The notes: a model not told the origin generated them from the letters alone. DNA of 64,000 nucleotides from Pseudomonadota bacterium (GCA_038142205.1 JAYQJO010000001.1:678527-742526); one strand, 5' to 3'. Positions 1-64,000 are shown, counted from the first letter of the stretch. Made by a program: numbers and translations.

Positions 1-2109
1 GCCAAAGACGCAAATAAGGAAGAAAGCAACGACGGAACCACAGGTTTTACATATACCGTTAAGCTCGACAATGCTGCATCAGAGGCTTTCGATGTTAACT
101 GGAAAGTAGGTGATGACAGCAAGACCAACAAAGATGATTTCGCAGCGGACACTGGAAAGTTAAGTTTTGCCAAAGGCGATCAATCAAAAGATCTGGTGGT
201 TCAAGTCAAAGGTGATAAGGCATGGGAGGGTAATGAAGAGTTCACCGTTGCGATTGATGAAACCACACTACCAAAGGGAATTAAGCTGGGCGCCAATTCT
301 ACAGCAAAGGGAACGATCAAAAATGACGATTACCCAACTATTTCAATCGTTGGTCCAGGAGACAGCGTAAATGAAGGAAACAGCGATTCAGAATTAGTTA
401 TTTTTGCTGTTTATGTTCAAGATAATGGAAATGAAATTTCCTCTGATAAGGTGATATCAGCTGTCACGATCGATTGGAAGATATTGTTAGAAAGCGAGAA
501 TGCAACGGATAAAAACGATTTTACCGATGATACAAAGTTATCAGGAACTTATAAGGTTGATAAAGATACAGCTTCATACAATTATCTGGATTTCAAGGTA
601 AAAGGGGATGAGATCTGGGAGTCAGACGAAACAGTTACTATTGAAGTTACGCATTCAATTATCGAATCTGGACAAACCAAAGAGTTAGGGAAAACGCGTA
701 GTTCCGTAACAATAAAAAATGATGACGCGAAAGATTACTGCGCTGACGATCCTTGTAAAAATAACGGTCAATGTAGTAACGATTTAGAAAAGAAAACATT
801 TAGTTGTGCTTGTACCACAGAGTATAAAGGAACGACTTGTGATCAGTTAATAAACAACCCACCTGTCGTTAAAAAGAAGATAGAGGATCAGATAAAAACA
901 GTAGGAGACTGGGTATATTTGCAATTTAATTATACTGATTATTTCAGTGATGCGGATGGTGACGGTCTTGCTCTGGAGATAACAGGTTACCCTGAAAGCT
1001 TGTCTTTTACTTATCCTACTCCCGGCGGTGGCAGCATGATTAGTGGTACGCTGAAAGATAAGGATGTCCGAGAACACACAATCACCGTCACTGCAAAAGA
1101 TGGTAAAGGTGGCAAAGAATCGACAACCTTCAAGCTGACTGTTAAGGCTAAAGATAATTCAAGTATTATAAATGCAACATGTCCTGTAGTGACACCATTC
1201 AGATGTCCGGATAACACATGTAAAGCAACACACTCAGATTGTACTAGAACATCGTCAGCTACCGGCTGTCCTAAAATCACATGTCCTGATGGAAGTTGTG
1301 TTGAATATATAGCAAGTTGCCCTAAAGCTTCGACTAGTACTGCTTCAAGCAAAAAAACAACTGACTTCAAAGTCGTTAATAAAACAGTGTCTGTTTCACA
1401 AACAATCGATGAAAAAGAAGACAGCGACGGTAATAAGTCACTTACCTTTACCATTGAATTGAGTTGCCCAACAGACAAACCGGTTGAATGTTCAGCGAAT
1501 ACCTGTGCGCCAACACAAGCAGAGTGCACGACAACGGGAACGACATGTTCAGGTACGACACCCGTACAATGTGCTGATGGTAGCTGTGCAGTAAATCAGA
1601 CGAGTTGTCCTACAGTAGGGACGACTTGTGCAGCACCGACACCATTCAGATGTCCGGATAACACATGTAAAGCAACACAATCAGATTGTCCTGCTGAGAC
1701 ATCATCAGCATGCGCTACTGGTCAAGTGTTATGCAAAGATGGTTCATGCGCTAGTTCACCAAATCAGTGTCCTACAGTAGGGACGACTTGTGCAGCACCG
1801 ACATCGATTAGATGTCCGGATAACAGATGTAAAGCAACACAAGCAGAGTGCACGACAACGGGAACGACATGTTCAGGTACGACACCCGTACAATGTGCTG
1901 ATGGTAGTTGTGCAGTAAATCAGACGAGTTGTCCTACAGTAGGGACGACTTGTGCAGCACCGACACCACTCAGATGCCCTGATAACACATGTAAAGCAAC
2001 ACAATCAGAGTGTACTAGAACATCGTCAGCTACCGGCTGTCCTGCGACAGCGCCAATTACATGTAATGATGGAAGTTGTAGACCTACTTTAGGCGAGTGT
2101 CCGAGATAA
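1..2109 (+). CDS. Large secreted/surface protein, 3' part only (the gene starts upstream of the window). It has Calx-beta-like motifs, an EGF-like module, and tandem Cys-rich repeats.
   Basis: Frame 1 is open from nucleotide 1; the first ATG in the ORF track is at 196. The motif 'DDxWEGNEEFTVAID...TIKNDD' resembles Calx-beta. 'CADDPCKNNGQCSNDLEKKTFSCACTTEYKGTTCDQ' has EGF-like cysteine spacing. It is followed by repeated 'CPDNTCKATQSDC' and 'CADGSCAVNQTSCPTVGTTCAAPT' units. Repeats 1516-1641 and 1850-1975 are near-identical at the nucleotide level. Confidence 0.7.
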   Translation, partial: AKDANKEESNDGTTGFTYTVKLDNAASEAFDVNWKVGDDSKTNKDDFAADTGKLSFAKGDQSKDLVVQVKGDKAWEGNEEFTVAIDETTLPKGIKLGANSTAKGTIKNDDYPTISIVGPGDSVNEGNSDSELVIFAVYVQDNGNEISSDKVISAVTIDWKILLESENATDKNDFTDDTKLSGTYKVDKDTASYNYLDFKVKGDEIWESDETVTIEVTHSIIESGQTKELGKTRSSVTIKNDDAKDYCADDPCKNNGQCSNDLEKKTFSCACTTEYKGTTCDQLINNPPVVKKKIEDQIKTVGDWVYLQFNYTDYFSDADGDGLALEITGYPESLSFTYPTPGGGSMISGTLKDKDVREHTITVTAKDGKGGKESTTFKLTVKAKDNSSIINATCPVVTPFRCPDNTCKATHSDCTRTSSATGCPKITCPDGSCVEYIASCPKASTSTASSKKTTDFKVVNKTVSVSQTIDEKEDSDGNKSLTFTIELSCPTDKPVECSANTCAPTQAECTTTGTTCSGTTPVQCADGSCAVNQTSCPTVGTTCAAPTPFRCPDNTCKATQSDCPAETSSACATGQVLCKDGSCASSPNQCPTVGTTCAAPTSIRCPDNRCKATQAECTTTGTTCSGTTPVQCADGSCAVNQTSCPTVGTTCAAPTPLRCPDNTCKATQSECTRTSSATGCPATAPITCNDGSCRPTLGECPR

Positions 2110-2137
2110 AAGAATGATGAGAACACTTAACTACATA

Positions 2138-2290
2138 TTTTTCTTTTTTTCTCAGTGTTTGGTATTTTTATATTACCTGTCGTTAGTGCGGACGAAGACT
2201 CTGTGTCCGTTCCTTATTCTATTGATGGCATTAATCAGGATGATGTACTTGAAGATGGTAAGTTAAAAGGTAATGTCGAGTTTAAAAAAA
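2138..2290 (+). other. Homopolymer tracts (T5+T7 at 2138-2150; A7G4 at 2284-2294) that separate a signal-peptide-like N-terminus from the body of the surface-protein gene. They may be phase-variation switches or homopolymer miscalls.
   Basis: Three reading frames each carry one protein-like piece of a single N-terminal region. Switching frame at the T and A runs gives a continuous signal peptide plus mature protein. Confidence 0.45.
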
Positions 2291-4735
2291 GGGGAGAACT
2301 CTAAAACCATTACAATAAAAATAAAAAAGGATGCGAGTAAAAGTGGTGATGACGAACCTAAATTCTCACTTGGCGAAACGGATGATAAGAAAGTAAAACG
2401 CGGTAAAAATAATTCCGTCGCGATTAAACTGCCTGATACTCTGAAGCCTGCTGTCGCGAAAAACACCCCACCGACGGGTGCTGATAAGACAATTCAGGTA
2501 TTAGGAAACGACTCTTATACAAAAGCTTCGGAATATAGTGGCGCTTATTATGAATTTTCAGAAAAAGACTATGGTTTTAGTGATGCAGATGAGGGTGATT
2601 CTCTTTATACAGTTAAAATACTAAGTTTACCTGAGAGAGGGTGGTTATCAGGAGTTTTCTCTAATGGTACTTCAGGAAATCCGAAAGTCGGTGATGTGTT
2701 AGATAGTATTTATCTTGATGCATTGAGGTATTACCCCGTCGATGATGAGAGCGGTACCGTTAGTTTTCAATTTAGTGTCTCTGACAGTAAAGCCTTTTCT
2801 GTGCCCTATACCATGACGTTGAATTTTTCATGTCCTGAAGGTGAAGAATTAAAAGATGGTAAGTGTGTTGCAAAGAATACCCCACCGACGGGTGCTGATA
2901 AGACAATCCAGGTATTAGGAAACGACTCTTATACAAAAGCTTCGGAATATAGTGGCGCTTATTATGAATTTTCAGAAAAAGACTATGGTTTTAGTGATGC
3001 AGATGAGGGTGATTCTCTTTATACAGTTAAAATACTAAGTTTACCTGAGAGAGGGTGGTTATCAGGAGTTTTCTCTAATGGTACTTCAGGAAATCCGAAA
3101 GTCGGTGATGTGTTAGATAGTATTTATCTTGATGCATTGAGGTATTACCCCGTCGATGATGAGAGCGGTACCGTTAGTTTTCAATTTAGTGTCTCTGACA
3201 GTAAAGCCTTTTCTGTGCCCTATACCATGACGTTGGATTTTTCTGCTGTAGAGAAAACGAACACGCCTACTATTCAAGCCAACAGAAATATCATTGCGAA
3301 ACCGAATCCGGTTGAGTCAGGTGGTGTCGTCAGTCTTGATGCCAGAGGTACAGGTGTTTTTTATCAATATACAATTGAACCCGGTGCTCATACTGAAAGA
3401 TGGGAAGGATTTTGTGTTCCCGGCATTGCCGATAGAGCAACAATTGAGGATAACTCAAGCAAAACACCTGGGAATAACTTTAGCAAAAAAGGTCCTGCTC
3501 CATTTAATTTCATAGATGGAAAAATCGTTTTTGAGAATGATACGCTTAAAACCACGTGGACTGCGCCGATCAATACGACGAATGAAGTTATGACGTGTAA
3601 ATTAACGGTTATTGCTTCAAACAACGACGGCAATGCGTTTGCTCAATCTGTATTTGTCACTGTCTTACCTACTAAACAAGTCGCTGATACCAATTTGGTC
3701 GATGACAAACTGACACCCAAACCTAAGAAGGAATTTAAGTTAGTCGAGAACAGCAGGAAATTCTTGTTATATGATTCGCGTTTAATTAATGGCATCAGCT
3801 TAACTCAAGAAACAAGCTTTACTGATGCAGTTAATGCCGCTATTAATTGTCCTGCCAATAAACCGATACTTTGTTCGGATATGACATGTGCGGTATCAGA
3901 CGATGCGTGTACGACAACAACAACTACGACCACAACAGCCGCTGCGCCACCTGAAATCTGCGGTAACCTTGTTGATGATGATGGAGATACTCTTATCGAC
4001 TTTGCCGACCCTGATTGTACTACTGCGGAAAACGCTGGTGCAGGAAACTGTGGTGATTTTTTTGATAATGATAATGATGGCTTAACAGATTTTGCCGACG
4101 CTGGTTGTACTACTGCGGAAAACGCTGGTGCAGGAAACTGTGGTGATTTTTTTGATAATGATAATGATGGCTTAACAGATTTTCTCGACCCTGATTGTGT
4201 TGAAACAATATGTAATGACTTTACTGATAATGACAGTGATGGCGCTATAGATTTTGCTGACCCTGATTGTACTACTGCGGAAAACACTGGCGCAGGAAAT
4301 TGTGCTGACGGATTTGATAATGATAATGATGGCTTAACAGATGGGGCTGACCCAGATTGCGCACCAGCGTCATCGGCATTAACACTGGTTCCGCCTTTAC
4401 TTAACGATACTTCGTTTGCAAATACAATTGTGATTGTCGTCAATGGAGCAAATCTTAGTACGGTAATAGATGCTGACGCAGACTCGGTGGCGAACTCGCT
4501 ATTTCATGTACAGTTTACTGGTCCAGGAAGTGCTCTTGCGGTTCCTGCCACAGGTACCACTGTTGATAACACGAATATGTTGATGGACGGACCAAACATT
4601 GGACTCGGTTTTACAAGAGGCGGTATTACTTATGAAATCAATCTCGGTTTGACCATTACTTTTGACGATGACATTACCACCGATGCCTTGAGCGGTAGAA
4701 ATTGTGGGGCAGGAGGGACAGCACCATGTCCATGA
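2273..4735 (+). CDS. Large repeat-rich surface protein. It contains a 138-aa tandem duplication, a poly-Thr linker, and Cys-bracketed DxDxDG calcium-binding-like repeats. The true start may lie upstream at 2114, reached through two homopolymer frame changes.
   Basis: An 820-aa ORF. Near-identical direct repeats lie at 2459-2832 and 2873-3246. 'TTTTTTTTAAAPP' follows. Then come three 30-aa units, 'CTTAENAGAGNCGDFFDNDNDGLTDFADxxC'. The ATG at 2114 (frame 2) encodes 'MMRTLNYIFFFF'. Frame 1 continues as 'FSVFGIFILPVVSA|DEDSVSVPYSIDG...' after a T5/T7 run at 2138-2150. It rejoins the frame of 2273 at the A7 run at 2284-2290. Confidence 0.65.
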   Translation: MSSLKKGENSKTITIKIKKDASKSGDDEPKFSLGETDDKKVKRGKNNSVAIKLPDTLKPAVAKNTPPTGADKTIQVLGNDSYTKASEYSGAYYEFSEKDYGFSDADEGDSLYTVKILSLPERGWLSGVFSNGTSGNPKVGDVLDSIYLDALRYYPVDDESGTVSFQFSVSDSKAFSVPYTMTLNFSCPEGEELKDGKCVAKNTPPTGADKTIQVLGNDSYTKASEYSGAYYEFSEKDYGFSDADEGDSLYTVKILSLPERGWLSGVFSNGTSGNPKVGDVLDSIYLDALRYYPVDDESGTVSFQFSVSDSKAFSVPYTMTLDFSAVEKTNTPTIQANRNIIAKPNPVESGGVVSLDARGTGVFYQYTIEPGAHTERWEGFCVPGIADRATIEDNSSKTPGNNFSKKGPAPFNFIDGKIVFENDTLKTTWTAPINTTNEVMTCKLTVIASNNDGNAFAQSVFVTVLPTKQVADTNLVDDKLTPKPKKEFKLVENSRKFLLYDSRLINGISLTQETSFTDAVNAAINCPANKPILCSDMTCAVSDDACTTTTTTTTTAAAPPEICGNLVDDDGDTLIDFADPDCTTAENAGAGNCGDFFDNDNDGLTDFADAGCTTAENAGAGNCGDFFDNDNDGLTDFLDPDCVETICNDFTDNDSDGAIDFADPDCTTAENTGAGNCADGFDNDNDGLTDGADPDCAPASSALTLVPPLLNDTSFANTIVIVVNGANLSTVIDADADSVANSLFHVQFTGPGSALAVPATGTTVDNTNMLMDGPNIGLGFTRGGITYEINLGLTITFDDDITTDALSGRNCGAGGTAPCP
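2459..3246 (+). repeat. Tandem direct duplication inside the surface-protein gene. The copies are 2459-2832 and 2873-3246 with a 414-bp period.
   Basis: About 372 bp with only 3 mismatches, encoding a 122-aa module 'AKNTPPTGADKTIQVLGNDSYTK...SVPYTMTL'. Confidence 0.9.
4016..4350 (+). repeat. A 90-bp tandem repeat (two identical copies at 4016-4105 and 4106-4195, and a diverged third at ~4268-4350). It encodes the motif 'CTTAENAGAGNCGDFFDNDNDGLTDFxDxxC'.
   Basis: Read directly from the sequence. Confidence 0.85.
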
Positions 4736-5295
4736 TGAAAATAATTACATTCAAAGCATCAATAGCGGCTCTTCTGCTCATGTTTACTTTAGGCAGTATT
4801 CATACTGATGTTGAAGCGCGTGATTTTCGTTCTATCCGCTATGTCGAGTCACCTAAACTCAAAGACATGATAAACAAAGCCCAATTTAAAGATGGTGGTT
4901 TATCGCCAGAAGCAGAGGGGCTTAATTTAAAACCGATTCCGCAAGAAGCGGTACGGCAAGCCGTGCGTGATTTTTTTGCGGCATGGAACAATGGTCCTGG
5001 TTCGTTGGCTTCACATCTTGATCCGGAGTTTGTGAATGCCGCTCGCTTAATTGATTCAATTAATGATGTTGTACCCAGAGATGCCACCGTACGCGTGCTG
5101 GCGATCAGTTCGATAGTAACGCGACCCGACGAAATAGTTTGGTTATCAGAAGAAGATAAAACTAAGGGTTTTGATAGGAAAACCAAAGTTTCTGTCGTTG
5201 TTACGACGCAACTTGAATTTACTAATACCAATGGATTACAAAAAATTAGGGGTAATAGTGAATATAACTTTAACGTCACTGAGGAATACAGATAA
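4726..5295 (+). CDS. Hypothetical secreted protein (~190 aa).
   Basis: ATGs at 4726, 4732 and 4735 overlap the TGA of the upstream gene. The N-terminal signal peptide is 'MKIITFKASIAALLLMFTLGSIHT'. No recognisable family. Confidence 0.5.
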   Translation: MSMMKIITFKASIAALLLMFTLGSIHTDVEARDFRSIRYVESPKLKDMINKAQFKDGGLSPEAEGLNLKPIPQEAVRQAVRDFFAAWNNGPGSLASHLDPEFVNAARLIDSINDVVPRDATVRVLAISSIVTRPDEIVWLSEEDKTKGFDRKTKVSVVVTTQLEFTNTNGLQKIRGNSEYNFNVTEEYR

Positions 5296-5297
5296 AC

Positions 5298-7502
5298 ATG
5301 GGGCGTAGATTAATTTCATTTAATCGTTTATCTATTTCGAGTGTGATGCTCTTTACGAGCATTAACATGATGTCGTCTGTTATGGCAGAGGATGCTGATG
5401 GCCTGTTATTAGATTGGAGTATTAGTGGCTACAACACATACCGTGTGGATAATTATGAAGACAGCGGCAATATTTCTTCTAGTCCTTATCCTAATCGTGG
5501 CTTTCAACAATTTGACGATTTTAGTATCCAACTCAGTCGTGAAGTCTCTGAGTATGAAAATATCGAAGCACAGATTTCTGGAACGGTTGATGATTCGGAA
5601 TACAGAACGTCTGAAGAAGGTTTGATTTTTGAACGCGGTTACATCAATTGGGAGAAAGGCGATGGGGCGATACCGTTTCGTGCCGAACTCGGCGATTTTT
5701 TTGGTAATCAAAGCTTGCGTACATTGCAACGTTCTTTAAAAGGTGTGCAAATAGATTTACAACCTGATTTCTTGTTTCCAACTCCGCATTCGATACAGTT
5801 GTTTAGTGGTGTGACGAATAGTACCTATCGTAGCTTGAGTGATAATAAAAATTTCTTTACGGGCGGATCTTGGCTTGTACCAGAGAACAAACTCGGTGCG
5901 TTTATATTAACTGCGGTTAATAACACGACGCAATCCACCTTAACGACACCGAGATTAAACCAAACTGTGTACAGCATGGCTTGGGCTAAAGAAGCGTCGT
6001 ATTGGAATCAGAGTATAGAGCTTGAAGCAGAATATGGTTTTCTTTCCGGTGACGTATCCACTACCGAACTCAATAAGCATGACAATGGTTTTTTTACGCA
6101 ATTGAAAGGGAAGAGTGAAAATATTCCACTAACTTATCGGCTTCGACATGAACGCTATGGTGATGATTTCAGACCAAACGGTTCTTCTATCACCTCTAAT
6201 CAACGTGCCTCAGAAATTCATTTAGGCTGGCGTTTTACTACCGGGCTCAGTGCTAGAGCACGATTACAAACTTTCAGAACGAACTGGAGAACATCAAATT
6301 ATACGGATAGAGATGTTGTTGGTTTAACATTTAGTGGGCCTTTAATACCCTCTATTGGGTTAACGGGTAGTTTAGGATCGTTTATATCCGATACTGAAAC
6401 GGCGGATAAAACAACGAGTTCATTTTCGAACGCGACTAATGCCTCATTTTCGATGCCGATTGCTGATCATTGGGTAGCGCGTTTAGGTGGTGTGTTAACG
6501 CAAGTTGATAATCGTGTTGCGGGCACGGCAACAGTTAACCGCCAAATATCGTTAGGGCTGATTCATGATTTTAATTTCCATGGTTTTACCGGTTCTATTT
6601 CACCGAGTTTGAATCTCAGAGACAGTATCAGTGCGGGTAGTACAATCCAATCCGACATTTCACCTTCAGTGTCATTGAATGTACGAAAAGGTTCACACAG
6701 TTTAGCGTTTTCTCATAATGTCCAGATATTGGATACAAAGAGTTTGACGGGAACAGATACAGATACATTTCAATCGGCATTGAATTATTCCTACACGAAA
6801 AACGCGCATCGTATACAAATTGAAGCGAATCATTTTGACCGCAATCCGACACCCGGCAGTGGCACCGATGCGTATCGTATCGGCATAGGCTGGACCTATA
6901 ATTTTGATAGGCCCGCTCGCGTGATACCAAGGCCCGATCAAAAGTCAGCAGCTGAAACACAAGCGCCTGTTGAGGCGGCTCCCATGGCCATTGATGCTCA
7001 GCCGGATATAATAGAATTGATTCCGGGTATGGATATGAAAGTTGTTAAAGCCAGATTGGAACAGTCAGGCATTATCGAACCTCTCGTCAGAGGAGAATTG
7101 GAAATCTATGAAACGCCATTTATTGAGAGTATTGATCATCGTCAACGTTTAGGTTTGATTTCAGAAAATGGCTTTTTAGAAAAATCGGTACTTGTTATCG
7201 ACTTTGATGATCTGGGTGATATAGATAGTGCTTCTCAGATATATGATGAAGTACGTAAAGTCTTATTTGATCGCTATGGTCCGCCAACGACAAATATTGA
7301 AGAAGGCGTTTTTTCAGATAACATAAGAAGCGAATTACGCTCTGGTACTTTTCAACGAATTCTCGAATGGCAAACGACATCCAGTGTATTACGTTTTGGT
7401 ATTCCTGACAGAACCGATGGTCAAGTTAGAATGGAAATCATCCATGCTACACGCTTTTCTTCTGGCGAGGATAATTTCTGGAGTACCGAAGCGCTTAGAT
7501 AG
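5298..7502 (+). CDS. Outer-membrane beta-barrel protein with a ~200-aa C-terminal soluble extension.
   Basis: A signal peptide ('MLFTSINMMSSVMA') is followed by ~500 aa of alternating amphipathic strands, ending in a barrel-terminal 'YRIGIGWTYNF'. A Pro/Ala linker and a globular C-terminal domain follow. Confidence 0.55.
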   Translation: MGRRLISFNRLSISSVMLFTSINMMSSVMAEDADGLLLDWSISGYNTYRVDNYEDSGNISSSPYPNRGFQQFDDFSIQLSREVSEYENIEAQISGTVDDSEYRTSEEGLIFERGYINWEKGDGAIPFRAELGDFFGNQSLRTLQRSLKGVQIDLQPDFLFPTPHSIQLFSGVTNSTYRSLSDNKNFFTGGSWLVPENKLGAFILTAVNNTTQSTLTTPRLNQTVYSMAWAKEASYWNQSIELEAEYGFLSGDVSTTELNKHDNGFFTQLKGKSENIPLTYRLRHERYGDDFRPNGSSITSNQRASEIHLGWRFTTGLSARARLQTFRTNWRTSNYTDRDVVGLTFSGPLIPSIGLTGSLGSFISDTETADKTTSSFSNATNASFSMPIADHWVARLGGVLTQVDNRVAGTATVNRQISLGLIHDFNFHGFTGSISPSLNLRDSISAGSTIQSDISPSVSLNVRKGSHSLAFSHNVQILDTKSLTGTDTDTFQSALNYSYTKNAHRIQIEANHFDRNPTPGSGTDAYRIGIGWTYNFDRPARVIPRPDQKSAAETQAPVEAAPMAIDAQPDIIELIPGMDMKVVKARLEQSGIIEPLVRGELEIYETPFIESIDHRQRLGLISENGFLEKSVLVIDFDDLGDIDSASQIYDEVRKVLFDRYGPPTTNIEEGVFSDNIRSELRSGTFQRILEWQTTSSVLRFGIPDRTDGQVRMEIIHATRFSSGEDNFWSTEALR

Positions 7503-7606
7503 TTATGTTTTTTTTACAGCTGAATAATATTAAAGTGACAGAATTATTATAAGTATTACAATAACCAGCACGATGGAACATTGTTCACTTTAGCTGTCTA
7601 AAAAAT

Positions 7607-7879
7607 ATGGTACAAAAGAACATACTAAACCAAATAATGATTTTATTGATGGTGATTTTGCTATCAATTTCATTTTCAGCTATTTCTGAAGAAGACGAAA
7701 AGCGTAGTGTTAAGCCTATAGACGGTGAATTGGTCTTACCTGACGATTACAATAAAGCAGAAGATAAAAAATGTGTTACGGTCTGTGATCGTTGGGGGGA
7801 AGACTGTATACTCAATCCGAGTACGGGTAGTCGGAAATGTCGGCGAGTATGCAAATCATTTGCTGAACAATGTTTCTAA
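7607..7879 (+). CDS. Small secreted cysteine-rich protein (90 aa, 6 Cys in the mature part).
   Basis: An N-terminal hydrophobic signal peptide; the ORF lies in an intergenic gap upstream of tRNA-Leu. Confidence 0.4.
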   Translation: MVQKNILNQIMILLMVILLSISFSAISEEDEKRSVKPIDGELVLPDDYNKAEDKKCVTVCDRWGEDCILNPSTGSRKCRRVCKSFAEQCF

Positions 7880-8030
7880 AAACGTTATTATCTAGCCCAC
7901 CTGTTATATTCAGATTTACAATACAAACTAGCGACTAATAGAATTAACTTTCTTGTATGGATGTTTGTTGTATGGGATCAGTTTGTGCTTATTAAAAACA
8001 GAGAAACAGGTGTTTCTCGAGCCAAAAAAA

Positions 8031-8115
<85 letters not shown>

Positions 8116-8204
8116 ATTAAGATATCTTTGCTATATTATTATGAAATAATAATGTTTATAGTTAAGGTATTGAATTTATTTAATATTTGAGGTTTATGAG
8201 TAGG

Positions 8205-9521
8205 ATGCAAGTATCAGTAGAAAATACCAGTTCGCTTGGGCGTAAGATTAAAGTTGAACTACCACAAGATGAGATCAGCACGGAAGTGAATAATCGTCTT
8301 CAAAATATGACCAAGACGACAAAGATTCAGGGCTTTCGGCCAGGAAAAGTACCTTTAAAAGTGATTCAAGGCCGTTATGGTGTTCAGGTGCGCAAAGAAG
8401 TCGTCGGAGCAATGGTAGAAAAGAGTCTTTATGAAGCCATCAGCCAAGAAAAGCTTAATATCGCCGGTCTACCAAAAATTGATGAATTGAGTGATGAACT
8501 TGGCAAAGATATAGCCTATACCGCAGTTTTTGAAATTTACCCTGAAGTGACTCTCAAGCCTATGGCCGATGTTAAGGTCGAGAAAATGACTTGTGATGTG
8601 TCTGATGATGATGTTGCGAAAATGATAGAAATGCTCCGTAAGCAACGTCGTGAGTTAAAGCCTGTCGAAAGAGCGGCGAAAGATGGCGATAGCATCAATA
8701 TTGATTTTGAGGGGTTTATTGATGGTGAAGCTTTTGAGGGCGGTAAAGCCGAAGGTTATGACCTTGAGTTAGGAGCTAATAGTTTTATTGAAGGCTTTGA
8801 GGAAGGATTGATAGGAAAGTCAGCTGGAGATGACGTTACTTTGGATTTGAAATTTCCCGATGACTATGGAAATGAAACTTTAAAAGGAAAGCAGACCGAA
8901 TTTAAGGTCAAAGTTAATCTGGTTAACGAGTCTGTCCTGCCTGAAATTAATGAAGCTTTTATGGAGCAGTTTGGCGTTAAAGATGGTAAGGAAGAAACAT
9001 TGACTGCTGAAATCCGTCGTAATATGGAACGTGAAGTTGAGTTGGCGACGCGTCGACAATTGAAGGAAACGGTATTTGAGTCTTTACGTGAAGAAAACGA
9101 GGTTGAATTACCGCAATCGTTGATTGAGAGTGAACAACATCGTATCAAGCATGAAATGGCAGAACGACTAAAACAGCAAGGTATGGATGGCGGCGCGATT
9201 GGCGATGCAGATGTGTCTTTATTTGCTGATGAGGCTAAAAAGCGTGTTTCATTACAATTAATTGTGGGTGAAATCATTAAACAAAATGAATTAAGTCCTG
9301 ATCAGGAAAAAGTACGCCAGATGATCGAACAAGCAGCAGCTGGCTATGACGATCCTAATACTGTAATAAACTGGTATTACTCGGATAAAAAGAACCTGAA
9401 GGAAGTCGAATCGTTGGCTCTCGAAGAGAGTGTGATTGACTGGGTATTAGAGCATGCGACTGTTTCTGACAAGGCATACACGTTTGACGAAATTATGAAT
9501 AAAGGGCAGACTGCTGCCTAA
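8205..9521 (+). CDS. tig: Trigger factor.
   Basis: The N-terminus 'MQVSVENTSSLGRKIKVELP' matches E. coli Tig 'MQVSVETTQGLGRRVTI'. It sits upstream of clpP-clpX-lon. Confidence 0.93.
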   Translation: MQVSVENTSSLGRKIKVELPQDEISTEVNNRLQNMTKTTKIQGFRPGKVPLKVIQGRYGVQVRKEVVGAMVEKSLYEAISQEKLNIAGLPKIDELSDELGKDIAYTAVFEIYPEVTLKPMADVKVEKMTCDVSDDDVAKMIEMLRKQRRELKPVERAAKDGDSINIDFEGFIDGEAFEGGKAEGYDLELGANSFIEGFEEGLIGKSAGDDVTLDLKFPDDYGNETLKGKQTEFKVKVNLVNESVLPEINEAFMEQFGVKDGKEETLTAEIRRNMEREVELATRRQLKETVFESLREENEVELPQSLIESEQHRIKHEMAERLKQQGMDGGAIGDADVSLFADEAKKRVSLQLIVGEIIKQNELSPDQEKVRQMIEQAAAGYDDPNTVINWYYSDKKNLKEVESLALEESVIDWVLEHATVSDKAYTFDEIMNKGQTAA

Positions 9522-9553
9522 AGTTATTACAGATTATACCGATATAAATTGCT

Positions 9554-10207
9554 ATGAATAATATTGAAACTCAAGCACTTAATTTAGTGCCAATGGTCGT
9601 TGAACAGACGTCCAGAGGTGAGCGCTCCTACGATATCTATTCGCGACTTCTTAAAGAACGTATTATTTTCTTGGTTGGCGCGGTTGATGATAATGTTGCT
9701 AATGTCATTGTTGCACAACTACTTTTCTTGGAATCAGAAAACCCTGACAAAGATATCCATTTTTATATTAACTCCCCTGGTGGTGTGGTAACAGCTGGTA
9801 TGGCGATTTATGACACCATGCAGTTTATTAAGCCCCAAGTGAGTACGATGTGTCTTGGTCAAGCAGCTAGTATGGGATCATTACTATTAGCTGGAGGTGA
9901 AAAAGGTAAGCGTTATTGCCTACCTCATTCTCGTGTCATGATTCACCAGCCTTTAGGCGGTTTTCAGGGGCAAGCAACGGATATTGACATACACGCCAAA
10001 GAAATTTTGTTTATTCGTGAACGACTTAACCAAGTCCTAGCTCATCATACAGGACAATCGATTGAAACTATCGAAAAGGATACTGACCGTGATAACTTTA
10101 TGAGCGCGGAAGCAGCAAAAGAATACGGACTGATTGATAGTGTTCTGAATGAAAGATCTGGTTTGCCAGAAGAAGATGTCAATGAGGCGGATAAAGAATC
10201 AGAGTAA
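9554..10207 (+). CDS. clpP: ATP-dependent Clp protease proteolytic subunit.
   Basis: ClpP active-site context '[18 protein letters not shown]' and '[10 protein letters not shown]'; conserved synteny. Confidence 0.95.
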
Positions 10208-10234
10208 TTTATTTAATACTGTCAGGAGTAAATA

Positions 10235-11515
10235 ATGACTGATAATAAAGAGGGTAAAAACGGCGACGGTGATCGCCTACTATATTGTTCCTTCTGTGGT
10301 AAGAGTCAGCATGAAGTTAGAAAGTTGATTGCCGGCCCTTCTGTATTTATCTGTGATGAATGTGTCGAATTATGTAATGACATTATTCGCGAAGAAATTC
10401 AGGAGAAATCTGTTAGCGGTGTTGGTTCTTCATTACCTACACCACACGAAATTAACAAGATTTTGAATGAGTATGTTATCGGTCAGGAAAGGGCAAAGAA
10501 AATTCTTTCTGTTGCTGTATACAATCACTATAAACGTCTTGAGCAAGGTGTTAAAAAGTCAGACGTTGAATTATCGAAAAGCAATGTTCTGCTTATTGGA
10601 CCTACTGGTAGTGGTAAAACCTTGTTGGCCGAAACAATGGCGCGATTACTGAATGTGCCCTTTACCATTGCTGATGCAACGACATTAACCGAAGCAGGGT
10701 ATGTCGGCGAAGATGTTGAAAACATCATCCAGAAACTATTACAGAAATGTGATTACGACGTTGATAAAGCGCAGACTGGTATTGTCTATATTGATGAAAT
10801 TGACAAGATTTCACGCAAATCAGATAACCCGTCAATTACTCGCGATGTTTCCGGTGAAGGTGTTCAACAGGCATTATTAAAGCTGATTGAAGGAACCGTA
10901 GCTTCTGTTCCGCCTCAAGGTGGACGTAAGCACCCGCAACAGGAGTTTCTGCAGGTTAATACCGCTAATATCCTGTTTATCTGTGGTGGTGCTTTTGCGG
11001 GACTTGATAAAATTATCCGTGAACGCTCAGAAAAGGGCGGTATTGGCTTTTCTGCAGAAGTGAAAGGCAAGGAGGATAAGAAGAGCGTCAGCGAAGTTAT
11101 TCATACGGTAGAACCGGAAGATCTAATCAAATACGGTTTAATTCCAGAATTCGTAGGTCGTTTACCTGTCGCGGCAACATTATCTGAACTTGACGAAGAA
11201 CAGCTCTTGCAAATCTTACAAGAACCTAAAAATGCAATTACTAAGCAATATACGCGATTATTTGATATGGAAGGCTGTGAACTTGAGTTTCGTGAAGACT
11301 CCTTACGTGCTGTGGCCAGAAAATCGATGGAGCGTAAAACAGGTGCGCGTGGATTACGTTCAATAATGGAAAATGTGCTATTAGATACAATGTATGATTT
11401 ACCTTCTATGGATAATGTCGCCAAAGTCGTTATTGATGAAGGTGTAATTAATGGTGAATCAGAACCTTTGATGATTTATGAAGGCTCTGATATGTCAAAA
11501 GCTGCATCTGAGTAA
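10235..11515 (+). CDS. clpX: ATP-dependent Clp protease ATP-binding subunit ClpX.
   Basis: A zinc-binding '[30 protein letters not shown]' segment and the Walker A motif 'GPTGSGKT'; conserved synteny. Confidence 0.95.
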
Positions 11516-11573
11516 GGTTTTCTAATTTCCTGCCGAATATTTGCATGATTAGTGCATAACTCTAATCATGCAT

Positions 11574-11601
11574 CTTGAAAAAGAGAAATAAGCCACCATA
11601 T
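11574..11601 (+). promoter_or_regulatory. Putative sigma-32 heat-shock promoter for lon. A perfect 10-bp inverted repeat, GCATGATTAG...CTAATCATGC, lies just upstream at 11543-11571.
   Basis: CTTGAAA at 11574-11580 and CCACCATAT at 11593-11601 match the sigma-32 consensus CTTGAAA-N13-CCCCATNT. lon is a sigma-32 gene in E. coli. Confidence 0.5.
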
Positions 11602-11650
11602 CGTTTTAAGGTATACTTATTTAACTCGTAAAATTTACAAAAGGTTTTTT

Positions 11651-14059
11651 ATGACAAAAGAAACTGAGACACTTCCTGTTCTTCCCCTTCGTGATGTTGT
11701 TGTTTATCCACACATGGTTATTCCCTTGTTTGTCGGACGTGAAAAGTCGATTAAAGCATTGGATAAAGCGATGGAGGGCAGTAAACAAATTTTACTTGTT
11801 GCGCAGAAAAGCGCTGCTGAGGATGAGCCCGGTCAAGATGAAACCTATAATATTGGAACACTTGCCAATATTTTACAGCTATTAAAATTACCAGATGGCA
11901 CGATTAAGGTTTTAGTCGAAGGTACAGCCAGAGCAGGCATAAAAGATTATCGCGATGAAGACGGTATGTTTGTCGCTGATGTTGAATTACTTGAAGGTGT
12001 TGTCGCCGATGAACAGGAAATGGACGTGCATGCGCGTTCAGCAATGAATCAGTTCGAGCAGTATGTAAAATTAAACAAGAAAGTTCCGCCAGAAATTATT
12101 TCCTCGCTTACCAGTATTGATGATGCCAGTCGCTTGGCTGATACGATCGCAGCGCATATGTCGATAAAAATAGAGGAAAAACAACATGTTCTGGAGATTA
12201 TCGATATAAAAGAACGCCTTGAGCATCTCATCCATTTGATGGAATCAGAGATTGATTTGTTGCAGGTCGAAAAACGTATTCGTGGTCGTGTGAAGTCTCA
12301 AATGGAAAAGAGCCAGCGCGAGTATTATTTGAATGAGCAGATGAAAGCGATTCAGAAAGAGTTGGGTGAAATGGATGATGTGCCTAATGAAATTGATGAA
12401 TTAACGGATAAAATTGAAAAAGCAGGTATGCATAAAGAGGCTAGGGAAAAGGCTGATTCAGAATTAAATAAACTGAAAATGATGTCGCCGATGTCTGCGG
12501 AGGCGACGGTAGTTCGTAATTACATAGACTGGCTTGTTGGCGTGCCATGGAAAAAGCGTAGTAAGGTTTCACAAGATATAGCCAAAGCAGAAAACATACT
12601 TGAAGAAGATCATTTTGGATTGGAAAAAGTAAAAGAACGTATTCTCGAATATCTTGCTGTACAACAACGCGTCAAGAAAATGAAAGGTCCTATCTTATGC
12701 CTGGTCGGTCCTCCTGGTGTCGGTAAAACATCGCTTGGCCGTTCTATTGCCAGAGCAACAAACCGTAAATTTATTCGCATGTCTTTGGGTGGCGTTCGTG
12801 ACGAAGCTGAAATTCGAGGTCATAGACGAACTTATATCGGTTCTATGCCCGGAAAAATTGTCCAAGGCATGTCAAAAATCGGTAAGAAAAACCCGCTTTT
12901 CTTGCTTGATGAAATAGACAAGATGGCAATGGATTCACGAGGTGATCCAGCATCGGCTTTACTGGAAGTTTTAGATCCGGAACAAAATAACACGTTTAAC
13001 GACCACTATCTTGAAGTTGATTATGATTTATCCGAAGTCATGTTTGTGACGACGGCGAATAGTTTAAATATTCCTGGACCTTTATTAGATCGTATGGAAA
13101 TTATTCGTATCTCCGGTTATACCGAAGATGAAAAAATTAATATTGCTAAGCGTTATTTGATACCGAAGCAATTTACAAGTAATGGTATAAAAGAAGGTGA
13201 AGTAGTTATTAGAGAAGGTGTTATTCGCGATATTATTCGTTATTACACGCGAGAAGCAGGTGTTCGTAGTCTTGACAGGGAAATTGCGAATATATGCAGA
13301 AAAATAGTGAAGCAAATTTTGCTTAAACCTACTGATAAAACAGTCACAGTCACTGAGAAAAAACTTGAATCTTTATTAGGCGTTAAAAGATTCCGTTATG
13401 GTCGAGCTGAAGAAGAAGATCGTATCGGTCAGGTTACCGGACTTGCCTGGACGGAAGTTGGTGGTGAATTATTGACGATTGAAGCGGCTATGGTTGATGG
13501 TAAAGGAAAAATAACACGTACTGGTAAATTAGGTGAAGTTATGCAGGAGTCAATCGAAGCAGCGATGACTGTTGTCAGAAGCCGTAGTAATATTCTCGGT
13601 ATTGATCATGATTTCTATAAGGAAAATGATTTTCATATTCATGTGCCGGAAGGAGCGACACCAAAAGATGGGCCAAGTGCCGGTGTGGGTATGTGTACAG
13701 CGCTTGTTTCTGCACTTTGTAAAATTCCTGTTAAATCCAGTGTTGCGATGACAGGAGAAATTACCTTACGTGGTGAAGTGTTGCCAATTGGCGGTTTAAA
13801 AGAAAAATTACTTGCTGCGCTAAGAGGAGGAATTGAAACAGTATTAATACCTTACGAGAATGATCGAGAATTATCCGAGATTCCAAAGAACATAAAACAG
13901 AATCTTGATATTCGACCGGTTAAATGGATTGATGAAGTACTTGAGGTGGCATTGGAAAAAATGCCGGAGCCGAGTGCCAAAAGTGGTTCTGAATCTGATA
14001 TAGTCAAAACCGAAGAAGTAATAGGAAAAGAGAAAAACGATTTAATCCGACCACACTAA
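11651..14059 (+). CDS. lon: Lon protease.
   Basis: 802 aa. The Lon N-terminal domain is '[23 protein letters not shown]'. Walker A 'GPPGVGKTS' and the catalytic 'DGPSAG' are present. Confidence 0.95.
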
Positions 14060-14087
14060 ATTATTTGCATCTGTTTGAAACCATTGC

Positions 14088-14116
14088 TTGACGCCTATTT
14101 CAGCTCTTGGTATAAA
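14088..14116 (+). promoter_or_regulatory. Sigma-70 promoter for hupB.
   Basis: TTGACG (14088-14093), a 17-bp spacer, then TATAAA (14111-14116), about 110 bp upstream of the hupB ATG. Confidence 0.55.
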
Positions 14117-14226
14117 ACTAGCGCAAAAAAAAAGTATCCAGGTCAAAAGAACAATACTATCTCACCAGTCAGACACATATCTGTAATAGCTGTAGCTGGG
14201 AATTATATACAAGGGGAATAATTATT

Positions 14227-14499
14227 ATGAATAAAGCTGAACTTATTGATGCTGTAGCCGATTCTGCAGATTTGTCTAAAGCATCTGCAGGACGAGCATT
14301 GGATGCAGCAATAGAAGCAATAACAAAAGCACTTAAAAAAGGTGATACCGTTACATTAGTAGGGTTTGGAACATTTTCAGTTCGTAAGCGTGCAGCGCGT
14401 ACGGGTCGTAACCCAAGAACGGGTGAAGAAATAAAAATCAAAGCGTCAAAAGTTCCTGGCTTTAAAGCTGGCAAAGCTCTCAAGGATGCCATAAACTAG
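14227..14499 (+). CDS. hupB: DNA-binding protein HU-beta.
   Basis: 90 aa. '[11 protein letters not shown]...[26 protein letters not shown]...' closely matches E. coli HupB. Confidence 0.93.
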
Positions 14500-14508
14500 C
14501 GCGCCCTT

Positions 14509-14584
14509 GGGTGCTTAGCTCAGTTGGTAGAGCGTCGCCTTTACACGGCGTAGGTCGGGGGTTCGAATCCCTCAGCACCCACCA
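14509..14584 (+). tRNA. tRNA-Val (anticodon TAC).
   Basis: GGGTGCT...AGCACCC-A-CCA. Anticodon stem CGCC/GGCG with loop TTTACAC. Similar to E. coli tRNA-Val(UAC). Confidence 0.9.
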
Positions 14585-14617
14585 TGTTAAAAATTTAATA
14601 AGAGTAGAACACACTTA

Positions 14618-14694
14618 GGAGTGGTAGTTCAGTTGGTTAGAATACCGGCCTGTCACGCCGGGGGTCGCGGGTTCGAGTCCCGTCCACTCCGCCA
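14618..14694 (+). tRNA. tRNA-Asp (anticodon GTC).
   Basis: Near-identical to E. coli tRNA-Asp: GGAGTGGTAGTTCAGTTGGTTAGAATACC...CTGTCACG...GGGTTCGAGTCCCGTCCACTCCGCCA. Confidence 0.92.
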
Positions 14695-14705
14695 ACAGAT
14701 TAGCC

Positions 14706-14745
14706 GGGTGTATCATTAAAGTGATACGCCCGTTTTTATTTATAA
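14706..14745 (+). terminator. Rho-independent terminator after the tRNA pair.
   Basis: The hairpin GGGTGTATCA-ttaaag-TGATACGCCC is followed by GTTTTTATTT. Confidence 0.6.
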
Positions 14746-14767
14746 TAGAGAGAAAGTTGGGTTTGTC

Positions 14768-16699
14768 ATGTTAGGAGTTATCAGAGATAAAGCATCAGGT
14801 GTTGTTGCCAGTGTTATTGTTGGCGCATTAATTATTTCATTTGCGTTCTGGGGTGTTAATTCTTACTTTGGCGGTCCTAATGTTAATGTCGCTACGGTTA
14901 ATGATTCCGAAATAAGCTATCAAACCTTCCAGCGTTCTTTTTATTCTTTACGTCAGCAAATGCAAGCTGTTCTAGGCGGTGATACGCTTAGCATGGAAGA
15001 AGAAGACTATGTTAAAGAACAAACTTTACAAAGTCTGGTTGATAGAGAGTTAGTCAATCAAATAATTGAAGATAACCACTTACGTGTCAGCAATGAGAAA
15101 GTTGTTGATACGATCAAAAATCTGGAATATTTCAAAGGTGAAAAAGGATTTGACCGCTATAAATATGAAAGAGCTGTTTCAAGTATGGGTATGGACTCTG
15201 TTGTTTTTGAAACTCAACTTAGGATGGACTTATTGGCCGAACAACTTCAGGCGGCTTTGTCTGATAGCCTTTTCGTGCTTGATTCTGAACTCGAAAATGT
15301 TCTTAAGTTGAAATCACAAACGCGAGATATTACTTACACAACACTGAATCTCGCTTCATTTATAGAAGATACAAGTGAAGTTGCAGATACTGAAGTCGAA
15401 GACTTTTATAAAGCAAATCCTGATAAGTTTGCTGAACCTGAAAAAGTTAAAATTGCTTATTTAGAACTTGATGTAAATGGGTTGGCAAAAAACATTGAGT
15501 CAGATGAAGAAAGCCTCCGCAGCTATTACAGTGATAATAAAGATACTTATGATGTTGCTGAACAACGTTCAATTACTAAACTATTTGTACAAACTGCAGA
15601 AAAAAATGCAGACAACGAGTATGAAGAAGTAACAGAAGAAGAAAAGGCCAAGGCAAAGCAAGCTATTGAAAAAGCATTAGCCCGCGTTAAAGAAGGCAAA
15701 ACCTTTGAAGAAGTGTTAGAAAGTTTCACAGAAGAAGGCAAAGGTGCTTTGCAATTTAGCGAAAATAACTTTCTACCAAAAGGTGTTCTGGAGAAAGAAG
15801 TTGAAGAGTTTCTATTTGCTTCTGAAGAAGGTGCTATTAGTGATGTTATTGAGAGCAAAAAAGGTTTCAATATTATTAAAGTTGGTGAAATCAGAGGTGG
15901 ACCAAAAAATGTATATGAAACTGTTGCAGAACAGGTCGCGCAAGACTATAAACGCGATCAAGCTGAACTACAGTTTTTTGAATTAGCCGATCAATTAACC
16001 AATCTGAGTTATGAACATTCTGATTCGTTAGAGGTAGCTGCAGAAGCGATAAATGGAGATATTGTTGAAACAGATTTTTTCAGTCGTGATAGCGCTTCAG
16101 ATGGCATAATATCTAAACCTCAGATTATCACAGCAAGTTTTAATGATGAATTAATTAGCTCCGGTAGGAACAGCGATGCGATAGAGCTGTCTGATAATCA
16201 TATTGTTGTTTTAAGAGTATTGGAACATCAGGTAGCCAAAACTAAAGCATTAGAAGATGTGCGCGATGATGTTATAGCGGAAATCAGACTTGGAAGAGCA
16301 GCAAAGAAAATTACAGAAGAAAGCAACTCAATCGTAAAACAACTTGAGTCTGGTGTTTCTACAGAGAGTATTGAGAGCGATGTTAAACTTGTATGGGCGT
16401 CCGTCGAAAAAACAACACGCGAAAGTATTGAAGTAAACAGATCTGTGCTACGAAATGCCTTTCAACTAGGCGTTCCTGAAGATAAGCCGCTTGTTGCCAG
16501 TAATCGTTTAGGCAGTGGTGATTATTCAATTGTTATCGTCACAGCGGTTCATAAAGCTGAAGTTGTTGATAAAGAAGATGAACTGGCTAAATCAACAGAT
16601 ATAAACATACGACGTACTCGTGGAAACAATGAGTGGCAAGAGTTTATTAAAAATGCGAAGAGCAATGCGGAGATTAAACTCTTTAGAGAAAATATTTAA
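14768..16699 (+). CDS. ppiD: Periplasmic chaperone / peptidyl-prolyl isomerase PpiD.
   Basis: 643 aa with an N-terminal TM anchor 'VVASVIVGALIISFAFWGVNSYFGG', like E. coli PpiD. A central PPIase/SurA-like region. Position after lon-hupB as in enterics. Confidence 0.85.
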   Translation: MLGVIRDKASGVVASVIVGALIISFAFWGVNSYFGGPNVNVATVNDSEISYQTFQRSFYSLRQQMQAVLGGDTLSMEEEDYVKEQTLQSLVDRELVNQIIEDNHLRVSNEKVVDTIKNLEYFKGEKGFDRYKYERAVSSMGMDSVVFETQLRMDLLAEQLQAALSDSLFVLDSELENVLKLKSQTRDITYTTLNLASFIEDTSEVADTEVEDFYKANPDKFAEPEKVKIAYLELDVNGLAKNIESDEESLRSYYSDNKDTYDVAEQRSITKLFVQTAEKNADNEYEEVTEEEKAKAKQAIEKALARVKEGKTFEEVLESFTEEGKGALQFSENNFLPKGVLEKEVEEFLFASEEGAISDVIESKKGFNIIKVGEIRGGPKNVYETVAEQVAQDYKRDQAELQFFELADQLTNLSYEHSDSLEVAAEAINGDIVETDFFSRDSASDGIISKPQIITASFNDELISSGRNSDAIELSDNHIVVLRVLEHQVAKTKALEDVRDDVIAEIRLGRAAKKITEESNSIVKQLESGVSTESIESDVKLVWASVEKTTRESIEVNRSVLRNAFQLGVPEDKPLVASNRLGSGDYSIVIVTAVHKAEVVDKEDELAKSTDINIRRTRGNNEWQEFIKNAKSNAEIKLFRENI

Positions 16700-16746
16700 T
16701 AACTCGCTTGGTTAAATTCATTAGTCTTTAATCAAACTGGTTTTGT

Positions 16747-18008
16747 TTAATATATTTTTTCCCCTTCAGTTTTGGCAACAATAACTGCGCAACAACTGTC
16801 ACTAAATACGTTTACAGCTGTTCTTGTCATATCCAGAATCCTGTCCGTTACCAGAAGCAAGCCAATTCCTTCCAACGGTAAACCAATAACACCGAGAATA
16901 ACAGTAATTGCGACAAGACTGGCTGCAGGAATACCGGCAACACCGATTGATGTTAAAAGAGCGACAAGAACGATTGTAAACTGTGTTGTAAAAGTCAGAT
17001 CCAGACCATAAGCTTGAGCAATAAATATTGCAGCAACACACTCATATAAAGCCGTACCATCCATGTTGATGGTTGCCCCTAACGGTAATACGAAAGAAGT
17101 TGTCTGGTTTGATACGCCTGCCTTTTTTCTATACATTCCATAGTAATGGGTAATGTGCCTGAGGAAGACGCCGTTGAAAAAGCAGTAAGCATTGCCGGAG
17201 CCATCGTCGTGTAATGACTTAACGGGTTTATCTTTACAACAGTTTTTAATAATAAAGCCAGCGTTATAAATTTATGAAAAAGTAGTGCCAGTAATACAGT
17301 TATAAAAAATAAAAGCAAGGGCTGGAAAGCACTAAAACCAGTAGCCGTAATTGTTTTAGCCACAAGCCCAAATACACCGATGGGCGCAAACTTCATAACA
17401 AACATGGTTATTGCCATCATTGTGTTAAACACGCCTTGCCAGAAGTTTTCTAAAGCCTGTTTTTGTTGTCCAGCAAGTTGGCTCATAAAATAGCCAAATA
17501 ACATGCCGAAGAAGATGAGTCCAAGCATTTGACCTTCGGCTGCTGCTTTTACGATATTGGTCGGCACCATACGAAGAAAAACATCGGTTATATCACTGGC
17601 ACTGCGATCTTCAACACGTTCTAATTGAGAAGCGACTTCTGTATCTGTACTCAGATTGAGTATTTCTCCTGCCGGTTTCCCATCAACGATGCCAGGCGTT
17701 AGAACATTGACAAAAATTAGGCCGATAAGAATAGCTAATAGACTTGATAATAAATAAAAACCTATTGTTTTACTTCCCAGTCGTCCAAGGTTTTCACTAG
17801 CACCGATACTGGATATGCCGCAAATAATAGAGGAAAGCACAAGCGGCACGATGATCATCTTCAGCGCATTTAGAAAAAGGGTGCCGATAAAGCTAAAGAT
17901 GCTATAGAAAGTGACACTGCCTATAGCAGTGTCCTTATCTATCATTGCCCCAATCAGCATTGCCAAAATAATGGCAATAAGAATTTGCCAATGTAATTTC
18001 AGCTTCAT
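16747..18008 (-). pseudogene. Dicarboxylate/amino-acid:cation symporter (DAACS, GltP/SstT-like), split by a -1 frame change in a T6/A6 run at 17123-17128.
   Basis: The N-terminal ORF 17079-18008 and C-terminal ORF 16747-17136 overlap. The expected DAACS motif '...[13 protein letters not shown]|[27 protein letters not shown]' is restored if the A6 run (minus strand) is A7. Confidence 0.65.
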
Positions 18009-18097
18009 TACAGTTTTAACTTGTTAAGTAAATGAGTTGAAATGAGCTTATGCATAAAGGAATAATCATTGTCCTGTTAAAATAGTGTTTCGGGCAT

Positions 18098-18874
18098 TTA
18101 GCCCATCCCGATTGAATTAAATCCATTATCAACGTAAGTGATTTCGCCGGTGATAGCTGACGCGTAATCAGAACACATAAATGCGGCAACGTTACCGACT
18201 TCATCAATCGTGACATTGCGTCTAAGAGGCGAGACTTTTTCAACATGATTCAAAAAGTCACGCATGCCGCTAATACCGGACGCTGCCAAGGTACGAATTG
18301 GACCTGCTGAGAGTGCATTAACACGGATTCCTTCTGGTCCGAGGCTGGAAGCCATGTAACGAACATTGGCTTCAAGGCTAGCTTTAGCGACACCCATGAC
18401 ATTGTAATTAGGCATAGCGCGTACAGCGCCAATATAGCTGAGTGTCAGCATTGAGCCGTTTCGACCTTTCATCATTTCCCTGGAAGCATCAGCCAGCGCA
18501 GAAAAACTATAGGAACTAATTTCGTGTGCCTGTAGAAAGCCTTGACGGGTGACATTTTCTAAATATTCGCCATCAAGTTGTTCTTTTGGCGCGAAAGCTA
18601 CAGAATGAACCAATATGTCCAAGCCATCCCAATAATCGTCCAAATGCTCGAAAACAGATTGAATTTCTTCATCACTGGAAACATCACAGGGGACAACGAT
18701 TTCTGAGCCGAGTTCTTCGGCAAATTTTTCGACCCTGCCGCGTAATTTGTCATTTTGATAGGTAAAAGCCAGTTCAGCGCCTTCACGATGCATCGCTTGC
18801 GCAATACCCCAGGCAATTGAACGGTTACTGGCAACGCCAACAATTAGAGCACGTTTATTATCAAGTAGTCCCAT
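18098..18874 (-). CDS. fabI: Enoyl-ACP reductase (NADH).
   Basis: 258 aa. '[43 protein letters not shown]' is near-identical to E. coli FabI. Confidence 0.92.
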
Positions 18875-18967
18875 CTGTGTTTATCCTTCTTAATATTGTT
18901 ATTTGAAACTTTTTATTGTTTGAATATCTAAAGTGTACAGAAAAATGCACGCGTTTATAATGCACAG

Positions 18968-21148
18968 GTGACCACAAAATACATAAAAATAATAAATAGA
19001 ATGAAGTTCGGCACTATATGGCTATTTCTCTGCTCATTCTTGCTTGCAGGGTGTGAGCAATCGGCATGGAATAACCCCTACCCGCAAGAGGATGCGTCTA
19101 AACGCATCTATTATGACTCGTTTTCTGAGCGCCCCAAGCATCTTGACCCGGTCAGTTCCTATAGTTCAAATGAATATGTGTTTTTAGGACAAATTTACGA
19201 GCCGCCATTGCAATATCACTTTTTAAAGCGTCCTTATGAATTAATACCGCTTACAGCGACAGAATTACCAAAGCCGGTATATCTGGATAGTGCTGGCAAT
19301 GTTTTAGATGAAAATGCTGATCCTGAAAAAATTGAACAGGTTAAATACAGCATTTCAATCAAACCAGGTATTTTATTTCAGCCACACCCTGCATTCGCAA
19401 AAGATGCTAGTGATAATTACCTTTATCATGATCTGAATCCTGAAAAATTAACGAATATTTATACCCTGTCTGACTTTGATGTAGTTGGTACGCGTGAATT
19501 GCTGGCAAAAGATTATGTTTATCAGATAAAAAGAATGGCGCATCCGAAAATTCATTCTCCGATTGCCGGACTAATGGGTAAGTATATTGTTGGGCTGACT
19601 GAACTCGCTAAAGAATTACATGATATTGATTTATCAAAAACAAACTACATTGATTTGAATGAGTATGAGTTGCCGGGTGTAAAGGTCATTGATGATATGA
19701 CGTTTGAAATAACACTGAATCAGAAATACCCGCAATTTATATATTGGTTATCGATGAGCTTTTTTGCACCAATGCCGTGGGAAGCGGATTACTTTTATAC
19801 ACAAGAGGGTATGAAAGATAAAAACATAACACTTGATTGGTATCCGGTAGGCACAGGGCCATTCATGTTGTCAGAAAATAATCCAAATCGGCGAATGGTT
19901 TTGAAACAAAACCCGAACTTTCGTGGTGAAGCGTATCCGAAAGAAGGAGAGGAGGGTGATAGAGAATTAGGTTTGCTTGATGATGCGGGTAAGGAAATGC
20001 CATTTATCGATATGGCTATTTATAGCCTAGAAAAAGAGTCGATACCGTCATGGAATAAGTTCCTGGAAGGTTATTACGATACTTCAGGTATTGTTTCAGA
20101 TAGTTTTGATCAGGCTGTTCAGTTTAATGCCCAAGGTGATGCGCAACTAACGGGCGAAATGCAGGAAAAAGGAATACGTTTAATAACAGCAATAACGACA
20201 TCAACTTATTACAATGGTTTTAATATGGCGGATGACGTGATTGGCGGTAATAGTGAAAGCGCGCGCTTATTAAGACAAGCTATATCAATAGCAGTAGATT
20301 ACGAAGAATATATTTCAATATTTGCAAATGGACGTGGCAAACCGGCACAAGGACCTATTCCACCAGGAATATTTGGCTCTGTCGAAGGGGAAGCAGGAAT
20401 AAACCCTTATGTATATGAATGGAAAAATGGTAAACCTGTCAGACGCGATATTGAATACGCAAAAGAATTAATGGTTAAAGCTGGCTATCCCAATGGACGA
20501 GATCGGGAAACAGGTAAGCCCTTAACATTAAACCTTGATACACCTGCATCAGGACCGGGTGCTAAAGCGGTATTCGACTGGATACGAAAACAATACGACA
20601 AGCTCGGTATTAATCTTGTTGTACGTGCAACTGACTATAATCGTTTCCAGGAAAAAGTACGTAAAGGCACAACGCAAATTTTTCAATGGGGCTGGAATGC
20701 GGATTACCCTGATCCGGAAAACTTTTTCTTTTTACTCTATGGCCCGAATGGAAAAGTTAAATATCAGGGAGAGAATGCGTCAAATTACAGTGATCCAGAA
20801 TTTGATAAATTATTTAATCAAATGAAAAGCATGAGTAACTCACCTGAAAGACAGGAAGTTATAAATCAGATGGTTGATATTGCCAGAAAAGATGCACCCT
20901 GGTTATGGGGCTTTCATCCTGTAGGTTTTTCTTTGCATCATGGTTGGTATCACAATGCAAAACCAAACCTGATGGCAAACAATAAATTAAAATATCGTCG
21001 CATAGAACCGCAGCAACGTTCAGAAAAACGAATAGCATGGAATAAACCTGTTTGGTGGCCGATTGCATTAGTCGTAATATTGGTAGTAGCGATATTACTG
21101 CCGGGTATTATTTCCTATCGCCGCAGAGAGAGGGAAGTAATCTTATGA
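18968..21148 (+). CDS. Family-5 solute-binding protein of a YejABEF-like peptide ABC transporter. It is predicted to be a lipoprotein, and an extra C-terminal TM helix is also predicted.
   Basis: The lipobox is 'LFLCSFLLAGCEQ' (likely start at M 19001). The SBP_bac_5-like body is larger than YejA (726 vs ~600 aa). The C-terminus ends 'WWPIALVVILVVAILLPGIISYRRRE'. Confidence 0.8.
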   Translation: MTTKYIKIINRMKFGTIWLFLCSFLLAGCEQSAWNNPYPQEDASKRIYYDSFSERPKHLDPVSSYSSNEYVFLGQIYEPPLQYHFLKRPYELIPLTATELPKPVYLDSAGNVLDENADPEKIEQVKYSISIKPGILFQPHPAFAKDASDNYLYHDLNPEKLTNIYTLSDFDVVGTRELLAKDYVYQIKRMAHPKIHSPIAGLMGKYIVGLTELAKELHDIDLSKTNYIDLNEYELPGVKVIDDMTFEITLNQKYPQFIYWLSMSFFAPMPWEADYFYTQEGMKDKNITLDWYPVGTGPFMLSENNPNRRMVLKQNPNFRGEAYPKEGEEGDRELGLLDDAGKEMPFIDMAIYSLEKESIPSWNKFLEGYYDTSGIVSDSFDQAVQFNAQGDAQLTGEMQEKGIRLITAITTSTYYNGFNMADDVIGGNSESARLLRQAISIAVDYEEYISIFANGRGKPAQGPIPPGIFGSVEGEAGINPYVYEWKNGKPVRRDIEYAKELMVKAGYPNGRDRETGKPLTLNLDTPASGPGAKAVFDWIRKQYDKLGINLVVRATDYNRFQEKVRKGTTQIFQWGWNADYPDPENFFFLLYGPNGKVKYQGENASNYSDPEFDKLFNQMKSMSNSPERQEVINQMVDIARKDAPWLWGFHPVGFSLHHGWYHNAKPNLMANNKLKYRRIEPQQRSEKRIAWNKPVWWPIALVVILVVAILLPGIISYRRREREVIL

Positions 21149-22120
21149 TGGCTTATATCGTAAGGCGTATTGCTTATGCCATTCCCATACGCATAGGTGT
21201 CAATATCATTACGTTTCTATTGTTTTTTGTTGTTAATACACCTGATGATATGGCTCGTATGCAACATGGCGCGAAACATGTTAGTGAAGCTGCCATAGAA
21301 AAGTGGAAAGAAGAAAGGGGCTATGACAAACCGATACTCTGGAACAGCGATGCCGAAGCATCAGAAAAAATAACGGATACGATCTTTTTGAAAACTCAGT
21401 AAAACTGTTTTTGTTTGATTTTGGTCGTTCAGATAGTGGCCGTGATATTAGTTATGATATCAGTCAGCGTATGTGGCCCAGTCTTTCTATTACAGTACCC
21501 AGTTTACTATTAGGTCTATTGGCCTATATCACCTTTGGTTTAATACCGCCTTCTTCCGCGGCAGTTATATTGATGTATCCGGTGTTATTCTTTGTGTTGC
21601 CATGATGTCGATATCCGGTTTGTTTTATATTATTGGCGGCCAGTTTCTAATAGGTAAAGTTCTGCATCTTGTGCCTATTTCCGGCTATGACACAGGGCTT
21701 AATGCAATTAAATTTACAGTCTTACCCGTATTAATCGGTTTGGTTGGCGGTATTGGTGCGAGTACCCGTTGGTATAGAACTATTTTTCTTGAAGAGATGG
21801 GGAAGGATTATGTGCGTACAGCAAAAGCGAAAGGCTTATCAGAAACGATAGTTTTATATAAACATGTATTAGCGAATGGACTTATTCCAATTTTGACGGG
21901 AGTTGTTGTTATTCTGCCTACTTTATTTATGGGGAGTTTAATTGTTGAGTCCTTTTTCGCTATTCCCGGTTTAGGCAGCTATACCATCGATGCAATTAGT
22001 GCGCAGGATTTCGCCATTGTACGCTCGATGGTCTTCCTAGGTTCTGTGCTTTATATTATTGGTTTGATATTAACTGACATCTCTTACACTCTCGTTGATC
22101 CAAGAGTGAGGCTAAACTAA
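21145..22120 (+). pseudogene. YejB-like ABC permease, interrupted by two -1 frame changes (near 21365-21395 and near 21548-21560).
   Basis: Three consecutive ORFs in frames 1, 3 and 2 (21145-21402, 21411-21605, 21473-22120) together align colinearly with E. coli YejB. The matched segments are 'MMAYIVRRIAYAIP...', '...LFLFDFGRSD...SITVPSLLLG...', and '...RGSYIDVSGV...EAA-loop...DISYTLVDPRV'. Confidence 0.6.
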
Positions 22121-23523
22121 TGCCTGTTATTTTTATCACAGATGCCTTTATCTTCCTGTTAGTGTTCATGGTGATAGGTTTTGTTTTCTATGCAAGAAAA
22201 CATGAACACTTAAGTGCGCCGTGGAGAGATGTTGCGCGTCGCCCTATAGCTATGTCAGCAGCCGTAGTGTTATCGGTATATATCGTTATCGGTTTACTCG
22301 ATTCATTGCATTTCCATCCCAAGCTTGAAGACAATAAACCATCAGAAACGGTTTATTCTACTCAGATACTCAGTGTGCTCGATCTGGTTTTATCTGATCT
22401 GCGAGAGAACACAGAAAGGACCTATTCAGCGCCATTAGCAAGTCATGCGTTTGCAAAAGAAATGATAGATCAACCGAATGGTAAACAGATACGAGATTAT
22501 CCGCGGTTGAAATTCGGTGGTGCACATCTTAATGATCCCGAGGCAGAACGTTGTGTAGATATTACTCAGCGGTTTTTTATCGGTTTAATAGCGGGCTTAC
22601 TCATTAGTGCAGTTGTTATTCTTTTCATTACCTTAATGATAAGTAAAAAGAATAATATGGTATTCAAAGCGACACTAAATAAATGCATCAAAAATGAATT
22701 GGACATTCCCTGGTATGCTATTTTTATTACATTAGCTTTTATTATTACAACCATCGCGTGTATCTATAACCTTGCTCAATACTATCATGTGTTAGGCACG
22801 GATAAGGTTGGACAAGATGTGCTTTATCAGTCATTAAAAAGTATACGTACTGGTTTGGTGATTGGTACGTTAACAACATTAGTCATGCTGCCATTTGCTA
22901 TCATGATGGGCTTAATGGCGGGCTACTTCCGTGGCTGGATAGATGACGTTATTCAATATCTCTATACAACATTAAACTCCATTCCTGGCGTATTGCTAAT
23001 TGCGGCTTCAATACTGTTGTTACAAGTCTATATTAGTAATCATGAAGCGGATTTTACCAGTCTCGAACAACGCGCTGATTTAAGGTTATTATTTCTCTGT
23101 ATCATTCTTGGTATTACAAGTTGGACAGGTTTGTGTCGTTTATTAAGAGCGGAAGCTTTAAAGCTCAGAGATGTTGATTATGTACAGGCCGCTCAGGCAT
23201 TTGGTGTTGGTAATTTCAGTATTTTATTGCGTCATCTATTACCTAATGTCATGCATATCGTCATGATTTCAATTGTTCTGGATTTTAGCGGTTTGGTATT
23301 AGCTGAAGCAGTCCTGTCATATATTAATATCGGCGTGGACCCGAGTATGTATAGCTGGGGTAATATGATTAATAGTGCGCGTTTGGAAATTGCGCGTGAT
23401 CCTGTTGTTTGGTGGTCACTAGCCGCAGCTTTTATATTTATGTTTGTTCTTGTGCTTGCGGCCAACCTGTTTTCTGATGCTGTTCGCGATGCGTTTGATC
23501 CAAGATTACGTGGAGAAGTTTAA
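22120..23523 (+). CDS. YejE-like ABC permease.
   Basis: 467 aa. The BPD_transp_1 C-terminal region ends '...DAVRDAFDPRLRGEV' (YejE ends 'EAVRDAFDPNK'). Multiple TM helices. Confidence 0.8.
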   Translation: MPVIFITDAFIFLLVFMVIGFVFYARKHEHLSAPWRDVARRPIAMSAAVVLSVYIVIGLLDSLHFHPKLEDNKPSETVYSTQILSVLDLVLSDLRENTERTYSAPLASHAFAKEMIDQPNGKQIRDYPRLKFGGAHLNDPEAERCVDITQRFFIGLIAGLLISAVVILFITLMISKKNNMVFKATLNKCIKNELDIPWYAIFITLAFIITTIACIYNLAQYYHVLGTDKVGQDVLYQSLKSIRTGLVIGTLTTLVMLPFAIMMGLMAGYFRGWIDDVIQYLYTTLNSIPGVLLIAASILLLQVYISNHEADFTSLEQRADLRLLFLCIILGITSWTGLCRLLRAEALKLRDVDYVQAAQAFGVGNFSILLRHLLPNVMHIVMISIVLDFSGLVLAEAVLSYINIGVDPSMYSWGNMINSARLEIARDPVVWWSLAAAFIFMFVLVLAANLFSDAVRDAFDPRLRGEV

Positions 23524-23525
23524 TT

Positions 23526-23927
23526 ATGACGATAGTAGAACTTCCAAAAGATAGACAACCTGAAATAAAAATTGTAGCAATGCCGAAAGATACTAATCCT
23601 GGCGGTAGTATTTTAGGCGGATGGATAATGTCGCAAATTGATGTTGCAGCAGGGATAACCGCTTTGGAACGCGCAAAAGGCAGAGTGGTTACTGTAGCTG
23701 TTAATTCAATCGAGTTTCATGAGCCTGTTTTTGTCGGTGATATTATTAGCTGCTATACAGAGATTATTAAAACAGGTAATACCTCTATAACAATCAAAGT
23801 CGAAGTCTTTTCTCAGAGAAATCCATCGAATATAGAAACCGTCAAAGTCACGGAAGCAGAGTTAACCTATGTGGCGTTGGATGAAAATAGAAAACCACGA
23901 CAATTACCAGATTTGGATACGGAATAG
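23526..23927 (+). CDS. yciA: Acyl-CoA thioester hydrolase of the hotdog fold (YciA-like), embedded inside the ABC transporter operon.
   Basis: 133 aa. 'IVAMPKDTNPGGSILGGWIMSQIDVAAG...GRVVTVAVNSIEFHEPVFVGD' aligns with E. coli YciA 'LAMPADTNANGDIFGGWLMSQMDIGG...GRVVTVRVEGMTF'. Confidence 0.8.
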   Translation: MTIVELPKDRQPEIKIVAMPKDTNPGGSILGGWIMSQIDVAAGITALERAKGRVVTVAVNSIEFHEPVFVGDIISCYTEIIKTGNTSITIKVEVFSQRNPSNIETVKVTEAELTYVALDENRKPRQLPDLDTE

Positions 23928-23929
23928 TT

Positions 23930-25567
23930 ATGTCTGAAATATTACTCGAAGTTAAAAACCTGGTTACATCTGTTAGAACAAACAGCAATAAAGTAAATGT
24001 TGTTGATGATGTCAGTTTTAATATCAACAAAGGAGAGACTTTTGTTTTATTAGGTGAGTCCGGTAGTGGTAAGTCCATGAGCGCTTTATCCATTATGCGC
24101 TTACTTCCAGCTGCATTGAAAATTAACGGCGGTAGTGTTGTATTAAATGGACAGAACTTATTCGAATTACCGGAAAGTAAAATGCGTGATATACGTGGCG
24201 CACAAATCGGTATGATATTTCAGGAACCGCAAACATCATTAAATCCGGTATTGACTGCGGGGCAACAAATCAGCGAAACATTATTTAGACACCAAAAACT
24301 ATCAAAACAGGAATGTATTAAACGCAGCATTGAGTTGCTCGATGCCGTTGGTATTCCTGAGCCGGATAGGCGAATTAATGAATATCCACATCAGTTTTCC
24401 GGCGGCATGAAGCAACGCATTATGATTGCCATAGCATTAGCCGGCAAACCTGATTTATTAATTGCGGATGAACCAACAACAGCACTGGATGTGACCATTC
24501 AGGCTCAAGTACTGGATTTATTATTGAAGCTACAAAAAGATAATAATATGTCTATTCTTTTTATCACGCATGATTTAGGTGTAACTGCACAAATGGCTGA
24601 TCATGTCGCGGTAATGCGCCAGGGAAAAATAGTCGAAGAAAAAGATAAAACCAGTTTATTTGAAAAGCCAGAACACCCTTATACTCTGCAATTATTTGAT
24701 GCAATTCCCAGTTGGGATAAACGACAATCAGAAGCGGACGATACCGAGTTTGAACGTAAGGATGAAGATTGTTTATTAAAAGTACGTGATTTAAAAGTGC
24801 ATTATCCTATTTGTGAAGGTTTATTTAAGAAAGTAGTCGGGCATGTCAAAGCGGTCGATGGTGTTACATTGGATGTCCATGCCGGCGAAACAGTTGCTGT
24901 AGTTGGTGAATCCGGAAGCGGTAAGACAACGATGGGAAAAGGTATATTGCGCTTATTGCAAACAACTGATGGCGAAGTGTTATATGAAGGGAATGATTTG
25001 AGTCATCTGAATGCAGAAGCATTAAGAAAAAAACGCTCAGAAATACAAATTGTCTTTCAGGATCCTTACTCATCTATGAACCCGAGAATGATGATTAGAG
25101 ATATCATTCAAGAAGGTATGCTTGCGCAAGGTATCGGTGCGACGCAGCAGGAACGTGATCAAATGACGACTGAATTATTATTACAAGTTGGCTTGTTGGA
25201 AGAACATTTATTACGTTATCCGCATGAGTTTTCAGGAGGACAACGTCAGCGTATTTGTATAGCACGCGCATTAGCAGTAAAACCGAAGTTAATTATTTGT
25301 GATGAACCGACCAGTGCACTGGATGTATCCGTGCAAGCACAAATATTGGAGTTATTACGAGAGTTACAAAAGCAACATCAACTTGGGTATTTGTTCATTA
25401 CACATAACATCAGTGTGGTTGAATATATTGCGCACTATGTCGCCGTCATGTACCAAGGAAAAATTGTAGAACAGGGAAAAGTAGAACAGGTGTTAATGAA
25501 TCCTGAAAATGACTACACGAAACAATTGCTTTCAGCCGTGCCGCGTATTAGTACGGCGACAGCATAA
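23930..25567 (+). CDS. YejF-like double ABC ATPase.
   Basis: 545 aa with two Walker A motifs ([16 protein letters not shown]) and two LSGGQ-type signatures ([16 protein letters not shown]). Confidence 0.9.
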
Positions 25568-25608
25568 AATTAAATAATTTGAATAGAGATAGGTAAGATT
25601 TAAAGCAG

Positions 25609-25905
25609 ATGGAAATTTCATTTGGCGATACAGTAAAAGTATTAAGTACAGAACAAACAGAAGAAACCGGTTTAGCAGGTAAAACGGGAGAAATACTGGG
25701 AGAAACCAGTCCATCATCAACAGGCGTGACGTATTTCGGTGACGCGAAAGATGATTATGTGATTAATGTCGAATTTCTCGATATAAATGAAGAATACTGG
25801 TTTGCGCCTGATTTATTAGAACTCGTTTCTGATGACAGTAATAAAGAAACAACAACGTATTCAAAAACTGTTCAACAAAAAAAATGGTGGCAAGTTTGGA
25901 AATAA
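25609..25905 (+). CDS. Hypothetical protein (98 aa).
   Basis: An ORF directly downstream of the ABC ATPase. Acidic, with no recognised domain. Weak call. Confidence 0.3.
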   Translation: MEISFGDTVKVLSTEQTEETGLAGKTGEILGETSPSSTGVTYFGDAKDDYVINVEFLDINEEYWFAPDLLELVSDDSNKETTTYSKTVQQKKWWQVWK

Positions 25906-25906
25906 G

Positions 25907-26323
25907 ATGAAAATATGTATTAAAATTTTTTCTCTATCATTTCTTTCATTAATTGTCACTTTTAATTGCCATGCAGCATGTTCTATTTATAAAGCAAAAA
26001 CTGCCGAGGAAACTATAGTCGGTATCAAAAGCTGGAGTGATTTAGATGAACACTTTGCTGAATTTCACAGTTGCGATGATGGTGCAATAGCAGAAGGTTA
26101 TTCCGATGTTATTTCAATGTTGCTTACAAAAAAATGGAAAGAGTTAAATTCACTTAAAATAGATGATGAATTTAAGAAATTTATAGTTTCGCATATAGAT
26201 AAAACATGGGAAGAATCAGAAATAACTTCTGCTTCAAATAATGTTAATAGTTATTGTATAGATAATATAAAAGAGATTTGTGAAGCAATAATGATTTTAA
26301 GCAACAATTTCTCAAAACTTTAA
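25907..26323 (+). CDS. Hypothetical small secreted protein (138 aa from the ATG at 25907).
   Basis: The signal peptide is 'MKICIKIFSLSFLSLIVTFNCHA'. The ORF is locally very AT-rich and contains 4 Cys. Confidence 0.4.
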   Translation: MKICIKIFSLSFLSLIVTFNCHAACSIYKAKTAEETIVGIKSWSDLDEHFAEFHSCDDGAIAEGYSDVISMLLTKKWKELNSLKIDDEFKKFIVSHIDKTWEESEITSASNNVNSYCIDNIKEICEAIMILSNNFSKL

Positions 26324-27828
26324 TGAGTAAAACTATTGGCTTAATCATCGGGCCTGTTCTGTTTTTATTGTTGTTGCTCATGCCGTCATCAGAGCAGTTG
26401 CCGCAGAATGCAGTTTATGTGCTTGCTATAGCTGCGTTAATGGCGACATGGTGGATTACTGAAGCGATACCTATACCGGCTACGGCTATGCTACCTATTT
26501 TTTTGTTTCCGGTTTTTGGGGTGATGGATGGTAGTAGCGTCACTCAAGCTTATGCGCATCATCTTATCTATTTATTTCTCGGTGGTTTTCTTATTGCTGT
26601 TACCATGGAGAAATGGAATCTTCACCGACGTATTGCTCTTCATACTATTCTATTTTTTGGGACGACACCTGATCGTATTGTTCTAGGATTCATGGTCTCA
26701 TCTGCAGGTTTATCTATGTGGATCAGTAACACTGCTGCGACGATGATGATGCTTACGATTGGAATTGCTGTGTTAAAAAAAATAAGCGATGAAATTAAAT
26801 ACGACAAGTCTTTGCAGGTTGATACTCGACCTGAGTATTTTCGTTTTGGAATTGCATTGATGCTAGGTATTGCCTACGGCGCTTCAATTGGAGGTATATC
26901 AACATTAATTGGTACGCCGCCTAATGCCGTACTTGCTGGTATTATCGAAACACAATTCCAGCAAAGTATTAGCTTCTTGGATTGGATGATATTTGCTTTA
27001 CCTTTATCAATCATCATGCTGATAATTACTTGGTGCTTTTTAACGCGCTTCGCTTATCCAAGTGAAATAAAACAACTACCGGGCAGTAAAGCAGTTTTAA
27101 AGCAAGAGATGGCAGAATTAGGCGCTATGTCCAAAGAGGAAAAAATAGTGTTATTCGTTTTTTGCGGTGTGGCACTGGCATGGGTGGTCCGTGGTCTCGT
27201 AGAGATCGAACAGTTTAAATTGATTAAAGATTCAACCATCGCAATTGGTGGTGCGTTATTACTTTTTATCATTCCATCAAACCTTAAGAAACGTGAGTTT
27301 TTGCTCGATTGGAAAACGGCACTTAAAATACCGTGGGATATATTAATATTATTTGGTGGTGGCTTTGCGCTGGCAAAAGGCTTTTCTGATAGTGGTTTAA
27401 CTCACGCAATTGCAATTCAACTTAATATGCTTCAAGGCAGCAACCTGTTTCTTATCATAATAGCCGTTACGTTGATGGTTATTGTTTTAACGGAAATAAC
27501 ATCTAATGTTGCTACAGCATCTATGATCCTTCCTGTTATTGCAGCATTGGCTATTGCAATAAATATTCATCCTTACTGTTTGATGTTTTCTGTTGCCATT
27601 GCCGCTTCTTTTGCTTTTATGTTGCCTGTAGCTACGCCGCCTAATGCTATTGCCTTTAGTAGCCGTTACGTCACAATAAGACAAATGGTTAAAGCGGGTA
27701 TATGGATAAATCTTTTCGGATTAATTTTAATTACTTTATTTATAAACTATTATTTACCAGTTGTATGGGGAATAGACATTAATACACTGCCATCAGAATT
27801 TACGGTAGTAACCGAAAGTTTATTTTAG
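26323..27828 (+). CDS. Divalent anion:Na+ symporter (DASS/SLC13 family) permease.
   Basis: 501 aa polytopic protein. 'ATWWITEAIPIPATAMLPIFLFPVFGV' and the duplicated 'TPPNA' motifs ('GTPPNAVLAG', 'ATPPNAIAF') are typical of NadC/SLC13-type transporters. Confidence 0.8.
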   Translation: MSKTIGLIIGPVLFLLLLLMPSSEQLPQNAVYVLAIAALMATWWITEAIPIPATAMLPIFLFPVFGVMDGSSVTQAYAHHLIYLFLGGFLIAVTMEKWNLHRRIALHTILFFGTTPDRIVLGFMVSSAGLSMWISNTAATMMMLTIGIAVLKKISDEIKYDKSLQVDTRPEYFRFGIALMLGIAYGASIGGISTLIGTPPNAVLAGIIETQFQQSISFLDWMIFALPLSIIMLIITWCFLTRFAYPSEIKQLPGSKAVLKQEMAELGAMSKEEKIVLFVFCGVALAWVVRGLVEIEQFKLIKDSTIAIGGALLLFIIPSNLKKREFLLDWKTALKIPWDILILFGGGFALAKGFSDSGLTHAIAIQLNMLQGSNLFLIIIAVTLMVIVLTEITSNVATASMILPVIAALAIAINIHPYCLMFSVAIAASFAFMLPVATPPNAIAFSSRYVTIRQMVKAGIWINLFGLILITLFINYYLPVVWGIDINTLPSEFTVVTESLF

Positions 27829-27878
27829 TTAACACATATTATAAAAGAACTAAAAAGGGCTGTTTAAGAAACCTCCCA

Positions 27879-28394
27879 TTGAATATTATGGAACAAGATT
27901 ACGACGACTACGAAGAGTTTGGGAAAAGCAAATCTCAGGTTAAACGGGAGTTGCAAGAGTTACATGATTTAGGTAAGCAGCTTGTTGAGTTGCCTGATGC
28001 TCATTTCTTGCAAGTTCCTGTGTCGGATAAATTAAGAGAAGCCGTTACTGCAGCTAAAAAGATGAAGCTCGCCGCATTAAAACGTCAACTTAAGTTTGTG
28101 TCGGGTTTAATGCAGAAAGAAGATGAGGTCGCAATTCGCACTGCATTGGAAAAATTACGAAAACCACACAAGCAAAAAGTGGATCAGTTTCATGAAGTAG
28201 AACAATGGCGTGATTCATTGTTGGAAGGTAATCAAGAATTGATTAGCGAATTAGCGGATAAGTTTGAAAATTTTGAACGACAGCACGTTAATCAATTAAT
28301 TCGTAACGCTAAAAAAGAGCAGACTAATAATAAGGCACCTAAATCAGCGCGATTATTGTTTAAATATTTATCTGAGTTACAAAGCGAACAATGA
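27879..28394 (+). CDS. yjgA: DUF615 / YjgA (DarP) ribosome-associated protein.
   Basis: 171 aa. '[26 protein letters not shown]...[28 protein letters not shown]' parallels E. coli YjgA '...SKSEIKRDAEELKRLGAELVDL...[28 protein letters not shown]'. Confidence 0.8.
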   Translation: [171 protein letters not shown]

Positions 28395-28825
28395 GCCTTG
28401 AAATAGTGCTTGCTGATTATTCCAGTGAGCAGCATAGCAACGATATTATTTCTCTTCTTAATGATTACGCGCTCGATCCTATGGGCGGTGGCGAAGCATT
28501 ATCTTCTTATGTAAAAGAAAATCTTGTTATTGAATTAGCCAAGCAGTATGGCGCTATTACTGTTCTTGCTTATATTGATGATAAACCAGCAGGTTTGATT
28601 AATTGTTTTCAGTGTTTTTCTACTTTTAAATGTAAACCATTGCTAAACATTCATGATGTTGTCGTTCTGAATCAATATCGCGACCAAGGTATTTGTCAGA
28701 AGATGTTGAATAAAGTTGAAGAATTGGCTACAGAAAAAGATTGCTGCAAATTAACACTTGAAGTTCTGCAAGGAAATGAGGCTGCAAAAAAAGCTTATAT
28801 TAATTATGGCTTTGAAGCATATTAA
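28391..28825 (+). CDS. GNAT family N-acetyltransferase.
   Basis: 144 aa. The acetyl-CoA binding region 'VVVLNQYRDQGICQKMLNKVEE' (Q/RxxGxG/A-like); ATGA overlap with yjgA. Confidence 0.75.
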   Translation: MSLEIVLADYSSEQHSNDIISLLNDYALDPMGGGEALSSYVKENLVIELAKQYGAITVLAYIDDKPAGLINCFQCFSTFKCKPLLNIHDVVVLNQYRDQGICQKMLNKVEELATEKDCCKLTLEVLQGNEAAKKAYINYGFEAY

Positions 28826-28854
28826 CTTGATCCGGCAAATGGCAAAGCCTTATT

Positions 28855-29514
28855 TTGGCAGAAAACACTGGAATAATTATTATGGTTGATGAACGCTCTA
28901 CAGATCTAGATGATATTGAGAAAGTGACGTTAGCACATTATGACAATAGTGCTGAGTCTTTTTGGCAAGGCACAAAAGATCATGATGTTAGTCAGAATAT
29001 TGAAGCTTTTCTGAATGCACTACCTGAAGACGTGGCGTTAGATATTCTTGATTTTGGCTGTGGTCCCGGTCGTGATGTTCATACGTTTAAAACGTTAGGG
29101 CATAATCCTGTTGGTCTTGATGGTAGCCTGTCATTTTGTGAAATGGCTAGGAAACACAGTGCTTGTCCTGTTTTACACCAGCAATTTTTAAGTCTTGATT
29201 TACAGGAAAATACATTTGATGGCATTTTTGCAAATGCGTCACTATTTCATGTGCCCAGCAAGGAATTACCTCGTGTTTTACTAGAGTTAAATAGAGCGTT
29301 ACGTCCTAATGGAATTTTGTTTACATCAAATCCTAGAGGGAATGTAGAGGGCTGGAACGGGCAGCGTTATGGGCACTATATGGAATTAGAAGTTAGCAAG
29401 AAGTTTATGGAAACTGCCGGTTTTGAAATCATTCATTATTATTATCGTCCTGAAGGCCTACCTTGCGAACAACAACCCTGGTTGGCCATTGTCAGTAAAG
29501 CATTACCGTTATAA
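28855..29514 (+). CDS. Class I SAM-dependent methyltransferase.
   Basis: Motif I 'ILDFGCGPGRD'. Confidence 0.7.
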   Translation: MAENTGIIIMVDERSTDLDDIEKVTLAHYDNSAESFWQGTKDHDVSQNIEAFLNALPEDVALDILDFGCGPGRDVHTFKTLGHNPVGLDGSLSFCEMARKHSACPVLHQQFLSLDLQENTFDGIFANASLFHVPSKELPRVLLELNRALRPNGILFTSNPRGNVEGWNGQRYGHYMELEVSKKFMETAGFEIIHYYYRPEGLPCEQQPWLAIVSKALPL

Positions 29515-29580
29515 GCATAATCCCTGCTAAACTTTGTTTTGAAACAGTGACTGTAAAAATCTAAAAGGGGAGAAGTATGT

Positions 29581-29934
29581 ATGGAATACTTTACTGATGC
29601 ATTTAAGAAATATGCCGAGTTTTCAGGACGTGCGACACGTACACAGTATTGGATGTTCATATTGATATATATGATTGTTTATGTTGTCTTAGCGGTGATA
29701 GATGGTTTTGTTTTAGGGTTTCCTATACTTTCAGGTATTTTAAGTCTTGCAGCAATTATTCCCAGCTTAAGTCTTGCAGCAAGACGATTACATGATATTG
29801 GGCGTACAGGTTGGTGGTTGCTAATATCTTTAGTCCCACTGGTCGGAGTAGTCGTGCTATTAGTATTTTTTATTATGGACAGTGTTGAAGACAATGAATA
29901 CGGTCCAAATCCAAAAGCAGCGTTAGACGCTTAG
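29581..29934 (+). CDS. DUF805 inner-membrane protein (YhaH/YhaI family).
   Basis: 'FSGRATRTQYWMF...' and '...RRLHDIGRTGWW' are hallmark DUF805 motifs, flanking TM helices. Confidence 0.7.
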   Translation: MEYFTDAFKKYAEFSGRATRTQYWMFILIYMIVYVVLAVIDGFVLGFPILSGILSLAAIIPSLSLAARRLHDIGRTGWWLLISLVPLVGVVVLLVFFIMDSVEDNEYGPNPKAALDA

Positions 29935-29938
29935 TAAC

Positions 29939-29976
29939 AAAGCTGCATCATGAGTATGATGCAGCTTTTGCTTTTT
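29939..29976. terminator. Bidirectional rho-independent terminator between the convergent DUF805 gene and gor.
   Basis: The hairpin AGCTGCATCAT-gagt-ATGATGCAGCT is followed by TTTTGCTTTTT. An A-rich stretch precedes it on the other strand. Confidence 0.65.
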
Positions 29977-31330
29977 AGTCGCTAATAGGTTCACGCATCG
30001 TAACGAATTCTTCTGCTGCTGTTGGGTGAATACCAATGGTTGAATCAAATACTTTCTTAGTCGCTCCTGCTTTTATTGCTATTCCTATACCTTGAATAAT
30101 TTCTCCTGCATCAGGCCCGAGCATGTGCACACCGACAACAAGATCTGTTTTTTTATCGACAATGATCTTCATCAATGTTTTTTCATCGTTATCTGACAAC
30201 GAAAGTTTCATAGGCTTGAAAGATGATTTATAAATTTCAATTTCATCAAACTTTTTACGTGCTTCTTCTTCTGTCAGTCCAACCGTTCCAATATTGGGCT
30301 GGCTGAATACACAGGTTGGAATATTAGAATAGTCTACATCTTTATCTTCATTAGCATAAAACCGTTTTGCTAAAACCATGCCTTCTGCAAGCGCAACCGG
30401 TGTTAGATTGACACGATTAGTTACGTCGCCAATGGCATAAATAGAAGGCACATTGGTTTGATATTCTTCATTTACTTTGATGGCATTATTTTTATCTATC
30501 TCAACTCCAACTGTTTCTAACCCCAGGTTTTCCGTCATGGGTTTACGACCGGTTGCATACATGATTTGTCCGGCTTCAAGTTGTTCGCTATTTTCCAGCG
30601 TTGCAATTAATCCATCACCCTTTTTTTCAATCGCAGCGATATTTGAATTAAATTTGATTTTAATACCCTTTTTTTGCATTTCATCTGCTAATGCTTCACG
30701 TAGATCTTGATCAAATCCACGCAAGAATAATGGGCCACGATAAAGTAGTGTAGTATCAACGCCCAAGCCATGAAAAATACCGGCAAACTCGACGGCGATA
30801 TAACCGCCACCAACAATAATGATTTTTTCCGGAAGTGCATCAAGAAAAAAAGCTTCATTGGAAGAAATAATATGTTCTTTACCGGGTATATCAGGAACAC
30901 TTGGCCAGCCGCCTGTTGCGACTAATATGCGTTCTGCTGTGATGTGCTTGCCTTCTACTTCAACAGTATGTTCATCAACTATTTTCGCGCGTCCAAGGAT
31001 GATTTTAGCACCAGAATTATTGAGAATGCGTTCATAAACACCATTCAAACGTTTAATTTCAGTGTTTTTGTTTTTTATTAATGTTGACCAGTCAAAATCA
31101 GTCTTGCTGATATCCCAGCCAAAACTTCTAGCATTTTCAAAGTCTTCTGAAAAATGTGATGCGTAAACAAATAGTTTTTTCGGTACACAACCAACATTAA
31201 CGCAAGTGCCGCCGAGGTAACGGTCTTCGGCAACCGCGACACGCGCGCCAAGACTTGCTGACATGCGCGCGGCACGAACACCGCCAGAGCCTGCGCCGAT
31301 AACAAATAAGTCGTACTCAAATTTACTCAT
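29975..31330 (-). CDS. gor: Glutathione-disulfide reductase.
   Basis: 451 aa. The FAD fold is '[15 protein letters not shown]'. The redox-active disulfide is '[13 protein letters not shown]'. The C-terminal '[13 protein letters not shown]' is identical in character to E. coli Gor. Confidence 0.9.
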
Positions 31331-31417
31331 GATATAGTGTTCTCTTTTTTAAATGCAGATTAACTCAATTAGCACTCATTCTGTAGTTGAATATATTAAT
31401 AGAGGCGATAAATAAAT

Positions 31418-32083
31418 ATGATAGAACTTTTTACCGCAGCTACACCCAATGGGCATAAAGTCACAATAGCATTGGAAGAAATGGGATTAGAATATACAAC
31501 GCATCGAATTGACCTGGGTGCCAAAGAGCAAAAAGAAGACTGGTATCTGAAGTTAAATCCTAATGGGCGTATTCCTACGATTGTTGATCGTGATAATGAT
31601 GATTTTGTCGTCTTCGAATCTGGAGCAATATTAATTTATCTGGCAGAGAAAACAGGGCAATTCCTGCCGCAGGATAGCAAAGGTCGATCATTGGTAATGC
31701 AATGGCTTATGTATCAAATGGGTGGGGTTGGCCCGATGCAAGGCCAGGCTAATGTATTTCATCGCTATGCGCCGGAGAAAATACCGTACGCTATTGAACG
31801 TTACCAGAATGAATGCCGACGTTTATATGAAGTGTTGAATACACGACTTGCAGATAATGAATATCTGGCCGGTGATTATTCCATTGCTGATATTGCTACC
31901 TGGCCGTGGATCAGCGGTCATCAATGGTCAGGACTGACGCTTGATGATCTGGAGCATCTTAAACGTTGGTTTGAACAGATTGGAAAACGGAAGGCCGTTA
32001 TTGTTGGCAAGGATATTCCGGATGAAATGGAGGCTGGAACGGGCAAGTCGAAAGTAGATGTTATCCGTGAGTTTGTAATCTAG
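31418..32083 (+). CDS. Glutathione S-transferase, YfcG-like.
   Basis: 221 aa. '[25 protein letters not shown]...[15 protein letters not shown]...[16 protein letters not shown]' aligns with E. coli YfcG. Confidence 0.85.
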
Positions 32084-32086
32084 AGT

Positions 32087-33540
32087 CTATCCGCGCATCC
32101 AGTTATGAAATTTTTCTACGAGTTTCAATAGACCTTGTGGCGCATTAGCTTTTTTCCAGACACCCGCCGTAAATTTATTGGCTTCTGATAGCGTAGGGTA
32201 GATATGTATCGTACCTAGTATCTTGTTCATGCCAAAGCCGTGTTTCATGGCACTGATGTATTCAGTTATTAATTCACCGGCATGATCACCAATAATCGTA
32301 ACGCCCAGTATTTTATCTTTGCCGGGAACGGTTAATACTTTAACAGAGCCATGAGCTTCGCTTTCGGCAATAGCGCGATCCAAATCATCAATTCCATAGC
32401 GTGTTACTTCATAAGCTATGCCTTTTTCCTTTGCTTCCAGTTCATTTAAACCGACGCGAGCGACTTCTGGATCAGTAAAGGTTGCCCAGGGAATAACAGA
32501 GTAATCCACTTTGAATTTTTTGAACTTGCCAAATAAGGCATTGACGGATGCATACCAAGCTTGGTGAGCAGCGGTATGGGTAAATTGATAAGGCCCGGCA
32601 ACATCGCCGCAAGCATAGATATTAGGAATAGAGCTTTGTAATTTTTCGTTTACGCGTATTGTTTTGTTTGGGTTTAACTCAACGCCGAGTTCTTCCAATC
32701 CGAAACCGCTGGTGTTTGCTGCGCGACCTACCGCAACAAGAATTTCATCAAACTCTATCTCAACTGTTTGTTCATTATACTCACAGACGAGTACCTTTTG
32801 TCCGTCACGATTAATCACTTCTTTTGCTAAATGATTCGTTCGAACATCAACGCCTTCATCAAGAAAACGTTGATTAACCATGGCGGATATCTCTTCATCT
32901 TCCCTGATCATTATACGCGGTAACATTTCAATTTGTGTTACTTGACTGCCTAAACGACAAAATGCCTGTGTTAACTCACAACCGATGGGTCCGCCGCCTA
33001 GAACAACAAGCCGTTTGGGTAAATCACGCATTTCCCAGAGATTGTCCGAAGTCAGGTAATTAATTTCATTTAATCCTTTTATCGGTGGGACAAATGGACG
33101 TGCGCCAGTAGCGATAATTATGCTACGCGTGCTCAGCGTTTTGCCATTGACTTCAACAGTCCAGGGAGAGGTTATCTTTGCTTCACCTTCAATGCACTCA
33201 ACGCCCAGGCTTTCATAACGTTCGATTGAATCATGTGGTTCAATTTTTTTTATCGTTGACTGAACACGTTCCATAACAGCAGTAAAGTCTATATTGGACT
33301 CAGGAACATTAATGCCAAATTCATCTGCACGTTTTATCAGTGATGCAACTTTGGCTGATTTGATGAGTGCTTTCGATGGAACACAACCCGTATTTAAACA
33401 GTCGCCTCCCATCTTATGTTTTTCTATTAGTGTGACCTTTGCATTTATTGCTGCAGCAATATAGGCCGAGACAAGACCGGCAGACCCCCACCAATGACAA
33501 TTAAATTACGATCAAATTTATTCGGTTTGGCTTGGCTCAC
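32087..33540 (-). CDS. FAD-dependent pyridine nucleotide-disulfide oxidoreductase (lipoamide dehydrogenase/MerA-like fold). The N-terminus is displaced by a -1 frame change in a C5 run at 33485-33489.
   Basis: The 441-aa ORF starts at 'MGGDCLNTGCVPSK' (the CxxxxC redox disulfide) and lacks an FAD-binding GxGxxG. Upstream, in another frame, is 'KFDRNLIVIGGG', then after the G/C run 'SAGLVSAYIAAAINAKVTLIEKHK'. A G6 in place of G5 restores 'VIGGGSAGLVSAY'. The probable GTG start at 33538-33540 overlaps the stop of the DedA gene. Confidence 0.7.
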
Positions 33541-34274
33541 TTTGAAACTTCGCTTTCTGCTTCTGTCGTGGACTCAAGCAAATCATTTTCACTTTCTTCA
33601 CGCTTGTTTCTTATATAAGTGATAGTTTTCTTCGCAACTAGTGGAAACAGGCCTAATAATATAAATGAGAAAATAAGTTCGGGTGATAACACATCAGCCA
33701 GTGATTCTATCTTGGCTAATTGTGTGCCTGCATTAACGAAAATCATGCTCGGCAAAAACATGGCGACTTGACTAATCAAAGCATAATTAATGGTTTTAAT
33801 CGGAGTCAGCGCCATCAGGTTGTTGACGACGAAAAATGGAAAGATCGGTACCAGACGTATGGTAAATAAATATAAATTACCTTCTTTACGTATACCTTCA
33901 TTTATCGGTTCAATATATTTCTTAAATTTTTCCTGAACATAATCATGAAATAAATAACGTGCGACCAAAAAGGCAAGGGTGGCACCAATTACCGAGGCAA
34001 AAGAAACCAGTATCGTTCCCCATACAACACCGAAAATGGCGCCCGCAGCTAGCGTCATAATGCCTGCCCCGGGTAGTGAGACGCCGGTGACAACAATATA
34101 GCTTATAAAAAAGATTAAACCTGTTTGTATCGGGTTTTGTTGATAATAATTGTTGATCGCTTCCTGTTGTGATTTTACATAAGCGAGGTTGAGGTATTGA
34201 CCCAGATCAAAGCTTAAAAACAGAGCAATAATGGCAATAAAAACGCCGACGATAATTATTTTTTTATTTTTCAT
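33537..34274 (-). CDS. DedA / TVP38-TMEM64 family membrane protein.
   Basis: 245 aa polytopic protein. 'FLPSMIFVNAGTQ' and the 'GxxxM/GxxxG' re-entrant loops 'LPGAGIMTLAAGAIFG' are typical of DedA. Confidence 0.8.
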   Translation of the reverse strand: MKNKKIIIVGVFIAIIALFLSFDLGQYLNLAYVKSQQEAINNYYQQNPIQTGLIFFISYIVVTGVSLPGAGIMTLAAGAIFGVVWGTILVSFASVIGATLAFLVARYLFHDYVQEKFKKYIEPINEGIRKEGNLYLFTIRLVPIFPFFVVNNLMALTPIKTINYALISQVAMFLPSMIFVNAGTQLAKIESLADVLSPELIFSFILLGLFPLVAKKTITYIRNKREESENDLLESTTEAESEVSK

Positions 34275-34347
34275 ATGAGTGCTTAGAGTGTCCTCTCGAC
34301 ATTAGTTCCATTTAGCTTGTGACGGGTTAATCATACAGCAATACAAC

Positions 34348-34390
34348 GAAAAAAGGCTGTAGGGCAGTCACCCTACAGCCTTTTAATTTT
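34348..34390. terminator. Rho-independent terminator hairpin (an 11-bp perfect stem flanked by A- and T-runs).
   Basis: AAAA-AGGCTGTAGGG-cagtca-CCCTACAGCCT-TTTAATTTT. It lies immediately downstream of the minus-strand ORF 34406-34693. Confidence 0.6.
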
Positions 34391-34405
34391 AAGCCATATT
34401 TTAAT

Positions 34406-34693
34406 TCATACCATGCTGAATAGTATGCCGGCAACAGAACTCGGTTTTTTATTTTGGAATAATAATGATTTTATATAGTTGAATGGGTTGAGGCGTAATT
34501 TCTCGAGTTTCCTTTCAGTTTTTAATTCATACTCTTTAGCAAAAGCATTATGAAAGACCAAGTCATTTAACGAAACATGTTTATGGATCCTGTTGCTTAT
34601 TTGCCCCATTTCAGGAACAAACATCCAACGCGAATTATCACTGCGGCAACAATAGCCTTTTAGTCCTAGATACCAACATTGATAAACGTTCAT
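34406..34693 (-). CDS. Hypothetical small protein (95 aa).
   Basis: An ORF followed within 20 bp by a strong terminator hairpin. No recognisable domain. Confidence 0.35.
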   Translation of the reverse strand: MNVYQCWYLGLKGYCCRSDNSRWMFVPEMGQISNRIHKHVSLNDLVFHNAFAKEYELKTERKLEKLRLNPFNYIKSLLFQNKKPSSVAGILFSMV

Positions 34694-34993
34694 AGTGAAT
34701 GCTCCTCACTCTTTTTTTATTCTTATTTCTGCAATAGATATACCGTAAACTAATATCACAGATCGTGTTTTAATTATTTTGTGATATCAATCACAATATT
34801 TATATTAAAATATTTTAAAAATCAATGAGATAACTATTTAATATTAGAGTGGAAATAACTGAAAACGACGATGTTGTGGTTAGGTTTAATCGAAGATACT
34901 AAATATTGTGTCGTAGACTGATGACATAGTTTTTGGATTCTTTTCATTAAAAAGGTAGGATACAAGTCTAAAAGGAACAATATTAAAAATAAA

Positions 34994-35626
34994 ATGATAA
35001 AAAAATACGCTATCTCTCTCCTTCTTTCTTTAGTCTCAATAAGTGTTTTTGCTGCTGATTTAAGTAGCCCTACTGGACGTGTTAAGGACTCGGTTGATAA
35101 AGTCCTGAAAGTTTTAAAGGATGAATCGCTGGATCGCGAAGCACGCTGGAGCAAAATTGGCATTGTTATTAATGACAGTTTTGATTTTCGCAGTATGTCA
35201 CAAAGCATATTGGCCACGAACTGGAAAAAAGCAACGCCAGAAGAACGCCAGCAGTTTGTTGTTTTCTTTTCGCAGTATCTTGAAGATACCTACCGAACCA
35301 AGATCGAAGCCTATACCAATCAGAGAATTGAATTCACTGGAGAAACGATTCGGGGTAAGAAAGCCGTCGTTGAAACAGTCATTATTACTGATAACTCTGA
35401 AATACCCATTAATTATAAATTAAAAAATAATGATGGTTTTTGGTATGCGTATGACGTTGTTATTGAAGGTATCAGTCTTGTAAGCAATTACAGAAGTACG
35501 TTTTCCGCGATTGTTAAAAATGATGGAATGGGTGGCTTATTAAACGACATTCAAAGTCGTGTTAATAAATATAAGGCATCTCAGAAAGAAACGCCGGCAA
35601 AAGAAGAGTTATCAGAGGATAGCTAA
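34994..35626 (+). CDS. mlaC: Phospholipid-binding periplasmic protein MlaC (Ttg2D family).
   Basis: A signal peptide is present. 'ATPEERQQFVVFFSQYLEDTY' aligns with E. coli MlaC '[21 protein letters not shown]'. 'FWYAYDVVIEGISLVSNYRSTF' aligns with '[21 protein letters not shown]'. Confidence 0.8.
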   Translation: MIKKYAISLLLSLVSISVFAADLSSPTGRVKDSVDKVLKVLKDESLDREARWSKIGIVINDSFDFRSMSQSILATNWKKATPEERQQFVVFFSQYLEDTYRTKIEAYTNQRIEFTGETIRGKKAVVETVIITDNSEIPINYKLKNNDGFWYAYDVVIEGISLVSNYRSTFSAIVKNDGMGGLLNDIQSRVNKYKASQKETPAKEELSEDS

Positions 35627-35654
35627 AGATAATCGGTAGATAATCAGTAAAATA

Positions 35655-36110
35655 TTATTTATCTCCTGATTCAAAAATATATTTACTGATTAACTCTTCA
35701 AGGTTGATTGACGGTTCGGTTTCAATGATTTCCATACCTGCTTCAACCATATCTTCACTACCACCAGCTGAAATTTTTATAAATTTATCACCGATAATAC
35801 CAGCGGTTCTTATTGATGCGATAGAGTCATCTGGTATTAGTATTTCTTTTGGTATACTTATACTGACATCAGCGAGATAGTTTTCCGTATCAAACTCAAT
35901 CCTTTTTACTTTACCAACAGTAACGCCTGCTATCTCGACGTAAGCGCCTTCACGTAAACCTGAGGCAGATGTAAATTTGGCTTTAATGACATATTCATCG
36001 TTATTAAATAAACCTACATCACCTAAACGTAATGCAAGAAAAGAAATAGCAATAATGCCAGCAAGCATGAATATGCCGACTAAGAGTTCTGTATGTTGTT
36101 TATCGTTCAT
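35655..36110 (-). CDS. mlaD: MCE-domain protein MlaD.
   Basis: 151 aa. An N-terminal TM anchor is followed by an MCE domain ('KFTSASGLREGAYVEIAGVTVGKV'). Confidence 0.85.
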   Translation of the reverse strand: MNDKQHTELLVGIFMLAGIIAISFLALRLGDVGLFNNDEYVIKAKFTSASGLREGAYVEIAGVTVGKVKRIEFDTENYLADVSISIPKEILIPDDSIASIRTAGIIGDKFIKISAGGSEDMVEAGMEIIETEPSINLEELISKYIFESGDK

Positions 36111-36114
36111 AATT

Positions 36115-36903
36115 TTATAATATCAATGCACTGATTAAGTAATCACTAAAAAGAACTGCCATCGAAGAGAGGACAACAGATTCGGTTGTAATTCGACTTA
36201 CGCCATCCGAGCCATAGGCACCACGATTATCTATATGTAAATTAAATCCTTTATCGCATGCTATCCAGACAATTAATAAACCAAACACAATCGACTTGGA
36301 AAAACACATTAATATATCCCGGTTTAATATCGTGTCGGCCATGCCTTGAAAAAAAGAACCAGGACTGACACCAAATAAAATAACTCCGACAAAATAACCA
36401 CCGAAAACACCAACGACAATGAATATTGCTGTCAATATCGGTACGCAAATAACACCGGCTAATATTCGCGGAGCAAATAAATAACGGTAAGGATCAATTG
36501 CCATGCATTCCAATGCATCAATCTGGTTGTCAACACGCATAATACCGATTTCTGCACACATGGCTGAACCTGCACGTCCAATTACCATTAATGCTGTGAT
36601 TACGGGACCTAGCTCTCGAATCAGGCTTAAACCAACAGCGGAACCGAGTAAGCTAATGGAGCCAAAACGAAGTAATGTATCGTAGAACTGTAAAGCGATA
36701 ACCATACCGACAAACAAACCTGCAACAACAATAACCAACATCGAACGTGCGCCAATAAATGCAATTTGTTTGATTAGTGGTTTTAAAGAATAGGGCGGAG
36801 ATAAAATAGCTAAAATAGTTTCGTATAAAAATAATCCGGCAGTACCGAGACGTATCAATCGGTTTTCTATAGCAGATAGCGGTCGGACTTTAGTAGCGTT
36901 CAT
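36115..36903 (-). CDS. mlaE: ABC permease MlaE.
   Basis: 262 aa. MlaE/Ttg2B family, with 'GPVITALMVIGRAGSAMCAEIGIMRV..QIDALE'. Confidence 0.85.
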   Translation of the reverse strand: MNATKVRPLSAIENRLIRLGTAGLFLYETILAILSPPYSLKPLIKQIAFIGARSMLVIVVAGLFVGMVIALQFYDTLLRFGSISLLGSAVGLSLIRELGPVITALMVIGRAGSAMCAEIGIMRVDNQIDALECMAIDPYRYLFAPRILAGVICVPILTAIFIVVGVFGGYFVGVILFGVSPGSFFQGMADTILNRDILMCFSKSIVFGLLIVWIACDKGFNLHIDNRGAYGSDGVSRITTESVVLSSMAVLFSDYLISALIL

Positions 36904-37700
36904 TTATTTACGCGTCAGTTTATCTAGATAGTCATCTGCATCAACCATGTCTTCCATGGCCTTGCGTTCGAGCATATTGACAATTCTTGGGTCAGGCGAT
37001 TTTCTGATTATGTTTTTATCACCGGTAATAATCTGATGACCGTCATCCAATACAGTAATTCGATCTGCAATTTTAAAAGCACTATCCAGATCATGCGTGA
37101 CAACAACAATGGTCATATTAAGAGCATCACGTAATTGCAAAATTAAATCATCAAGTTCAGCCGAAGTAACCGGGTCAAGACCTGCTGAAGGTTCATCAAA
37201 AAAAGTACTTCCGGATCCATCACAACAGCTCTGGCTAAACCTGCTCGTTTTAACATGCCACCAGATAGTTCAGCAGGCATGAGTGTTTCACTATCACCTA
37301 AATTCATTAATTCAAGTTTAAGGCGAGACATAATGCGTATTGTATTTTTATCAAGCTTGGTGTGTTCGTGTAAAGGCAGTTCTACGTTTTCCTGAAGTGT
37401 CATCGAGCTGAATAAGGCGCCATTTTGAAAAGCAACGCCAATCCTACGTCGTAAAGCGTGCAACTCTTTCGTTTTTAGACGAGTTACTTCTTCATTCAGT
37501 AGTTTGATTGAACCTGATTTGGGTTTATTCAGGCCTATCATATGTCTTAATAGTGTACTTTTACCGGAGCCGCTATGCCCCATGATGACCATGATTTCCT
37601 TGTGGACTACATTTAAAGAAATATTCGACAGAATTTGTCTATCGCCATACCAGGTATTTAAACCTTCTATTTCAATAATGTTTTCCGGTGTTTCACTCAT
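36904..37700 (-). CDS. mlaF: ABC ATPase MlaF, interrupted by a -1 frame change in an A7/T7 run at 37198-37204.
   Basis: ORF 37143-37700 carries Walker A 'GHSGSGKST' and the signature 'LSGGMLKRAGLARA'. It then reads 'DPEVLF|LMNLQQ...'. The expected 'DPEVLFFDEPSAGLDP...' is restored when the run is T8. The downstream ORF 36904-37140 carries the H-loop 'VVVTHDL'. Confidence 0.75.
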
Positions 37701-37774
37701 GATATTTAATCGTTGAATTTACCAGAGCTATGATGCCAGAAAATATGAGCTCTGGCACGATGATGATTGAATTA

Positions 37775-39247
37775 TTATAAAGAAGGGTTTGTTATACGAC
37801 TGCTTATCTGTTTTGCCAATTGTAATGATTCATTCAACTCGATTTCGGATAGTTCACTTTTAAGCCTGTCTCTGCGATGTAAATCCATTGCATTTCCAGT
37901 GTAGGCAACTACTTCATACCATGCCAATGCTTGCACCTTATTTTGTTCTACTCCTGTACCATTGAGGTACATTGTTGCCATATTTCTTTGAGCAATGGTA
38001 TGGCCTTGTTCAGCTGCTTTTCGATACCATTCGGCGGCCTGTTTATTATCTTGCCGCACGCCTTCACCATATGCGAATGCAACGCCCAGCTTATATTGTG
38101 CAAGTACATAACCTTGTTCTGCTGCTTCATAAAAAAGATTAAAAGCAGTGCGATCATTCTGAGGAACACCATCACCAAAAGTATAGGCTAAAGCTTGCTC
38201 ATATAACGCTTCAACAGAGTTATCATTTTCAGTTTGTTCATCATCAAGACTAACTAATTGTGAAGTGTTAGTTGTTTCTACTTCTGTTTCTTCAATAATA
38301 GCTACTTGTGTTTTTTGTATATTAGCAAGATTGTGCTCAGCTGAAGTATGTCCTTGTTCTGCTGCCATGGCATACCATTCTGCAGCTTGCTCATCGTTTT
38401 GTTCGACACCTTCTCCCATTAACTACATGTTGCCTAAACTGTACTGCGCATCAATATTGCCTTGTTGCGCCGCGCGTCTATACCAAAGCGCGGCTTGAAT
38501 GTAGTCTTGTTTAACATCATTACTCGCATAATATAACGTGCCTAATTGATACTGAGCATCAGCATCACCTTGCGTAGCTAATGAACGGATACGATCTATT
38601 TCAGACAATGTTGGAACATTTTCGGCAAGTTCTTCATTAACTGTTGTTTCAATTTCTGTTGTAGATTCGATAGTTTCACTATCAGCTAAGGCAATAGTTT
38701 CTGTGTTTTCATCACTACTACCGAATAAGCGTGAAAAGAACCCAGGTGATTCTTCCTCTATAGCAGGTTCACTTATTTCTATATCAGCGATTAATCCAGA
38801 CTCTTCATTAGAAGCAAGTTCAAATGTTTCTATAGGCTCTTCAACTATTTCTTCGGCACTTGCTGTTTTTGTTTCTGTAGTAACGATTTCTTCATCATTT
38901 ACAGATTCTACTTCTTTTATTTCATTCGTTGTTTGAAGAGCGATAGCATCAACGTCTTCTTTCGTTTTTTGTTGGTCATCATTACCAAATAACCGTGAAA
39001 AGAAACCTGGTGAATTTTCTTTTTCTGCTATCGTTGTGTTATTGGGTTCTATCTCTGTTATTAACTCTGTTTCTTCTTCATTAAAAATAACTTCGTTTTC
39101 TATTGTTTCATCTACGATTGTAGTCTTTTCGACTTCAACAACTTTATTTTCTTCTGTTTCGTCAGTCTCTAAAGTTGCAAAATCATCTTGTTTTTCTTCT
39201 TCCTCATTAATTGCCTCAGTTTTTGCTGTTTCTTGTTCTGTTGCCAA
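37775..39247 (-). pseudogene. Sel1-repeat protein with an in-frame TAG at 38423-38425. The N-terminal half is acidic low-complexity and contains two 'SPGFFSRLFG' motifs. It may be the continuation of the upstream Sel1 gene.
   Basis: ORFs 38423-39247 and 37775-38419 are in the same frame, separated only by the TAG. Read through, the sequence is 'AQYSLGNM-*-LMGEGVEQNDEQAAEWYAMAAEQGH', a canonical Sel1 repeat in which Tyr (TAY) is replaced by TAG. Upstream there is no ATG. The frame is open back to the A7 run at 39298-39304. Confidence 0.6.
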
Positions 39248-39285
39248 CGCATCAAGTTTTAACTGATTTTCTCTGTTTAATGCTT

Positions 39286-41136
39286 CTAATTTTTCCAGGT
39301 TTTCAAGATTTTTTTAGCAGCAGAATGTCCTTGGTCACTTGCCAAACTATACCATTTGGCAGCGTTCGCATTACTCTGCTCTACATTCTCCCCAAGAAGA
39401 TACATATTACCTATGCTGTATTGTGCATCAACATTGCCTTGGTCGGCCGCTTTCTTATACCAGTTATAAGCTTGTTCTATGTCTTTATTAACGCCTTTAC
39501 CCACATAATAAAGAGAACCTAGATGAGCTTGCGCCTCATCATCTCCTGCGTCTGCTAATGCTTTAAAATGATTGTAAGCGTCATCATAATTATTATTAGC
39601 GAGAGCACGACGACCATCATCTATACTGTGCTGTTCTATATTTGTTTCTGCTTTTTCAGCTAGTCCAGTTTCTTCTACAACTGTTTGAGATTCTAATTCG
39701 GAAGTTTCAGTTTTGTTGCTACTAAACAAACGGCTAAAGAAACCACCTGATGGTTCTTTTTCTTCAGACGCTAAATCGTTTGAACTTCCTCCATTATCTA
39801 TTTCTTCTTGTGTTGTGTCTGCCCAGTTATTTTCAGCGGCCTCTATTTGTCCTTCGGTTTCTTCTACCTGAGTAGCGAGTTCTATTTCTTTTTCTTCATT
39901 ATCTATTTCTTCCTGTGTTGTATCTGCACTGTTATTTTCAGCAACGTTAATTTGTTCTTCTGTTTCCATTGCTTCTGTCTTTTTAATGTCAGGTTCAGCA
40001 GTAATTTCTTCAACAGGTTTTTGTTTAATAACTTCTGTAACTATTTCTTCTTCAGGTTTATCTGCTATTTCATTTTTAGCAATTATCTTTTCAACTTCAG
40101 GTTCGACCGTCGTTTCTATAGTTGCTTCCGGTTTTACAATATCCAGTTCAGATTCATCAAGTGATAATAATCCTTCTTTTTCTACACTGAACAAGGGTTC
40201 TTTTTTCGTTTCTTTAGATTCTTCAACTTGTTGTTGTGGCGTTTGTTCTATTTCAGCAATAGTTTCTTCTTCAACGGTATCTTCTATTACTTCTTGTTTT
40301 TTTGTTGGAGTAGACTCAGAGCTTGTTTCTGAAACTGAAGGTATTTCCGGTTTTGTTTGAATAGCACGCGTTGCAACGTTGGCTGCTGCGGAACGTTCTA
40401 AACTGGCTAATTCATTAGTTGCAGCAGCATAACCTTGATCTGATGATTGTCTGAACCAGCGTTTAGCTTGAGCATAGTTTTGTTCTACGCCTTTACCTGA
40501 ACGATACATAGTGCCATGGTTATATTGTGCTGTTGCATCACCGCGATCTGCTGCTAAACGGTACCAACGAACTGCCTGAGAATAATCCTGCTCTACACCT
40601 TCGCCTGTATGATACATACTGCCCAAATGAACTTGCGCGCGTGCATAACCTTGTTCCGCCGCTTTTTTGAACCAGCTTGCGGCTTCTTTCTGGTCTTGCG
40701 ACACACCTTCACCATAAGCATAAGAAATACCAAGACTGTATTGTGAAACGACATGTCCCTGTTCAGCGGCTCGACGGTACCAGATTGCAGCTTCTGTTAA
40801 ATTTTGTTTTACGCCTTCACCAAAAGCATAAGATACTGCGAGATTATATTGTGCATCGCGATTGCCTTGCGTTGCTGCTTTTCGATACCAAAAAACAGCA
40901 TTTTCAAAACTTTGAGGGACACCTTCGCCAGCATAATACATATAGCCGAGATTCGCTTGAGCGTTAGCATCACCGTTTTCAGCTAATTCCGTAAATTCTT
41001 TTACGGCCTTTTCATAGTCACCTCTGGAAAGTGCATTATTGGCGCTGTAAATATCTGCCTGAGCAGTGAAGGTGTATATTGAAAGTAGGGCGATTGACAG
41101 AAAACGTGTCATTGTTACCAATCCTTTATGAACCAT
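39286..41136 (-). CDS. Secreted Sel1-repeat protein. It has Sel1 repeats, then an acidic linker with 'GGFFSRLFS', then more Sel1 repeats.
   Basis: 616-aa ORF. The signal peptide is 'MTRFLSIALLSIYTFTAQA' (likely start ~41112). It has at least 10 Sel1 units of the type 'AQxxLGxMYxxGxGVxQDxxxAxxWYRKAAEQG'. Confidence 0.7.
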   Translation of the reverse strand: MVHKGLVTMTRFLSIALLSIYTFTAQADIYSANNALSRGDYEKAVKEFTELAENGDANAQANLGYMYYAGEGVPQSFENAVFWYRKAATQGNRDAQYNLAVSYAFGEGVKQNLTEAAIWYRRAAEQGHVVSQYSLGISYAYGEGVSQDQKEAASWFKKAAEQGYARAQVHLGSMYHTGEGVEQDYSQAVRWYRLAADRGDATAQYNHGTMYRSGKGVEQNYAQAKRWFRQSSDQGYAAATNELASLERSAAANVATRAIQTKPEIPSVSETSSESTPTKKQEVIEDTVEEETIAEIEQTPQQQVEESKETKKEPLFSVEKEGLLSLDESELDIVKPEATIETTVEPEVEKIIAKNEIADKPEEEIVTEVIKQKPVEEITAEPDIKKTEAMETEEQINVAENNSADTTQEEIDNEEKEIELATQVEETEGQIEAAENNWADTTQEEIDNGGSSNDLASEEKEPSGGFFSRLFSSNKTETSELESQTVVEETGLAEKAETNIEQHSIDDGRRALANNNYDDAYNHFKALADAGDDEAQAHLGSLYYVGKGVNKDIEQAYNWYKKAADQGNVDAQYSIGNMYLLGENVEQSNANAAKWYSLASDQGHSAAKKILKTWKN

Positions 41137-41287
41137 AAGAGATTTAATGTATAAGTCAGCGTTACAAGTGATTTTACGAAAACACAGTATATTTTGATGA
41201 ATTCACCGAATTGTAGTGTAAAAACAGCTTAAAAACACTATATATTGTGTTTTGTAGGCAAAAAACGGTATTTTTACCGTAATTTGA

Positions 41288-41608
41288 TCAAGCTAATAAA
41301 CCACCAATAAGTGCGCCGATCAATAAAGGTGGAATATAGAATACATAGAGCAGCAGTCCGCTACCCGCGAGTATTGCGCCAATAAAAGGTAGCGTCGTAA
41401 GCATTGTTCCAGCAAAGAACAAAGCAGCTCCAACAACAATACCCGGTAACATTGCTGCCATAATGCCTGCCATGATACCGCCTGCACGCTTACCACCAAC
41501 GATACCTGCAATCAGTGAACCGATACCCGGTAACCAAAATAAAAGGAGGGATATAATGAACATCCATATCATGCCCATTGTGATGCTGCCGTTATTACCG
41601 TCTGTCAT
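41288..41608 (-). CDS. Small Gly/Ala-rich integral membrane protein (106 aa).
   Basis: Three predicted TM helices rich in GxxxG-like spacing. No family recognised. Confidence 0.4.
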   Translation of the reverse strand: MTDGNNGSITMGMIWMFIISLLLFWLPGIGSLIAGIVGGKRAGGIMAGIMAAMLPGIVVGAALFFAGTMLTTLPFIGAILAGSGLLLYVFYIPPLLIGALIGGLLA

Positions 41609-41673
41609 TTGTCGAATCTCCAGATAATGATTATTACTTAATCCTGAATCGCACTGTAGTACAATTCAGATAG

Positions 41674-42582
41674 TTGATCCTACATAAAATTTCTTTCAGG
41701 AGCATCGTAATGATAAAAAAACAAAGTCCAGCATCACAATTTCGTGAATTAATGGAAAAGCCAGGAATTATAAAAATGCTGGGTGCTCATGATGTGTTAA
41801 CGGCAGTGATGGTAGAACAATGTGGATTCGATTCTGTTTTTATAGGTGGTTTTGGCACCAGTGCCAGCTTATACGGCTTACCAGATTTAAGTTTTCTCGG
41901 TATGACGGAAATGGTTGATGCGACTCGTCGAATGGCGCACCGGGTTTCCATTCCGGTCCTTGCTGATGCCGATACCGGGCATGGTGATCTGCATAATGTT
42001 ATGCGTTGTGTTAACGAATTTGAAGGAGCAGGGGCGGCTGGTATTATTCTGGAAGACCAGGTTTTCCCAAAACGGTGTGGGCATTTTGGTGGTAAAGAGG
42101 TTATTCCTGCAGATGATATGGTGATGAAATTTAAGGCCGCTGTCGCTGAGCGAAATGATCCTGACTTTTCCTTTATCGCACGTACGGATTCGCGCGAAAC
42201 AGATGGACTTGATGATGCTATTGACCGGGTCAACCGTTATTGTGATGCCGGTGCCGATATCGCCTTTATTGAAGCACCCTTATCAATCAATGAACTGGAA
42301 GAGATTTGTAAACGCGTTGAATATCCCAAGTTTGTTAACATGCTTGCCTTGGGCAAGACTCCCATATTGAGTGCTGCTGAACTTGAAGATATGGGTTTCA
42401 AGATCATGGTCGCGCCAATTGATTCCGTGTTATTAACAGCGCATATCATGCGTGAGATGGCTGAAGTATTTAATCGCGATGGGCATACAAAAAGTCTTGA
42501 AGATAAAATGGTGGGTTTTGATGAAATAAAAGATATTCTGGGATTGCCTGAGTATTTATCATTAAAAGAAAATCTAAAATAA
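41674..42582 (+). CDS. PEP mutase / isocitrate lyase superfamily enzyme. It resembles methylisocitrate lyase, carboxyvinyl-carboxyphosphonate phosphorylmutase, or oxaloacetate decarboxylase.
   Basis: 'LGAHDVLTAVMVEQCGFDSVFIGGFGTSAS', 'DADTGHG', 'AGAAGIILEDQVFPKRCGH' and 'IARTDS' are ICL/PEPM family motifs. The likely start is M at 41707. Confidence 0.8.
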   Translation: MILHKISFRSIVMIKKQSPASQFRELMEKPGIIKMLGAHDVLTAVMVEQCGFDSVFIGGFGTSASLYGLPDLSFLGMTEMVDATRRMAHRVSIPVLADADTGHGDLHNVMRCVNEFEGAGAAGIILEDQVFPKRCGHFGGKEVIPADDMVMKFKAAVAERNDPDFSFIARTDSRETDGLDDAIDRVNRYCDAGADIAFIEAPLSINELEEICKRVEYPKFVNMLALGKTPILSAAELEDMGFKIMVAPIDSVLLTAHIMREMAEVFNRDGHTKSLEDKMVGFDEIKDILGLPEYLSLKENLK

Positions 42583-42601
42583 TTTTATTATCAAGTTTGT
42601 T

Positions 42602-42811
42602 ATGAAACGGCGATACGGGATACTTACTGTCTACTTTTTATTAGTCGTTACGGGGATACCCTGGTATTGGCCTAAGGGTAACGATGTGATTTTATTTGGT
42701 TTCCCAGCTTGGGTGTTTGTGGCCATCCTTGTATCAGCTTGCGCCTCAGTCTTTACTGCTTTTATCTTGTTGCGTTATCCCTGGAAAACTGAAGAAGGAA
42801 CAGATGAATAG
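42602..42811 (+). CDS. Small two-TM membrane protein (DUF3311/DUF485-like) that precedes the sodium:solute symporter.
   Basis: 69 aa. Its TAG overlaps the downstream ATG (ATGAATAG). The arrangement is typical of small accessory subunits of SSS transporters. Confidence 0.55.
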   Translation: MKRRYGILTVYFLLVVTGIPWYWPKGNDVILFGFPAWVFVAILVSACASVFTAFILLRYPWKTEEGTDE

Positions 42812-44300
42812 TATTCAGGTTTTTGATCAAAGAGCCTGGCTGTTTATCAGTGTTTATCTGGGCTCGTTAATACTGGTTGGTTTTTTAGGTTATCGCGCCA
42901 GACAGGAAAACACACTCAAAGACTTTTATCTTGCTGGAAACGGTTTTGGTTTAATCGTTATTTTTCTCACATTATACGCCACACAATATAGCGGCAATAC
43001 CTTGTTTGGATACTCAGGGAAAACTTACCGTATCGGTTATGCATGGATTATGAGTATTCATTTTATGACCGCAATCGTTGCGTGTTACTTGATTTATGCA
43101 CCGCAACTCTATGCGCGGGCTAGAAAATTTAATTACATAACACCAACGGATTATCTTCAACATCGTTTTAATTCAAACTGGATTAATATCGTCGCGACAA
43201 TCATTATGATTGTTGTTTTAAGTAACTATCTTCTTGCTCAGTTAATGGCAATGGGACGAGCGATGCAAGGCTTATCGACAGCCGATCCGGCAACAGCCTA
43301 TCAGCAAGGTGTTATTTTGCTCACATTGATCATGGTTATTTATGGAACGCTGGGAGGTATACGTGCCGTTGCCTGGACGGATGCTATTCAAGGTGTGGTT
43401 TTGATGATCGGATTTACTATCCTGCTATACATTGTATACAAACAGTTCGGCCCGATATCTCAAGCAACAATAACCATTCAGCAGTCGCAGGATATGGCAA
43501 AGGTCAATGTGCCTGATGCAAACCGACTCAGAGAGTGGTTAAGCTATATCATTATCGTTGGACTCGGTTCAACGTTATATCCGCAAGCTATTCAACGAAT
43601 TTATGCAGCACGCTCAGAAAAAGTGTTAAGACATGGGCTTGCCTTTATGGCCTTTGCACCATTATTAACAACGCTGATTGCTGTTATCACTGGAATTTAT
43701 GCGATTGCCTATGTACCAGGGCTAGAGGGCGCTGCTTCAGATCAAGTATTGGCAAAAATTATGATGCTGGTTCAACAAAATTCGGTATTAGGTTATTGGT
43801 TAGTTGTTGTTCTTTATGCAGCGATACTCGCTGCAATGATGTCAACGGCGGATTCAGCGCTGCTTTCGATTTCCTCAATGCTAAGTAAAGATATCTATGG
43901 CCGGTTTGTTGACGCAGATGCGAGCGAAGCAAGGCTAACGTTAATGGGTAAAATATTTTCCTGGTGTCTTATTATCTTTCTGGTATGGCTTGCTATTTAC
44001 TTGAGCGACAAAGCTTCATTAATAAAATTACTTGATAGGAAGTTCGATTTGCTAATACAACTTGTGCCTGCTTTTATGATCAGTATTCACTGGCAAAGGA
44101 TGAAGGCATTGCCAACATTTGTTGGACTTATTGTCGGGATAGTTGTTTCTTTGATACTTGCTTTTGGTGGATTTGATTTTGTTCAGAATGGCAAGGTGTA
44201 TGGTTTCCACCCCGGTTTATTTGGTCTTGTGGTTAACCTATCAATTGCAGTGCTTGGCAGCATGTTGATTGAAAAAAAGACAACAGACTATGCAACCTAG
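42804..44300 (+). CDS. Sodium:solute symporter (SSS) family transporter.
   Basis: About 13 TM helices. SSS-type motif regions 'YLAGNGFGLIVIFLTLYATQYSGNTLFG' and 'GGIRAVAWTDAIQG'. Confidence 0.8.
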   Translation: MNSIQVFDQRAWLFISVYLGSLILVGFLGYRARQENTLKDFYLAGNGFGLIVIFLTLYATQYSGNTLFGYSGKTYRIGYAWIMSIHFMTAIVACYLIYAPQLYARARKFNYITPTDYLQHRFNSNWINIVATIIMIVVLSNYLLAQLMAMGRAMQGLSTADPATAYQQGVILLTLIMVIYGTLGGIRAVAWTDAIQGVVLMIGFTILLYIVYKQFGPISQATITIQQSQDMAKVNVPDANRLREWLSYIIIVGLGSTLYPQAIQRIYAARSEKVLRHGLAFMAFAPLLTTLIAVITGIYAIAYVPGLEGAASDQVLAKIMMLVQQNSVLGYWLVVVLYAAILAAMMSTADSALLSISSMLSKDIYGRFVDADASEARLTLMGKIFSWCLIIFLVWLAIYLSDKASLIKLLDRKFDLLIQLVPAFMISIHWQRMKALPTFVGLIVGIVVSLILAFGGFDFVQNGKVYGFHPGLFGLVVNLSIAVLGSMLIEKKTTDYAT

Positions 44301-44302
44301 AG

Positions 44303-44725
44303 TCAGGCTTGTTTTATCCATTTCCGATTCATTTCGTAGTACGTAAACGATGCTGTCCAGGCAATGAGCACTAGTCCCATTACACCTTCCACAACAGCCA
44401 TGATTCGTCCATTCCCAGTAAGAATGATGTCGCCATAGCCTATGGTGGTATAGGTTGTTCCTGAAAAATAAACAAGATCAAGAAATGTTGGTGAGTCGAT
44501 TGAGAAAGTAATCAGGCTCATTGAAAACATGATTTGCCATGCAACAGCAAAGATAAGTATTTCAAGTAGATGTGCAATAACAGCAAGGAATAAGGCAAGA
44601 ACAATACTGGCAGGATGAGTGCCATGGAAATATCCCAACAACTTTGTTGTAGATAATAAAGCGGTGTAATGCAGGCCAATTGAAAATGCGACAGCAAATG
44701 TTGTAATTAATATTATGTAATACAT
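44303..44725 (-). CDS. Small two-TM potassium channel protein (KcsA-like pore domain).
   Basis: 140 aa with the K+ selectivity-filter signature 'TTIGYGD' between two hydrophobic helices. Confidence 0.7.
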   Translation of the reverse strand: MYYIILITTFAVAFSIGLHYTALLSTTKLLGYFHGTHPASIVLALFLAVIAHLLEILIFAVAWQIMFSMSLITFSIDSPTFLDLVYFSGTTYTTIGYGDIILTGNGRIMAVVEGVMGLVLIAWTASFTYYEMNRKWIKQA

Positions 44726-44746
44726 CTCTTAGGATTATATAATTAG

Positions 44747-45112
44747 CTAGTCATCAGTTAGTGCGTGTTTTTCCAGAACATCGAGTGGTACATATTCAAG
44801 TACTGAATGATGTGTAGAACGTAAGGAAAGCCTAGGGGCAACACCAGCCTCTAATGCTTCAATCCAGCGTGGCAAACATATACACCAGCGATCACCGGGC
44901 TTAAGTCCGGGAAAATCAAATTCCTCTCTAGGTGTTGATAAATCATTACCCGTTTTTTTTGAGAAGGCTAAAAACTCTTCAGTCATTTCAGCACACACCG
45001 TATGCATACCTAAGTCTTCATCACAGGTATCACAACTGCCATCACGAAAGAATCCTGTTGCCGGATCGAGGCAGCAATCTTCTAAATCTGTTCCTAAAGT
45101 ATTTTTAGCCAT
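44747..45112 (-). CDS. Conserved hypothetical protein (DUF2237-like).
   Basis: 121 aa. The Cys pattern 'CCLDP...GSCDTC...RWCIC' is typical of this family. The family assignment is tentative. Confidence 0.5.
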   Translation of the reverse strand: MAKNTLGTDLEDCCLDPATGFFRDGSCDTCDEDLGMHTVCAEMTEEFLAFSKKTGNDLSTPREEFDFPGLKPGDRWCICLPRWIEALEAGVAPRLSLRSTHHSVLEYVPLDVLEKHALTDD

Positions 45113-45166
45113 AATTTTTTATATATTCTAGTGTTTAAAATGAAATTAGCATATTAAATTCAATAT

Positions 45167-46429
45167 TTAAAAGTCAGACAAGTTTGGTATACGACCAAAA
45201 GCGATTTTTGCACCTGCATACCCGCCGGGAGGGTCTTCCCAAACACCTAGACTGGCAGCTTTATTACCATATTTACTAACAATCTCGTCCATTGTTTGTG
45301 TCAGTCTTTGCCATTTTATGTTCGTTCGATTGTTTTCAGTAAACAAGTCAGCTTGAGTTTGGTTTCCGTCGTTTAAATGAAAAATTGCTATGGAAACCTG
45401 TTTAATTCTATGCGGATATTTATTTTTGTCACCGCTATGGTTTTGCATGGCTTCTATCCATAGTATTGTCAATGCATTTAGAAAAGTATGATCATCAGAA
45501 GCAAAAGCAAAATGCTCTTCAGCATTCCACTTTATTTTATTTTCAAAACGCACACTTAAGCCAAATGAGGACGCTGTAAAACCGCTGCGACGGAGCCGTC
45601 TGGCTGCCTTTACAGTAAGTAAACGCGCGCAGTTACGTGCGCTTCGTGGCATACGATTTTCGGGTGTCAGTATACGACTATGTCCGAACATACGACGTGA
45701 TGTTTCATTTGGTTCGATTGTATAGCCATGCAAACCATACCAAAAACGTTCTCCTTCAATGGAGCCCCAAAGCGTGCGCAGGTTTTCTTTTGAGAGTGAA
45801 TAGAGTTTTTTGATTGAATGTATGTTTGCTATTTGCAAGCGTCTTTCCATGCTATGGCCAATACCCGGCAAGTCTCTTAACTTTAATGTATATAGTTGTT
45901 CTTCATATTGTTGTGGATGCCAGATGACAATGCCTTCCGGTTTGTCATAATCTGAAGCTGTTTTCGATAATAAATAATTTGGCGCGAAACCCATTGAGCA
46001 AGTTATGTAAGTCCCTATTTCATCAGCAAGCTTTTTTCTTATTTTATAAGCTAATGCTTTTAGATTTTTTCTTTCTCTACCGAGTAAAGTACAAATGACT
46101 TCATCAATAGAGTATGCCTGATCGATATGCACACAACTTTCTATACTTTGATAAATACGATGATGTAATTTCACATAAACATCATGACGGGCAGGGGCAA
46201 ATTTAATTTCAGGGCATAGCCCTAATGCTTCTTTAACACGCATTCCTGTTTTTACACCCTGTTTCTTCGCTTCGCGACTCGGTGCAATGATACATGATGT
46301 TTTTGACATGAAAGGCAATATACCAACAGGTCGCTGGCGCAAACGAGGTTGTAATTGTAGTTCGACGCTGGCAAAGAAACAATCGAAGTCGATATATAAA
46401 CGTTCGATTTCTGAGGGAAGCTGTATCAT
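45167..46429 (-). CDS. Y-family (DinB/UmuC/ImuB-like) translesion DNA polymerase.
   Basis: The N-terminal 'LYIDFDCFFASVE' matches the IMS catalytic motif 'DxDxFFA(S)VE'. 420 aa. Confidence 0.8.
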   Translation of the reverse strand: MIQLPSEIERLYIDFDCFFASVELQLQPRLRQRPVGILPFMSKTSCIIAPSREAKKQGVKTGMRVKEALGLCPEIKFAPARHDVYVKLHHRIYQSIESCVHIDQAYSIDEVICTLLGRERKNLKALAYKIRKKLADEIGTYITCSMGFAPNYLLSKTASDYDKPEGIVIWHPQQYEEQLYTLKLRDLPGIGHSMERRLQIANIHSIKKLYSLSKENLRTLWGSIEGERFWYGLHGYTIEPNETSRRMFGHSRILTPENRMPRSARNCARLLTVKAARRLRRSGFTASSFGLSVRFENKIKWNAEEHFAFASDDHTFLNALTILWIEAMQNHSGDKNKYPHRIKQVSIAIFHLNDGNQTQADLFTENNRTNIKWQRLTQTMDEIVSKYGNKAASLGVWEDPPGGYAGAKIAFGRIPNLSDF

Positions 46430-46547
46430 TCTTATTCTCCAAAACGGCTCTTAATTATAAGAGAACATTAAGAGAACTTTCAATTGAAAAATAAAGTAGA
46501 TAATGCTTCTGAAAAGTAGAGAAGTACTTATTATCTAATTGAATTAA

Positions 46548-47744
46548 CTAGAAATTATATGTTAAAAATAATTCGATATAATCATCTTTTGTGAGGGCAA
46601 AAGCAGGATCTGCCATCTTTTGATTCTCGAAAAACCGCCCTTGAATTTCAAGTAACCAGCTTTCGCCAACTCGCCGACTGGCTTCAATATTAAAGAACTT
46701 ACCTCCTGTGTTTCTATCCCAAATCAGGCCTATCAGAACTTCACTTGACTGGACATCATTAAAGGCAAGGCGTGCGCCCACCGCGATATCATCTTCAAAG
46801 ATACTTATTGCTGATTCACCGCGATCATCGTAATGGTATTCACCAAGTAAGCCTAAGTCGACACTGCTATCCATGATGCCAACAAAGGTGTATTCAAACC
46901 CACCAGCAAGCGCGTTATAGGTATTTGCCTGTCCACTACGATGCAACGCTTCGAGTTTCCATAACATATTGCCTTTTGTTGCTTGCAAATCTAATGAAGT
47001 CTGATTAATGATGTCGTAGAACGGAGTAAAGACAGTATTACCATTATTATCATTGCTTAGTAATAAACGTGGCTCGCGGCTAGTACCGTAAAAGTGTGAG
47101 ATGCCAATATCCCAGTCGCCAAAATAATGCGAATAACGCGCAGCAAGATCAATATGTTTTTCTTTAGAAGATGACTCGAATTGAGAACGCGTTTGATCGA
47201 TATACGGGATTGTTCTTAGACGACTGGACGTGCTGGGGAAATAGCGTTCACGGAAATAGGGCATAACAAACAAATCAACCGTGCCCCAATCATTAATCAA
47301 GGCCAGGTTAATCATGGGTTGGCCAAGTTTATCTTCAGTATCAAGGTTTTCAACTAAGTCTGTTTGATTAATTACATCAATCAGATGCTGAAACTCGGTC
47401 ACGCCCCAAAATACCTTTCGTATGCCAAGGCGTAATTCCCAGTTTTCAGCAACTTTCAGGTAGGTTAACTCGCGAATATCAAAATGTGTTCGTTCATTAT
47501 CATTTTCGTCTAATCGAAAAAAAGGAACAAAAGCAATGCTTTGATCACCATTATCCCAATCATGGTAATACTCAGACTCAAAAACAAATGAAAAGTTAGT
47601 TGAATAATCTTGTTGGGTATTCAGTGCTGTTTGAGTAAAGCCCTTGAATTCCAGCCCCGCATAACCTGTCAACTCACCTGCCGTAATAGAGGTACTGAAA
47701 AATAAGCTGCCTAATGCAATAGTGAGTGATTGCCGAAGCTTAAA
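46548..47744 (-). CDS. Outer-membrane beta-barrel protein (DUF1302-like).
   Basis: Signal peptide 'MFKLRQSLTIALGSLFFSTSITA'. Abundant aromatic-girdle strands. The C-terminus ends '...LFLTYNF'. Confidence 0.6.
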   Translation of the reverse strand, partial: FKLRQSLTIALGSLFFSTSITAGELTGYAGLEFKGFTQTALNTQQDYSTNFSFVFESEYYHDWDNGDQSIAFVPFFRLDENDNERTHFDIRELTYLKVAENWELRLGIRKVFWGVTEFQHLIDVINQTDLVENLDTEDKLGQPMINLALINDWGTVDLFVMPYFRERYFPSTSSRLRTIPYIDQTRSQFESSSKEKHIDLAARYSHYFGDWDIGISHFYGTSREPRLLLSNDNNGNTVFTPFYDIINQTSLDLQATKGNMLWKLEALHRSGQANTYNALAGGFEYTFVGIMDSSVDLGLLGEYHYDDRGESAISIFEDDIAVGARLAFNDVQSSEVLIGLIWDRNTGGKFFNIEASRRVGESWLLEIQGRFFENQKMADPAFALTKDDYIELFLTYNF

Positions 47745-47754
47745 CATTAAATAG

Positions 47755-48549
47755 TTAGCGCGCTCGTTTAAGTGTGTTCTTATCAAAATCTCGATCACTT
47801 AAGCCTGTTTTAAATTGATAATTTTCCCAGGATAAGGTCGTGCTCTTACCTGTTTGATGATTTGTCATTTCCATGGCACCAGGGCGCCAGTATTGATCAA
47901 GATATTGTTTGTAATCTAAAAAACGTAATGTTTTTAATGAGGCATTTTTACGATCATAGAATTCAAGTTTATTCGGCTGGTACATTTCCTTGTCTAACCA
48001 GACGATTTGTCGTGTATAACCGGAATGTTCGTATTGAGGATAGCGTTCGATAACAAAATTATCGCGGCTATCAACGACTTCATCACGTAGCCATTTATAT
48101 TTATATTTTTCCACTTCTTGTGATGCCAGATCTTCATAAGCGTATTCGCTCCCTACAAACGGCCCTGATTTATTAGAAGATGAAATACGTTTTACACGTT
48201 TTAGCGCAGGTAAATATAACCACTGATCATCAGGTGTTAGTGAGTGTGTATGACTTAAAAAAGCAGTGCCTTTTATATCTCTTGGGTTATCAAAAGTAAG
48301 TAAACTTTTGTCTCCATCACCTTTAACCTCAAGGGTAGTTATTTTCATGATGCGAGTACTGGTATTACCCTGTTTGTTTTTCAGGGTCATATTCATATCA
48401 GCGATTTGATCTGCCCAACCTGTATCACGCGTATCCGCTTCTATGGCAATGGCTAAACCTTTTTCCTCGGGTGTTTGTGCATAAACTGCATTAAGCAGTG
48501 GTGTTAATAGTGCTGTTATTAGTATCGTTGGTGTTAATATTTTCTTCAT
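47755..48549 (-). CDS. Outer-membrane lipoprotein-sorting (LolA-like, DUF1329) periplasmic protein.
   Basis: Signal peptide 'MKKILTPTILITALLTPLLNAVYA'. ~260 aa. It is typically co-encoded with DUF1302 and an RND/MMPL exporter. Confidence 0.6.
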   Translation of the reverse strand: MKKILTPTILITALLTPLLNAVYAQTPEEKGLAIAIEADTRDTGWADQIADMNMTLKNKQGNTSTRIMKITTLEVKGDGDKSLLTFDNPRDIKGTAFLSHTHSLTPDDQWLYLPALKRVKRISSSNKSGPFVGSEYAYEDLASQEVEKYKYKWLRDEVVDSRDNFVIERYPQYEHSGYTRQIVWLDKEMYQPNKLEFYDRKNASLKTLRFLDYKQYLDQYWRPGAMEMTNHQTGKSTTLSWENYQFKTGLSDRDFDKNTLKRAR

Positions 48550-50842
48550 CGGTTTTACCCTCAGTTTTCATTAAGATAGCTGGCAGAAGTAAGAAGTCAG
48601 CAAACAATGCAAATGCGATTACTATTGCTGTTAATAATCCCATTCCAGCATTTAGCTCAAAGCTTGATGTTGCCAAGATTAAAAAGCCAGTAACCAATAC
48701 AATAGACGTTACAATTAATGCTCTTCCTACTGTAGTAAATGCATAACGAACGGCATCTTTTGAGTTCAATCCTTTTTCTCTTCTTGCGCGTAAATATTTG
48801 CTGAGAAAGTGCACTGAGTCATCGACAACAATACCTAAACTCATACTGGCGACAATAGATAAGGAAAGCCCAATTTCTCCAACCAATAAACCCCATAAAC
48901 CAAAGCCCATTGCTGCTGGAACAAGGTTTGGAACCAGACTAATGACGCCGATTTTCAAGGAGCGCAGTGCAAAGATTAAAATGATTGATATTAGTATTAA
49001 TGCTACGGTTGTTCCCATCAACATACTAGAAATATTTCTTTTACCAATATTAGCGAACATAATTGATGTGCCGCTACCGTCCGCTTGCGCAATATGTTGA
49101 GTATTGTTTTTCAACCAGTTTTGAGCGCGCTTTTCCAGTTCGATTAAGTTATTCGACGAAATTGTTTTTAATGTTGCTGTCATGCGCGTTGCTGACTTGT
49201 CGATATTAATCTGATTATTAAGATCGAGACCGTAAGGTAAGGACATTTCATAAAGCAGTAAATACTGTGCTGATAAATTTCGGCCGTCTGGGACCTTATA
49301 ATAAGATTCATCATCAGCATGCATGTTTTTATTTAAACGTTTTATTATGTCGGTATAAATATTTACATGAAGTGTTTCCGGTTGTGCTCTATACCAGTTT
49401 GCGAAAGCTTCTATTTCGCGTAAAAACGCCGGTTCATTAATACCGCCTTCTTTTCCTGAACTTAAAGAATATTCAATATTGTATAAGCCGGTAAGGTTAT
49501 CTGTAGTAAAGTCTGAGTCTGTGCGAAACTCAATTGTCTCATCAAAATAATGAACAAAAATATCATTAAGTTCATTGCGTGGTAATGCGGCTATCAATAA
49601 TAAAATAAGCCCCGTCATTCCCCAGAAAAGAGGCGTCCTTTTAGCAACAACAAAGTCAGCGAATTTAGCTAATGCAGGATGTTTATCATCTTTTCGTTGC
49701 TTAACGCGCACTGGTAATAATGAAATGATTGCAGGCAACATTGATACGGACAGAATGAACGAAAATAAGATGCCAATTGAAACAAAGTTACCCAAATGAC
49801 CAAAAGGCGGGACATCGGAAAAATTCATCGTTAAGAAGCCAATCATTGTTGTAAAACTGGCAAGAAACACAGGTTGTAAGTTCAATCTTAAGCTTTCGGT
49901 TAAAGCATCGTTCTTACTTTTGCCAATGCGCATTTCATGCATAAACGTGACGAGTATATGAACACAGTTTGCTATGGCGACGGTTAATATAATTGTTGGT
50001 GCTGTTGCTGAAGGAGGGGACAGTGGCATACCTAAATATGCGCCTACACCCATACCTGACATTATTGAAAATAATATGACTAATAAAGTTGCAAATGTAC
50101 CGGTAAACCCGCCTACCAATAATGCGATTAAGAATAACATGGCGCCAAAACTAATAAGCACAATCGAAGCCATGTCATTTTTCGAAGATTCGGCAAAGGA
50201 ATTATTCATCATAACCATACCGGTGATATAAACTTTAATATCAGGATGCGCAGCGCGTACTTCATCGGCTAATTTTCTTGCATAGCTGACGACTTCCGGT
50301 GTTTCTTTTGTTTCATCTATTCTTGGTAATTGTACTGTTACATTAATACCAGTGACATGGCCGCTTTTAGAAATTAAACGATTAAGCAATAGTGGTTCGT
50401 TGATTGAAATATTTTTTATTTTTTCCAATTCCTGAACATTTAATGTCATCGCATCTGTAACCAGATCTCTCACAATCAAATCATCTTCTTCGGCTTCTGT
50501 GTGTTGATAGTTCGTAATGGAATCAACGCGGTTGGAGTAGGGGACCTGCCAGGCTTTTTCAGTTAGATTTGCAATAACAGATAGCATTTCCTGGGTAAAA
50601 ACATTACCGTTTTCAGGCGCGAGGACGAATAAGACGTTGTCGTTTTGCACATAAGTTTTTTCCAGTGCTTCAAAAGCTAATAACTGTGGATTATCTTCAC
50701 TGAAAAAGACTCGGTAGTTAGTGGTAAAACTGAGCAAGCGGCCACCACTTGCCGCTGATGCAACAATAAGAAGTGATAAAAAGATAACTAACCAACGGTG
50801 TTCCAATAACCATTTAGGATAACTTTTTTCTAGCCAGTTCAT
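48491..50842 (-). CDS. RND-superfamily (MMPL/SSD-type) exporter.
   Basis: 783 aa. Two 6-TM bundles are each preceded by a large periplasmic loop. The gene overlaps the DUF1329 gene by 59 nt. Confidence 0.8.
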   Translation of the reverse strand: MNWLEKSYPKWLLEHRWLVIFLSLLIVASAASGGRLLSFTTNYRVFFSEDNPQLLAFEALEKTYVQNDNVLFVLAPENGNVFTQEMLSVIANLTEKAWQVPYSNRVDSITNYQHTEAEEDDLIVRDLVTDAMTLNVQELEKIKNISINEPLLLNRLISKSGHVTGINVTVQLPRIDETKETPEVVSYARKLADEVRAAHPDIKVYITGMVMMNNSFAESSKNDMASIVLISFGAMLFLIALLVGGFTGTFATLLVILFSIMSGMGVGAYLGMPLSPPSATAPTIILTVAIANCVHILVTFMHEMRIGKSKNDALTESLRLNLQPVFLASFTTMIGFLTMNFSDVPPFGHLGNFVSIGILFSFILSVSMLPAIISLLPVRVKQRKDDKHPALAKFADFVVAKRTPLFWGMTGLILLLIAALPRNELNDIFVHYFDETIEFRTDSDFTTDNLTGLYNIEYSLSSGKEGGINEPAFLREIEAFANWYRAQPETLHVNIYTDIIKRLNKNMHADDESYYKVPDGRNLSAQYLLLYEMSLPYGLDLNNQINIDKSATRMTATLKTISSNNLIELEKRAQNWLKNNTQHIAQADGSGTSIMFANIGKRNISSMLMGTTVALILISIILIFALRSLKIGVISLVPNLVPAAMGFGLWGLLVGEIGLSLSIVASMSLGIVVDDSVHFLSKYLRARREKGLNSKDAVRYAFTTVGRALIVTSIVLVTGFLILATSSFELNAGMGLLTAIVIAFALFADFLLLPAILMKTEGKTDEENINTNDTNNSTINTTA

Positions 50843-50913
50843 AATTTTATCTCACTGTTAATATCGTAAATAATAAATAATTTGTAAAATATTTATTCAT
50901 AGTACAAATTTTT

Positions 50914-51516
50914 TTATTTAGTAAGTCCTGATAATATGAATCTAATAACTGAATGTGCTTTTTCTTCGAATTGCTCTTTTGTATAAAGCGACATAAACAT
51001 GGGTACATCAAAAACCACAAGACAGGCATTGATTGCGATTGCAGTATCGTTTAAATCATCAACATTAAACTCTTCGGATTGATTACCGTGTGCCAGGATT
51101 TCAACTAATAATGCTCTACTGTTCGCAATTTTATTATGTATCATTTCCGTATTGCTTTTCATTATTTCAGCACAGACCTCATCGAACTTCTTATTTTCTA
51201 AAGCAGCATTTTGACTAGCATGTAGCGTTGCTAGAACATATTTTTCTAGCTTTTCAGTTGCTGTTAAATTCTTATTTCTAACAATTTCTTTTAGTGCTTC
51301 TGCTTTTTCATTCATGTGGCATTTCGTACAAGCAGCTGCAATATCTTCTTTGCTCTTGTAGTAACGGTATAAATTGGCGGCAGACATGCCAGTATCTTCA
51401 GCAATTTCTGCCATGGTCGTTTTGTTATAACCGTATTCGCTGAAACGTCTTTCTGCTGCTTCCAGGATCAAAGTCGCAGTATCTTTTTTATCGTAAATTT
51501 CCGCAGTATTTTTCAT
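50914..51516 (-). CDS. TetR family transcriptional regulator.
   Basis: The N-terminal HTH is 'ILEAAERRFSEYGYNKTTMAEIAEDTGMSAANLYRYYKSKEDI'. Confidence 0.8.
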   Translation of the reverse strand: MKNTAEIYDKKDTATLILEAAERRFSEYGYNKTTMAEIAEDTGMSAANLYRYYKSKEDIAAACTKCHMNEKAEALKEIVRNKNLTATEKLEKYVLATLHASQNAALENKKFDEVCAEIMKSNTEMIHNKIANSRALLVEILAHGNQSEEFNVDDLNDTAIAINACLVVFDVPMFMSLYTKEQFEEKAHSVIRFILSGLTK

Positions 51517-51608
51517 GGGTAAAAGAATAGATCAGCAATAGTGAATATTCAACAAAATATTTATTATTTATTATTTTGAATGAGGAAATTTGTTACTTTT
51601 TGTGAATA

Positions 51609-51968
51609 TTATTTTTCAAAACAGCGTTTTTCGGCCATTCGGTATCGTACTTCTTCAATTTTGACGAGAGTAGATTTTGCTCCAACGCCTGTTTTGTAAT
51701 CCTGAAACGCACTGTAGCCTAATAAATAAAGTGCAGGCGTAAAGACTGTGCTCACAGCACTGGCAATTTGCGTCCTCTCACCTTTATTTGTTTCGTACGA
51801 GAAAGATTGTTTTTCGAGTGCTGATGCTTCCATGTAAAGTTCATTGCAGCTCCTAATATCGTAGAGCTTTTCTCCAGAGGATTCCTTCATTTGAACAAGG
51901 TTAAATGCCAGTACTTGTGCACTGGCGAAGATACATACGTTAAATATAATAAATACTCGTTTTCTCAT
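51609..51968 (-). CDS. Hypothetical small secreted protein (119 aa).
   Basis: Signal peptide 'MRKRVFIIFNVCIFASAQVLA'. Confidence 0.4.
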   Translation of the reverse strand: MRKRVFIIFNVCIFASAQVLAFNLVQMKESSGEKLYDIRSCNELYMEASALEKQSFSYETNKGERTQIASAVSTVFTPALYLLGYSAFQDYKTGVGAKSTLVKIEEVRYRMAEKRCFEK

Positions 51969-52143
51969 GTTCGTTTCCCACCATAAAGTTAGACTTCATG
52001 AACATGTTATCGGCATGATTAGAAAAAGTTTTACGGGTTATTTCGAATAAAAACAATATATTTATTAAGTGCCTAGATAGAAAGTGGCTTGATTTATCCA
52101 AGTCTGGCCTTATATAGTCATCTGTAAATAAATAAGGAATAAC

Positions 52144-53145
52144 ATGAATATCTTTGACGAAAATAAACCGCTAATTAAATCGATTGCTGTGGGCTTATTG
52201 GTTCTTTTAGTCATCATGTTGGCGTTAATGGTTTATTGGGATTCTGAACCGGATTTATTTGATGTGAAGGAAGTAAGCCAATATCAAAATCAGGGTAGTA
52301 CAGACTTTGTTACGGGTTATGTTACGACGGCAACGATGGTCGAAGTTGCTGATACTTTACTTCATAAGCGTGGTGGTTACTTGAGCAATGACATCATGCC
52401 ACCCAGTGTTTTTATGGATAACATCCCGAACTGGGAGTTTGGTGTTTTAACACAAATAAGAGATTTAGCTCGCTCCATGCGGAATGACTTTAGTCGTTCA
52501 CAAACGCAATCGATAGAAGATAAAGATTTAATGATTGCCGATCCACAGTTTCATTTTGATTCAGAGTCCTGGATTTTGCCGGCAACGGAACGCGAATATC
52601 AAAAAGGTATTGATGCGCTTGAAAAATATCTAACACGCTTATCTGATCCCAATGAACAGGATGCTCAATTCTTTTCTCGCGCTGATAATTTACGCGATTG
52701 GTTAGCAATCGTTGAAAAACGTTTAGGTAGCTTATCGCAACGCTTAAGTGCCAGTGTCGGCCAAGCGAGAGTCAATACCGATCTGAAAGGGGATGCCGAA
52801 GCAACACAATCAACAGTAAAACCGGATCTTGTTCAGATTAAGACACCGTGGCTAGAAATTGATGATATTTTCTATGAAGCGCGAGGGACCTGTTGGGCTT
52901 TAATACATTTCATGCGTGCGATTGAATATGATTTACATGATGTATTACAAAAGAAAAATGCGTTAGTAAGTTTAAGACAAATCATTCGTGAACTGGAAGC
53001 AACACAAGACACTGTCTGGAGTCCAATGATATTAAATGGAACCGGCTTTGGATTTTTAGCTAACCATTCATTGGTTATGGCGTCTTATATATCGAGTGCC
53101 AATGCGGCGGTTATTGATCTTAGAAATCTGTTAGAGCAGGGTTAA
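52144..53145 (+). CDS. Membrane-anchored conserved hypothetical protein (DUF2333-like).
   Basis: 333 aa. A single N-terminal TM segment ('SIAVGLLVLLVIMLALMVYW') is followed by a soluble domain. The family assignment is tentative. Confidence 0.5.
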   Translation: MNIFDENKPLIKSIAVGLLVLLVIMLALMVYWDSEPDLFDVKEVSQYQNQGSTDFVTGYVTTATMVEVADTLLHKRGGYLSNDIMPPSVFMDNIPNWEFGVLTQIRDLARSMRNDFSRSQTQSIEDKDLMIADPQFHFDSESWILPATEREYQKGIDALEKYLTRLSDPNEQDAQFFSRADNLRDWLAIVEKRLGSLSQRLSASVGQARVNTDLKGDAEATQSTVKPDLVQIKTPWLEIDDIFYEARGTCWALIHFMRAIEYDLHDVLQKKNALVSLRQIIRELEATQDTVWSPMILNGTGFGFLANHSLVMASYISSANAAVIDLRNLLEQG

Positions 53146-53429
53146 GCTCACTCCAGATTAAAATTATTAATACGAGAATGTTAATATCATCCTAATCTTG
53201 AAACTACGAGTCACTGTGGTAGGCGACAACATTATCCTGTAAATCAACAAGACTATTAATTGTTAAGTTTGGTTCAACATCCCATGGGTCAAGAATGCTG
53301 TTTTCAAAGCGCCAACAATTTTATCTATTTTTTCATTAGCACTATTTATGTCAAGTAAAGTGCCATAGACATCAAATGCGAGAGTAACTTTCATTGATTA
53401 TATTTTAATAAGCTTTTTTTAATGAGGTA

Positions 53430-54092
53430 TTATTCTTTCCAATGAGGCGGGTATGTCTTTTCGTACCCCGGAATTGATTCAATTCGTTTACACCAAGCAC
53501 TTATCGCTGGATAATTTTTGTCTATAGATCTTAATTTTCCACTGACTTCTGCGGTATTTTCTTTTAATGCTGCTCTAGATAAAAAAGGGATAACAGGGTA
53601 GAGCACTATATCAGCTGCTGACAGGGTATCTGCAGCCAGATAATCTTTATTGTTTAGATTTTTTTCAATGTTAATGAATTCGGTTTCAATTGCTTCTCTT
53701 GCAGAAATAGCGACATTTTTCTTTTCCGACAACTCACCATAAAATATGGTGCGGGCATAATCCAGTAGATTGGGTTCAATATAATTCATCAGTTCCATAA
53801 TTGAGCACCAAACTTTACTTCGTTCAACTGGGTCGTGGCCAAATAGGACAGGTTCAACTTTTAAATCTTCCAGGTACCGTATTATCGCAATAGATTCATG
53901 AACTGTGACTGAACCATCTTTAATGGCAGGCACTTTTCCACGCGGGCTGATCGCCAGATATTCGTCTGATTTCAGGTCTTCATCAGTGAAACTAAGGCGA
54001 TTACTCTCATAAGGAATTTGCTTAACTTCAAGCGCTAATAAAACACGCCATGCATAAGGACTACCACTACCCCAATAGACTTCTAAGGCCAC
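53430..54092 (-). CDS. Glutathione S-transferase.
   Basis: 'LEVYWGSGSPYAWRVLLALEVKQIPYE' is a thioredoxin-like N-terminal domain with the 'ESIAIIRYLE' G-site. A C-terminal alpha domain follows. Confidence 0.8.
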   Translation of the reverse strand: MALEVYWGSGSPYAWRVLLALEVKQIPYESNRLSFTDEDLKSDEYLAISPRGKVPAIKDGSVTVHESIAIIRYLEDLKVEPVLFGHDPVERSKVWCSIMELMNYIEPNLLDYARTIFYGELSEKKNVAISAREAIETEFINIEKNLNNKDYLAADTLSAADIVLYPVIPFLSRAALKENTAEVSGKLRSIDKNYPAISAWCKRIESIPGYEKTYPPHWKE

Positions 54093-54230
54093 TAGCTTTC
54101 TCCAATGATAAAAATTTGATGATATATTATCCTAACAGAACAATAGTGTTTTTCATAAAACTTATACATTAAACGAAATCTCTCACGCAAGAGAAGAGCT
54201 CAGTAAGTTGTAGTAGAAAGAAAATAAAAA

Positions 54231-55190
54231 CTAACGTTTTATAATGAACTGCCCATATGCTCTCGAACCTTCACCAGTTTCAATGGTGTTAGTAACTTCA
54301 AGAGTGTTTGTATCTATAACTGTAACAGTACCGTCAAACCAGTTGGCGACATAAACGCTTTTACCATCCGGGTGTATATTAATGCCTTCTGGCATTTCAC
54401 CAACATAGATTTTTTTTATGTTTTTAAAGTTTGTTCTATCAACAACAGATACAGAACTGTCTCGTTTATTCGTAATAAATAATTGGTTGTGTACTTCATC
54501 AATAGCAACAATATAAGGAAATGTATCGACGGGAAAAGTATGTGTCACTTTTATATCTTTGATATTAATAACGCTGACATCTTCTGATTGTACGTTTACA
54601 ACATAAAGTCGCTGTTTATCGTCATCAAGTGTAATGCCAAAAGGTGCTGTGCCTACTTTAATTTTTGATATTATTTTTCCAGAATTACTATCAATAAACA
54701 GCACAGCATTATCATTTTTGTTTGTGACATATAAAGTTTTACCGTCTTTAGATACTGTTATGCCGGAGGGCGCGTCACCTACTTTGAATTCATTTTCAAT
54801 TTTTAAATTCTTAGTGTTAATCGTAAACACTGTATCCTTATGCCAGTCCGCGATGAATAGTTGTTTATTGTCATGACTTATTGTCATGGCGAGAGGTGAT
54901 TCTCCAACACTAATTGTGTTTATAACTTCAAGTGAGTTTGTATCAATAACACTAATTTCCTGATTGCCGGGGTTTGATACATAAACATATTTATTATCAT
55001 AGCTGGCAGTCACGCCTGCGGGTTTAATGCCAACTGCAATTGTTTTAATAACTGATTCATCAGCAGTATCAATAACGGAAACTGTGTTTTCCAGTTGGTT
55101 TGTTATAAAAGCGAGGTTTTGGGCTAAGGCAGAATTTGCCAAAGCCCAAATTGATATGACTAATAAAGCTGCTTTAAATCGCGCTTGCAA
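54231..55190 (-). CDS. Secreted YVTN-type beta-propeller repeat protein.
   Basis: A signal peptide is followed by seven ~40-aa repeats of the form 'xxVSVIDTxxxxVIxTIxVGxxPxGIxxSxDGKxLYVxN'. Confidence 0.7.
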   Translation of the reverse strand: MQARFKAALLVISIWALANSALAQNLAFITNQLENTVSVIDTADESVIKTIAVGIKPAGVTASYDNKYVYVSNPGNQEISVIDTNSLEVINTISVGESPLAMTISHDNKQLFIADWHKDTVFTINTKNLKIENEFKVGDAPSGITVSKDGKTLYVTNKNDNAVLFIDSNSGKIISKIKVGTAPFGITLDDDKQRLYVVNVQSEDVSVINIKDIKVTHTFPVDTFPYIVAIDEVHNQLFITNKRDSSVSVVDRTNFKNIKKIYVGEMPEGINIHPDGKSVYVANWFDGTVTVIDTNTLEVTNTIETGEGSRAYGQFIIKR

Positions 55191-55199
55191 CGTGTTTAA

Positions 55200-55733
55200 T
55201 TACTTACTTTCGAAATAATTCTTCAAACCATCTAAGGTTTTGCTATGTAATGTTTCTACAGCGGCTTTACAGAAAGCATCGGAGCGATCGGGTGGCGCTG
55301 ATTTTCCTTCAAATGAGCTGTATGCTGTGCCACGAATCTTTACTTTCGAGCCAGCTCCGTTTTCAGTGACTGATAAGAAAGTGCCCATTGACATAATGGG
55401 TATGTCTTTTATGACTCTACCTTTCTCAACTTTTAACGTGGTCAACAGTCGTTTTCGGTCATCTTGAACTTTGGTGACTTCTTCTTTCAATACTTCTCCG
55501 TTATCAAGAGTATAATCTCTAAAAGCGCCTAAGCCTTCGCCAGTAGCAGTGCATTCTGTAATAGATTCGTTCCAGTCTTTTATCGCGCAAATATTATTAA
55601 CTGCCGCCCAAACTTCATCAGGACTAGCATTAACTTCGACCTCCAGGTCAAACTTTAATGGCGTTGGGCCATGCGCCAATGTCATCGCCGGAAGAAGTAA
55701 AACACTTAACAGGCTTAGTTTAAGGAATTTCAT
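55200..55733 (-). CDS. Secreted SRPBCC (START/Bet v1-like) domain protein.
   Basis: Signal peptide 'MKFLKLSLLSVLLLPAMTLA'. About 150 aa consistent with the SRPBCC/polyketide-cyclase-like fold ('SPDEVWAAVNNICAIKDW'). Confidence 0.6.
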   Translation of the reverse strand: MKFLKLSLLSVLLLPAMTLAHGPTPLKFDLEVEVNASPDEVWAAVNNICAIKDWNESITECTATGEGLGAFRDYTLDNGEVLKEEVTKVQDDRKRLLTTLKVEKGRVIKDIPIMSMGTFLSVTENGAGSKVKIRGTAYSSFEGKSAPPDRSDAFCKAAVETLHSKTLDGLKNYFESK

Positions 55734-56093
55734 TATGATTGATCTCCGCTGAACTATTTATTTCAAATTATTTATTCTTTTCTATACCTACCTGAATGTA
55801 GACGACTTCACCTAGGCGAAGTTCAAGGTTCAATAGTTTAAAGATTCTGTACGACTATGGCTATGCCATGTCTAAATTTAATGAAATATTTTGAAGTTTG
55901 TTTGATTTAAGGTAAATAATGAAAACCTTGCATTTATCAGGAAAAGTTTTTTATATTGAATAAATGACTTAAACTATGATGAATAAACCTGCTATGCATG
56001 AAAAATGTTCAGGTTATAACAATAATTATAAGTAAATGGTCGTACTCAACCTATTCACTGGTATTGCAATTTCGTCTCTGGAGGACGTTTTTG

Positions 56094-57266
56094 ATGAAAA
56101 TTATTCTTGCACCCGATTCATTTAAAGAAAACTTAACCTCGTTACAAGTTGCTACGGCACTGGAAAAAGGCGTGAAACGCGTACTACCTAAAGCTAATTG
56201 TATCAAAGTACCTATGGCAGATGGTGGTGAAGGTACGGTGCAATCATTAGTTGATGGAACCGGAGGTAAGTTTCTTCGTAAAAAAGTGATAGGGCCAGCT
56301 GGCAGTAAAGTTTCTGCGCGTTACGGTATGTTGGCTGACGGTGAAACAGCGGTGATTGAAATGGCTGAAGCATCAGGACTACATTTAGTTAGTGGTAAAA
56401 CCCAGAATCCGTTAAAAACAACAAGTTATGCTACGCGACAATTAATGCTTGAAGCTGCGAAACGCGGTGCAAAGAAAATTATTATTGGTATCGGTGGTTC
56501 TGCAACCAATGAGGGCGGGGTCGGCATGGCTCAGGCATTAGGTGTTCGTTTTCTCAATAGAAGCGGACAGGAGATTACTGATCTGGGTGCAGGCGGCATG
56601 ATCAATAAAATTGGCAGTGTTGATATAAAAAATCTGAATCCATTAATTAAAAAAGTAAAAATTATTGTTGCCTGCGATGTGAATAATCCTTTGTGTGGTA
56701 AGAAAGGAGCATCAACTGTATTTGGTCCTCAAAAAGGAGCAACACCAGCAATGGTTAAAAGATTGGATGCTAATTTAAAACATTTAGCTACGATTATTAA
56801 AAAGGACTTAAAGAAAAGTGTTATGTCCGTTAAAGGTGCTGGTGCAGCAGGCGGCTTAGGCGCTGGCTTATTTGCTTTTACTAACGCCAAAATGAAAAGC
56901 GGTGTTGATATCGTAATTGAAGCAACAGAGCTACATAAGCACTTAAGAGGTGCGGACTTGGTTATAACCGGTGAAGGTCGCGTTGATTTTCAAACTGCTT
57001 TCGGAAAAACACCTTCAGGTGTTGCAAAAGCAGCGCGTAAACATCGTGTGCCAACAGTTGCTATTGGTGGCGGTATTACAGATGATGCGAATGGTGTTTT
57101 CACACATGGCATTGACGGTTTGGAAAGTGCCTGCGCGCGTGATATGCCATTAGACGTTGCAATTAGTTATTCAAAACCGCACCTTACTAATGCAGCAGAA
57201 CGTGTTGTCCGTTTAATTCTTATTGGCAAGAAGATGGCCATGAGTAAACGTAGAGAACGAAAATAA
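56094..57266 (+). CDS. Glycerate kinase.
   Basis: 'MKIILAPDSFKENLTSLQVA...VPMADGGEGT' is the hallmark glycerate kinase (GarK/GlxK) N-terminus. The ATG at 56094 is preferred over the TTG-extended ORF. Confidence 0.85.
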   Translation: MKIILAPDSFKENLTSLQVATALEKGVKRVLPKANCIKVPMADGGEGTVQSLVDGTGGKFLRKKVIGPAGSKVSARYGMLADGETAVIEMAEASGLHLVSGKTQNPLKTTSYATRQLMLEAAKRGAKKIIIGIGGSATNEGGVGMAQALGVRFLNRSGQEITDLGAGGMINKIGSVDIKNLNPLIKKVKIIVACDVNNPLCGKKGASTVFGPQKGATPAMVKRLDANLKHLATIIKKDLKKSVMSVKGAGAAGGLGAGLFAFTNAKMKSGVDIVIEATELHKHLRGADLVITGEGRVDFQTAFGKTPSGVAKAARKHRVPTVAIGGGITDDANGVFTHGIDGLESACARDMPLDVAISYSKPHLTNAAERVVRLILIGKKMAMSKRRERK

Positions 57267-57285
57267 ATAGTATTAATATAACTAG

Positions 57286-57320
57286 GTTATTGAAGCCCGT
57301 TTTAGAATGCGGGCTTTTTA
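57286..57320 (+). terminator. Rho-independent terminator after the glycerate kinase gene.
   Basis: The hairpin AAGCCCG-ttttagaat-GCGGGCTT is followed by TTTT. Confidence 0.6.
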
Positions 57321-57333
57321 ATTCAATTCGATT

Positions 57334-58584
57334 ATGAAATTTTCAAAATTTGCTTCTCGCTTTAATAGTGATGCAGGAATTGTTCAATTGATGGATGATC
57401 TTGGTAATGCTATGTCAGGTAAATCTGACGTACTTATGTTAGGTGGTGGTAATCCAAGTCATATCCCAGCTGTACAACAATACCTTCGGGACTCATTGCA
57501 TAGGTTAATTGATAATCCAGCATCATTTTCCCATGCTGTAGGTAATTATGAATTACCACAAGGCAATCAGGAATTCATTGACGCTGTTGTTAATATGATG
57601 AACGAACAGTATCAATGGGGAATAACTTCTGACAATGTTGTATTAACGGTTGGTAGCCAGTCTGCCTTTTTCTTTCTTTTTAATATGCTGGCCGGTGAAG
57701 ATGAAGACGGGGTTTTCAAACAAATTTTATTACCGTTAACACCGGAATACATTGGTTATTCTGATGTGGCTTTATCAGATAATATGTTTTATTCCTGTCG
57801 GCCGTTAATAGAAAAACTGGATGAACCATTTTTTAAATATCACGTTGATTTTGAAAACCTACAGGTGCGTGATAATACTGCAGCGATATGTGTGTCCAGA
57901 CCAACAAATCCAACTGGTAACGTGTTAGACGATGATGAAGTGTCAAAATTATTATCGTTGGCAGAAACACATGATATTCCGTTAATTGTTGATAATGCTT
58001 ATGGTGAACCTTTTCCTAATATTATTTTCACAAAAACTAACCCTGTCTGGAATGAAAATATTATATACTGCATGAGTTTGTCTAAAGTAGGTTTGCCCGG
58101 GACAAGAACAGGTATTGTTATCGCTGATAAACCAGTTGTTGAGTTGATACGTAATATGAATGCGATTGTCAATTTAGCCCCAGCAAACCTCGGTGCGATG
58201 ATGGCGAAAGATTTGATCAGTAGTGGCGAAATATTACGTTTATCTGAGCTGTTGATAAAACCTTTTTATCAAACCAAAGTTGATCATGCCGTTAAAATTT
58301 TATGTAAAGAGTTTGAAGGCATTGAGTTTTATATTCATAAACCGGAAGGTGCTATATTCCTCTGGCTTTGGTTTCCTACATTACCGATTACATCGAATGA
58401 ATTATATGAACGTTTAAAAGAAAAGAATGTGTTGGTCATTTCAGGTTCGTATTTCTTTCCTGGCTTGGAAGAAGATTGGAAGCATGCGCATCAGTGTCTA
58501 CGCATTACGTATTCTATGGATGAAAAAACTGTGGAAGAGGGGATTAAGATTATTGCCCAGGAACTTAAAAAGTTGATGGTCTAG
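57334..58584 (+). CDS. avtA: Valine-pyruvate aminotransferase (AvtA-like).
   Basis: Colinear with E. coli AvtA ('GGGNPSHIPAVQQY', 'CVSRPTNPTGNV', 'VDNAYGEPFPNIIF', 'CMSLSKVGLPGTR', 'KPEGAIFLWLWF'). Confidence 0.85.
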   Translation: MKFSKFASRFNSDAGIVQLMDDLGNAMSGKSDVLMLGGGNPSHIPAVQQYLRDSLHRLIDNPASFSHAVGNYELPQGNQEFIDAVVNMMNEQYQWGITSDNVVLTVGSQSAFFFLFNMLAGEDEDGVFKQILLPLTPEYIGYSDVALSDNMFYSCRPLIEKLDEPFFKYHVDFENLQVRDNTAAICVSRPTNPTGNVLDDDEVSKLLSLAETHDIPLIVDNAYGEPFPNIIFTKTNPVWNENIIYCMSLSKVGLPGTRTGIVIADKPVVELIRNMNAIVNLAPANLGAMMAKDLISSGEILRLSELLIKPFYQTKVDHAVKILCKEFEGIEFYIHKPEGAIFLWLWFPTLPITSNELYERLKEKNVLVISGSYFFPGLEEDWKHAHQCLRITYSMDEKTVEEGIKIIAQELKKLMV

Positions 58585-58586
58585 GG

Positions 58587-59579
58587 TTACCCTCTACCAT
58601 CAAGTCTTTCAAGTAAGTTAGCACCAAACGAAAATAGTTTTTCTGAAACTGCTTTTTTGCGTTCAAATTTCACTTCAAACACATCGGCTTCTGCTGCTGC
58701 TTTAGTTAGGTAATCGTCACTTGTAATCAGTTCGTCAACAAGTTTTAGTTCTATGGCGCGTTTGCCATACCAATGCTCGCCCGTTGCAATTTTATCGATG
58801 TCGACTTGTTCTCTGTTATCTTTTACAAATTCTTTAAAAAGTTTATGAGTGTCTTCCAGTTCTTCTTTAAATTTTTCCCTATCTTTATCTGTGTTTTCAC
58901 CAAATAGTGTTAATGTTCGTTTGTAATCACCCGCTGTAATTTGCTCAAAATCAATATCCATTTTCTTTAACAAACGATGAAAGTTAGGTATCTGTGCAAG
59001 AACACCTATGGATCCAATAATGGCGAAAGGTGCTGCAATTATTTTCTCAGCAACACAGGCCATCATATAGCCACCGCTGGCAGCAACCTTATCAACTGCT
59101 ACGGTTAAATTTATTTCGTTATCGCGAATACGTTTAAGTTGTGATGCGCCAAAACCATAACCGTGCACAGTGCCACCGCCGCTTTCAAGAATAACCAGTA
59201 CTTCATCTTTTTTATCAGCAATGCTTAATATCGCGGTAATTTCTTCTCTGAGTGATGAAACAGTGCTTGCTTTAATATCACCAACAAAATTCAGAACAAA
59301 AACCTTTTTCCGTGTTTCGGCAATGTTCTTTTCTTTATCCTTATGTTCCTTTTTTTGTTCCTTTAAGTATTTTTTTAATTCTTTTTTATTTAAAACCTGT
59401 TGTTTGAGCATAAGCCCCATAGCTTCGAACTTCTCATTGATGTTTTTAATCGTGAGATGATCGGTTTCTCCTTTTGCTTGCATGAGCATAAAAATGAATG
59501 CGGCGACAATGATTAAAAATAAAATTGAAACAGTTCCTAGTTTAGCGAGAAACATTCCATATTCAGATAAAAATTCCAC
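58587..59579 (-). CDS. sohB: S49 family periplasmic protease SohB.
   Basis: 'MEFLSEYGMFLAKLGTV' matches E. coli SohB 'MELLSEYGLFLAKIVTV'. The catalytic region 'VDKVAASGGYMMACVAEKIIAAPFAIIGSIGV' is conserved. Confidence 0.85.
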   Translation of the reverse strand: MEFLSEYGMFLAKLGTVSILFLIIVAAFIFMLMQAKGETDHLTIKNINEKFEAMGLMLKQQVLNKKELKKYLKEQKKEHKDKEKNIAETRKKVFVLNFVGDIKASTVSSLREEITAILSIADKKDEVLVILESGGGTVHGYGFGASQLKRIRDNEINLTVAVDKVAASGGYMMACVAEKIIAAPFAIIGSIGVLAQIPNFHRLLKKMDIDFEQITAGDYKRTLTLFGENTDKDREKFKEELEDTHKLFKEFVKDNREQVDIDKIATGEHWYGKRAIELKLVDELITSDDYLTKAAAEADVFEVKFERKKAVSEKLFSFGANLLERLDGRG

Positions 59580-59689
59580 AGATAAAGCTCCTGATTAAAG
59601 TAGTCTCAATATAATATGCCAGATAATCTTGAAATTCATCAAGCTGAGTACAGTGTGAATGGCAGTTTTATTGAATGTAAAATATAAGT

Positions 59690-60439
59690 TTATTGAAGGG
59701 TTTCAGGTAAGAATAAGCTTTCTATGTCTGAAGTTATTTCAATATTTTTGAACTTTGTTGCTTGATGCTTCCATCTATACTGACTGTATTTGATAACTCG
59801 TTGTTTTATTTTGTCAATCTCATCAGGTGAAATTTCAGCTCTTATCTCTTGTAGATGAGATATTATTTTATCAAGTAAGTTATCTTTTTGTTTTTGTTGT
59901 ACAAGCATTAAGCGATATTTTTTATTTTTATATTGTTTTCTATCAGCAGTTAAATTTTTACTGGCATATTCGTAGATGAACTGATGTGCAGCAACAACCA
60001 TCCAGGCATACGCATTGATGCTATTTTGTTTTACACCTGAGCCGTTTAGATACATCAGCCCAAGATGATATTGCCCTAATGGGTATCCAAGCTTTGCTGA
60101 TTTTTGATAATAGCGTATCGCTTTTTTAGTACTTTTCTTTGTGCCAACGCCTTCTTCATACATTACACCGAGCTTATACATCGCATCAGCACGTCCATTT
60201 TGAGCCGCTTCTTTAAAGAGTTCAAATGCCTTTTTTAGATCTTTTTCTACACCTTGTCCTGCTACATACATTGAGCCCAGGGCATACATGGCGCGATGAT
60301 CACCACGTTTAGCCAGAGGAATAAATTCATTTGCAGCAGTTTCGTAATCACCTCTTATATAAGCATCTCCGCCATCTTTAAAATCAGCATGGCATAATAG
60401 TGGGGTTAAAACTGAAAAATATAAAATAATACGCTTCAT
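59690..60439 (-). CDS. Secreted Sel1-repeat protein (249 aa).
   Basis: A signal peptide is present, plus about 4 Sel1 units ('AMYALGSMYVAGQGVEKDLKKAFELFKEAAQNG...'). Confidence 0.75.
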   Translation of the reverse strand: MKRIILYFSVLTPLLCHADFKDGGDAYIRGDYETAANEFIPLAKRGDHRAMYALGSMYVAGQGVEKDLKKAFELFKEAAQNGRADAMYKLGVMYEEGVGTKKSTKKAIRYYQKSAKLGYPLGQYHLGLMYLNGSGVKQNSINAYAWMVVAAHQFIYEYASKNLTADRKQYKNKKYRLMLVQQKQKDNLLDKIISHLQEIRAEISPDEIDKIKQRVIKYSQYRWKHQATKFKNIEITSDIESLFLPETLQ

Positions 60440-60441
60440 TT

Positions 60442-63078
60442 TTATGTCAGCTCAAATGACTCTACCATGTTTGATTCAGTAAGATTTTTCTGAATTTCTC
60501 CGACAAAATTGCCCAAGGTATAATCTGTTCCTGCAGTAATTGCATCAGTTAATAGCGTTGAGTCCTCTATGCCGTATGTAATGATTTTTATATTTTTTGA
60601 TTTAATATATTGAAGTAAGGTTAGTTTTTCTTCTTGTTCTTCATTATCTGAGACACTGTTTTCTTCTGAATTTGGTGCAAGCACATCTGATAATTTTTGT
60701 AACTGTTCGGTATTTGCAATCAATAACTTTGATGTGGTTAAAGAACAATATTCAGATAAGTTTTCAATCGTGTTTAAATTCGAAAGCGAAACAGTAAAGC
60801 CGTGCGTTTTACGTAAAGTATCAATCAATGCCTGAGCACGTTTTTGATGCTTAATAAAAAGATCAAGTGGCACATCCAATATTATTGATTTTCCGGGGCT
60901 GTATTTTTTTGTTTGCTGCAATATTTTTTGTAACCACTGGAATAATGCTATATCTGAAAACCACGATTCAGTTGCACTAACTAAAAAAAGATACTGACAT
61001 TCACTGGTGCCACTTTCTGTAATTCTCAAGAATATTTGTCTGAGTACCCATTCATTTATTGCTTGTTGTAATGTAAGTGAAAAAGCAGAAGTGTCTGCTA
61101 AATATTCATTAAGCGCTTCATTTTCTGATAAAGCTTGAAGCCCTGTTTTATAAATTTCTCTGGGATCGCTTTCATCTTCAAACATGGCAGTAACAGGTTG
61201 ATACGTCTGAATGATTTTGTTTTCATCAATTAATTTATTGATTTGACTTTCGATTTCTTCAATCGAAGACTCGCTGTTTTCTTCGTTTTCATCTTCCTGC
61301 TTTGTTTTCTGAGCTGCTTTTTCATTAGCTTGCTTTTGCACTTCTTCCTGAAGTGCATTGCTATTTTTAGTTTCTTCTATTTTCGTTATCCGTGGAGTCA
61401 CTTCTTTGTTATCAGCAGGTTTTTCTACTTCAGTATCTGGCTGATTTTTCTGATTAGTTTTGACCTCAGTCATCGCTTTTAATTCAGCTTCTAATTTTTC
61501 TTTTTGTTCTCTCGCTGCTCGCATTTCTGCTTCAGCTTCTTCCTTTGCTTTGGCAATTGCTTTTAATTCAGCTTCCATTTTTTCTTTTTCTTGCCGTGCC
61601 GCATTCATTTTTGCTTCAGCTTCGGCTTTTTCATTTTCTTCTTGTTCTGCTCGAAGAGCGACTTGGGCCTTTTCGGCCTCTTCTCTCGCTTTTAGTTGAG
61701 CTTGAAGTTTTTCTTTTTCTTCTTCGGCAGCTTTAATTTTCGCTTCAGCTTCAGCTTTTTCTTTTGCTTCCTGTTCTGCTCGAAGAGCGACTTGGGCCTT
61801 TTCGGCTTCTTCTCTCGCTTTTAGTTGAGCCTGAAGTTTTTCTTTTTCTTCTTCGGCAGCTTTAATTTTCGCTTCAGCTTCAGCTTTTTCTTTTGCTTCC
61901 TGTTCTGCTCGAAGAGCGACTTGGGCCTTTTCAGCTTCTTCTCTCGCTTTTAGTTGAGCCTGAAGTTTTTCTTTTTCTTCTTCGGCAGCTTTAATTTTCG
62001 CTTCAGCTTCAGCTTTTTCTTTTGCCTCTTGTTCTTCTTGTATAGCAGCTTGTGCTTTCGCTTGTTCTTCTCTCGCTTTTAATTCAGCTTCAAGCTTTTC
62101 TTTTTCTTCTTCGGCAGCTTTAATTTTCGCTTCAGCCTCAGCTTTTTCTTTTGCTTCTTGTTCAGCATGAGCAGCTTGTTCTTTCGCTTGTTCTTCTCTA
62201 GCTTTTAATTCGCCCTCAAGTTTTTCTTTTTCTTCTTCGGCAGCTTTAATTTTCGCTTCAGCTTCAGCTTTTTCTTTTGCCTCTTGTTCTTCTTGTAGAG
62301 CAGCTTGTTCTTTCGCTTGTTCTTCTCTAGCTTTTAATTCGCCCTCAAGTTTTTCTTTTTCTTCTTCGGCAGCTTTAATATTCGCTTCAGCTTCAGCTTT
62401 TTCTTTTGCTTCCTGTTCAGCTTGTATAGCAGCCTGTGTTTTTTCAGCTTTTTCCTTTGCTTTTAATTCGGCCTCAAGTTTTTTCCTTGCTTCTTCGGCA
62501 GCTTTAATTTTCGCTTCAGCTTCGATTTTTTCTTTTTCTTCTTCGGTAGCTTTAATTTTCGCTTCAGCTTCGGCTTTTTCTTTTGCTTTTCGTTCAGCTT
62601 GTAGCGCGGATTGCGCTTTTTCAGCTTCTTCCTTTGCTTTTAATTTAGCTTCGAGTTTTTTCTTTTCCTCTTCTATGGCCAGCATCTTTGCTTCAGCTTT
62701 TTCTTTCGCCTCCTGTTCTGCTTTCAAAGCTGCTTGCGCTTTTTCTGCTTCTTCTTTTGCTTTTAATTGAGTCTGGAGTTTTTCTTTTTCTGCTTCAGCC
62801 GCTTTAATTCTTGCTTCAGTCTCGGTTTTTTCTTTCGCTTTTTGCTCAGCTTTTAATGCAGCTTGTGCTTTTTCTGCTTCTTCCTTGCTTCTTAATTCTG
62901 CTTCAAGTTTTTCTTTTTCTTCTTCGGCGACTCTAATTCTCGCTTCAACTTCTTCTTTTTCTTTTAGAATGGCTTTAGACTTTTCTTCATTTTTTTCTGC
63001 CGATAAAGTTTCAGCTGCAATTGCATCATTTTGAGACTGTTCTACAAGCTCAGAGGGAGGGCATCTGAATCTTTCCAT
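60442..63078 (-). CDS. The C-terminal two-thirds of a c-di-GMP signalling protein. It has about 14 tandem 43-aa E/K/A-rich helical repeats followed by a degenerate EAL domain.
   Basis: The repeats are of the form 'AEAEAKIKAAEEEKEKLQAQLKAREEAEKAQVALRAEQEAKEK', encoded by 129-bp units at ~61440-62990. The C-terminal ~260 aa have an EAL-fold topology ('TYQPVTAMF', '...IITYGIEDSTLLTDAITAGTDYTLGNFVG'). However, the EAL and DDFGTG motifs are replaced. Confidence 0.7.
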   Translation of the reverse strand: MERFRCPPSELVEQSQNDAIAAETLSAEKNEEKSKAILKEKEEVEARIRVAEEEKEKLEAELRSKEEAEKAQAALKAEQKAKEKTETEARIKAAEAEKEKLQTQLKAKEEAEKAQAALKAEQEAKEKAEAKMLAIEEEKKKLEAKLKAKEEAEKAQSALQAERKAKEKAEAEAKIKATEEEKEKIEAEAKIKAAEEARKKLEAELKAKEKAEKTQAAIQAEQEAKEKAEAEANIKAAEEEKEKLEGELKAREEQAKEQAALQEEQEAKEKAEAEAKIKAAEEEKEKLEGELKAREEQAKEQAAHAEQEAKEKAEAEAKIKAAEEEKEKLEAELKAREEQAKAQAAIQEEQEAKEKAEAEAKIKAAEEEKEKLQAQLKAREEAEKAQVALRAEQEAKEKAEAEAKIKAAEEEKEKLQAQLKAREEAEKAQVALRAEQEAKEKAEAEAKIKAAEEEKEKLQAQLKAREEAEKAQVALRAEQEENEKAEAEAKMNAARQEKEKMEAELKAIAKAKEEAEAEMRAAREQKEKLEAELKAMTEVKTNQKNQPDTEVEKPADNKEVTPRITKIEETKNSNALQEEVQKQANEKAAQKTKQEDENEENSESSIEEIESQINKLIDENKIIQTYQPVTAMFEDESDPREIYKTGLQALSENEALNEYLADTSAFSLTLQQAINEWVLRQIFLRITESGTSECQYLFLVSATESWFSDIALFQWLQKILQQTKKYSPGKSIILDVPLDLFIKHQKRAQALIDTLRKTHGFTVSLSNLNTIENLSEYCSLTTSKLLIANTEQLQKLSDVLAPNSEENSVSDNEEQEEKLTLLQYIKSKNIKIITYGIEDSTLLTDAITAGTDYTLGNFVGEIQKNLTESNMVESFELT
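61440..62990 (-). repeat. About 14 tandem copies of a 129-bp (43-codon) coding repeat, several identical at the nucleotide level.
   Basis: The periodicity is seen in 'tcttcggcagctttaattttcgcttcagc' recurring at 61721, 61850 and 61979 (interval 129). Confidence 0.85.
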
Positions 63079-63716
63079 ATGTAAAAGGAATTGCCTATTG
63101 AGCTACTAGCATTATCACATGCTGCAGATGCTATATAAATTAACTGTCCTGCTGTTTTATCAAATACCCCAAGTTTTAAAATACCTATGCTGACAGAAAA
63201 AACATATTTTTCTTCAGCGAACTTAAAAGTACTTTTTGCAAGATGATCACATAAACCTTGCATATTAAAACTCAGTGTTTCCAAATTAATCGGGTAATCA
63301 ATTTGAATTCCAATTTCTGTATCACTAATTTTTGTAATATTTGGGTTGCATGCGCCTAATTTAAAAGTGTCATAACTGTTTTTCGCAATGTGATTGATTA
63401 ACCTGTCTTTGCCTATGACACCAACCTGTTCTTCAATAAGATCAAGATTGTCAGGTTTGATAATAATAAGTGCACGCTCAGGAAGGTTTGAATCAAATGC
63501 TTTTTCAAGATTTTCATAAAATACTTCTTTGCTAAAAGAGCGGTTATGTTGTGTTAATTCCTGTTTTTTTTGGCGTTCAGCTTTTTTAGCTTCCCATGCA
63601 TGGATGACGGATTGTTTTAATTTGTCTTTGGTTAGTGACTGTTTAGGTAGGTATTCATATATTCCCGTTTTTAATGCGCGCACCGCAATTTCTTCAGTGC
63701 CTGCGCCTGTTAGCAT
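63042..63716 (-). CDS. Degenerate GGDEF-like domain; the middle segment of the same signalling gene.
   Basis: '...MLTGAGTEEIAVRALKTGIYEYLPK' is the end of a REC domain. Then come GGDEF-like elements ('ALIIIKPDNLDLIEE', 'KYVFSVSIGIL') without a GG(D/E)EF motif. The 37-nt overlap with the downstream ORF is in a frame that differs by one nucleotide, as a single-base deletion would produce. Confidence 0.6.
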   Translation of the reverse strand: MLTGAGTEEIAVRALKTGIYEYLPKQSLTKDKLKQSVIHAWEAKKAERQKKQELTQHNRSFSKEVFYENLEKAFDSNLPERALIIIKPDNLDLIEEQVGVIGKDRLINHIAKNSYDTFKLGACNPNITKISDTEIGIQIDYPINLETLSFNMQGLCDHLAKSTFKFAEEKYVFSVSIGILKLGVFDKTAGQLIYIASAACDNASSSIGNSFYIWKDSDALPLSL

Positions 63717-63979
63717 TATTGTTGCGGGGAATGTGTTTTTTTGTGATGCTTATGGAGTACATCCAGTCCTGTTGTTCCAACGATCGATAAGTGATAATCA
63801 AGTAACAATACATCTATATCTGACCAGTTATAGCTATCATCAGGCACGCCTTCAAAAACCGGATCAAGTTCAATAACTTCAGTGCCGGGTAAAAGCTTGC
63901 TGATAAATGTATTTATTAATTTACGATAATCAGAATTATCATCGATGATTAATATTTTTTCTAAATTAGAATCAGACAT
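63716..63979 (-). CDS. Response-regulator receiver (REC) domain; the N-terminal segment of the same gene. It is separated from the rest by a -1 frame change in a T7/A7 run at 63737-63743.
   Basis: 'KILIIDDNSDYRKLI...DVLLLDYHL...GLDVLHKHHKK'. Then, with A8 in place of A7, 'NTFPATIMLTGAGTEEIAVRALKTG' gives a complete CheY-like fold. Confidence 0.7.
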   Translation of the reverse strand: MSDSNLEKILIIDDNSDYRKLINTFISKLLPGTEVIELDPVFEGVPDDSYNWSDIDVLLLDYHLSIVGTTGLDVLHKHHKKTHSPQQ

Positions 63980-64000
63980 AAGTTATAAAAATTATTGTAT

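Follow-up and report, generated by a model that had tools for sequence, protein, structure and literature searches.

Three consecutive minus-strand open reading frames in the window (the whole 64,000-nucleotide stretch analysed) form a single gene (positions 60442 to 63979, minus strand), which encodes a protein of 1178 amino acids once two indels are mended. The protein is composed of a receiver domain (REC), a linking helix, a degenerate GGDEF domain, an E/K/A-rich helical repeat, a polar linker, and a degenerate EAL domain. It is a member of a small, uncharacterised family of FimX relatives. We found no description in the open-access literature of this arrangement, in which a giant charged spacer stands between a receiver with a degenerate GGDEF domain and a degenerate EAL domain. 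The gene is probably intact, its split being due to assembly indels, and its product would be an enzymatically dead, FimX-related two-component adaptor with a single alpha-helix (SAH) as spacer and an EAL-like binding module. As a candidate ER/K-type SAH from bacteria, the spacer is rare and very long.

The reading frames are ORF1 (63979-63716, 87 aa), ORF2 (63716-63042, 224 aa), and ORF3 (63078-60442, 878 aa), all on the minus strand. An earlier note on this DNA had read them as one protein of about 1,180 aa, a length that agrees with the repaired one, and two comparisons support that reading. L031, an independent assembly of the same species with 99.9% identical DNA, keeps the N-terminal part open in one frame across both frameshift sites and has the sequence of the repaired window through both, and uninterrupted ORFs of 767-1119 aa are present in at least 12 relatives. 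The first frameshift lies in an A7 run (T7 on the plus strand) at 63736-63742 on the minus strand, one position away from the 63737-63743 first given; the tract is one base shorter than in L019, L004, and L031 (AAAAAGAA or A8), and the repair originally suggested for this site is the sequence present in the independent same-species assembly. The second frameshift (CCCTCCCTCT; 63052-63061, minus strand) falls within the predicted interval of 63042-63078 but is not the second single-base deletion that had been expected, as the window carries two extra bases there (CT; 63054-63055) relative to L019 and L031. Across the 1178 repaired codons there are no further stops, the dN/dS of the repaired gene against L019 is 0.08 for the N-terminal part and 0.11 for the C-terminal part, and no excess of unique amino-acid changes was found in the window lineage.

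The division into three ORFs most likely arose in the assembly, since L031 is in frame across both sites and single bases are missing elsewhere in the window. At 17129, 21390, and 21547 the window is one base short relative to two independent short-read assemblies, which agree with each other at these sites; the first two sites are T runs, and the base missing at 17129 splits an SDF symporter. A T7 run is also where the frame of an MlaF-like ABC ATPase is interrupted, and mending that frame restores ...FFDEPSAGLDP...VVTHD. This genome assembly contains indel errors that split real genes, so pseudogenes should be called from it only with care.

Two other accounts of the split can be weighed against this evidence. 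That the ORFs are three separate genes, individually translated, is extremely improbable: each does have an ATG start, but the receiver domain would be cut midway, the ORFs overlap, promoter- and terminator-like sites are not enriched, and the frame is single in the relatives and across both sites in L031. Nor did the window DNA show a Shine-Dalgarno-like sequence ahead of the internal ATGs, so that the ribosome-binding site of its own that each internal ORF would have as a separate gene is not seen. We also think it quite unlikely that the gene is a genuine and very recent pseudogene in this strain, with two real frameshifts that possibly leave an 878-aa fragment containing the repeat and the EAL-like domain. 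Both of the indels that distinguish the window from L031 over 13.8 kb lie in this gene, and a 2-nt insertion is atypical of a homopolymer miscall, so the lesions could be real in the strain; moreover, the repeat of L002 is interrupted by two in-frame TAA codons and the frame of L012 changes several times, suggesting that gene loss may recur. Against decay, the bases missing at the three other sites and in the split ABC ATPase are typical of consensus indel errors, and the lack of added stops, a dN/dS of about 0.1, the lack of a lineage-specific excess of changes, and the lack of Shine-Dalgarno-like sequences before the internal ATGs all argue for an intact gene.

The receiver (residues 1-117; 63630-63979, minus strand) is assigned from Pfam PF00072, alignment A2, PDB profile matches (up to E 2e-13), and the AF2 model. 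In the window the PF00072 match is divided between ORF1 (profile positions 1-67) and ORF2 (75-109), and in an orthologue that is 89% identical (P0039) it is intact (E 1e-10, 42 bits, cutoff 30.2, profile 1-109). The acidic pair D13/D14, the acceptor D61, T91, and K113 are all kept, and they are invariant or nearly so in alignments A2 and A3; the CheY-like receiver recognised in the earlier note is thus a member of PF00072 with its phospho-acceptor residues complete. A helix (residues 118-148; 63537-63629, minus strand), identified in the AF2 model and by Foldseek, joins the receiver to the GGDEF-like domain and resembles the stalk of DgcR and WspR.

The GGDEF-fold domain (residues about 150-305; 63066-63533, minus strand) rests on profile matches, Foldseek, and alignment A2. 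The Pfam GGDEF match is sub-threshold (E 0.061, 13.5 bits), and the fold is given by profile matches to the REC-GGDEF protein 6zxm (E 9e-8) and the GGDEF domain 3icl (E 1.2e-4), as well as by Foldseek matches of the domain to 3icl (TMt 0.79) and the FimX GGDEF domain 3hva (0.76); the best Foldseek matches of the N-terminal part as a whole are DgcR (6zxb) and WspR (3bre). As had been noticed from the sequence, the GG(D/E)EF motif is absent, with SDTEI at that position of alignment A2, and CNPN stands in place of the RxxD I-site, indicating that the domain cannot be a diguanylate cyclase.

The helical repeat occupies 497 aa (repaired residues 340-836; 61471-62961, minus strand), as delimited with TRF, a table of units, DNA identities, and SAH statistics. 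It was thought to hold about 14 perfect or near-perfect 43-residue units over some 600 aa; instead there are 11 units, of 43, 41, 43, 16, 43, 43, 42, 43, 43, 43, and 43 aa, after which come two degenerate units, each about 27 aa long. The period is 129 nt (43 aa), with a TRF score of 1226, far beyond chance. Nor are several units identical at the DNA level: the closest pair, units 9 and 10, share 128 of 129 nt, unit 11 matches at 123-124 of 129 and the older units at 88-108 of 129, and the longest exact direct repeat in the array is 101 nt. Assemblies of this species made from short reads are broken within the array. The repeat architecture varies among close relatives, and orthologues have periods of 43, 28, and 16 aa, which points to independent expansions; across the wider family the spacer ranges from 59 to 604 aa and is E/K/A-rich, ER/K-rich, or proline-rich. 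The spacer is hypervariable while both end modules are under purifying selection.

Of the two structures that had been suggested for such a sequence, a stable SAH or a coiled coil, the statistics fit the former, and the spacer is most likely a single alpha-helix of the ER/K type. Opposite-charge pairs at i,i+4 number 145, against 68 +/- 7 in shuffled sequences, or about twice chance. Hydrophobic residues make up 11% of the spacer and alanine 24%, the hydrophobic power at a period of 3.5 is 0.01, below the shuffle mean of 0.10, and the best-register a/d occupancy is 2.3 of 8, giving no heptad core. There is a weak hydrophobic periodicity at 43/12 = 3.58 residues, which 2% of shuffles reach and which leaves room for helix-helix packing. 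The AF2 monomer model gives a continuous helix with pLDDT 80-90 over the 95 aa at the start of the homologous region, a result that fits an SAH or a coiled coil, and about 25 aa of low pLDDT where the GGDEF-like domain leads into the helix, a segment that argues against rigid mechanical coupling. If fully helical, the spacer would have a contour length of about 75 nm. A polar linker with prolines (61273-61470, minus strand), seen in the translation and variable in alignment A1, leads from the helix to the EAL-like domain.

The EAL-fold domain, 276 aa without catalytic residues (60445-61272, minus strand), is assigned from conservation in alignment A1, profile, AF2, Foldseek, and residue mapping, and ends in an invariant tail, VESFELT. 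Pfam EAL gave no match at E<=1, so that of the three Pfam families proposed for the protein (Response_reg, GGDEF, EAL) only the receiver is recovered above threshold. The best PDB profile match of the family is the FimX EAL domain 4f3h, FimX EAL is also the best match for P0018, a distant repeat-less homologue, and an exhaustive profile search finds FimX-sized proteins at E of about 1e-6. The AF2 model of the domain (pLDDT 71.7, pTM 0.73, with the last 40 residues of low confidence) retrieves only EAL domains among the best 50 Foldseek matches in the PDB, FimX first (E 1.8e-8, TM 0.63-0.70). The EAL fold without its EAL and DDFGTG motifs, as originally described, is therefore upheld by Foldseek for the fold and by alignment with FimX for the motifs: KTGLQ replaces ExLxR, LSNLNT replaces DDFGTG, LIAN replaces KxD, YGIED replaces EGVE, and LG replaces QG. 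In that alignment E475, L477, R479, D507, K616, and Y673 of P. aeruginosa FimX correspond to K, G, Q, N, I, and N, respectively, and the Q at the R479 position is found in nearly all of the wider family. The c-di-GMP contacts in the P. aeruginosa FimX EAL pocket are L477, R479, D507, E654, and Y673 (PMC3527489), and only the equivalent of E654, one of the five, is kept. With four of five contact residues replaced, it is doubtful whether the EAL-like domain binds c-di-GMP, and the earlier assignment of this domain as a c-di-GMP-binding module is weakened.

It is nonetheless possible, if doubtful, that the domain is a receptor pocket of the FimX or LapD type, which the helix keeps far from the receiver. 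FimX EAL domains are its best matches in sequence and structure, it is under strong purifying selection, and FimX and LapD bind c-di-GMP through EAL domains that are degenerate too (PMC3527489, PMC3032553); the loss of all FimX contacts but one, including R479 nearly family-wide, speaks against it. EAL-fold proteins that are not known to bind c-di-GMP also exist: YdiV/STM1344 and BluF/YcgF lack the catalytic residues and act through protein-protein contact. These two are likened to the domain by description, and differ from the protein here in being stand-alone or BLUF-linked. A further alternative, which we judge improbable, is that the repeat pairs into a parallel, dimeric coiled coil and passes a register shift from a REC-GGDEF dimer to an EAL-like dimer, in the manner of an extended S-helix. 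The REC-GGDEF relatives DgcR and WspR do function as dimers through helical stalks, the repeat period in some orthologues is a multiple of a heptad (28 or 14 aa), and the 3.58-residue periodicity is present. However, the missing 3.5 periodicity, the low a/d occupancy, and the scarcity of hydrophobic residues are at odds with such a structure, as are the low-confidence segment before the helix and the linkers, proline-rich or short and polar, that other family members have in place of the repeat; to our knowledge, proline-rich tracts are incapable of forming coiled coils.

FimX and LapD are the textbook degenerate GGDEF-EAL receptors of c-di-GMP, in which the two domains pack on each other. FimX (P. 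aeruginosa PA4959, Xanthomonas FimX, and X. oryzae Filp) shares with the protein here a receiver-type N-terminus, a degenerate GGDEF, and a degenerate EAL, and the likeness extends to structure (EAL matches 4ag0, 4j40, and 3hv9; GGDEF match 3hva); by both profile and structure it is the nearest solved relative, in line with the resemblance first noticed. The differences from the REC-PAS-GGDEF*-EAL* order of FimX are considerable: there is no PAS domain and the GGDEF-like domain follows one helix after the receiver, none of the phospho-acceptor residues is missing from the receiver, GGDEF and EAL are set apart by about 500 aa of helical spacer, and the EVLxR/QAFLR motif is replaced, along with four of the five c-di-GMP contacts. 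No type IV pilus (pil) genes were found within the 10-kb flanks. LapD (P. fluorescens, V. cholerae) is also a degenerate GGDEF-EAL protein, and its EAL structures 6pwj and 3pju are among the Foldseek matches, but it spans the membrane, with a HAMP domain and no receiver, and its GGDEF and EAL domains are packed directly via an S-helix with no long spacer. The N-terminal 300 aa have the receiver, helical stalk, and GGDEF of DgcR, WspR, and PleD (6zxb, E 7e-17; 6zxm, profile E 9e-8), whereas the protein here lacks the GGDEF motif and RxxD and adds the spacer and EAL-like domain at its C-terminus. PD1671 of Xylella fastidiosa is a characterised regulator with REC, degenerate GGDEF, and degenerate EAL domains, which, by its published description, keeps the EVL motif and has no long spacer described (PMC4374697). 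ER/K SAH domains in myosins, INCENP, and the CAF-1 KER serve as spacers between two functional modules (PMC4183817, PMC5378345). The spacer resembles them in being rich in E and K, in its excess of opposite charges at i,i+4, and in lacking a hydrophobic seam, and differs from eukaryotic SAHs in being alanine-rich, built of recent tandem repeats, and part of a bacterial two-component protein; the SAHs of those studies are roughly 100 aa long, and the spacer, of about 500 aa, exceeds them several-fold.

The gene has conserved neighbours on both sides. Downstream, starting 2 nt past the stop codon, is a gene for a Sel1-repeat protein of 249 aa with a signal-peptide-like N-terminus (59690-60439, minus strand; Pfam Sel1 E 2.8e-29), which is syntenic at every locus that reaches far enough. 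The upstream neighbour, conserved in 14 orthologues, matches the MshE-related c-di-GMP motif NF053729 at E 3.3e-6 (26.8 bits, below the curated cutoff of 38) and also has a cNMP-binding domain.

In the adaptor that we favour, the phosphorylatable receiver and the non-catalytic GGDEF-fold domain would probably form a dimerising sensor module like that of DgcR and WspR, tied to the EAL-fold domain by a long, fast-evolving, charged alpha-helix that is most likely monomeric. Phosphorylation of the receiver would change the N-terminal module, and the helix would act as a semi-rigid spacer or tether, which may either hold the C-terminal module tens of nanometres off or lower the effective concentration of one end at the other. 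The non-catalytic EAL-fold domain most likely serves to bind a partner protein or a nucleotide, and any link to c-di-GMP may run via the upstream neighbour and not the EAL-like pocket.

A more far-reaching proposal, which we regard as unlikely, is that the three genes constitute a conserved module in a clade of marine Gammaproteobacteria, comprising the protein with the MshE-type motif and cNMP-binding domain, the REC-GGDEF*-spacer-EAL* protein, and the Sel1 protein, which would be secreted. Here the SAH of about 75 nm would be an evolvable tether or ruler, phosphorylation would control a distal binding domain independently of c-di-GMP, and evolution would mainly act on the spacer, tuning its length within 59-604 aa and its chemistry among E/K/A, ER/K, and Pro-rich. 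If true, the family would be the first in bacterial signalling to have its signalling geometry set by an SAH-type spacer. Both folds are under strong purifying selection, yet they are parted by a spacer of 59 to about 600 residues; conserved ends with a variable spacer offer a natural length series for testing the effect of inter-module distance or effective concentration.

The earlier note had read three consecutive minus-strand ORFs, at 63979-63716 (ORF1, 87 aa), 63716-63042 (ORF2, 224 aa) and 63078-60442 (ORF3, 878 aa), as a single protein. The Pfam receiver model is divided between the first two, with profile positions 1-67 in ORF1 and 75-109 in ORF2, indicating one domain cut in two. Six-frame translation shows that the frame shifts by one position at each junction, at an A7 run on the minus strand (site 1, 63736-63742) and at CCCTCCCTCT, on the same strand (site 2, 63052-63061). 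In the DNA alignment with relatives, the window has one base fewer in the A run, as the note had proposed for 63737-63743, one base off, and two extra bases (CT) at site 2; the second event thus lies within the predicted interval (63042-63078) but is not the single-base deletion that had been expected. The relatives, labeled as uncultured Gammaproteobacteria or Thiotrichaceae MAGs, have uninterrupted genes: P0039, from a locus (L019) with the same gene neighborhood as the window, is a single ORF of 1119 aa and is 89% identical to the window protein in its N-terminal part, and 11 more, taken from collections of genomes and metagenomes, each have a single ORF (767-1087 aa). An independent same-species assembly (L031) matches the window at 99.9% identity (13 mismatches in 13.8 kb), with indels only at sites 1 and 2; it stays in one frame across both, and its sequence there is exactly that of the repaired window (...HKHHKKNTFPATIML... 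and ...DSDALPELVEQSQND...). These uninterrupted genes bear out the reading of the three ORFs as one protein. Same-species assemblies were reached only via look-ups of the neighboring Sel1 and SDR genes; none turned up when metagenomes were scanned with the N-terminal profile (best match, 79%), and the 878-aa and 224-aa ORFs, looked up as exact sequences, returned no contigs.

From these comparisons, together with other indels unique to the window assembly, the split is very probably an assembly artefact. The 2-nt insertion at site 2 is the sole feature unlike a homopolymer miscall, and it leaves some room for an unlikely alternative, a real and very recent lesion in the window's strain; against this, signs of decay are absent from the repaired gene, which has no further stops, a dN/dS of 0.08-0.11 relative to L019, and no excess of amino-acid changes unique to the window lineage. 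Programmed frameshifting or transcriptional slippage was rejected, because the frame is continuous in the orthologues and in L031, and site 2 is not a slippery sequence. Separate transcription units for the three ORFs are likewise unsupported, promoter- and terminator-like sites being no more frequent than expected from shuffled sequence.

The N-terminal module was predicted to be a receiver followed by a GGDEF fold without its motif, and profile, AlphaFold and Foldseek results all agree with this. Alignments show that the receiver retains D13/D14, D61, T91 and K113, its chemistry being intact. A profile covering the first 330 aa strongly matches receiver domains, matches the Rec-GGDEF cyclase DgcR (6zxm) over its full length (E 9e-8), and matches the isolated GGDEF domain 3icl at 1.2e-4. 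In the AlphaFold model of the N-terminal part of a homologue, P0001 (pLDDT 82), a receiver (1-117) is followed by a helix (118-148), an alpha/beta domain (150-301), a low-confidence segment (313-329), and an unbroken helix (332-426). Foldseek ranks DgcR, WspR and PleD at the top for this model, with TMt values of 0.7-0.8 to GGDEF domains, including that of FimX. The signature position is occupied by SDTEI and the I-site position by CNPN; on these motifs, cyclase activity of the degenerate GGDEF domain is excluded.

The third fold encoded by this one gene is an EAL domain, and here too the catalytic motifs have been lost. The C-terminal 276 aa have a mean column identity of 61% among family sequences 49-90% identical to that of the window, with an invariant VESFELT tail. 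Of the domain segments that were to be compared with Pfam, the receiver was matched; the 878-aa ORF and the repeat alone gave nothing, even at E<=5, and NCBIfam gave no match for the C-terminal domain. Searched against the PDB, the C-terminal family profile finds only FimX EAL domains, weakly (E 0.03) but over the full length. The AlphaFold model of the domain (pLDDT 71.7, pTM 0.73) likewise matches only EAL domains, FimX first (E 1.8e-8, TM 0.63-0.70), and P0018, a distant homologue lacking the repeats, has Pfam matches to REC, GGDEF and EAL, with FimX as its best EAL match. The EAL domain of Pseudomonas aeruginosa FimX (PaFimX) contacts c-di-GMP through L477, R479, D507, E654 and Y673 (PMC3527489). 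In an alignment of 20 sequences that includes FimX, YEVLLR is replaced in the window protein by YKTGLQ (E475K, L477G, R479Q), IDRW by INEW (D507N), IKID by LIAN, FVES by GIED (E654 is kept), and QGY by LGN; nearly all of the wider family has Q at the R479 position. The predicted EAL fold without the EAL and DDFGTG motifs is thus upheld, and, judged by its residues, the domain keeps the fold without the canonical c-di-GMP pocket. The suggestion that it is a c-di-GMP-binding module fares poorly, with every contact residue but E654 replaced, and we consider such binding unlikely.

Between these modules lies a repeat array of 497 aa (61471-62961, minus strand; TRF and a protein-level unit table), with a TRF period of 129 nt (score 1226). 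It comprises 11 units (43, 41, 43, 16, 43, 43, 42, 43, 43, 43 and 43 aa) and then two degenerate ones of ~27 aa, and is therefore smaller than the ~600 aa and ~14 units first estimated; nor are any units identical at the DNA level, the closest pair (9 and 10) differing at 1 of 129 nt and older units being 68-84% identical. The composition is ~28% E, 24% A and 19% K, with 11% hydrophobic residues. The array contains 145 i,i+4 pairs of opposite charge (68 +/- 7 in shuffles); at a period of 3.5, that of coiled coils, its hydrophobic power does not reach the mean of the shuffles, and a/d occupancy in the best register is 2.3/8. In sequence, this is the signature of an ER/K-type single alpha-helix (SAH) and not of a coiled coil, which favors the former of the two options originally offered. 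The AlphaFold check proposed for the repeat, run as a monomer on P0001, gave the unbroken helix over the first 95 aa, a result compatible with either option. The contour length would be ~75 nm; as ER/K helices have a persistence length of ~15 nm, the root-mean-square end-to-end distance would be ~40 nm. Same-species short-read contigs end inside the array, at 61672 and ~62355. On the plus strand, a series of ORFs across the repeat (61243-62082) with near-identical products (MSLKFFFFFFGSFNF...) are repeat artefacts, not genes.

An exhaustive search with a profile, covering 1.84 billion representative proteins, returned only 131 matches, 53 of them at E<=1e-30, with FimX-sized proteins appearing at E ~1e-6. 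Common to the members fetched are the REC-GGDEF-like module, a spacer, the EAL-like domain and, at the C-terminus, the conserved tail N[VI]ESFE[IL][TS]. Their spacers span 59-604 aa and take four forms: E/K/A-rich in the window's clade, classical ER/K-rich (P0051, P0053, P0054), proline/alanine-rich (P0059, P0067, P0072, P0085), and short and polar (P0044, P0045). Clade orthologues differ in repeat period (43, 28 or 16 aa), and even L019, a close relative of the window, has another pattern of units. The ends are under purifying selection and the middle, with its SAH-like statistics, is hypervariable; from this variation in length, chemistry and period, what is selected appears to be the presence of an extended spacer rather than any particular sequence, and the proline-rich forms speak for a monomeric spacer over a dimerisation device. 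The tail (60445-60465, the last 7 codons; P0040-P0085) is kept family-wide, even where the EAL-like domain has diverged, and this extreme C-terminus looks like a putative docking peptide.

In every sufficiently long locus, the gene lies between those for a 210-aa cNMP-binding protein and a Sel1-repeat protein. The former is immediately upstream, just past the window end (64000), at L019:9315-9947 and L031:6143-6775. Its residues 44-73 match NCBIfam NF053729 ('cyclic di-GMP-binding domain-containing protein, MshE-related') with E 3.3e-6 and a score of 26.8 bits (cutoff, 38), and 14 orthologues share the motif KRIGELLIELxxIxxEELxNALRxQ; this sub-threshold match suggests, as a lead only, that c-di-GMP input could enter via the neighbor. 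The Sel1 gene (59690-60439, minus strand) begins 2 nt downstream of the target gene's stop codon and is probably co-transcribed; with its signal-peptide-like N-terminus its product would be exported, and the target protein would be cytoplasmic. No histidine kinase was found near the gene. We envisage that a histidine kinase would phosphorylate the receiver, and that the REC-stalk-GGDEF module would then change its dimer geometry, by analogy with DgcR or WspR; the helix could hold the EAL-like module distant, or lower the effective concentration for end-to-end contacts, and that module may bind a partner, possibly the 210-aa protein. We regard this picture as a whole as somewhat probable, largely on the strength of its observed parts. 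In agreement with the claim that the arrangement is undescribed, the open-access literature yielded neither a GGDEF-EAL protein described as having a spacer of this kind nor anything relevant linking a single alpha-helix to c-di-GMP, and the family members have only generic database names. The protein is a variant of the degenerate GGDEF-EAL proteins such as FimX and LapD, not a new category; the family's range of spacers makes it attractive for experiments.

Other indels unique to the window assembly are seen elsewhere and disrupt further frames. A sodium:dicarboxylate (SDF) symporter gene (16747-18008, minus strand) is split into ORFs of 309 and 129 aa by a base missing in a T6 run (17123-17128), and is intact (420 aa) in two independent short-read same-species assemblies. 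These two assemblies (L041 and L042) also have one more base than the window at 21390 (T5 run) and at 21547, the latter at 'TACCGCC' inside the ORF 21473-22120. An MlaF-like ABC ATPase gene (36904-37700, minus strand) is split into ORFs of 185 and 78 aa at a T7 run (37198-37204), and with one base added it encodes a normal protein of 265 aa that has Walker B, D-loop and H-loop; the MlaE-like neighbor, when looked up, gave no match. A homopolymer-repair scan gave two further candidates, which may be assembly frameshifts or merely adjacent genes: a Sel1-repeat pair (38423-41136, minus strand; 616 and 274 aa, or 904 aa with a base added at T7 39309-39315) and a cadherin-like pair (2273-5295, plus strand; 820 and 197 aa, or 1007 aa with a base added at GGGG 4706). 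Among the relatives, L002 (on the same contig as L007) has two in-frame TAA codons in the repeat region (2841 and 3366), one derived from GAA within LEAELKA, in an otherwise continuous frame, a possible pseudogene or assembly error. In L012 (8522-9449), the first 310 codons contain four frame changes and the neighboring cNMP gene is split, which suggests a low-quality, probably long-read, MAG.
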